DNA of 63,966 bases, counting the filler, from Folioceros fuciformis (Eukaryota): the NCBI GenBank assembly GCA_049999805.1. It is 6 parts of 6 records of this genome, joined end to end, with 100 filler letters (N's around TTAATTAATTAA, not from the genome) between each part and the next. Parts side by side here need not be neighbours in the genome. Positions count along the whole stretch, not along the records: positions 1 to 21,622 come from JBNGIO010004456.1; 5 more parts are not named here. The stretch is one strand, 5' to 3'. Shown one piece after another: positions 1 through 63,966 of the stretch. How positions within the stretch are numbered: position 1 is the first letter of the stretch; each line of letters opens with the position of its first letter. Below the pieces are notes generated by a model. It was not told where the DNA came from. It worked only from the letters and a program-made list of their open reading frames with translations, and made no database searches. Both the position numbers and the translations under genes were made by a program.

Positions 1-215
1 TGGAAGGATAGATCAAGGAGCAAGAGGAAGCAAGGGAGGAAGGAAAGAGCAAGAAGGAAGGGTGGAAGGAAAGATCAAGGAGCCAGAGGAAGCAAGGAGG
101 AAGGAAAGAAGGGTGGAAGGATAGATCAAGGAGCAAGAGGAAGCAAGGGAGGAAGGAAAGCAAGGGAGGAAGGAAAGAGCAAGAACAAACAAAGGAGGAA
201 GGAGCAAGATGGAGC
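1..215. repeat. Purine-rich degenerate tandem repeat (GGAAGG/GAGCAAG-based units)
   Basis: Recurrent blocks such as ggaaggatagatcaaggagcaagaggaagcaagggaggaaggaaag; the plus strand is strongly purine-biased. Confidence 0.8.
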
Positions 216-1028
216 AAATATAAAATAAATAAACAACAATATATAATATATTTCATGTTTTAAATATATTTAATAAATTTAAATATTTTATTTTTGATAA
301 ATACTTAAATTCTCTAATTGTTACACCTCCTTAAATGTTACCCAATGCCCTACTCCCAACAAGTAACATTTAGGGAGGGTGGATTGTACTCTACACGATC
401 ACGTCACTGAGTCTACTAAATAGGGCTAGTACACCAGTTTTTATTTTCTCACCGGATGGGGCTTGTGGATCGATGAGGGTAGGTACATGAGGGTTCTTTT
501 AGGGCTTCTATGAAACATGGGAATTTTTTTAAGGTACAACTTAGACACACACTGGAAAAAAACGAAGGGCTTACATGCATAAGGGGACATTAGCAAGCTT
601 TGAGCCTAGGGGGCACACGTCAAGCTTATGGATGGGTTGAATAGCTGCAATGGTGCAAGCATGGTTGCAACTTTTTGCTGGTTAACTCTAACAACTTCTA
701 CATGCCTATGTAATGGTTGGCTCTAACTTGAATGTCATCGGAGACGAGGTGCAAGGGTGGAGGAGTTAGGTGATGCAAATTTCCTAGTGTAAGCAATGCA
801 ATGGAATAGATGGAATATGCACAACTGTGGTAGCAAATTCTAATCCGAAACCATGTTGTTGTTACATGTACTTGTTCATTTATGGAAGCAACATACAATT
901 CCAAATTGTGGCTAGGAAATGTTGTTGCAGCTTGCATTTTGTGATGGTTGTTGGTAATTGTAGGTCTTTCAAATGCACCTTTCACTTATAGTTTCTTCTC
1001 TTCTGATCTTGAACCATAAACCCCAACA

Positions 1029-1398
1029 GAGTGTCTGACCCGGACTTGTGAGAGCGAAAATCTTATGCCAACCGTAGGTTTGTCCTCATCGGGACGCCTA
1101 GATGGCACCGTACAACTGAAGCACGCACGTTTGTAACATCTGAAAATTTGGATCGTATACCACGGCGCAAAACTTTCTATTAATGATGGAGTGACCGTGT
1201 TGGTATTCCATAGTGCACGAAAGTCCTCATATTTTACAATCCGTAAAAAAAAGCCATTCCCAATCAAGGCTTCAAACGTATGGAATACTAATACAAACCT
1301 GCCCACTTCGGTCATAGGGTACCATCTAGGGGTCTGGATGGGGACAAACCTGCGGCTGTCATAACATTTCTGCCCTAACATGTCCAGAACAATCACTC
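1029..1398. mobile_element. MITE-like foldback element with about 80-105 bp imperfect terminal inverted repeats
   Basis: The reverse complement of 1029-1109 (ggtgccatctaggcgtcccgatgaggacaaacctacggttggcataag...cactc) aligns without gaps to 1318-1398 (ggtaccatctaggggtctggatggggacaaacctgcggctgtcataac...cactc) at roughly three-quarters identity. No clear TSD. Confidence 0.6.
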
Positions 1399-1547
1399 AG
1401 TCATTTACTTTTTGTTTGTTACGGTTTATAGTTTAGCATCCATCATAGATACCTAGTTCTCAGCGGACCTCATAGCATTCACCTTTGTGTGCACACCTCT
1501 CTCTTGTCTATATGCACACCCCTAACCGTCCCTTGGATGGTTTAGGG

Positions 1548-1645
1548 TTTACAGTGGGCATTCGCCACTGCACAAGTTGTTGAAGGAGACATCCCTTTAC
1601 AGTGGGCATTCGCCATTGCACAAGTTGCTGAAGGAGACATCCCTT
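1548..1645. repeat. Direct tandem duplication of about 49 bp
   Basis: tttacagtgggcattcgccactgcacaagttgttgaaggagacatccct occurs twice in near-identical form. Confidence 0.85.
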
Positions 1646-2819
1646 CCACGCCTTCCTCTCAATGCAATGAGTTCCAGCTAAAGAGGAGAAGAGTGAAAAT
1701 ATGAGCCATCATTTCTTTGTGTTCCCGGGCTAACTTCTCAGGGATTGTTAGCAGACTTATGGGAACGACCCATGATCCAGCAACTTGTATTTAACATTGT
1801 GAAGAAAGTGGTAGGCATTGGTAGAATTTTGCTAAGCTCTAAGCACTAACAATTGTGTATATGTGTTAGGAACCATCGGCCCCTACAGTTGTGGCAAACC
1901 ACGAGACCCTACAAGGTAATCATGTATGTGTGCAAACAATTTGTGGTATGAAGATCGTCCAAAGGTTAAAGGTGCCTTGAATAGTGGCTTTTGTTGAAGC
2001 CCTACATAGAGACAAAAGCTTTGCATCATTTGCAAAGGTTTTATTGAATTAATGTGTAGGTGCCATGGAATGCTAGCCCACATGCCTTAGAAATTTGTGA
2101 GGGCAATTGTCGTAGGATGGTAGCGAACATGCATTCCAAAGTTGGCACCTATTCTACATCTTCCCACTACAAGCCCATTCTCACTATGTACACTTGTTTG
2201 GATACTTAGGATTTTTGTGTGTCACACTTATTTCCTTTTTGACACTCTTTAAAGTTTCAAGTCACAACTATAGGTCTCTTGTTCCAAGCATAAGATCACT
2301 ATTTGTGCTTGGCAAAAAGAACAAGGTCCACCATCTTGGTGGCAATCTCAAAGGCCTATCCTGTACTGCCTATGCTTTCTAGAACTTTGAACACCTCCCA
2401 CATGAAAATATAAAGAAGTCACTTTAGCAATCAAGGTAGGAACAACAGTAGTCACCTTACCAAAATAGCACTTACAACAACCCTACACAAAATGAACAAA
2501 GTTTAACAAACATAATTCGACATCTTCAATACTTCTACATTGTGACCTCTCCCTCAAAGGCATCAATCCTATAGCTACGATTCTACCTCAAATATTGTCG
2601 TAGGCTTATGCATTCCTAATCCAGCCAATCAACAACCTAGGAGGCATCCTCCACATTTGCTACACATTGTTATTTGGTGGTTCTCATCTTCTCTAGCCTT
2701 GTCATGAGGGTGTTCACTATGTTGATTGTGTTGTGCACACCATAGACCATGTTCATTGGCTTCTCACTCAAATTACACATTGTGCAATTTGAGCAAGCAA
2801 GACAAGGAGGCAAGGATCG

Positions 2820-3455
2820 AATAGATCATTGCCTCCTTCCGCTAGTCACACAAATTNNNNNNNNNNNNNNNNNNNNNNNNNNNNNNNNNNNNNNNNNNNN
2901 NNNNNNNNNNNNNNNNNNNNNNNNNNNNNNNNNNNNNNNNNNNNNNNNNNNNNNNNCCTTCCGCTAGTCACACAAATTGCATAGATCATTGCCCCCTTCT
3001 GCTAGTCACTCAAATTGCATATCTCATTACCTCCTTCTACTAGCCACTCAAATTGCATATCTCATTGCCTCCTTCTTCTAGTCATGCAAATTGCATAGAT
3101 CATTGCCCCTTCCACTAATCACTCAAATCGCACATCTCATTGCCTCCTTCTTCTAGTCATGCAAATTGCATAGATCATTGCCTCTTCCGCTAATTACTCA
3201 AATTGCACATCTCATTGCCTCCTTCTACAAGTCATGCAAATTGCATAGATCATTGCACCCTTTTGCTAGTCACTCAAATTTCATATCTCATTGCCTCCTT
3301 CTGTTAGTCATGCAAATTGCATAAATCATTGCCCCCTTTTGCTACTCACTCCAATTGCACAAATCATTGCCTCCTTCTAATGCTCACTCAAATTGCACAG
3401 ATCATTACGTCCTTTTGCTACTCACTCAAATTGCATACATCATTGCCTCCTTCCA
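2820..3455. repeat. 38-bp minisatellite array (spans an N gap)
   Basis: Unit gctagtcacacaaattgcatagatcattgcccccttct recurs at 2963, 3001, 3039 and onward. Confidence 0.9.
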
Positions 3456-4727
3456 CTATGTGCCTCTGGGCATTAACTCACAAGGCATCTTGTTATTTGC
3501 GCATCTTGTTATGCACCTTGTTCTCTTCCTCTTCTTCTAAAGAGGAGACCTCAAAGTAGGAAAACTCTTGATTCTTCCTATGCACCCTCCTCACTTTCGG
3601 CATATTGGAGTCTAAGCTACACCCTACCTCCTCTCCCAAAATTGCCTCTTGCCCTCCACCATTCATTGAATTGCCTCAGACACATCTTGCACCGTATAAC
3701 ATGTGGTTGCGGATACTAACCTTTACCACCTCTAGCTCCACTCGCAAGGCTCAACAATATCTAGGTCAATGCACCACTAGCTAGAGTGTAGGACCTCAAC
3801 TAGGGCTTCGTGATGGCCTGTTGGACCAAGGCTTCAAGATGGCCCGTAGGACCTCGACTAGAGCTTTGTGATGGCTCGTAGGACCTCGAACAAGGCTTCG
3901 TGATGGCCCAAACCCTAACCCTAGGTATATCAAATAAAAATTTGGTTTGTTTTGAAACTTACGGTCATCACATAGATATTATCTCTAATAGAGAAGCTAT
4001 GTTGGCACCATAACTTGGCAACCATATCCTTCAATGGGTGAATAGCCTACAGCTTCATAGCCATGTAGTTTGCTACAGGCCAACAAATTTCTAGCCTAGT
4101 GTATGGTACAACTCTTAGCAATGTTAATGCAAACCAATCGGCAATCCAAAAGTTGCATTAATTTAGCAGGACATGGTGTAGAGTTAAGTGTATCAAGATG
4201 ACATGTCGATAATCNNNNNNNNNNCGATAATCAAGATGACCTATAGCTTGCCATAATGCATTGTTTGAGAAAAAGGTTAAGCGTACCACACACACAAAAA
4301 GGTTTTAGCGTAACAGGATGTTATAGGGAAGAATTTCATGACTTCCCTACTGAAAAGGTTATACACGAGTGAAGATCAAAAGAGACTAGGAGATGCAAAA
4401 GATTGGATCAACATAGCCATTAGAGTCTTCAGTTTGTCGCCTCGCCAATTTTTATGCTAGTTGCCTCGTGTGAACTGCAAATTGCCACCTCCAAGATTTG
4501 GGATATCCAAGTCACCCTTCAAATGTACTCTGGGCTGTGATAAGGCAACCCATGTAGTAGGGCTCGCCTACATTAGCTAGTCCTTAGCCAACTACACATG
4601 CACCTCTTTGGGCCGAACTCTAGGTCACTCCCTATAGCCTTGCACCAACTTCCGTCAAAAATAATGTGTGATACATGGTTGTGGAATGTGTCAAAAAACA
4701 CTAGTTATTTAAGAAAATTATGATGAT

Positions 4728-4823
4728 CATATACCAAGCTCATATGGTCATATTTACGATGACCACATACCGAGCTCATATGGTCATATATACGATGACC
4801 ACATGCCGAGCTCATATGGTCAT
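4728..4823. repeat. 36-bp tandem repeat, about 2.5 copies
   Basis: catatggtcatat(t/a)tacgatgaccacat(a/g)ccgagct is repeated. Confidence 0.8.
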
Positions 4824-5488
4824 GTTTATATGTATATATATATGTTTATATATTCATATGTCATACTTAGTACTATAAATGCAAGTCACAAATTTAGTAT
4901 TACAAACAGGTTATTCTTGTCGGCATTCCATAAGCCATCCTCTGGCCTATCATATACATAGCCACCCTGGGTACGCTCCCCTCTGGGCTCCGTACCAACG
5001 TGGTATCTCTTTGATGGCCGCAAGTTCTTGTCCAGTGGGGTGGGCATAGTTGTTTTTTCTTCTCCCTGTCACGTATCGCTATTTCATACACCGCTGTCTT
5101 ACCAACCAATTTTTTCCAACCAACCGCTCATCCGAACCGAAACATACCCCGAGACACGAGTATGGTGGGCTAGCTGTGCGAAGAGTGCAAGTGGAGCGCG
5201 AGCGCAAAGAGGAGTGAGGTGCAGCGGCTATATAGTCCTAGCAAGCAGATTGTTAGCAGGCAGGAAGGCAGGCAGGCAGAGGCTCCTGTGGCTGGCAGCT
5301 TTCACGCGTGGCCCGCCTCGTTCACGCTGCCGGCCCTGTGCTGTGCAGAGAAAGATTGCAAAGGCAGACAGGCTAGGCTAGGCTGCCAACCGCTGCGGTG
5401 TGGTGCGCCTCCCAATTTGCGCGCCGCTCTGCCAGGCACGGCTACTACCTGAGCGTAGGTGTCGGGATGCGAGAGAGGCCGCATCAGA

Positions 5489-6592
5489 ATGCCGCCTGAA
5501 GCCTCGGCGTTGCTGCCCTTGGAGATGCAGGTGGAGGCGGCCGTGGAGGTGCCCTTCGTGTTGGAGGCAGACGAGGTGAGGCGCCTGCACTCCGCCTCGG
5601 GGCTCTCCCTGGAGATGTTTCTTGCCAGCCTGGTGAAGCCGACCATGGCGATGGCACGGCCTCCCATCTCCGACTTCCACGTCGGGGCGGTCGGTCTGGG
5701 AGTGAGCGGGCGGGTGTTTCGGGGCGTGAATCTTGAATTTCCGGGCCTGCCGCTCAACCACTCGGTGCACGCGGAGCAATGCCTCGTGGCTAACGCTGTG
5801 CAGCACGGGGAGGAGCGGCTGCGCTTCATCGCCGTCTCGGCCGCGCCTTGCGGCCATTGCAGGCAGTTTCTACAGGAATTGCGAGGAGCCGCGGATGTTC
5901 AGCTGGTGATTGTGGATCCCAAGGTGGAGGTGCACTCCCTGCCTAATCTTCTACCGCGCAGATTCGGGCCGCAGGACTTGCTGGCGGAAGGGTGTCCTCT
6001 GCTGCTGGAGCCGCATGTGAATAATCTCTTCCTGGCCGCGGATGATACGAAGCAGAGGCGTGTGGCGTTCCCTGCGGTAGCTTCAAATGGAGGGATTTCT
6101 TTGGCAGCGGCAGCATCGGCAGCGGCTGGTGCACGGAATGGCTTTAACGGCCGTGCTTCTCTCTTCCTTCACTCTCAGGGTGGACAAAGATGCCTTGTGC
6201 ATGCTAACGGTAACGGCTGCGCATCTGCTGTCTCCTTGTCTGAGCTCAAGGCCGCGGCTCTGGAGGCCGCGGAAGTGGCTTACGCGCCCTACAGCAAATG
6301 CCCTTCCGGGCTAGCTCTGCTGAATAGCAAGGGTAAGGTGTTTCGGGGATCTTACATGGAATCTGCGGCCTACAATCCCAGCCTGTCCCCTCTGCAGTCC
6401 GCTTTGATTGCTTTTGTGACACAAGGAGGAGCGAGCTACGACGATCTGGTGCAAGCGGTGATGGTGGAGCTTGTGGGAGCCAAAGTGCAGCATGCAGGCA
6501 CAATCCGGCTTGCTCTGGAGAAAATTTCTCCCAGATGCGCGTTTCATGTGTCCCTTGCTTACCATGGCAGTGCAGTGCCCAGCCCTCTGTGA
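5489..6592 (+). CDS. CDA1: Cytidine deaminase (plant/E. coli homodimeric type), single ORF
   Basis: Motifs PPISDFHVGAVG, GVNLEFPGLPLNHSVHAEQ, PCGHCRQFLQEL (Zn-binding HxE and PCxxC) and the C-terminal pseudo-domain YAPYS...ESAAYNPSLSPLQSAL. The first ATG is at 5489. Confidence 0.95.
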   Translation: MPPEASALLPLEMQVEAAVEVPFVLEADEVRRLHSASGLSLEMFLASLVKPTMAMARPPISDFHVGAVGLGVSGRVFRGVNLEFPGLPLNHSVHAEQCLVANAVQHGEERLRFIAVSAAPCGHCRQFLQELRGAADVQLVIVDPKVEVHSLPNLLPRRFGPQDLLAEGCPLLLEPHVNNLFLAADDTKQRRVAFPAVASNGGISLAAAASAAAGARNGFNGRASLFLHSQGGQRCLVHANGNGCASAVSLSELKAAALEAAEVAYAPYSKCPSGLALLNSKGKVFRGSYMESAAYNPSLSPLQSALIAFVTQGGASYDDLVQAVMVELVGAKVQHAGTIRLALEKISPRCAFHVSLAYHGSAVPSPL

Positions 6593-7377
6593 CATTACGG
6601 TGCTGGATACAGGTTCTTGCCAGGGAAGGAAGGAAAAGAAGTGTACAAAGTGTACAGACATGCCTGTTTGTCCAGTCATCACACTATTTCTAAATGTGCA
6701 GAAAACATTTAACTGCTGCTCAATTGGGCCGGCTCCTCAAACCAGGGCCGTAGATATTGTTGTAGTTGGTGGTAGGCAGAAGTGTGAATGCTGTCTGCGT
6801 TTTGAGGCACATTCTCTTGTAAAGATTTTTAAAATTCATTCTGTCCCCGCACAGCCGATGACTTGTTTGTTCCCTTCTGTCTCCTCGTTGCTGGATGACG
6901 TCGGGAAGGATCTTGGAGAGAGGGGCAAAAGGTTACAATGGCTTACGTAGTAATATGCTTTTCCAGTCGCCAACAATGAAAACAAAAGAGAGGCAACCAC
7001 CACAAAAAAGGACCACATTCGCATCTGCAACTTCCCAAGTAGCGAGTATTAATGGACAGGGATGGTAGCTGAGTAAGAGAGTGAGACTCTGTGACACGCA
7101 GCTCCTGGGGGAAAAGTTGCAACGCACTTCAGTTTGGTAACGTGGAACAACCAGTGAGAGGCTAAGGATTGTCTGCAACACAAGTCAAGGGGCAATCTTC
7201 ATCTCAGTTCGTCACGACCGCCTTTAGAGTTGTGAAGATGATTCTTTCCTTTGGCTGCGGCTTCGGCTCTGGGATCTCTGGATATTCATTCAACATCAGC
7301 CATGTTCCACACAAGGTCATGTATAAAAACTGTGGGAAGGGCAGAAACGTCCAACACAAGTTTGTCGGATTGTGTGC

Positions 7378-8322
7378 TTACGCAGCATGGTCAGGCATCT
7401 TCACCACTGTAACAGGGCAAGGAACATTATTGACGATGAAGTTGCTTACACTCCCTAACAGAGCCCTGCACAGCACAAGGAAAGTTGGAAACCAAACCGA
7501 AGGTTCGCAGCAGAAGCAGTAGCAGCAACAGCGGCGGCCACAAAAAGGAGTTACAGGTGTTCCTGCGTGCCGTGCGGTACCATGCCGTGCCGTGTGCAGG
7601 CAGCAGGGCATCTGAGCAACAGGTGACAGAAGAGAGCGGGGGGATCTTCTACAGGCCGACCAGGTCACTGTACAGTCAGTTGTTTTACCTCTTGAGTGTT
7701 CCCAAGCCTCTGCTGCCCATGATGAGCAATTGGATGGGGTGTTCTTCCACAGCGTCCATGATCTTTTCCCGGGCATCTCCCCAGTAAATCTTAGCTAGGA
7801 CAACGAGCTGCAAACCGGTTTCGATTCAGAGAAGAATCCTAGGTTTTTCCCAACCTATGGGTTAGCAGAAGGTTCAATTTCTTCTAAACAAGTCCCGCGC
7901 TCGGACTGATCATGATGGATAAAAGGTACAGAACCTTCCTCTCTTTCGTGGCAGCTTCAAGTCTCTGGATGACCTCATCATCGGGCACCACGTCGTACTG
8001 CTTCATCAGACTAGCATCCGCAAACTCGCTGAGGGGAATCAGGGCTGCAACCAAACACGCACTTCTGGTGAGACCTTACCGTGCACTGCCTTGCCACTTT
8101 CTTTTCACATGCCCAATTTCAGTCCTGCTTGCTGCTGCACACAACGATCCGATTCTCACGAGATCCCTGCTCATCCCATAGGCCCGGGCTCCCATCCTTC
8201 GCTTTCACCAAGATTACCACCAGGTGATCCTTATCTTTCACCACGTTCTCCAGTGCCCACGTCAAGGCGTACTTGCTGCTGGGAGAGTAATCCATCGTCA
8301 CTGCTACATGCCGCTGTGCCAT
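7378..8322 (-). CDS. Universal stress protein A-like (USP domain), 4 exons: 8322-8160, 8044-7935, 7807-7689, 7465-7378
   Basis: Spliced product MAQRHVAVTMDYSPSSKYALTWA...PLIPLSEF...KIYWGDAREKI...[36 protein letters not shown] carries the plant USP G-x2-G-x9-GS motif. All introns are GT-AG and phase-consistent. Confidence 0.93.
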
Positions 8323-8538
8323 GTCGATCCTTCCAGGCAAGCTCAGCCGGCATGGCCGCGTCCCCCAACTTGCCTCTCCAGGCGGAACGAACGGCTCCGA
8401 GCGGAAGGAAAGCAACAGTTAGCCGTTGAGTTGGGGCAGCAGTTGGACACAGCCCACTTCATGCGACCCTTTTAGAACTTTCGTTGTTAACCGACAAGAG
8501 ATTTTCCATTCCATTAAATGGCCGCATCTTTATTAAGT

Positions 8539-11226
8539 TTAAGGACACAGGGTTAGGACAGACACGCATTCGATGTGTGGAGTATGCGGAAACATATCGA
8601 CGGGAACCACGCTGACCAATCGGTAGGCGCCTGTGATACCAAGAGCACCCTGCGCGCACGCAAACCAAGGGCTGAGTTGTCTCCAAGGGATTCAGCTGCC
8701 TCGGAAAATATTTCCTACAAAAGGAGAACTTACATCACCATGGCACAGCAGATCCAGATCTCGGGCAAGTGTCGCCGGATTGCATGAGACATAGACAATT
8801 CGAGGGGCCCTCAACTTCAACAAAAATTGCACTAGTTTCAAGTGCAGGCCTGGCCTGTTCGGGTCTGTAGACAAGAAAAGCAATTTCACCTTCTTCAGTT
8901 CGGGACAATAAACAAAGAGGGGACAAAGCTCACTGGCATGGGACGTAGCCTGACCTATGACAACCACGTCTGGTTGCGGTAGATCCCTCCCAAAATCGGC
9001 TGACAGCTTGTTCAGGTCTCCTTCGACGAAAGTGGCATTGTGGATGCTATTTCGTTTGGCATTTCTACGTGCGTCGGCCACGGCTTCTGGAACCAACTCA
9101 TAGCCATAGACATGCTTCAACCTGGAAGATAGGGTCATGCGTCGTGTCACCACTAATCTACAGCTTTCTAGACAGGGCGTGTTAGACTGCAGTAACCTGG
9201 GAAGACATCGCTTATCTCAAGCAAAGGGAGTAACAAAAGGGTAGCACTTACACCAGAAAGACAGCACTCACTTTTGCGCCATGGTTAGACCAATTGTCCC
9301 GGTGCCACAGAACAGATCGAGAAGTACCTCACTTCCATCGGCCCTCAGACTACACGCATCCTCAACGAGCTTGTAAAGCACTTCTGCCTGGGGCCAAGAC
9401 GGCTAATTAGTGAATTGCAGACGAGTCCAAATATAAATGCAACGTCCAGAAGGGGGAACACACATAAAAACGTACCTGACCAGTATTAGGCTGAAAGAAT
9501 GAGCTTGACGATATTTCAAAAATGAGACCACGTAGCATCGCAGTTATTGTTGGTACTCCATGTAGCAAGTATTCTTGCTCTCCGAATGAAGTGTTCCCCA
9601 GCAAGCTGTTCACGTTGTTGATGATACTCACCTAAGGTCAGGATATGAGTACAAAGAAGAAACTACAATCAGCAAAGCACAAGCAGAGTTTGTCAGCCAA
9701 TTCCAACATCAGCATCCTAAAATTTCGACAATCTTAACAACGCAACTCACCACTTGTGGAAATGCTGTAGTCAACAAAGACACAAGCGGCTGCAGAAGCC
9801 TTGGCTTGTACTCCTTTGTGACGAAAACCACCATGAGTTGTACTTCCCCAGTCTTACAATCTCTGCACAGTAATAAGGGGACCAATATGATAAATTCTCC
9901 AAGATAAAGGAGCACCTGTTTAACAGCGAGCGACATTCACACACCTGCCAGATCTGATCATCAAATGCCTCAGGAAACCCTGTTTGCTGAACTCATCATA
10001 GGCTGGCATGTCATGACGGTTGTCCTCACAGTACCTCCGCACGGTGGCCAGAACCTGCAAACAAGTGGCTCACACCTCTTACACTGCCTTCAGCTTATAC
10101 ACAAGGGAAGATCAAACGACGAAAAGGACAGCGGCCTTACCTCGTTTGCGAGTTCATGCTGCAGCAGGCACTTCTGTATCGAGATGATTTTGTCAAACCG
10201 GCCAGGTGCATGTAGACCCAGAGCGAATACCCCTGTGCTTTTACTTCCGGTTTTTGGAGCCTCCCCTGGATCTGCTGGTGCAGGAGATTTTTCAAAAACG
10301 TCTGCTGGTATCCATTCTTGCGTTCCACACGAAAACTCCATCTATGGCCCCACTACAGGTCTGGCTACAGGTTAGAGTCTTCCACAATGTATTGAACAGC
10401 AATAATACCTGCCGAGTGCACATTCATTCACGGCAGACTTTGCAAGCTGCGCAGACCTTATTCCGGTAGTGGTACTGGGATTCGCATGGCACAATCGGAC
10501 CAACATACAGTTTGTCAGGGCTTTCATCTGGACTCAATCCAAACTTGCCCAGCCGAGAAATGAGCTCCTGAACCTGCTCCCTTTTCAACTCAAGCTGTGC
10601 GCTGTACGCAAGGTTCTGTGTCTTGCAACCCCCACAGTTCCCAAAGTGCGCACAAGGAGCCGGAACAGCATTATCGTGCGGTGAGAGAGTCCGCACCTTG
10701 TAAGCCTGTGGAATACAAAGAGCTGTCCAAGAATTACTACCTCGCCACGAGTCCCTCGTTCCATATAACGAAGGACAATCCATACCTGAGCAAAGCCCCT
10801 CTTCTTGCTAATAACTCGAGCAACCAATCGCTCTCCGGGTAGTGCTCTCTCGCACAAAACCACAAACCCGGTCTCGGCCACCTTGCAAACACCCATCCCT
10901 TTGAATGCCAGACTTTCGCAGAACAGCTCTAACTCCTGTCCTTTTCTTGGGAAAAACGCTCTTGTGAATCCTTTCCTCCCTGTCTTCTCATCACTCGTCA
11001 CAATTCCCTGGCCCGTGCCTCTGCTGACTTCAGCGCCACCCATTTCTGGATCCACCATCGGTTCAGCTGCATCACTGTCGAGAGCGACTGATTGAGCTGA
11101 AGCGACGCAGACACAGGCGCGAACAGGAACTGAGGCAGCGCCATTTCTTCCCCTCGCCGAGATAGCCGCAGCTGACACGGATGATCTAGCAGCCGTCACA
11201 AAGACGTGGATCCTCAAAGCGGCCAT
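8539..11226 (-). CDS. TRAM-domain RNA (uracil-5-)-methyltransferase, TrmA/RlmD family, about 10 exons, probable organellar transit peptide
   Basis: TRAM segment ELFCESLAFKGMGVC...ALPGE; 4Fe-4S motif CAHFGNCGGC; SFFQPNT; LDLFCGTGTIG; DPNRPGL; YVSCNPATLARD; VDMFPHTPHIECV. Exons are approximately 11226-10786, 10705-10457, 10341-10141, 10054-9945, 9863-9753, 9632-9476, 9388-9272, 9121-8956, 8866-8734, 8649-8539. The N-terminus is Ala/Ser/Arg-rich. Confidence 0.93.
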
Positions 11227-11305
11227 GCCTTGATAGATGATCTAGGAGGGTCTCCCTCGCCACATTACCCCTTTCATCGACAGACAACCTTCCACGGGAG
11301 AAACT

Positions 11306-11313
11306 AAACCCTA
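11306..11313. promoter_or_regulatory. Telo-box (AAACCCTA) about 80 bp upstream of the RNA methyltransferase ATG
   Basis: Exact motif. Telo-boxes are typical of plant translation and RNA-modification gene promoters; function here is inferred. Confidence 0.4.
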
Positions 11314-12784
11314 CTTCTCTCTGAATATTTTTCGGCAACGCCAGTGACATGGACAGACAGTAACAAAATTGTAGTTAAGTGCTCTACACTTAACGGATTG
11401 GTCTCCCGGTCACTCGATGCGAAACCGGAGAGGAATTCCTGGTGGACTAGTTCACTCCATGACCAAGTTGCTCCGACATGGGATCCTAGTAACACTCCCA
11501 TCTCTAGTATTCAGATAGGTCATTCAAACTGCACGGTCAACAACCATCGTTTTATATGTAGTTGGATTATTTTTTCAACTGTGAAAACCCTGTATGGATG
11601 CTCTAAAATTACTTTGAATAGACCTATTTCTATTACCATACCATCATCATCAGGTCCCATGCGTTACTGCTTTTGCATATTCAACTTGTAGATAATTAGA
11701 TGAGGCATTCCTACAAAATGCTCACTAGATGCATACTCAACGATTTCATTAGCCCCACAAACTGCATCTCACCTATCAGCCACAAGAAGCACGTTTCCAG
11801 CTCCTCATGCTCTTGTGGTCTTAGATGTGCTAGGACACTTGGACTCGCAAGTGTTGTTGTCAAAATACAAATAAAAGAAATGGGACCCCACCTCACTCTT
11901 AGGAGGTAGCTTGCAAAGGACATGTCACACACTAAGCCTCAAATTAGGTCTGCGTTGGAAGCAAAGGGCGTTGTTATGGAGGAGAACCCACCATACATGA
12001 ATTTGACAAGGTCCTGGAGAACCCACCATACATGAAATTGACAAGGTCCTCAAAAAGTTGGTCATGGATTAAATCCATAAAGGACGCCAATACTTCCACG
12101 GTCATCCTGGAATCTCATTTATGTGGAAGCAACATGCAAAAGTGGGCACCTCTTTGCAATCTTGACCCATCGCTACTTGACATCATCTAGCATCCAAATG
12201 CTAACAGAGTAGTACAATAGCAATACAATAGCCTTCCAGGGTGCTTTGTCACAAAGTAATTGTTACTCTTTCTTGAAATTGGGTCCCAATGTTCTTCAAC
12301 TAGGGGCAATGGCAAGTCCCACATGTAGCGAGGACCTCATCTTCGTGTTTAGCCGCATTAGCTTCCCACGATCTCTTCCCACTACTGTGTTGTACACATC
12401 TCCATTACAAGCCCAAATTGGCTCCTATTCAAAAGAAAAAACTTGACGTTCCAACGAGGGTGATGTCCAAGTTCTTCTACTTATTGGTGATGCTATTATA
12501 GATCATTGTAACATTGTTATAATCCTTATATTGCATACCACCCTCACCCACATCTACATGATGCAGATTGGGAGCTTATGAAACGTCGAACAGATGGACT
12601 TCGAAGCTTGGAAGTATTTTTGTTGCATCTGTGATAGTTCTAACCAAAAGGAGCACGCAAAAAGCAAAATTGATGTGAAGCATAGGCAAAACTTTGAAGC
12701 TCTTATTTATCATACTTGTTCTCCACCAAGTTGCATCACATCCGCTATAGATTCCCAAGGACATTTGGCACAAGCTTAGATATG

Positions 12785-12979
12785 TGAGTGGGATTTGGAG
12801 AGTCCACAACTGGGACACTCTGGACATCACACCTTGGATTGGCTTGGTTGAGTGGGATCCGGAGAGTCCACAACTGCGACACTCTGGACATCACACCTTG
12901 GATTGGCTTGGTTGAGTGGGATCCGGAGAGTCCACAACTGCGACACTCTTGACATCACACCTTGGATTGGCTTGGTTGT
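12785..12979. repeat. 64-bp tandem repeat x3
   Basis: gagtgggat...gagagtccacaactg(g/c)gacactctggacatcacaccttggattggcttggtt begins at 12786, 12850 and 12914. Confidence 0.9.
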
Positions 12980-13612
12980 TGCTAGAAGCCTATCCACAAG
13001 CCATCACTGTTGGACATGAGCGCTCACACTGAAAGCAACCAGCGATTTGTCACCATACAGAAGGAAGCCATCCAACACTACCACAACCCTCTGCCGCCCA
13101 ACCAAGAGGGTTGATGCTGACATGCTCGCAAATCGAACACCTAGTGGGATGTGTAATATCAGCGATACAAACTTGTTCCCCCCTAGTGAAAAAAGGTCGG
13201 CTCTAAGTAAAACCCCGTTGCGCAAAGATATGGATGCTCCCTACACATAAGAAACCCATACTTCCTAGCCATTTAGAACATGACATCTCGAACTCCATCA
13301 TAAGTAGCAATATGGTACCCCCCAAAGAGACAACGTGTCATGTGGATGGCATTACACTGCCCCCAAAGAGACAACACGCAAGATAGGTGGCAGTATGGTG
13401 CCCCTGTAGAGACAACGTGCTAGATGGGTGATAATACGATGCCCTCAAAGAGACAACGTGCCGAATGGGACTTTGTATCGACAACGACAACCCCACAACT
13501 GCATTAGAAAAATAAAAAACCAAAGAGTGGACCAAACCTAAGTGAAATCTCATCGTGGTGGCGAAAGTTGCTGGTGTGAGCATGCCATACCACTCAACCA
13601 AGTCATGTGAAT

Positions 13613-13762
13613 TCACATGACTGACTCACACTCACCGAAGCTCACATAACTGCCTCACACTCACTGAAGCTCACATGACTACCTCACACTCACTGAAGCT
13701 CACATGACTGCCTCATACTCACCAAAGCTCACATGACTACCTCAAACTCACAAAGCTCACAC
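13613..13762. repeat. 29-bp tandem repeat, about 5 copies
   Basis: Units of tcacatgactgcctcacactcactgaagc. Confidence 0.85.
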
Positions 13763-14699
13763 CAAATCAAACAATGATGTTGCTATGCACAAGTCGCCGA
13801 TCGCAATGGCCACACAAAGCACGGTCTTTCGTTCACAACATGGGTTTAAGTCACTCGGCAACAGCAACTCCTAAAACTCGTCAAGTTATTAATGCAAGCA
13901 AGTGTGCAGTCGTGGGGTCCATCATGGGGTCGACCACTTTGATACCGGTAGCCGGTGGAGCCAGCATGCCCTCGGTGGAGTTTGGCATGCACATAGTCAT
14001 TGCCTCATACATGCACAGCCAAATCACATACGCCCGTGTATGCCGGGGTCGAAACAACTCACATACGCCCCCGTGTATGCCGAGGTCGAAACAACTCACT
14101 TACGCCCGTGTATGCCAGGGTCGAAACTCACATGGACGTCGTTGCCACAGTTTGCGATAGCAAACACTTCAAATCTCGTTTTCAAGTAAGAGTGTTTTCC
14201 TTCATTACTAAAGGGAAGTACAGAAGGCTCATTCTGAAGCTCACGTCAAGAGCTTTCTTCTGAATCAAGAATCAAAGTATACAGGTAAACATGGAGACAG
14301 AAAATTACATTCAAAGAACGAGTTGGTTGCTATCTTCTTTGACACATACCAAAACATATACTGGACCATATCAAGATAGAGATAGCTTTTTCTGAATCCT
14401 ACAATAAGAGCATTTTTTCTAATCCATTCTTACAGCCTAAGAATCAGCATAGACACGGGAATAGACATTCAAAGAACTCATAACAAAAGCTGAGTTGGTT
14501 TTCTTCTCTCACACATAGCTCAAGATATCTTCAACAAAAGCAGGGTACAGATGACTCATTTTGAAGCTTGAATTGAGAGGGTTTTTTTGAATCAAGCCAT
14601 GGAGTTTGTGGGCAAGTATGGAGACTACAAAAACCATTCAAAGATATGATAAGAAGCTAGTTGTTGACCAAGATCACACTTATTCTCATCTCGTGGGAG

Positions 14700-16652
14700 G
14701 ACTGTGGACATCTTCTCCTTCCTCACCTTCTTCGAATGCTTCCAGCTATTTGCAAGCTCAACAATGCTCTTTTTTCGTTTCGAACTATCACCAACACTAT
14801 TAATCGGGCTTTCACTTGTCGTAGCTTACATAACAGAATGTTGGCTCCAGCATATGCATGCTGAAGCAAAGAAGGATTTGCATATTGTACAAGATCCTAC
14901 AGTGCTTGAATTGTATACTCCCAATCTATGTATGAGCATTTTTGTAGCATAGCTTGAAGGTTGTTGGAAGCTTGCACCCCTCCGACACATGACGTGTCCT
15001 CTCCTACATGACAAGGTTTAGTGTTTGTTGAAGTATTGTTACATACAAGTGTGAGAAGGAGGTCCCGAGTTTAATGCAATTGCCCTTTCATTTGTAATAC
15101 CTTTGCTTAGTGTTTGCAGAAAAAGCCTTGCATTCCTCTTGGACAATTGCAGCATGCCCAGTCCCCTACAGGATTGTAAACTGTGTATATCAGCCTTTTA
15201 TCTATGTAGCTTTGCACAAGAGCTGGTTCTTGATCGTTAGTAGGAAGTGTAACATGGTCCTCAGGTATAGAATGAGAGCTCCTCACTGCATTTCCGATAA
15301 TCACCTCTTGCTTTCCATTGTGCTTGAAGCCATGTTGTTTTGTAAAGAGCTTGTGCTAATACACTTTGCATACTATATCCGTTAGTGTATGGAGCGACCA
15401 ATCCATACGCCGACCTCGCAGATGCATAAAATCATGGCTCAACATGGACTTTAAGAAGCCATGCCAAGCTTCAATTGATGAATTGCAGTCCTAGCCAGCA
15501 TGTGGCATGGTCCTGGAATACTTTAACTACATAGATAGCACCTCCTCCCACTGATTCTTGAAGTACTAAATGAACTTTGGAGCTTCTCTTTCATAATCCA
15601 CATATAATTGTTGTAGCATCTTCCTGGCCTCAGCTTCTGTGTGCCAACGACGAGAAACATACATGATGTTACCAAGGCGACTAAAGATTGCTACTCTTGT
15701 CCTCCACTACCTAACCTTAAGCAACAGGTGTCGTAGCCAACATTTTCTAACATGCCATAAACATAGCAAGATTGGCACAGCCTCCTCCCATATGGCTCGT
15801 AGAGCACCTATTTTAGTAGCAACATCATCCACAAGGAAAGCACTGGGTTGCCACAGTGGACTGTGATGCTATATATGCATTTGAAATGCATACAACCATG
15901 CCTGGATATCCTCCAATTTACTACTGTCCGTGATAATCCAAGCAGAAGGACTCCACTATAGTAAGTATCAAAGACCAACAAGGTGTACAAGTGGAACTTG
16001 TACTTATTGATTCCAAAAGTGGCATCAAGGGAGATCACACTATTATTTCCAAATTGAGGCATCATAAACCTCTGAAAAGTTGTTTGCACCCCTAGTGTAA
16101 AGGGGCCTGAATTGGAATGGTATCATACGATGTCATTGTGAGCTTCTATCCACATCTGAACACATACCTCATCGTTCGGAAGGTACTGGTAAAAGCATGT
16201 GGTAACAGTTGATGCAATGTTATCAATGTCATGAGGTTGAAGGAAGTCATCACGACAGGGTTCATAACTACATGCCTGTACTTTTAAATCCACTCTTTAA
16301 ACGTGCTCTAAATAGATTTGTCTTTTATTGGCTCCTGCAAACAGTCTGTGTTGGACCCATGTTCGTATCTCACTCCTCAAATGAGCAGCAAACCTTACCT
16401 GTGGGTTTGCATTGTACTGAGAGCAGTGACAAATTTCACCGGAGTTGTCAATGTGTTGGTTATGGACAATAGACACCGTTGCAAGATGAGGCCAACAAGC
16501 AAGCTGATTAACATCAAAGTGGTATTGACAACCACGCTTCACACTAGAGAGTCTTAATATCTTGCCTTTGCGTTTCCCTATGCTTTGAGATGCCTGTATA
16601 GCTAGCTCGTTGCTAAAAAAATATGTTCCTCCAAAGGCACACCAATAACAAG
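14700..16652 (-). pseudogene. MULE transposase/SWIM zinc-finger protein, central and C-terminal part (stops and frameshifts); lower boundary approximate
   Basis: YWCAFG...KRGCQYHF...HNQHIDNSGEICH; MULE core ISLDATFGINKYKFHLYTLLVFD; LCLWHVRKCW (CxxH); SWIM motif ACCNCPRGMQGFFCKH. Resembles the plant SWIM/MULE family of Arabidopsis At1g60560/At4g13970 (recognised from memory). Confidence 0.85.
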
Positions 16653-17100
16653 GTCTAACCTAGATAGGCGGATTCCGCCATTTCGGGCTTCGCGAAATTT
16701 TGACGCTCAAAATTCATGTCAGATATATGCATTTTCATGCGTTTTTTTCCAGGGATGCATAAATGTGGCGGAAAAGAGTATTGCTTACGAACGTAAACAT
16801 CAATTTTTTTCTAAAGTATAAGCAAATTTGCGGGTGTCCTTGCATTCAAATACATGATAAAACCCCGTAATATGGCGGGTATCACGTAATTCAAGTGTTA
16901 TCCGATTCCATGTAAGGTCCTGCGTGTTTGAGCTATACTTCATATCAGTTGACCCTATTCTTGAAAATTATCACCTGTCGATGTTTGTCTACATTTTCCA
17001 GAAAGGGTAGTGGGGTGCGCCGGTCAACCAGCGCCCTTTACCAAAGTAGCCCGGTGCACTTCAACTTGTTTTAGGCCGGTTGACCGACAATCTACCAAAG

Positions 17101-18085
17101 TCACATATATGGCAATTGGAAAGTGAAACTTGCCTGTCGCTCCATACAAAAGTTATCATACCAGTTTGTACTTAATACTTTTATCCAATCGTCTAACAAG
17201 TTTTCATTATTTTCAGGCGGTAGTGTTTTCTGGTCGCGATTGAGGACGTATAGGTCTCTACGAATCAAGGTCCTCGTGCGGGAGGAAAGCTGCTTTTGGC
17301 GTGTCAAATCAAATCCATATGCTAGAATGAAAGTGTCTTCAATTAATAATGTATCTATACGCTTCCGAAGTCTTCTGCTTGGCCTGCGTCTGTGACCTCC
17401 TTATGACCCTCTTTGCGGATCTTCATGCGGTAAAATCATCTCTTCTTGGTAACGACCCTCAAAAGCATCTGAACATTTGGTGACCCATTAGTGCACTTTC
17501 ACATATGGTTCTTTGCATGTAACATCAACCTCTAAGACTTTGGCAATCCAAAACGGCCTATTGTCTTCGTCAGTCTTGCAAGGGACAGCAATCATATGCC
17601 CTTTTTCTATTTCTGTTATGTCTCCGTTCAAACTTTCGCGGTCGTCACTGAGGTCCGCCTCCCTATGGTATGCACCCACATACATGTTTCTTCTGGGAAT
17701 CTCGCGGATTCGTGGATTGTGAACAATGATTTCGTCCGGAACAGTTACGGGTGCATTCAATAATTTTGCCGCCTCTCGATTATACCACCGCCAAGGAGAA
17801 TCAAGGTCTTTATCTACACCGGAGTTGATTGAATGCAAGATAGCCTCTTGCTCTGCCCAAAACCCATCCCACCACATGTTCTTGCCTGCTCCTAAGTGTT
17901 GTCCTAAACTCAACTCCAGTTTTGATATGATTTGTGCTAGATGATATTCAAGCACATTGTCCGAAACTGTCCTCTGTTTTTTGCTTCTAGATTGTCGATG
18001 TATAAATGGAGCAGCTTTGATATCTGTGTCCAGAATATGCTTGAGAAACTCGAAACCCTCATCTGGCGACCAATATTCATCTGTA
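17101..18085 (-). pseudogene. C-terminal fragment of a putative transposase-associated protein (SH3/Tudor-like tail)
   Basis: DEYWSPDEGFEFL...WWDGFW...GHMIAVPCKTDEDNRPFWIAKVLEV...VKVH*W...ILAYGFDLTRQKQL. The 5' part is missing and there are internal stops. The family assignment is tentative. Confidence 0.45.
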
Positions 18086-18098
18086 CAATACTCCCAAT

Positions 18099-18926
18099 GT
18101 GTACCTAGATGAAAACAAGTATGAATGGATGGAGGGGCATGTATATGCAGGACTAACAGAGGAGGAAATGAGAGTGCTCGCAGTAGATCATAATGTATAT
18201 GCAGATCAAAGAAAGAGAATGGGTTTCATTGAGCAAGTTCGGTATATCCATGACGAGCTTGATATCTGTTATAGAAAACACGGCTTGGATGAGAAGCCCC
18301 CTGTGAAGTGGAATTTCAACCTGTATAGGTTGCTTGGAATGACGGATGAAGGAGGAGACCCTTCGGACACTGATTGGGTGCAAAAAATAGTAGACAGGCA
18401 GACATTACCATATCGGGTGGCTAGGTGTAGTGGGATCCTATGGGAAAACGTAGACAGGATATTCTGAATGTGGGACTGGAGTGAGCTCCCTGAACAGATA
18501 GTAGGAGGAAGCTCTGGGACAAAGAAACGTGCAAAAGCCAAGAGGAAACCTAGGGAAGCTGGACTCGCTTCCAGTAATGCGCAAACGTCAGATGAGTCAT
18601 CGAAGAAGGTTGCAGCAATGCAGGGAAGGCCTTGGAGGGATTTTCAAGGAGTCCCAGCAGGGGTTAAAGGCGAGGAAATGCTTATAACTGTGACACAAAA
18701 GGTTATCCAGGGTAAGCTGCACCTGAAAGACGTGGACACAAAGGTAGGGAAAAAGAAAAAGATACATTTGATACAACATGCTTTCACGATGGCTTTGAAG
18801 TGTGCAACATTTGAGCAAGTGGAAGTCTTGTATCCCAAGCACATGGAAGACACACCTCTACTCAAGTTCCTAACTGCCTTCACAAAAGTGGTATGCTTGC
18901 TTTTCAAAGCCTTTAGATGTTTTTGA
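18099..18926 (+). pseudogene. ParB/Srx-like domain remnant plus helical region, with one in-frame stop at 18465-18467
   Basis: HVYAGLTEEEMRVLAVDHNVYADQRKRMGFIEQVRYI fits the ParB pattern V..L(T/S)DEEA..LAL.EN..R..L...E. The two listed ORFs share one frame. A possible splice donor GTG|gtatgc lies near 18890. Confidence 0.55.
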
Positions 18927-19182
18927 GCATGTTGGTTGGAGTGCGTCAAAAGACCGGCGCACTCCAGCTAATCTCTTGGGAATGCGCTGTTAAATAACAC
19001 ATTGCAGAAAAATGGCCGGAGTGCGCTGGTCTACTGGCCATTTTTCCGTAATGCGTTATACATTACGGAAGGGGTGCACGGGTCTACTGGCGCACTCCGG
19101 CCATTTTTTCGGAATGCATTATACATTACGGAAGGGATGCACGGGTCTACCGGCGCAGGGTTTTAGGGTTTTAGGGTTTAGG

Positions 19183-19881
19183 CATGGTGTTGTAGTGAAG
19201 AAACATTTGTTCTACTCGGCAGATTCTCTAGTTGTCTCGCCGTATCAAAAGCCCCTTGGTTTAATGGGTATGTTGGTGAATATGTTCTCCCCTAAAGGGA
19301 ACTGGGTAGTGGATGCTTGAGCAGGATCTGGGTCATTTCTATAGTCTACGATTCAAAGAGGAAGGCATGTTGATGCAGTGGATATTGATATAAGATGTAC
19401 CACTTACATCATGCAGCAGATGAATGGCCTAGGCTCTTCGCTAGACTCTGATGAGGAGATCAGCATAGAGCATTTCTTGCACGGGCCCACGAAGTTTTGG
19501 GCCAAAGGAGTCTGCGCGGATGGTAGCGTGGATCATTGGATGCAAGTATTCAGTTTGTTGGGAAAAAAAAGAGAGATATTTTCATAATCGGACGACACAC
19601 CAACGGAAGACCTTTATGCTATGACTATATGGGATGAGAATGGAACAATTCCGCCTGAGACTGAGGACAACCCGCATTTCTTTATTCTAGATGTAGAGGG
19701 GGACAACTTCGGAGACACACAGGGCCAGCGTCTTAAAGACGTAGATGTTGTAGTCGATTCTGAGGCCAATCAAGACATGTTTTTGTTTATAGGTGATTTT
19801 GAGAGTAGTGGAAGTGGATGGTATATTATGATTATGAACAAATTTGGCTATTTCGTTTTTAACTCCATGGGATGCAGATAG
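19183..19881 (+). pseudogene. Beta-class N6-adenine/N4-cytosine DNA methyltransferase, C-terminal (SAM-binding) part plus acidic tail, with in-frame stops
   Basis: One frame reads SPYQKPLGLMGMLVNMFSPKGNWVVDA*AGSGSFL*STIQRGRHVDAVDIDIRC. This matches the N6_N4_Mtase consensus HPTQKP..L...LI..FS..GD.VLDPFAGSGTT..AA...GR..IG.EID. Confidence 0.8.
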
Positions 19882-20156
19882 CCAGTTTCCTGTCCTTCAA
19901 ACATGCACTTTAGGGCGCCGGTAGACTGGCACACCGAAAGTAAGATTCTTTTTTTTCTCAAAGTTTTGGAGTTTGAAGGGTTTATGTACCACTTGGTTGT
20001 GGGCTTGAAGCAAATGTGTGAAGATCGATTATGTCTATCACACGTCAATATAAGTGGTTTTTAAAAAAAGGCAAAAAAGTGGATATGTGACTAGGATGGT
20101 GTAAATTCAAATGTGCACCAAACGGGCTTCGTGGAAAACAGCCGTCTGGGTTAGAC

Positions 20157-20486
20157 AAAGTATTGAATACTTGGTGTGCCTAAGCCAAGACCACATGTTT
20201 TGTCTACGTACAACGTTAGTTTCCCTTGCTGTTTTGTCAGCTTCTTTCCAGAACGAGATAGGAAATGAGCGATCCATACTAACTTCGTGGAGCAAGTCCT
20301 CCACTCTATCCCATCAATGATGGCAACATTAGACAACAACAGAGTACATTTTCTTTCAGGCAACACTTGTCTACCGATAACAGCAGAAGATAATGTCAAA
20401 TCTAGAACTTTGAAAGGACCTTGCGGTGGTTCTTGTACCTCCCACCCAATCGGCCAATCAAGACCAACTATTGCTTCTACACTCAT
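20157..20486 (-). pseudogene. N-terminal part of the MULE/SWIM gene, split off by the nested insertion
   Basis: MSVEAIV...VQEPPQGPFKVLDL...NVAIIDG/RVEDLL (frameshift near 20310) resembles the N-terminus of the plant SWIM/MULE family (VQDPP..F...DL...VALIPY.RVD.F). It continues in frame at 16652. Confidence 0.7.
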
Positions 20487-20519
20487 GACTTGAAATGTTG
20501 GACACTTGATAGATTGACG

Positions 20520-20670
20520 TTTAGAGTGAGTGATGAAGGCACTCGCGAGTTTGAGCGGTTGGTGAAGGCACTCACAAGTTTGAGCAGTTGGTGAAAGCAC
20601 TTGCAAGTTTGAGCGATTGGTGAAGGCACTCACGAGTTTGAGCGGTTGGTGAAGGCACTCGCTAGTTTGA
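20520..20670. repeat. 29-bp tandem repeat, about 5 copies
   Basis: Units of ggtgaaggcactcacaagtttgagcagtt. Confidence 0.85.
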
Positions 20671-21164
20671 GTGCATAATGTAAGTGAAATATAGAGCCTA
20701 ATAGTGTTCATGGTGTCGTGATCCATTTGTCCAAAAAATTATGTGGCATGTTGGCTTAACTACATACGATGCTTGGATGGATGCATGCTTGTAAGACCAC
20801 CACCAACATGCATCCCATATACCGGTGCATCCCACCGGAATATGAGTGGCGGGGACCACGTATGAAGACACACTTGCATTAATAACTTGACAAGTTTTAG
20901 GAATCGGGAGCAAAATTTTCCTGCACCTATGGCATAGCCAACGTTGTTTGCACAATTAATAAAATACTATAATTAATAAGTATAATATCTTCATCTCTAT
21001 ATTAATTTTTGTTAGAATGAAAGAATTTATCATATATTATTATTTTGCAATCAAATTATTGTGTCATGCAATAGTTCAAGAATAATATATTTTTATTTAT
21101 TTTTTTAATAAAAATAAGATGAAAATCCATTTACCTCAAGATAAATCTACGATTGGGACATCAG

Positions 21165-21604
21165 GGCTAAACCCTAAAGCCTAATGATTACCAATAGCAC
21201 CTAACCGCTTGAGGATTAATGACTACTAATAGCACTTAAACCCTTCAAGATTAATGATTACCAATAGCTCGTAACTCCCTAAGTCTAATGACTACTAATA
21301 GCACCTAACCCCCCCCCCCTTGAAGCCTAATAACTACTATTAGCACCTAACCCCTCTAAAGCCTAATGACTACCAATAGCACTTAACCCCTAAACTCTAC
21401 TGACTATCTAAAGACTAATGACTACCAATAGCACTTAACCCCTAAACTCTACTGACTATCTAAAGCCTAATGACTACCAATAGCACTTAACCCCTAAACT
21501 CTATTGACTACCAATAACACTTACTCCTCTAAAGCCTACTGACTACAAATAACACTTACCCTTCAAAAGTCTATTAACTACCAATAGCGCCTACCCCCTA
21601 AAGC
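21165..21604. repeat. Degenerate tandem array of about 33-36 bp with CCCTAAA-like cores
   Basis: ctaatgactaccaatagcacttaacccctaaa is repeated more than 10 times up to the contig end. Confidence 0.85.
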
Positions 21605-21622
21605 CTGTCTCTTATACACATC
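21605..21622 (+). other. Nextera/Tn5 mosaic-end adapter remnant (assembly artefact)
   Basis: CTGTCTCTTATACACATC is 18 of the 19 nt of the Tn5 ME and lies directly against the N run. Confidence 0.92.
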
Positions 21623-21722
21623 NNNNNNNNNNNNNNNNNNNNNNNNNNNNNNNNNNNNNNNNNNNNTTAATTAATTAANNNNNNNNNNNNNNNNNNNNNN
21701 NNNNNNNNNNNNNNNNNNNNNN
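21623..21722. other. Artificial spacer N44-TTAATTAATTAA-N44 (linker also at 30585, 49813, 59619, 62788)
   Basis: An identical 12-mer with stop codons in all six frames is centred in five N runs. Confidence 0.95.
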
Positions 21723-24700
21723 AAACTGCTGACGGTGGGGAAACTGCTGACGGTAGGGAAACTGCTGACGGTGGGGAAACCACTGAGGCAAGGGAAACTA
21801 CTGAGGCAGGGGCAACTGCTGATGCTGGGGAAACCACTGTTGCTGTGGAAATTTCTGTTGCTGGGGAAACCTCTGTTGCTGGGGAAATCTGTGCTGCTGC
21901 AGAAATTGCTGTTGATGGGGAAACTGCTGTGACTGTAGAAACCGCTGTTGTTGTGGAAACTGCTGTTGCTGTTGAAGCTGCTCATGTCAAGGAAAATGCA
22001 GGTGCTGGGGAACATGCTGCCGCAGTGCAAACCATGGTTGCTGTGGAGCCTGCGGTTGTATTGGAAAATACTGAAAATTTGCTGGAGCTTGGTCCTCTTC
22101 CAGTTGTTCGCAGAGCGTCCCCACAGTTGGCGTACAGGAAGAGACCAAAGCCTGCTGCGGTGGTTAAACCCCCGCAGCTGGAGGTTGCTCCACTGGCATC
22201 TGCTCCAAATGGTGTAAATAAGGCTGATGTTCCAGATGTGAAGGAAGAAAAGCCTAAGCAAGTTAGACGCAAGCAAAAGAAAAACATTGCCAAGACAACA
22301 ACTGTCAAGGTGAAGAGGAGGAAACAGAATAGGGATGAGAGTGATGAGGGCGAGGCTTCACTAGGAGAAGAGAGCGGTGGCTCTGACAACAAAGATGAAG
22401 ACTTCTCACCAGGTCAGGCTCCAGAGGCTGAAGGTGAAAGCCCTCAAGATGATAAAGTGAGGCATAACAGAAGAGTGAAAAGGAATTGCACATTGAAGGC
22501 TGTGTCTAAGACAACATCTTCGTCTGCTATGCTTAAGAGTAAAAAGCCTGCAGGGACGAAGGTTCCAAAGGGAGGGAAACCAGCTGGGATGGCTGTGGAG
22601 AAGTGCACCTCCAACTTCAGTGAAGATGTGGGTGGACTTGATGGGTATCTATCTGTTCCTGAGAAACTTGTAGAGTCTGGATCTGACTTAGGAAGTAAAC
22701 CCCTAGTTGCAAAATCAGCAGCTGCAAAGGAGAAAACACTGCAGAAAGTTGAAGGAGAACCTGGCAAGTCAGGGCAGCAAGGGGATACACCAAAAGCTGA
22801 CGTCAAGGTTCCAGCAGCTGGAGTCTATCAGCGTCGGAGGCCTGGGCAGAAGTCGCAAGTGCCTGCCACCACAATCTTGGTATGTCTATTCTGACTCCTT
22901 TTGTTGCTGTGCTGTGTACTTATCGGTCAACCAACCAGACCCCTCGTTCCTGCCTACAGGATAGCAAGGCTACGGTTACCAAGTCTAAGCTTGAGGATCG
23001 AAATAAATCTGGTGGTCCTGGGGTAAGCGCGAAGTCTGCATCTGCAGGCGTACAATCTGAAAAATCATCACAGCTGAAAAGACGGAGGGAAGATGATATC
23101 AGGAAGGGCAAGCTCAAAGCAGAAGTTGGCAAAGAGGCAAAAGAAAGGGTATCTCAACAATCCGGCATCAGTAAAATTGCTGCTGCAGGGAAAAGAGATC
23201 CGGATGATAACCTCCCTCTAATTAAAAGGGCCAAGGTACGTGGTGACAAGGGCTTGTGGCATGCTGATAGAGATAGAGGCGGGAGTAAAATAAGGATGAA
23301 GGAAGCATCTGAGCAGCCAAAACTGGGAGCAGCACCATCTGCAGAGCTTGAAAAGAAGCCCAGGATTGATCAGATTCTGGCGAAGCCAAAGAATTCTGAC
23401 AGGGGAACAGTACTGCCTCCGAAGGCAGATAAGTCAAGGATTAGAAGTAGTTTGGCAGATGAGGAGGCAACACTGCCACCTTCAAAGAGGATACATCGTG
23501 TTAATGAAGCCTTGGCAGAGTGTGCTGCTGAGGCCTCTACTGCTGCAAGAGATGACCCTGTGAAGTGTGCTGAAGCTAGCCTGGACAAGTCTTCCACTCC
23601 AAGGATGCGAATTGAAACAGGGGTTGCTGATGCACAAGCTGGTGAACCCGTGCACACGACAGTGGATCAAGGCTTTAGAGAGAGAAACGAAGAGGGAAAA
23701 TCGCCTGCTCCCAGTAGGTTCTCTCCTTTGAAGCATCATCGCTTTACTGGCGATCAAAAGGGCACAGGTGATATGTCAGAAGTGAAAGGGAAGCTGACGA
23801 AATTGAAAAGACAACAAACTCCAGGTGGGGAAAGTGCTGGGAGTCCATTTGTGCATGGCAGCGACCCTTCAGACGCCTCTGCTCGAGGAGTCTCAAATGG
23901 GGTGAACTCTCTTGGAAGTTCTGATGTTGGCGGTTCGAGAGGACGGCCTGAAGACCCTGTCAACAGAGTTAGACAAGCGTAAGAATCTTGTTTAGGCTGA
24001 GTGTTCGTGCTTCTAAACTCATGCTTCTCATTTAGTCTGAGCTCTCTTTCTTGACTCAATGGCAGGTATGAAGCAGCGAAGGAGAAGCAAAAGCGGATCT
24101 CCAGGGAAGAGGATCCTTCTTCGTCAGCATCTCTGAAGTATCTTATTGCCCAAGCACAAGCTGCCCAAGCACAGGCCAAAAAGCAATCTCGTCACATGAT
24201 GAATGTTCCGGACATGATGGTACCTGTAGTGACAAGTCCCTCACCTATACTTCGAAGAGGGAGCTCACCGGTTCAAAATTTCGGCACTTCACAGGATGTT
24301 TTGAAATCAGGGCCGTATTCAGATTATACATCAGCTGATGCATCAAGGTTAGATGCCTACGGCTATGGACCAAGTCAAGGGCCTGGTATATCAGCTAGAG
24401 ATGGTGAATCAGCAGAAGAGAAAGAAAAAGCAACAGCACGGGAGGCGTTTGAGGGCATGCTAGAAACACTGTCTCGGGCGAAGGACAGTATTGGGCGAGC
24501 CACTCGCCATGCCATTGAATGCGCAAAGTTTGGCATTGCTGACCAGGTGAGCACCGGTCTTTCTTTGGGGTGATACGTTTTGTGTGTTTTCTTGTTTACT
24601 TGAAACTTCCGGTTTGTTAACTGCAACTGCGACATTTGTCTCAATATCAGTACACAGCTTCACCTGTAAGGTTTCTTGATGTGCCTGGTGCAATGCAGGT

Positions 24701-26868
24701 TGTGGAAGTTATAATGCACAAGTTGGAAGTAGAGACAAGTTTCCGACGCAGACTAGACCTTTTCTTCTTGGTGGACTCAATTGCCCAATGCTCATCCACT
24801 CAAAAAGGTAAGTCTGTGTTACGCCTGTCCCTCTAATTTTCTGCTTTCCCCTTGAGAATGACGTTGACTTATCATGCCCTTCCTTTTAGGTTCTGCTGGT
24901 GCGTCCTATGCCCAGGTTGTGCAGGTTGCGTTGCCACGGTTGCTGAATGCTGCTGCTCCACCTGGGCTGGTTGCTAGTGAGAATAGGCGCCAATGTTTGA
25001 AGGTATGTGTCCTCCATTTGCTTATGGTTCAATCGCTGCAGTGTCTAAGTTTCTGGAATGTGTAGTGGACGTAGAGACTTAAGGACCCGTACGTTTTTGC
25101 ACTTCCTGAATTTAGTTTTTGCAATTGTGGGATTCAGGTCCTCAGTATCTGGCTGGATCGGAACATCTTGCCAATCCCTGTCGTCAAGCACTTCATGAAG
25201 GAAATTGAACACCACAATGATGACCATACTGGAGGGAGCTTACCTCGTCGACCATCTCGAGCTGAACGTGCTGTTGATGATCCTCTGCGTGAGATGGAAG
25301 GCATGTTTGTGGATGAATATGGAAGGTGCAAGCGCAGATTCCTCTGGATCTTGACTCAACGTTGCAGTGTAGGAATTGCAGCTCAAGTGACTAACTTACG
25401 TAGAATTTGTTCCTTTGTCTTTTCTTCTCATTTGCAGCAATGCGAGTTTCACCATGCCTGGTCTTGTGATTCCTCGCATGTATGAGGATGATGAGGATGG
25501 CAGTGAAGGCGAGAGGAGGGTGGATGGTACTTATGAGAGTGGAATCACTGCAATGGAATTCAGTGATAGGCATCGACATGTTTTGGAAGACGTGGATGTG
25601 GAGCTTGAAATGGAGGATGTTTCACCAAGGTCTGACACTGAGAAGTCAAAGAAACTACCCAGTGAGGAGGTTGTAAGACCGGAGAGCACAGAATTACAGT
25701 CCTCTGCGTTATTGGGGCCCACAGATGAGGAGAAGGAATTTCCACCCCTGCCATCAGACCCTCCACCTCCACCGCCATCTCCTCCTCCTCTTCCTCAATC
25801 GCCTCCACCTTCGCCCCCACCGCCTCCACCTCCAGCTTCGCCACCCTCTCGGTCACCTGTGGCTGGGGTCCCATCCTTCGAGTCCATGTATGCCTCCCCC
25901 TCGAATCCTGAAGGTATGTTGGCAGGGTCAAGTCATGATGGATCTAGGATGGTTGCCCACAGCACACCTCATCAGGCTGCATGTGTGCCCGGGTTTGTCC
26001 AGCAACCATCAAAAACTGGGTTATCCCCCATCAATGTCCCTTACAGCACTCCCTTGCCGTACATGATCCCTCCCCTTCAAATGCCCGTTGTGTCCTTGCA
26101 GTCTAACCCCTCCCTGTCAACCTATGGCACAGCTCCAAGAGGTGCAGGGCTTGTGCCTGTGAGTCCGAGTTTTGCACAAAGCCCGTATGCCAGGTCTCAG
26201 GTGCTGGCTCAGCAGATTCCTCCTCCATATCATTTCAACAGAGAGGAACCTGGGCAGTCATTGCGTACAGATTCTGGAGATGACAGTGTGTCGCCCCATG
26301 TAAGAAAGGTTCAGGAGGACAACAAGTGTAGGATGCAGCAAGATCCAGGAGCAGATGGTGGGCAGAAAGCAGGTTTGTTTTTCTGCCAGGTTGTCATGTG
26401 GTAAGCTTTTGCTTGTTGCAGGTTCACGTACAGGATTGACCTCGTGGGCTTGCTTCCCATTAGGAAATACACCCTTTTCTCACGATCCCATGGTGAGGCC
26501 AGGCCTTGGCATGAGTCGTCCGAAAATGCTCCCTGCTTACTGTGGCACATCCCCAGGTTTGCCACCAAATCCTCCGAGGCCACAGTTTTCTTCTTTCTCC
26601 CCACCGCCTCCACCACCGCCTCCAGCACCTCCAGCACCTTCCCTTGCTGGGCATGGAGCTCCACCTGCTGTGTTGACTACAGGCGGATCAGGTATCATCT
26701 ATGTGTCTTTTTTGTGTGTTTTGATACATGGTGGGGCTTTTTTTATTTTGTCCTGGACACGGTGGGCTGATGACATTGCCGCCTCTCGCAGGACAACCAA
26801 CCTCACAAACCAAAATGCCTGGATTCAGACCTGGATTACCTTCCTCAAACGGCTGGCGCCCAAGTTGA
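21723..26868 (+). CDS. HUA2: HUA2/HULK-family protein (CID/RPR domain, proline-rich tail), 5'-truncated at the gap (PWWP domain not seen)
   Basis: DNLPLIKRAKVR; EATLPPSKRIHR; SLKYLIAQAQ; CID domain AREAFEGMLETLSRAKDSIGRATRHAIECAKFGIADQVVEV...LDLFFLVDSIAQCS; RRPSRAERAVDDPLREMEGMFVDEYGSNASF; HRHVLEDVDVELEMEDVSP; PPLP tracts; C-terminus WRPS* (stop 26866-26868). Multiple GT-AG introns. Confidence 0.92.
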
Positions 26869-27830
26869 TGGCTTCGGAATTAGAGGTGCCTTTTTTGCCT
26901 GCCTATGTCATCAGAAGTGTGTAGGGATTTGACAGCCGTTCAGCAAATGGTTAGAGTGGAGTGTGATGTGCAGTTCCTCAGCGTATAATTTATTAAAAAT
27001 TGTCCACATCGTTCTTTTTTTGAGTTCTGACTGGACTAGACTTCTCATCATTGGGGGTGAACTTTGGTCTGTGTTTCAGATTATGAAGTGTAGGTGGACA
27101 AAAGGCCCTCTGGCCCCTACTCAGGGGCAATGTATTTGAAGGATAAGACACTCAAGTAAGTTATCAGGTGCCCGGGAGGTTCATGGCAGATGCCTCATAC
27201 ACTCATGTAGATAAGTGGACTACTGCACCTACATTTTAGCACACGATAACATGGTCGACATCTGAATTCCTAGACACTCAGAACATCGAAACATTTGCTG
27301 CGTTGACACTGGATGTTCCAATGTTAATATAGTCCTTTAACGTCATATTCGCCGCCTAATGTCCAGCGGTATAGTGCCATTTGATCTCTTGGAAAGAAAA
27401 GATAAGGAAGCACCCCTGGTGATATTCCTTGGGATTTTATGGCAACTGCTAGGGAATTCCCTTGTTCCAGGATTGTCCGTTATGTCTAATGCTGCATGTC
27501 TCTTTACTCGGCATTCCCTCTTCCATTGTCATTCCCGTGACTGGCTTCACAAGCTGTGAGTGATGGGTTGTAGGGTGGGTTAACTCTGCTGCTGCCACTT
27601 AGATTTTACAANNNNNNNNNNNNNNNNNNNNNNNNNNNNNNNNNNNNNNNNNNNNNNNNNNNNNNNNNNNNNNNNNNNNNNNNNNNNNNNNNNNNNNNNN
27701 NNNNNNNNNNNTTGCGATGAGGTGGTCCTTCTGCCTAAATGTGCAACTTTGTTGCTCGGAATGGCTTTTCTCTTCCACGTTTGTAGATTCCCTCTATTCC
27801 TGGCTAGGGTGTGACTGCCATCAATGTTGG

Positions 27831-27947
27831 TCATTGCTGATGAATTAGAAACCCATTGTGTAGCTGACACTGAATTGGTGACAATGTGCCATTGCTGATG
27901 AATTAGATACCCGTTTTGTAGCTGACACTGAATTGGTGACAATGTGT
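27831..27947. repeat. Tandem duplication of about 59 bp
   Basis: cattgctgatgaattaga...gtagctgacactgaattggtgacaatgtg occurs twice. Confidence 0.85.
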
Positions 27948-30059
27948 GGTTCCAGGAACGGTGTCTCTGACTTGCTAAGCAACCATGCTGTGTCACAACA
28001 GTGCAATGTCATCGTGTGAAGGAATTGAGGTTCGTATGTTGTGACCTGTGAACAAGACAGGTCTCGTTTGCCTCTTGACTGATCTGAACACTCTTGTACA
28101 TTCGAAACTAAAAACTGACCCGAGATGAGGTATTTATCAATTTCATGACATGGTGCAGTAGGATTACGGTTGTACTGCGGCGGAATTTTCCAGTGGCTTC
28201 TATCGATATCATTGTAGATGGTAGATGTCGACTACGGACAGTACATAGCCGTTTGCGTTATCCAAGCCTGTGTGAAATCACCCAAAACTTGGGTGACCTG
28301 ACTGACAGCATTAGTGTTGTACCCTCTGCCGTGAAGCCTGTACTAACTCCCACCTTTGAAACTAAGAGCACTTTTTTTTTACGTTTGCATCTTGGAAAAT
28401 TGGATATGAGTTTCCTGGTCCTTGTTGAAATGGCAGCATTGGTCCGGACGTCTGGATGGCTGCGAAGGTCCTTCTTCAAGACCGGCTGTGGAGTTTTGGG
28501 CTGCTATTGCAAGATGAACTACTAGCTAGCAAGCGTAGAACCTCAGATCGGAGACGACTATTCGATCCGAGGTGTCGAGTGCGTGCATGAGTATGTCCAG
28601 CAGGTAGGTCAAGCAAGAGTAAAGACCGTGAGTTTGGCATAGTCCGGTCAACATCCTGTCGCGACTGTGTGAACCCGCAGTGATGCCGATTGATTGGTAG
28701 TAGCGTCCTGTGGGATGTACTGCTTATATAATTCAAAATGGAAGTGATTCTGCCTGGCAATGAAGTGCATACTTCTGATCTAGGTTTTAGCTGCCAGCAA
28801 TTTACATACTAGTCCACTGGGACCGCGGGGGTGGGGGGAAAGGGCGATGCAAACATTTGCCACTAGGGCAAGGGGGGCAAACATTTGTGCATCATTAATC
28901 GCCGTAGGTGACACTCTCCTTGTGTTTAGAGATGTGCGATGAATCAAATGTAGGTCGGCTCCCTCCGTGTATACCCTCTGTGCATAGCGCTCGCTGTATC
29001 AGTTGTAGGTCACGGTAGCTTGCGGGCACATCTGGTGGCCACAAGAGTAGTTGCAGGCCTTCATCTATGTTTATGCCTTCAATCTTGTCGTTTTGGTAAG
29101 TGCCTATCACCCCGTGCTACCTCTAACCCGTGACTTGTGCAATTTCCAGGTTCACTCCAATTCCACATCTTGCACTTAGCCGGAAGGGCTCTGTGGTGGA
29201 GGAGAACAGTGCATAGCCAGGAAGACTCTCTGGTGGAGGAGAACCGTATGAACCGAAATGGTTTTGTTGAAGTAGGAGAACTGCGTAAGCTCTGTGCAAA
29301 CTAAGAACGGCGTACCCCCTTTGGAAGCGGAGTTGGGAGGCAGCGACTTGGAAGGGAGTGGACACCAGGAAAGTATTCTGCCACCTTCTCTTGACACTCG
29401 TCATTCTCCTCGTCCTAGTTCAAAATTCTACGTTGTTTAGCGCACCAATTTGTCGAATGAAAAGAAAATTCAGGTGAGTGAGATCTAATCCCATTCCTCA
29501 AAATTTGTGTCCATCAATTACTCCTTGGTTGAAAGGTATCCTCCGAGGGACCGCAACCCGTGTTGCAAAGCTGGAGCGCGATTATGGAGAATCTTTAGTC
29601 GCTAAAAGTGTACTGTGTAGAAAGCATCCAGGATGAGGACAAACTGAAGTGGCCAGCATGAGGACAAACTGAAGTGGCCAGCATCCTTGCAGGAGGGACA
29701 TGTAGCCACGGATTAGTTTGGGAAGTTTTGTTTGTGTGTGTTTGATAATCAAAACTTAGCATTGGACTCCCCTATGTCCATAAAATTTATTTTTCATAGT
29801 TACTTTAAAAATATTGTATGGAGAGTATATACTTAAAGAACTTTAAAAATATTATGAGGAGTCTAGGCTAGCTGTAAAGACTAATGAAGCTTTAAAGAGG
29901 ACTTGGTGCATTTGAGTGCATTGAGAGTATTGCACAAGTCTTAGAAAAGTTGTAGAGCTACAAGAATAACTCTTGGGCCACATACCGAGAAGTTTCTCGG
30001 AAGTAATTCAAATGTTTAGAAGTAATGGTTGGTCCATGTTATGATACCTTAAAGGGCAT

Positions 30060-30420
30060 GTTGTGGTGTCTTCCAATAGCAAGCTACCTTCTTGTATTTG
30101 TTCATGGACTTGATACATAGGGTTGTCTTCCAATGGCGAGCTACCTTCCAGTATTTGTTCATGGACTTGATGTATAGGGCTGCCTTTCAATGTTGAACTA
30201 TTTTCCTGTATTGGATCATGGACTTGATGCATAGGGCTGCCTTCCAATGTTGAGCTACCTTCCAATATTGGTTCATGGACTTGATGNNNNNNNNNNCCTT
30301 CCAATGTTGAGCTACCTTCCAATATTGGTTCATGGACTTGATGTTTATGGCTGCGTACCAATGTTGAGCTACCTTCTAGGATTTGTTCATGAACGTAGAC
30401 ACATATGGTTGCCTTCCATC
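30060..30420. repeat. 57-bp minisatellite, about 6 copies
   Basis: Units catggacttgat...cttccaatgttgagctaccttccaatattggtt are spaced 57 bp apart. Confidence 0.85.
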
Positions 30421-32620
30421 TTATTTTAAATGGGATTTACAGATTATTCAAATAGAATTGAATTACATTGTCTACATATTCAAGAATACACTATTATCTT
30501 TCATAAAGAAGGTAAGTCTTTTAAACAAGCCCAAAAGGCANNNNNNNNNNNNNNNNNNNNNNNNNNNNNNNNNNNNNNNNNNNNTTAATTAATTAANNNN
30601 NNNNNNNNNNNNNNNNNNNNNNNNNNNNNNNNNNNNNNNNGATAGGGGGGATTATCCCCTATCCGTATGTATTCGTGCATGATAAAAATCTTTATCAGGT
30701 TTCATTCTAATAATTATAAAGTTGATTGTTACAAATATTTACATAATATGATGAATTATTTAATTCACCATAATATTCAATGAAATCCCTACAATTATGC
30801 TGGGCTCATTGAGAGGGGGACCACCTCCCTTATGCGTCATAACATTTGTTGGGAAGCGAGTGCGCATTTCCACCTACAGGGCACCGCCTTCGTCCTCCAT
30901 GGAGAATCGGTGAAGGAAAGGATCATAGAAGAAACAACCGGCATGGAACCTTGAAAGCGAAACACCGGTGTTACATGTGCGACCAGCTTTTGTGGAGCTT
31001 CAAAGAATGTGACGTGTGTGGTGGAGTGGGACAGAAGGCTTGTTGGGGCGGGGCCCATGTCTGCAGGTGAAGGCGGGTTGTTCACCGTGGAAGCTTGCGT
31101 GCGTGTCTGATTTTATCTGCGGAGCAGATACAAAGACGAGCCTGAAGACAGAGGTCGTAGAAAGATGCAGTCACACGGAGTCTAAAGTTCTAAAGCACTC
31201 TAGTATCGTGACCTCGTGACTCCGTCGCGACTCCCGCCTCTTCCACATCGCATCTGTAGTCGATGTATAAAGAAGGGCGTGGAGTTGCGTCTCAGGGATC
31301 GCGCCCGCTCTAGCGGGGCCCTGCGGCCACTAGAGAAGGGCGTAAGCAAACACAGGAGGTGTAGACTGGGCGGGCTGTGCTCCACTGCCCTGAACGCCCG
31401 ACCTCCACTCCACCTCTCTCTCTCCTAGAGCTCGGGGCCTCGTGAACAAGCCTCTTTCTAGGAGGCCGCTTCTTGCAGGCCATTTGCCCACGAGCCAGGG
31501 CCCTATCGTCCTGCCTCGGCCTGCTGCCCTTGTGGCTTTTAGGCTCGCACGACTCCGGTCCATTGGGCCTGGTCCGGTTCCCCGCACCGGTCTCCGGCTC
31601 CCTCCTGGCGGAGACTCGTCCGCTGGCCGCATGTGAACCCTGTTGCCGCTGTGTCATCGGAAGTGCTGGAAGTGGGCTGAAGGTGGTCTGGAAGCAGAAG
31701 CAGCAGCAGCATGTAGGCCCGTGAGCGGAAGGAATTGGGACGTTCAGCCGGGCTTTCGCGGCAGGGATGCCGGAGGGGCGCATTTTGGTCGCTGGGGCAC
31801 CGTGATCCGTGCAGAGGTGTCCTGCCCGGCCCGGCCCACCGAGCGCGAGNNNNNNNNNNNNNNNNNNNNNNNNNNNNNNNNNNNNNNNNNNNNNNNNNNN
31901 NNNNNNNNNNNNNNNNNNNNNNNNNNNNNNNNNNNNNNNNNNNNNNNNNATGGAGGCGGGAGAGGGATGCCGATCCCCACGCCCACTCTCACCGCCCATA
32001 TTACCGCAGCAGCGAGGTGTTGCTTCTTTCGTCTTGTTGCTCCTTTGTTTCTCGCTTCCCGTCTCGGCCACCTCCCTGCCTTCTTGATGCGTGGCAAGGC
32101 GATCCCGGTCAGCTCCCTGGCTGGGAGGAATTTGCAACGTGAGTGGGTGGTGGGTCGCCTGCCTGTCTGTCTGCCTTGTGTTTGTTGGCTTGCTCATCGT
32201 CTTTGCGGGTTGGGTTGGGGAGTGCAGATCTGCTGTCTCTTGCATGCTCTTGTGGCGACTGTGCTGCCGGATCTGCGCATTATGTTTGACCCGCCTCGCT
32301 TCTGGTTGGGGTTGCGGATTGTGGTCGTGATTGCGCGTACCTGGGGTTCCTTCTTGCGTGAGGTTACGTCCAAATGAGGGATGGTTGGAGCGGAGTTGCT
32401 TAGGTTTCTGCTCGCTAGTTTGGCATGCTGGAGTTTACACGGAGATGGTGGAGTTTGTGCGAGTTTTCGGGCTTTGGAAAATAGTGGGTTGCTACATGGG
32501 GTCGTGTACCTGATCTGCCTGATGCCAACTCTTTTGCCTTTTCTTTGCTTTTCTACGCCGTTGCATTGTTTGTTGCTGAGCTTGATGGCGGCGGGCTGAT
32601 TCCGTTTTGCTGCCACCCAG

Positions 32621-34825
32621 AACTCGCATGGGCAGGACAGGTCACGCTCGAGTCGGACTCGAGTGGGGAGGCCCAGCAGTTATGGCGACCGGTATCTGCC
32701 CTCGGCAACTCCGTCTGGAAGGGGAGCTGTTGGCTCTGTGAAGCCTGTTGTGGTTGATGCCGAGCTCACTGCGATTGAGCTTGGCAGAGGGCAGCAGTTG
32801 GTGCAGCTTCATACCGCGAATGATGGGAGCGGGAGCTCCGTGTCTTCGTCGGCCGCTTTGCCGGCTGCTGGGGGGGGTATTGTCCCGGATGCAGGGACGA
32901 CGAGCAACTACGTCACGAGTCAGTCGTTTGTCAGCACTCATGATGGGAGTGGGTCTGGGTCTGGGTCTGGCTCTAGCTCTAGCTCTAGCTCTAGCTCTAG
33001 CAGCAGCAGCAGCAGCAGTAGTACAGACTCTGATACGCCTCTGACCGGGAGGCGTCTTTTGGTGGGAGATGACCTAGAGATTGCAGGGAGAGGGCAAATC
33101 GAACTAGCAGCAGCGTCAGTTGGTGCAGTGGGCTTTGATGGATACGTCAGCGCTGCTACCACGGCCGGAGCCCACCAAGCATATGATGAAGGGGGGCTGC
33201 GGGCTGCTTGTGAGACGAATTTTAATCGCCATCGCGTTAATGAAATGCAGGAGCGACTTCGAAGATATGCCGGACTGCCCCCTTCGTTGGACATTCAGGA
33301 GTTGGAGAGAAGCGGTATTCTATCTGCTGAGTCCCAACTCGGAGTGCAACGACGAAGGATGGAGATCATGTCTGGTAGCCTTAATGACGTGGGCCAGAAT
33401 GTTGGAGCTTCAACGAACAGTGATGCATTTGATTTGACGGCATGGCCTTCACCTTCCTTCAGAGCATGGGACGGGTCATCTGGCCCGTGGCCTCAGGCTC
33501 ACCAAGAGCAACCTCTGTACGCTGAGGCTTGGGAGGGGAACATCACGATTAGGCCACCTGGTAGTCAGGGTAATGAAACTAGTTCTCCGCAGGTAGGAAC
33601 CTCTGGGCAGGCAAGCCCACCTCATGCAGAATCGGCTGGGTCGTCTCGGACTGATTCTGGTGGACGTGAACCTAGGCGGAATGGTGGGAGGAGGTGGTTT
33701 TGGGATGCGGTGACAAGGGCTGCATCACACCGTCGCACCACTGTCAGTCCGCTACCTGTGGTCATCGCTGAAGAGGTAGAAGAATTTGGGTCTTCAACAG
33801 ACAGATGGACAGCTCTCAGAGATTGGCGCTCAGGCCCCGAGGAAGATAGATTTGGAGATGGGGGCATTGTACAGAGTGGCAGAAGTCTGGACCTGGAGGA
33901 ACGGCGACGCCGTGTGAGATCACAGGTTTGCCTCATGTCCATTCTGGCATCCATTCGGATATGTCCCCTGAGTTGTTGCATTTTGTCTTATTTTGGCGTG
34001 GCCTCACAGGTTTGGGCTCTGCAACGGCTGAGCAATGGTCTTGAGGGTGTCCCTGGTCACGGAACTCCCTGTTCTCGTGGTGGATATCATCATGGCAGTC
34101 GATGTTCTTGTGAATCACACTCTTCGAGTGATGATACTAACACCAGAGCTAGCATATCAAGGATCATCATGTTGGCAGAAGCTTTGTTTGAGGTAGTCGT
34201 CTGCTGCCTCTTCTCTGCAGTCGGTCCAGCACTTAGACATGCCATGTTTTCTTGAACAATGGCCACTTTGGTTGTGCAGGTTTTGGATGAGATTCATCGA
34301 CAGTCACTGGCGTTGTCCCGATCTGCAACTGCTTCACCTGCGTCCCTTCCGGCCCCTGATACCGTGGTGGATGCCATTCCGATCCGGATACATAAAAAGC
34401 CTGAGAGCAGCAAAAACATCTGTGAAGACGCTGCACAGTAAGTAAACCTATGGTCTAGCTTCTTCACGTCTGTGTGTGTTTCGATGGACTTGCCTGGATT
34501 TCCATTTGTGTGCATCACTGTTGCAGTTGTAACACAATCCAGGCTGTGTTCTTCATGAAGGTGTTATATCTGCCTGGTGGAATACGAGGAAGGTGATCAT
34601 GTTCGGGTTCTACCTTGCCACCATGAATATCATATGGCCTGCGTGGACAAATGGTTGAAGGAAATCCACAGGTTTTTACTTCTGAAATCTTAGTGTTTGC
34701 GTCTGGTGCTTTCCCCACTTTGTCTGATGGGGTTGGGGTTTTGGTGCAGAGTGTGTCCCTTGTGCCGGGGAAATGTGTGTGAAAGCGCTGGAAGTAACCG
34801 CAGCTCGGCATCGTCAGTGGTCTAG
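32621..34825 (+). CDS. RING-H2 E3 ubiquitin ligase ([20 protein letters not shown] family); the 5' exon is uncertain and probably lies near or in the 31850-31949 gap
   Basis: Exons about 32621/32641-33925, 34010-34192, 34280-34437, 34561-34671, 34750-34825 give [25 protein letters not shown]...[13 protein letters not shown]...[48 protein letters not shown]. Confidence 0.92.
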
Positions 34826-35510
34826 GCTTTGTAATTCTCTCGTCAGCGGTGGTGTCGGCTACCTTGTATGCAACGACAACTGGTAAATGTAGTTCTAGGA
34901 GACATGTGGGTGGCACGGACCTTTGTCCTCAGTAATTTTAAATCTTATCAAAAGGTCTCTCAAAGAGGTGAACTGCGGGGATTGTGCCATAGCGGATCTG
35001 CTCACTGTTTCATAAAAAATCAGAATAAAATCGGCATTTGATTTTGTGTCTCGCACATGAACTGACTGCCGTTCTTCCCCACTTTCTGAATTTCGTCAAA
35101 CGATGCAGGAAGAAGAGGAACTCCACGAAAGTTTCCCTTGAAATCCCTTATCAAAAGTCGGATGAAGGAGAACGTGGCTAGCTCGTGGAGGACGGGGCGC
35201 TGACATCTATTGTCAGAGATGATGCCAAAAGGGTGGCATCCCACCTGTATGTACAGCACATTCCCTGTACAAGCGCGAGTGATTAAGACTACTGCCCACA
35301 CACAGGCTACGAAACATATTACGTATGTATGTGGCTTGTCCACCTGGAATACTCATACTCAATGTACTGAGCTGGCGCCGTTCGAGTTTCACATGGTTAA
35401 GCCGAGTGGTCAACGGAGTTGCGGTAATGGACTGCGTGAAAACTTCTTCTGGTGAGCAAGCGCTGCTCGAAAGGCTTGGACCATCCCTCATTTGAAGTTG
35501 TGGCCGTTGA

Positions 35511-36967
35511 TCAATAGTGAACGATGGGCTCGCCAATGGTATAGTTCCTGGATACGTTGCAAGGAAGGTCGAAGAGTTTGGCGACGATGACCTTGAATAT
35601 CTTGCCGACATTGATGTTGTGCTTTACACTTGAGAAGAACAATGCAGCTCCCATAGCTTTAGCATAAAGTCTTGCCTGATACAAGACACAGCACAAGTGA
35701 TGAGGCTCCACTATACCAGGCACAGCAGCGAGCCTAAGATCCACTCTACCACGTGTTTGAAATTGTTAAATGGACCTGTCTTGTTATCAGCGCCTTCACG
35801 TCCTCAGGAAGAGTGACAAAGTTGTCGTACTTAGTCCCCACAAGTACAGGGAGAGCAGTCTGCATCGGCCATTCCGGGAGGAATTAGTTGCAACATCAGC
35901 CAGCTTTGACCATGACCAATCGGGATTCTAGAAATCGGGATTGCAAAAGTCAAACCTTGTTATACAGCCGGGCTTGCATAAACCATAGTTTCACACTGTG
36001 ACAGCGATAGCAACGGATAAAAAAGTTATGGTGGCTATTCCGGAACAGTGCTGCATGCAATCCAAATGCCTTCAACCAGACACCATACCTATGAAGAGTG
36101 CAACGCCTAGTAAGATCAAAGACAAGCATGATCACTGCTGCATCGCTGCAAACTAGGGGCAAGAGATTGACAAACTGTCCGTGTCCTGCAGAATGAGTTG
36201 AATGAGGCCCATAACCAGCAGAAAAGTCTGTCCCTCCTCAAGATCGACTTGCATTCACAGAACTGCTTACCACCCAAATCCCAGATTGTGAAAGCAATCT
36301 GAGCATTTCTCATTTTGCAAATCTTTTCTCTCGAAGACACTCCAATAGNNNNNNNNNNNNNNNNNNNNNNNNNNNNNNNNNNNNNNNNNNNNNNNNNNNN
36401 NNNNNNNNNNNNNNNNNNNNNNNNNNNNNNNNNNNNNNNNNNNNNNNNTGCACGTATTGGTCTTCTTGTTCTTGTTCGTCAGATACATAGCTCATCTTAT
36501 TGCACAAACACTGTGCCGTTAGCTGTCAACAATTGAAACGAATTCCTTCAGATGATCGAACTAGTGATTCTCACAGTTCAGCTTACCATGAAACTAGTCT
36601 TCCCCGTTTGCATGTCGCCAAGCATCCCGACTTTCACGACCACCGTATCATCAGCCTCAGGGTTCTTCGAGTCAGAGGTGACATTGTGGGAGAAAATGTT
36701 GCTGGAAATGGACATCATCTCATGGCAGGAATCCTGAATGCGCAACTCTTTGTCAGGCCCGCTAGTGTAGGACTTGCTTCGGTAAAGCCGTCGATACGGA
36801 AATGTTGCTACAGCTCCCTCTGAGCAGCAGGTCAATGAACATATCACTCTTCGACGAAGCTGACGGCCAAGACGACCTGCACCCCTCTTCAGAGCCCTCA
36901 TTGGGACTGCTAAAGTATAACCCCTCGCTGCCCTCCAACTCTTCAAGTCCATGTTCTTGACAAACAT
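35511..36967 (-). CDS. SGP1: Septum-promoting GTP-binding protein (Spg1/Tem1-like small GTPase), multi-exon; start codon uncertain; one exon is interrupted by a gap
   Basis: P-loop VKVGMLGDMQTGKTSFM; IAFTIWDLGG; PLVCSDAAVIMLVFDLTRRCTL; PVLVGTKYDNF; QARLYAKAMGAALFFSS..NINVGKIFKVIVAKLFDLPC...GEPIVHY*. Confidence 0.92.
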
Positions 36968-38214
36968 CTTGAGATAACTCCAACAGACTTCCACACCTAT
37001 CTTTACAGATGCACCCGTCCCCAAGCACTGGCCACCTGAAGTCCTGCCCCGCTGCGGCAGGGGCAAGGCAATTCACGCTTTCCACAGTCGCCACCTACCA
37101 GGCAGCTTCCAAGCCCTCATCTTTGCAACAATAGCACAGATAGCAGCAAAAATCTGCGAAGAAAGAGCCTACAACGTTGGCTAGGTCTGCAGCCAGATGA
37201 AAAATAGACTGACAGTCCGCCATGAGTGGCAGTGCTCAAAGATTTTCCATCAAGGAGGGTAGAACGCCCCTCAGAGAACAGCAAAGCAGTCAATTATGCA
37301 GTCCTAGCAGCTGCAGCGCCGAGGATCAAAGACGGCAAGGAATAAGAAGCCTAATATCCAACGACGCAAGTTGCCACAACACAAGGCAATGGATAGCCAG
37401 CCACAGCATCAGCGACGCTACGGCGCGCACAGATCCAAGACTCCGCATGAGCAGTGTTGTGTCTTCGACAAGAACCAGTACCTGATACCTGGCTGTCACT
37501 CACAAGAACGCACGGCGATTTGCAGCGAGCAGCAGCAGCGGATTTGTTAGATGCCCTACGTCAGTAACTTGAATTGAGGTGGACGTGATGAGACTGCTGA
37601 ACTCGTTTCCACTTCGCCCCACTTCGCCTCCACGACGGAATCAGCGAGCGAGCCTTGAGCAGGGTCCGAGGACAGGCAGTGTTCACTAATGTCACTAGCG
37701 GGCCCTCGATGGAGGGCCCTTTTGCCACCGCCTGGGCCCGACCCGACTGACGAAGATTAAACGACTATTGGGCACATTCAGTTCATGGCTGCCCACTCGA
37801 GGCGTGGTGGTGACTTGGCGCTATGCCCGTCAAAAACCCTTACACCCACCGGTCTGACAAGGCCTACAGGATAACTTCAGCGTCATTGCGATTCCCAACT
37901 TTTTACACACGCGTGTCTCGCATTCACCTCCATTGGTGCACAAGTACTTAATTGACGTGCCTTCATGGATTCTATAAAAAGGAAGAAAGACCAACGATTC
38001 ATGGAAACAAATGAGTAAACCAGTTGGTATCCACACTAGTCTACGGAATACCAGGGAGACACCATCGACATAGGGATCACTGTTTTCGTTTTCTTCCTGC
38101 TCGTAACTTTTATGTGGAATGTGCTTTGGTATCCTACACTCATACACTTGTTATTCATCTCTACACCACCATCTTGCAATTACTAATATACACATTTTTT
38201 TTCCTTCTAACACC

Positions 38215-38460
38215 ATCCTGATTGTGCACCAATCTTGTTTTCTCTTCTATTAACATTCTATTGTGCACCCATCTTGTTTTTCTTTTCTAACAACATCATG
38301 ATTGTGCACCAATCTTGTTTTCTCTTCTATTAACATTCTATTGTGCACCCATCTTGTTTTCCTTTTCTAACAACATCATGATTGTGCACCAATCTTGTTT
38401 TTCTCTTCTAACAGCATCTTGAGTGTGCACCAATCTTATTTTTTCTCTTCTAACAACATC
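38215..38460. repeat. Tandem repeat of about 40 bp, about 6 copies
   Basis: Units of attgtgcacc(a/c)atcttgttttctcttcta. Confidence 0.85.
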
Positions 38461-39518
38461 TCGACACAAACCTTTTGTTTAGGGCTTATGTCTTGTGAAC
38501 TTGTTTGCCTTGTGCAGTCTCTTCCTTGGCCACGTGGGCCTTGAGGGCGTGGAGCTGACCAAAGGTGAAGGCCAGGGCTTGGGACGTGAAGCCGGCCTCA
38601 ATGGAGGCCTTTGTAACGCAGAGGGCTCCACAGGCATGGGGCAAGTTGGGAGGCCTCCCTGTTGGCCGTGATGGGGCCTTTGTAGACCAAAGGACTCCGC
38701 GGGCATGGGGTGGCCTGAGAGGTCTCCTTCTTAACCACAATGGAGGACTCTACACCTTGGAGGCCTCCTGCCTCCATGTGGGGGGCGCAGTGCCAGCCAT
38801 AAGGCCTCCTCCTCTCCCGACCCTTGTTTATAACCACTCTTAAGCCTCTCCCTCCGCAAGGTGGCCTAGGAGGCCTCCTTCCTCTCGGCTACGAAGCCAT
38901 AACATGCCCAGGGATGCCTCATGGGCTTCCTCCCTCCACTAAGAGGCTACTGCATGCTGAAGGAGGCCTCGTGGTCCTCTTCCCTTCTCGTAGACTTGTT
39001 GCAACTATGCCCAAGGAGGCCTCGCAAGCCTTCTCCCTCCCCATTGTGAGGTTTAGGAGACCTCGCGGTGCTACTCCTCTAACCCCCCTCCTCATGACCT
39101 CGTCGTGGCTGTGCCTAGGGAAGCCTCACGAGCCTTCTCCCTCCCTGCATTAAGGCTAGGGAGGCCTCATAGGCTTGCTTCTCTGCACCCCTCTCCGAGG
39201 CTGGGTGCATAGCTACAAACCATGGCCCTTTATAACAAGCTCCTTAAGATAGAATTTGCCCTCCTCCCTAATTGTCATGATTGAAAGATAGGCTCTGGGG
39301 CTTATGATGGCATCGTTTATGGTATGGGTACAACTCCACCTCATTTCCAAAGCAAGTTCATGCAAGAAAGATAAATTTATGGTAAATTTATGCTCCTATG
39401 ATGACAGTCAGACGGATACGCCTAGGGAGAACAATGTTCCTATAATGATAGTTAGACGGATACGCCTAGGGAGAACACCCACCCGTCACCCTTATACCAC
39501 TTGTTGTGCTTACAAGTC

Positions 39519-40250
39519 TTTTTTTTTTTTTTTTTTTTTGCGAAGAAAAGAATTCAGATTAAAGCAGCACAAAGCTGCTTCAAGGCTTGCAAATACACAG
39601 CATTAGCAACTGAGCTATGAGTTAGTGTTTAAAGCTATTTCATAGACTTAAGCAATGATCAACTCTTTACCTATATTATTATCTGGGCTGCTCCCCACAC
39701 CCCAAGCGGGAAGGTAACCTTACCTGCCCCAAGGACAGAAGTGATTCCATTGGTTATTGTGTCCGAGAAAAGCTGGCTGATTTCCACTCTTTTCACTTGA
39801 ATTTGCTTATAAGTCTTATGCTTGTCACCAAAATCCTACATCTCTCCACGTTTGTGGGCATTGTATGCCCTAAGGAGTGGATTGTTCCTATTTCATACAA
39901 GTACGGTTGGTGAAAACCACGCAAGCCCATGCCACTTGCCGTCGCCACAAACTGGTGTGTTCGCAACAGACCCAACATCATGAGCGGGCAATTACTTGTT
40001 CAGCATCCTCCTTCCTGATGGTACGAGGGAGTGGAGCGTAAAGCCAACGACCTTCTTGCACGGCACTGGCTCCTCCCCTAGTCGGCAAGCTCAACCAATC
40101 AAGCTTGCCGTTGTGAATATGGTACCCTATCCACAACGCTGGTGTTCACAACTTCTGTGCTACTAGCTAGAACATTCTTATAGCTGCATGCACCTATTTC
40201 AGTGGCACACAAGACATTTCAAAGGCCACTGGTTTCCACAAAGTCCATGG
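39519..40250 (-). mobile_element. Possible 3' end of a decayed LINE (poly-A tail on the minus strand)
   Basis: A run of about 21 T at 39519-39539 is followed by degenerate, weakly zf-RVT-like sequence. No clean motif. Confidence 0.3.
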
Positions 40251-40849
40251 CTACTCCATATGCCAACTGCCATATCCAACGTGTGCTATGCAAATGCCTA
40301 GGATGTGCGGGTGAGACGAGGCACATTCGACTGGACATCGCACCAAGGCACGAGCAATCTTGGGCCCGCCTCTTGGCTGAGGTATCTCACCAAGTTCCCT
40401 CTGTTCACCATGATCAAATTTTGTACATTGCAGCTAATAGTAGCTTGTTTTGTTCCACACTCAATAGGAAGATCCTGTTTCCATCATATCGGTGCTAATT
40501 CGATGGCCTCCATCTGCACTACATGTGGACCATGCCATTTAGGACAACTGGAATGCATCCGAAGTGGACATTTTCCACAACTAACTGCACATACCTCACA
40601 CTGGGGAGGCCTCTGAAAATGGCTTTTGGCATGACCCCTTATCAATCATGAAAGCTGCAGCCTGTGTGGACTACGTTGCAATTGTCTTCATGGCTACTTG
40701 TCGCATCATTGTGCAAGAGGCGGCCAAACCATTATGGGTTATCACAGGGTTCGAGACCTCACATCACTCACGCTTCTCTGGGGCGTTGTCCTCACTGCAT
40801 ATCCAATACCGGTTTTGGATCACAAACTCTGCGATGGCTGCAATCTTCA

Positions 40850-41830
40850 AATTACTGTCCACCTTAATGCTTCCAATGAAGAACACATTGCTAGTCTCTC
40901 ACACTGAGGTTCGGCATTTGCTCCTTGAAGGGAGTGAAGGGTCCTAGTGAATCGACGCTTCAGTGCATATCTGTTGCTTATTTAGAGGCAATCAAGCAGA
41001 GGACCAAAATTGCCATGGCTGCGGCGAGGCAAGATACCGGATTGGAGCTACTGGCAACCTTGTTCCATGCAAGACTATGTTCTATTTCCCAATCGCAAGC
41101 CAGCTTCACAAACTATTTGCTTGCCCATCCACTACTCGTGAATTGTTGTGGTGGAAGGACTATGTGAGCACAGATGGGCAACTGCAAATACTGGCAAACA
41201 CCTCAGCTTGGGCAGCATTGGATCGTGTAGAAGGCTTTGGTGCTGAGCTGCGAAACATTCCATTTGGCATTTCCACCTCCGCATTTAACATGATTGGATA
41301 GCAATATGTCGTGTACTCCATATGGCATGTCCTTCTCTTCATTCACAACTTCCCACCTTGGTTGGCCATCAAGAAAGAGAGGATATTCATGTCCATTCTT
41401 ACGCCTAGACCGAAATAGGTTAGGAATTTGGATGTCTACTTGCAACCTTTGATAGAGGAGTTAGTCATTCTATGGCATGGTCTCCCCGTGCTTGACTTCT
41501 CTTTCCCACCAATAGACCCTCGACACTCATTCTCTGTACGAGCCGGCTTGCTGCATGCCACCCGTGACTATCTGGGCCTCGGTGTCGTGTTCGGGCTGCA
41601 ATTCTGCGAATATCAGTGTTGTACCGATTGTAGTGTAAGGTTACAGCTCCGATGGTCTCCTACTCTAGATAAAGCTATATGTGATGGCCATCGCCAATGG
41701 CTCCCTCTCCACGATACCACAGGTCCTAGCAGCAACATTGAGTTCTTCAACAACAAAGTTGAGTTGCGCCCATGGCCGCTAGAGCACTCAGTTATCAATG
41801 TCATTGATGAGATGGTTGCTTGGGGAAACG
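40850..41830 (+). mobile_element. CACTA/EnSpm Tnp2 (Transposase_21) transposase pseudogene
   Basis: CHGCGEARY...VPCKTMFYFPIASQLHKLF...AW...FGAELRNIPFGIST..FN...YSIW..LL..HNFPPWLAIKKE.IFMS...P...NLDVYLQPLIEELVILWHG...FSVRAGLL...DY, with in-frame stops. Confidence 0.9.
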
Positions 41831-43293
41831 CCATGTCCTTATCATTCTTGCAGTTCAAGAACAACTCCATCACAAAGAAAGTGAGTCATGCTCATGGGAG
41901 CAAGTTAGAGTTGATGGAGCACGTATGGCTTCCCCAAAGAGTTTTCCTCTACGACGAGAGGGAATCACGAAAGTTGCAGTGTAAGCAACTGGGCCAACAC
42001 AGAGTACGCGCGCTGGCTGGTAGTTCGTCAATCACACCTTCGTACCAATCAGAGGGGCACATTGAAAACCAACGCTGTATTTGGGACACACGAGTACAAG
42101 GCCTTTCTTCTCTAGCTATGGTGCTCTTCATGTGCAACTTCGAAGACTAACTTCCTTGCCCCTTGTCTCCTGGTGTTAGTGTCTTCCTAGGGTTTTTCCA
42201 ACGTGGTCACACTTGCTGGGTTCTAGCCTTTTTCTAGCTACTTGAATCTGTCTATTATTCATAATAACTACGTTCCCAAATTAATGAAATAAAAGGGCAT
42301 AATAGCTATTATCCATACTGTGCTAAGGGACAAACTAAAAGCTAAGAATGCGAACTTGCCTTACCGTCCTTCTTGTGCTTGAGCATACACACACATCACA
42401 TACTCTGAGGTTAACTTGGTCAACTAAAGGAAGGAAGGATAGGATCAACCACCTCGACGCGCCTTTTGCCAGTTTTAGGTTTATGTAAGAGAAGGATAAT
42501 GGCCAACTAGACTTTGTGATTTCAATACATGCACTTTGAAAGTGTGAATGAGAAGTTCGCCATGCAAATTAGCTATAGCTCAAACTGTAGAAGCAACATC
42601 TCTAGCTCAATCCAATTCCAATGAGATGATGTACTACTATGGTGTGCTTGAGGAGGTGGTCACCCTATTTTAAGTGGAGATGGAAAGGTGTGCTATAATG
42701 AGTTGCTATGGGTGAAGAAAAGCTTGAACCAAAGTGGAAGAAGATGGCAAGGTGTGCTATAAAAAGTAGCTATAACAAAAGCCCAAACTCAACAGGAAGA
42801 TGATCACAAGTATGATGACAAGATAGGAACATATAAAACTTGGTTAAGATGGAAACTTGATCTCGCTCGAGCTAATATTAAGGGAGCTCATAAAGGTTTA
42901 TATAAGGTTCAATATGTAATTTATAAAACCCGGCAAGATTAATTAATTTAACTCATCATCTTATATAAAATAATTTTAATTTAGTTATGACGTAACTCGA
43001 GAAATATTATTATATTTTATATTCGTTCCCCGTACGTATATTCTCATCCCCAATGCGGAAGGGTTATCAACAACGGTGTTGGTGACCGCGTGTGTCTGTT
43101 GTGGGCTCAAAGTGTCCTAAGGAGATCATTAATTACAAAAAATGCCGGTGAACTGGTTACGGAGATTCGCTTAACGTGCCATGGGGAGACTGTACGTAAG
43201 GAAGCCTTGGACCTGAGAGAGAGCGCCAGGGTTACGGGAGGTAAGGAGCGGAGCGGCATGTTTGCAGGCTGCAGCGGGTGCCAGGACGTGGGA

Positions 43294-46233
43294 ATGGCGT
43301 TGAGGGCGGGAGCGGCGTTGGAGAAGTCCGCGAGCATGGACGCGCAGATGCGTCTCTTGGCACCCAAGAAGGTGTCTGAGGATGATACGCTGGTGGAATC
43401 GGAGGGCTTGTTGCTCGAACGCTTCCTGGATGTGCTGCGGGAGTTACACGGGGAGAAGGTGGAAGAGGTGGTGGTGCGGTGCTATGAGTTGTCAGGCCAA
43501 TACAATCAGACGGATGACCCGGGTATGCTGCACCAGCTCGGCGAGGTTTTGAGCGCGTTGGAACCGGGAGTTTCCATCGTGGTGGCCAGTTCTCTCTCCC
43601 ACATGCTCAATTTGGGCAACCTTGCGGAGGAGGTGCAAATTGCGTTCCGTCGCCGTGCGCTCAAGACCCGCTCGGGTGGCATCTTGGACGAAGGTTCGGC
43701 GTTGACGGAGTCGGACCTGGACGACACCTTCGCCAAGCTCCTCCGCCTGGGCCGGAGCCCGCAGGACATCTTCGAGGCGCTCAAGAACCAGACGGTGGAC
43801 CTGGTGCTCACGGCGCACCCCACGCAATCTGTGCGCCGCTCCCTCCTCCAGAAGCATGGCCGCATCCGCAGTTGCCTCACCCAGCTCCACCGCCATAGCC
43901 TCCCCGCGCTGGCCGAGGAGCAGGCCGCGGACGGGGAGCAAGACGAGGACGAGCGGCAGGAGCTGGAAGAGGCGCTGCAGCGGGAGATCCAGGCCGCCTT
44001 CCGCACCGACGAGATCCGGCGCAGCCCGCCCACTCCGCAGGACGAGATGCGCGCCGGCATGAGCTACTTCCACGAGACCATCTGGAAGGGCCTCCCGCGC
44101 TTCCTCCGCCGGGTGGACACTGCTCTCCACCGCATCGGAGTGCGGGAGCGCCTGCCCTACCGCGTCCCGCTCATCCAATTCTCCTCCTGGATGGGAGGGG
44201 ACCGGGACGGCAACCCCAGAGTCACGGCGGAGGTCACCCGCGATGTCTGCCTCCTCGCCCGCCTCATGGCCACCAATCTCTACTTCTCGCAGCTGGACGA
44301 CCTCATGTTCGAGCTCTCCATGTGGCGGTGCAGCGACGAGCTTCGCTCTCGGGTGGGCTCCCTGGAGAGCGTCTCCAAGAAGGACGCCAAGCACTACATC
44401 GAGTTCTGGAAGCAGATTCCTCCCGGGGAACCCTATCGAGTGATTCTTGGCGAAGTGCGGGACCGTCTCTACTACACTCGGGAGCGCATCCGCCAGGTGC
44501 TGGCTGCAGGCAAGTCGGACATCCCGGTTGATGAGACGTATTCTTCAACTGATCAGCTCCTGGAGCCGCTGGAGCTATGCTACCGTTCCCTCTGCTCCAC
44601 CGGGGACAAGGCCATCGCGGACGGGAGCCTCCTGGACTTCATCCGGCAGGTGTCCTGCTTCGGGCTGTCCTTGGTGAAGCTGGACATCCGGCAGGAGTCG
44701 GACAGGCACACGGATGTCATGGACGCCATCACTCTCCACCTAGGGTTGGGCTCGTACCGGGAGTGGAGCGAGGAGCAACGGCAGGAGTGGCTGCTGGCGG
44801 AGCTGCGAGGGAAGCGGCCGTTGTTTGGAGCAGATCTCCCCATGACAGAGGAGATCAAGGACGTGCTGGACACCATCCGGACGGTGGCCGAGCTTCCTAG
44901 GGATTCTTTCGGGGCATACGTAATTTCCATGGCCACGGCCCCGTCCGACGTGCTGGTGGTGGAGCTGCTGCAGCGGGAGTGCGGGGTGCCTAGGCCGCTG
45001 CGGGTGGTGCCGTTGTTTGAGAAATTGGCGGACTTGGAGTCGGCGCCTGCGTCGCTGGAGCGGCTCTTCTCCATCGACTGGTACCTGGCGCGGATCGCCG
45101 GGCAGCAGGAGGTGATGATCGGGTATTCGGACTCCGGTAAGGATGCGGGGAGGCTGACCGCCGCCTGGGCCATGTTCAAGGCGCAGGAAAGCTTGGTGAA
45201 AGTGGCGCAGCAGTACGGGGTTAAGCTCACCATCTTCCACGGCCGGGGTGGGACGGTTGGGCGAGGAGGCGGGCCGACGCATCTTGCTATTCTGTCACAG
45301 CCCCCGGACACCATCAACGGCTCGCTGCGGGTGACCATCCAGGGGGAGGTGATCGAGCAGTCGTTCGGGGAGGAGCATCTATGCTTCCGTACTTTGCAGC
45401 GGTTCACGGCCGCGACGCTGGAGCACGGAATGTTGCCCCCGGTGTCTCCGAAGGCGGAGTGGCGGGCGCTCATGGACGCTATGACGGTGGAGTCGACGGT
45501 GGAGTACCGGTCCGTGGTTTTCGGGGATCCCAAGTTCGTGCAGTACTTCCGGGCGGCAACCCCGGAGCTGGAGTATGGGCGGATGAACATCGGTAGCAGG
45601 CCTTCCAAGCGAAGGCCCAGCGGAGGGATTGAGACGCTGAGAGCGATTCCGTGGATTTTCGCTTGGACGCAGACGCGGTTTCATTTGCCTGTGTGGCTGG
45701 GGCTCGGGGCGGCGTTCAGGACGGCCCTGCTGAAGAGCCCGAAGAATCTTGACACATTGCGAACCATGTACGAGGAGTGGCCGTTCTTCAGGGTTACCAT
45801 CGACTTGATTGAAATGGTGTTCGCCAAGGGGGACCCCAGAATCGCTGCTTTGTACGATAATCTGCTTGTGTCAGATGAGCTTCAGGAGGTGGGTGCCACG
45901 ATGCGGGCCAAGTACGACGAGGCCAAGCAGCTTCTCTTGAAGGTGGCAGGACATGCGGATATTCTTGCCGGGAATCCCACTTTGAAGCAGCGGCTCCGGC
46001 TCAGGGACCCCTACATCACGGCCCTCAACGTGCAGCAGGCGTACACGCTGAAAAGGATGCGTGATCAGAATTCTCAGTTTTGTGTGCGGAACCCTGTGAA
46101 TGGTGTGACCTCGGCCACTTCCGCTGCTGACCTGGTGCTGCTTAATTCCACCACCCAGTATCCTCCTGGGTTGGAGGACACACTGATCCTCACTATGAAA
46201 GGTATAGCTGCGGGGATGCAGAACACTGGTTAG
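43294..46233 (+). CDS. PPC: Phosphoenolpyruvate carboxylase, plant type, intronless (979 aa from ATG 43294; an alternative ATG is at 43258)
   Basis: N-terminal phosphorylation motif [74 protein letters not shown]; plant-type C-terminus MQNTG. The ORF is uninterrupted. Confidence 0.98.
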
Positions 46234-49200
46234 GGCTGTTCGGTTTTTTGCCTATTTCACTATGTATGCTTTCTTATGTTCTGTGTATTTATCACATACG
46301 GGGGGTCCGAAGTAAGATCTGTCTCCCCCTTAGAATAAGTAGTGCAAAATTTCTTTGCTGGCTTGGCAACCAATTTTGCCTTGGGAATCGTTTTTTATTA
46401 TGATTCCCACATTAAGGTAAACTACTTCTAGCAATACAGGACTCCCTTCGCTCCTGTCGCTATTGCTATGTGGCCTTTGTTGTAGACAAGGTGTATTTAT
46501 ATTATCTACATTGCTGCAACAATGTGTATTTATATCATCACTTACATTGAGGTTGTCACTTCTTGATGCCAAAGTATAGGGATGTAGTTGTTGTCTCCTG
46601 CAGAGATAGATGGTGAAAGGGAAGGGGGGTGTTAGGGGGATCTGACCTCTCTTCTTCCCTTCCCTTGTCATTCGGTTTAGATAACCAAAGCAAACGCGGA
46701 GCTTCTCTGCCTTGTTGGTGCTTCTTGAAATGCGTTTTGGATGTACCGCACCTTTTTTTTCGTAATCCGTGCAAGGCATTGAACACTGTGAAGCTATGTC
46801 TGTTGCTGATCCTGTATTGAGCATGCCTCTTGCGATCGTTTATTTCCACCAGCGATGTGAGGATGCCACATTGGCGGTCGACTGAGGAAGGCAGTTAGAA
46901 CTTGCAATGACCGTTGTTTCTTGGCAGGAGCCGAAGTGCCCACCAAGAAATGCGCAAATTGCTTCGAACAGTGGGAAATCTGTCGGGCTTGATGAGCAGT
47001 GATAGACTCAAAAGCGGGCTGCAGAATGGCAACGGGAGACTTAGAGGGGAATTTGGAGCGTATGCGCGTGCAGCTGCGGTCCATCGCATATCCGCATCCT
47101 CTGGATATCCAAGGGTGACATGACTCTGTTAAAGGATGCAGCATGCTCTGTTGCATCGAATGAATTCCTTGCGCCTTCACTAAATGCCCCTCCTGCTGCA
47201 ACCGCGCCAAGCAGGCTGCGGGATGGACTGCCGGGAGCTATTTTGCCACTCCTGCACTATGCGTTGCTGGGATATTCCAGACACGTTGCCAGATACCTGT
47301 CCGCCTGTGGCTACGAGTTGTATGCCAAGAGTGACTTGGTTGGCCCACCTCTATGGTACTGGATGCCATGTTGTTTCTTGTCCTCATCTGTCTGTTTGCT
47401 AAGGCTATCCCTTGCTGTCGTGCAGAGATTTGTCGAGTGCACATTGAAGTTTCTTCGAACCGAGTTCAACTACAGATGCTCTTTAACTCTAGCACAGGTG
47501 GGTCCACTGCTGTACGTCGTCGTTGCGTTGGCAACCTGCAACCAGCCAGTGGTCGTTCTGCATTTTATGGCACTGTTTGTTTGTCCTCGTCGTAATGGTG
47601 GAACTCATCCCGCCAGTAAGAAGAGGTTGTTTGCAATTGACCTACTGGTGGTGGCAGCTGTTTGCGAGAGGATTTGTCGAAAGGAAGCTGCATTTTGTGC
47701 ACGACGTGATTCAGGTCAGACTCGGCAGTGGGAGCTTCGCCCAGGTTGACGAGATCAGAGCTCAATATCAAGTCGCTCATCTGACACCCTTTTATATACA
47801 CAGATCTGCAAGAGAAAACATTATGAGCTGCTCAAACAATTCCGGCAAGCCAAGTTCATGTGCAAGGTGAACAGCTCATGTCAGGGAAACAACCAAGAAA
47901 TGGTTGGTTGCGGAAGCCCCCGCCATGAGTTCTAACTTCGTCTTTGTCGCTTCAGCTGAAAAGTGCTCGCCAATCCAACAAGTGTGAAATGGAGAACCAA
48001 GTACCTCCAGCCCAGCCCTGTCTCGTAGTACGTACCTCACATCCAAGTCCGGAAAGACTTTTGACTCTGACCTCAACAAGTTAAGGCGCCACTCTGTGTC
48101 CGACGGCCGACCTCTAACAAAGAGGAGCTACAGGATGACGACATGTCGGAATTGGATCAGGACTCAGAAGAGCACGTGCCTTATTCGAAGCATCAAACCA
48201 TCCATGAGACCAGGGTTCATCAGCAAGGAGAGGTGCACCTTGAAAACTGATCTCCATTACCTCATCATTGGCACCTCCTTCGTAGGTGCCGCATTAAGGC
48301 GGCAGCCATGTTCATGATCCACTATTCATGACTACAGGACCACAGCGGCTGTAGGTTGGGTGCAGCATCACCAACGAAGGTTAGCCCCCCAGCCTTCTCT
48401 TTCGTCGTTAGTGTTCAACAAGCTAGAAGAAGCAAGTAACAACTTGACGGCCCGGGTGCTGTACTATCAGGTGACAATTGAGAGAGGTCACGGAAAAAGA
48501 GAACCTCGTACCAAGCGGTCTCTGGAGGCTTTCTGTGCTCTGAAAAATAGCTACCAGGAGATGTATCAAAAGCTTGTAAGTACGGGTTAGGGGTACACTA
48601 CAATCCATGCTGGTTAGGGCATCATCCTTTGTGAAAGTGTACAATCTGTTGGGGCAGGTAGACATCTCGGACCAGATGGCGGAGCGGTTCTGCGTTTTAG
48701 AGCAAGGTCTGAACACAACCACAGCAAATATACAGGTCCACCTTGAATCCGACATGCAATGAAATCACAGAGAAAAAGACAAATTATCTCTCAGATCTCG
48801 TATTTGTCCTTTTGGGATGACCTCACACACGACATGCAGGATCGACTTGTTGGGCTAGAAGATCGGTTATATCACTTGGAACACAATCCACCATGTCAGG
48901 TTGGAGAAACAAACGCCTGTGTCATTCGTTCGTACTGACCCCACATCGACTCAGAAAGAACTTTAACCACACCTTTCGGCTTTCAGGTTGTTACTGCACC
49001 TCCCAACGTTGTTGTCAACTACAACAAGGCATGTGACGGTAAGTAGTTGACCAGTCTGAACTTCCTTCGAATCTCAAAAGCACACTTTCTTAAATGTTCA
49101 CCAAAGATTCACTGTACAGAGGAGCCATCCCCAAGATCTTGTGTAGAGCGATCCACTGCAGCTGGCATCAGAGACATCAGCAACACCCATCGACGTAAGA

Positions 49201-62743: not shown

Positions 62744-62843
62744 NNNNNNNNNNNNNNNNNNNNNNNNNNNNNNNNNNNNNNNNNNNNTTAATTAATTAAN
62801 NNNNNNNNNNNNNNNNNNNNNNNNNNNNNNNNNNNNNNNNNNN

Positions 62844-63440
62844 GAAGAGAAGACACAGAAGTGCGATTCTGCAAATAGGTTGCCACCTGAACAGCTTCAG
62901 CCCAGAAGCGTATAGGTAACCTCCCTTGGAACAGAAGAGCTTGAGCAACATCCTGGATTGTCCTATGTCTTCGTTTCGCTCTGCCATTCATATATGAGTG
63001 GTATGGAATTGTAAGCTGTCTAGTAATGCCACGTTCCTGACAAAACTCTTGAAACGCATGTGATAGGTATTCCTTCCCATTATCCGAATGGATGCATTTC
63101 AATGAAAACCTGTCTGACGTTCGGCATACGCCAAGTATCTTTTAAAACTATCAAAAACATCACTCTTGTGTTTCAACAGCTCAATTACAATGAAATGGGT
63201 GCGGTCATCCTCAAACACCACAAAGTATCTGGCTCCTCCCTAACTTGGTGTAGACATAGGACCACATATGTCAGTATGCACTAAATCCAGCACTTGCGTT
63301 TGTCTTCTAGGCTTACCAGATCCAAAATGAGATTTGAATTGGTTGCCGTGCACACAAGCAACACAAAGATCTAGATCTAGTAAGTCTGACTCAGAGAAAC
63401 CAGTCACCATCTTTTCTTTGAGCAAACGTGTGAACCTCCA
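62844..63440 (-). mobile_element. Ty1/copia retrotransposon fragment (GAG-pre-integrase plus integrase core), degenerate
   Basis: CVACVHGNQ...[37 protein letters not shown]...FQEFCQERGITRQLTIPY...NGRAKRRHRTI...LPIRFWAEAVQVATYLQNR. Confidence 0.92.
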
Positions 63441-63966
63441 AAGTTTGGGGTAGTGGTTTGTTTTCGTTGCAAAAGGGTTAATAGTGGTATGGTTTGGTTT
63501 TCTTTTACTACTTCTTTTTCCTACTTTTTCTTTATTTTCTGGTCATTTTTTCTATTTTTCTCTGTACTAATTAGGTTAATTGACTAGGAAATAGTTGGTT
63601 TGGTTATTAAAGTGGGTACAGGTCTGGTCCCAGACTTGAGAAAGTTTAGGTTCGGTACCGGGCTATAGGGTTGGGAAAGTTTGAGTCTAGGTCTGGTGAT
63701 TAGTTTAATATTAATTAAAGATATATAAATATTAAAGATTTAAATAATAATAAAATAATAAAATAATAAAATAAATGGTCTGAACACAGGAACGAGAATA
63801 TGTGGGGTATGTCAGTGTCAGGGGTCAGGATCTGACGTGAGGCTGGCTGATTGCCTGGCTGGCCTGCACAGTCATGGAGGCCGTGCCCTAGCTAGGGCTA
63901 GAGGCAGGGGTTGCGGCCACCCCCATCCCCCTCCCCCTTTCTCCCTTCCTCCTCCATTCCCTTCTT

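Follow-up and report, generated by a model that had tools for sequence, protein, structure and literature searches.

Insertion site and boundaries of the element

We analysed a stretch of 63,966 nucleotides of Folioceros fuciformis DNA (hereafter, the window). Positions 16647 to 20164 of the window are occupied by a transposon that begins with AACA and interrupts a MULE transposase pseudogene on the minus strand. The downstream part of this pseudogene lies at about 15107..16642 and the upstream part at 20169..20460, as far as its extent was checked. An uninterrupted paralogue scored above the Pfam MULE cut-off (PF10551, 28.1 against 27.6 bits), in agreement with the original prediction of a transposon with terminal inverted repeats (TIRs) nested in a MULE gene. 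The left TIR, of about 30 bp, occupies 16647..16676 (plus strand) and the right TIR occupies 20135..20164 (minus strand). They are flanked by CAAT at 16643..16646 and GAAT at 20165..20168, a target-site duplication (TSD) that matches at three of four positions. The right tip is aberrant: it consists of the 8 nt AAAGTATT instead of a family tip of 6 nt such as CTTGTT, and together with its flank it forms a short hairpin.

The original prediction had placed the ends at inverted GTCTAACC motifs, with a duplication of 0 or 3 bp. The motifs are present at 16653 and 20156, but the element starts 6 bp outside the left one and ends at 20164. Positions −6 to −3 beyond these motifs are conserved in the family, being A, A, C and A in 72, 74, 68 and 76 of 83 ends, respectively, and the family termini are AACA..TGTT. 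When ends were set at offset +6, eight of 12 complete copies had a perfect 4-bp TSD (AGAT, CTCC, GAGT, CTCT, ATAG, TTAT, ACTT and CAAG), whereas, at each of the other offsets from 0 to 10, at most one of the 12 repeated 3 bp or more. The remaining four end pairs had imperfect TSDs (three of four positions in L138, two of four in L005 and none in L077 and L140), and the L140 end is probably a false end. An independent start point came from the host paralogue L103, in which a second family copy begins with AACAAG and abuts host sequence that is uninterrupted in the window at 20425.

The empty site was found in five of six MULE paralogues, as a single CAAT (TAAT in one of them, by a C>T change) in the frame ..HTKYWCAFGG..; the sixth has a local deletion at the site. 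The empty site obtained by deleting 16653 to 20156, named beforehand as a refuting test, is not the one observed: these five paralogues are 18 bp shorter, and the extra 18 nt are absent from all six. The frame restoration that had been taken as proof of the boundaries is a coincidence of length (4 + 8 + 6 = 18). A model in which the element ends at 16653 and 20156, the duplication is absent or 3 bp long and the target is palindromic would preserve the MULE frame but is contradicted by the five paralogue empty sites, the TSD offset test and the L103 insertion, and is practically ruled out. A model with a palindromic target and no TSD was dropped on the paralogue empty sites and the family TSD test. 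Spy-like elements are not known to make a target-site duplication, and the empty sites and the 4-bp TSD of the family do not agree with such an identity.

Each end of the element is repeated in the 87-Mb genome, with at least 40 matches per end, and both ends face one another in 12 further copies, as the original prediction had anticipated. Complete relatives range in size from 1.4 to 8.9 kb.

Structure of the window copy

The window copy is a dead, twice-deleted, non-autonomous derivative of cut-and-paste elements of 8–9 kb. The full elements encode a transposase on one strand, and an extra ORF and a methyltransferase gene on the other. In the window, the C-terminal remnant of a DUF7869 DDD transposase lies at 17101..18092 on the minus strand; its N-terminus and catalytic domain are deleted, and stops are present. 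Comparison with full copies placed the junction of the first deletion at 18093..18099, and about 4.5–4.7 kb was lost there. On the plus strand, 18100..18890 is a remnant of a cargo exon for the C-terminal half of a probable ParB-like domain and a helical region, with one stop. It is followed by a probable intron remnant (18891..19179, plus strand) that ends at the second deletion, and by the C-terminal half of a beta-class amino-methyltransferase with an acidic C-terminal region (19180..19791, plus strand), which includes a QKP motif, a SAM-binding motif I and three stops. The second deletion, near 18965–19180, removed about 0.7 kb including motif IV of the methyltransferase. Two divergent genes that had lost their 5′ parts by internal deletion had been predicted and were indeed seen, at about 18092–18100. 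The identity of the plus-strand gene and the second deletion had been overlooked. The probable intron remnant also contains a TTTAGGG run; a de novo telomere filler was considered and rejected, since L089 and L092 have similar runs in their intron.

The first-deletion junction was also found at one other locus (C4978) of 41 matches, which is 91% identical and has different flanks and no TSD. Since the deleted form is present at two loci with different flanks, it was probably mobilised in trans. The window copy is likely, if not proven, to be chimeric: its left arm is 81–85% similar to one subfamily and 69–70% to another, and its right arm is 89–91% similar to copies whose own left arm is just 68–70% similar.

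Transposase and superfamily

Full copies encode a DUF7869 transposase (E = 5e-50), which has 92 matches in the same genome. Thirty-two homologues were found among longer proteins, and those with species names belong to Riccia (22) and Ceratopteris (1). Across 26 sequences, a DDD triad was recognised at D64, D146 and D188 (L094 numbering), with D146 and D188 invariant and D64 nearly so. The structural model has an RNase H fold; its top match was Mos1 (Z 8.0, rmsd 3.9, 158 aligned residues), tied with integrases. A Foldseek search with the model gave no match at E ≤ 0.001.

The superfamily was examined with Sola profiles from the supplement of PMC5751038, using a partial ungapped score that is not equivalent to a full hmmsearch. 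Over 21 columns around the second aspartate, the transposase scored 25.2 bits with Sola1, against 10.7 with Sola2 and 8.5 with Sola3. A second block, scored against Sola1 only, gave 17.8 bits on columns 110–124. The transposase is probably related to Sola1. Sola elements are described as having a DDD transposase, 4-bp TSDs, TIRs of 11–1124 bp, a length of mostly 2–9 kb and very variable termini, and have been reported from moss (PMC10741241). The present elements, with a DDD transposase of RNase H fold, a 4-bp TSD, TIRs of about 30 bp and a length of 8–9 kb, fall within this definition. The original prediction had set CACTA, hAT, Mariner and MULE aside and had listed Sola among the candidates, and both points are supported. 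The element fits Sola, apparently closest to Sola1, of which it is not a proven member.

The family shares with Sola1 the DDD triad, the D-N-x-A-x-x-N-K-N and F-L-x-x-G-H blocks, the 4-bp TSD and short TIRs, and differs from it in its AACA..TGTT termini, its DGMDQ motif at the first aspartate and its target sites. Insect examples of Sola1 have termini that start with GGACC and prefer AWWT targets, and the AWWT preference is regarded as a hallmark of Sola1 (PMC3845634); only a minority of the perfect TSDs in the present family approach AWWT. These differences could mean that the DGMDQ group with AACA..TGTT ends is a separate lineage beside Sola1–3. The R conserved in column 58 of Sola1, which is without an evident counterpart here, and the recurrence of AACA..TGTT ends in a distant family would agree with this. 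However, the Sola1 profile is clearly preferred at two blocks of the catalytic region, and Sola already includes DDD elements of 2–9 kb with 4-bp TSDs and variable termini, in moss among others (PMC10741241). We therefore regard a separate lineage as unlikely and retain the placement close to Sola1. In contrast to the present family and its conserved cargo gene, no such gene is mentioned in the text on Sola that was consulted.

Cargo methyltransferase gene

The product of the cargo gene starts with a domain that is probably ParB-like, continues with a helical region and ends with a methyltransferase of the beta class (N6-adenine/N4-cytosine). Its last exon in full copies scores above the cut-off of PF01555 (N6_N4_Mtase). 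As in the beta class, the fold is permuted, with motif IV preceding the SAM-binding motif I. The structural model, whose pLDDT is mostly 80–97 over residues 21–290 except for 181–200, matched CcrM, RsrI, MboIIA, BceJIV and PvuII with a best E value of 1e-14. Motif IV of the family is DxPRG rather than DPPY and falls outside the pattern (D/N/S)PP(Y/F/W). Among 11 divergent copies read from the same genome, eight have R at this position and none has Y. Homologues outside the genome have DxPY in 15 of 21 cases and, at 30% identity, DLPRG in two. Conservation extends to D, P and G within motif IV, and also to the QKP motif and to motif I.

An HMMER profile search with the methyltransferase retrieved 231 proteins at E ≤ 0.001, 26 of them at 1e-10. 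The best 20 homologues were looked up, and seven were named plant proteins, from Chara (3), Adiantum (2), Riccia (1) and Ginkgo (1). One entry of the list (P0042) was discarded as a spurious repeat match. Two others, P0079 and P0083, belong to the canonical PF01555 proteins and match the C-terminal half only. A word-index search among longer proteins with the methyltransferase core had given 0 of 674 candidates, and it was the HMMER profile that found the family.

In several homologues, a single chain contains both the upstream domain and the methyltransferase; therefore, the two probably form one spliced gene, with an intron in the present elements. The upstream domain is probably ParB-like, to judge from its language-model (Atlas) features, which gave 0.95 for DUF3723 and 0.92 for ParB_N, the latter with only 123 shared features. 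Sequence searches of Pfam, PHROGs, NCBIfam and PDB gave no match for this region. The extra ORF had no hit in Pfam, PHROGs or NCBIfam and no usable one in Atlas.

Between subfamilies, the methyltransferase had a dN/dS of 0.09 and the transposase one of 0.10; the ParB-like part and the extra ORF gave 0.07 and 0.08, respectively. The pairs compared are not independent. Within subfamilies, dN/dS was 0.4–0.6, as expected for decay after insertion. Judged by these ratios, constraint on the methyltransferase equals that on the transposase, and purifying selection has acted between subfamilies.

In permuted order, PF01555 membership and fold, the enzyme resembles CcrM, M.RsrI, M.MboIIA, M.PvuII, the rotifer N4CMT and Marchantia DN4MT1. 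Unlike these enzymes with DPPY or SPPY, the family has DxPRG (DxPYG in relatives) and a fused, probably ParB-like domain. N4CMT (PMC8885841) and DN4MT1 (10.1101/2021.02.12.428880) are host genes, whereas the present enzyme is transposon-borne. Mobile elements with a methyltransferase of their own are known from the N6A domain of DIRS elements (PMC4738411) and from the DNMT elements of Symbiodinium and Klebsormidium (PMC5890265). These are, however, retrotransposons with a PCIF1-like or C5 enzyme in the polyprotein (PMC4738411, PMC5890265), in contrast to the separate beta-class gene of a cut-and-paste element found here. In the titles and opening parts of abstracts that were searched, a body with few subscription papers, a beta-class amino-methyltransferase was nowhere described as part of a TIR transposon. 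The name DUF7869 likewise appeared nowhere in the literature searched, in line with the poorly described family suspected in the original prediction. The element is of a known superfamily and has a cargo for which the searched literature held no description.

Association of the cargo gene with the transposase

The methyltransferase has 154 matches in its own genome, many of which are mere pieces. A head-to-head arrangement with the transposase was found at five loci, picked for the proximity of the two matches, where the methyltransferase is just 33–41% identical. One of them (C6081) is a complete element of 8060 bp that has AACA..TGTT ends and is flanked by a duplicated ATAA. A scan for TIRs and TSDs was convincing in C6081 and weak in C6281, and detected no ends at the other three divergent loci, in the close copy C6294 or at eight further DUF7869 loci. 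At six of 11 divergent methyltransferase loci, the transposase was absent from the stretch fetched. The eight further DUF7869 loci, out of 20 selected, comprised one whose ParB-like part runs to the end of the contig, two with the extra ORF only, two at a contig edge, one that was interrupted, and two with no cargo in more than 5.5 kb upstream. The cargo is not universal among DUF7869 elements.

For metagenome contigs, the alignment was too divergent to test linkage, and a scan with a single protein gave 0 of 100 stretches, which speaks neither for nor against linkage. In Riccia, two of 26 family genes lie within three locus tags of one of the 22 DUF7869 genes (P ~ 0.007, assuming that tags follow gene order and ignoring the clustering of repeats), and the other 24 have no listed DUF7869 gene as a neighbour. 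The Riccia neighbourhoods hint weakly at an old association of cargo and transposase.

A 22-bp palindrome

A 22-bp palindrome, GTGCGCCGGT-NN-ACCGGCGCAC, occurs five times in the window element. Copies 1 (17015..17036) and 5 (19913..19934) are subterminal, and copies 2 to 4 (18941, 19074 and 19137) lie in the probable intron remnant. A subterminal inverted pair had been noticed in the original prediction; the pair exists, at 17014–17037 and 19912–19935, but its arms are merely two of the five palindrome copies. Fourteen related elements have three to 13 copies each, whose positions are fixed and apparently non-coding: some lie close to either end, and others are clustered between coding blocks. 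Most copies lie 2–2.7 kb inside the elements, in probable introns, and the short derivatives of 1.4–1.7 kb keep three to seven. The palindrome was absent from the remaining 60 kb of the window, as well as from 30 shuffles. Genome-wide, 64 exact sites were counted, against none for a reversed control, and related GC-rich palindromes were found in three of four divergent loci. CpG sites within the palindromes have decayed by about 10–20%; therefore, dead copies were methylated and not protected. ParB proteins are known to load at palindromes.

Possible function of the cargo

A function for the cargo may be proposed. The N-terminal part of the cargo protein would be drawn to the 22-bp palindromes of its own element, both subterminal and intronic. 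The SAM-dependent domain would then act there, by N6-adenine or N4-cytosine methylation, or by flipping and shielding bases. Host silencing by 5mC might thereby be countered, or transposition licensed, in the way that VANC serves VANDAL. The best overall explanation, which we hold to be slightly favoured, is that of a transposon related to Sola1 with an accessory protein that would act on the element's DNA in a VANC-like manner. That the cargo is kept because it helps the element to spread, through recruitment to palindromes and SAM-dependent action on DNA, would have about an even chance of being correct.

VANDAL elements are a group of MULEs. VANC binds arrays of motifs located in introns and terminal non-coding regions (PMC5735166). 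The present family is similar in having a constrained accessory gene, and its introns and terminal non-coding DNA likewise contain motif arrays specific to the family. It differs in its methyltransferase domain, none being described for VANC in the available text of PMC5735166, and anti-silencing is demonstrated for VANC and only conjectured here.

More specifically, the elements might represent an old streptophyte transposon clade with an active N6-adenine or N4-cytosine DNA methyltransferase of bacterial type, which would load on palindromes in a ParB-like manner, leave a self-mark other than 5mC and so escape silencing; we consider this fuller version possible but rather doubtful. The family bears on whether land plants have genuine 6mA or 4mC in their DNA, and on which enzymes would write it. 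Few N6A methyltransferases are noted for land plants (PMC4738411), and the available text of that paper describes six group-1 eukaryotic N6A clades, none of which occurs in land plants or is linked to elements of this kind. The family is a multi-copy, transposon-borne and strongly constrained candidate writer of 6mA or 4mC with a candidate target motif. If it were active, 6mA or 4mC in charophyte algae, liverworts, ferns and Ginkgo would have a source in these elements that has gone unrecognised, DxPR would be a new active-site variant, and transposon-encoded counter-silencing would extend beyond VANC. At a minimum, the ends, the TSD and the gene content of DUF7869 transposons are now defined.

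Alternatively, the methyltransferase domain may be catalytically dead in this clade, whose motif IV is DxPR, and may have been retained to assist the transposase structurally or in binding DNA, in which case the palindromes would be ordinary transposase-binding repeats. The loss of the aromatic residue of motif IV points in this direction. It also speaks against the methylation proposed above: the rotifer N4CMT lost its activity when the Ser and Tyr of SPPY were replaced (PMC8885841). The N6A-methyltransferase domains of DIRS1 are likely to be inactive (PMC4738411). One palindrome at a fixed subterminal position per end, and the copies kept in the short derivatives, would also suit binding by the transposase. 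However, three residues of motif IV (D, P and G) stay conserved, as do the QKP motif and motif I, the same R recurs in two outside homologues at 30% identity, and most palindromes cluster far inside the elements, in probable introns. We regard a dead domain as unlikely.

An enzyme that acts on RNA, for instance on transcripts of the element, is less probable still. Many eukaryotic N6A methyltransferases have RNA substrates, repeated shifts from DNA to RNA have occurred among them (PMC4738411), and METTL3 appears among the fold matches of the cargo enzyme from rank 40. The best matches are, however, DNA enzymes of bacteria and phages, and the fused N-terminal domain looks ParB-like.

Termini and structural variants of the family

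In the window element, a short hairpin, AAGTATT-G-AATACTT, spans the right tip and its flank (window 20157-20175). The element's empty site is itself a near-palindrome of 23 bp. The aberrant right end may have arisen through a local template switch. In the family termini, positions 5-6 of the terminal inverted repeats (TIRs), the two bases following AACA, are flanked on both sides by conserved bases; these two bases vary freely, both from copy to copy and from one end of a single copy to the other.

Non-autonomous short derivatives of 1736 bp (L005 and L078) and 1440 bp (L008), found in stretches of the same genome, retain both TIRs together with three to seven of the recurrent 22-bp palindromes. 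In another such stretch (L079; G000:C4311), the left end occurs twice, at 292 and 1221 (929 bp apart), with identical ends and identical flanks; this is either a duplication in tandem or an artefact of the assembly.

Full elements carry a further ORF between the transposase and the cargo gene (L094 4175-4738, minus strand). This ORF had no match in any library tried; its dN/dS is 0.08, and it was also found in distant families.

Host MULE and surroundings

A paralogue of the host MULE contains another, independent family copy (L103 from 1304 onward; G000:C4365), inserted in the opposite orientation about 260 bp away from the window site. Upstream of the MULE coding region, the window contains tandem repeats with units of 34-52 bp (21172-21614) and 29 bp (20521-20671), which are possibly part of the MULE's end. 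Past the assembly gap, the plus strand carries a long gene that contains 18-bp repeats (window 21705-24570). Its last ORF, for which a Pfam search returned no match, is one that we take to be reminiscent of the plant HUA2 family.
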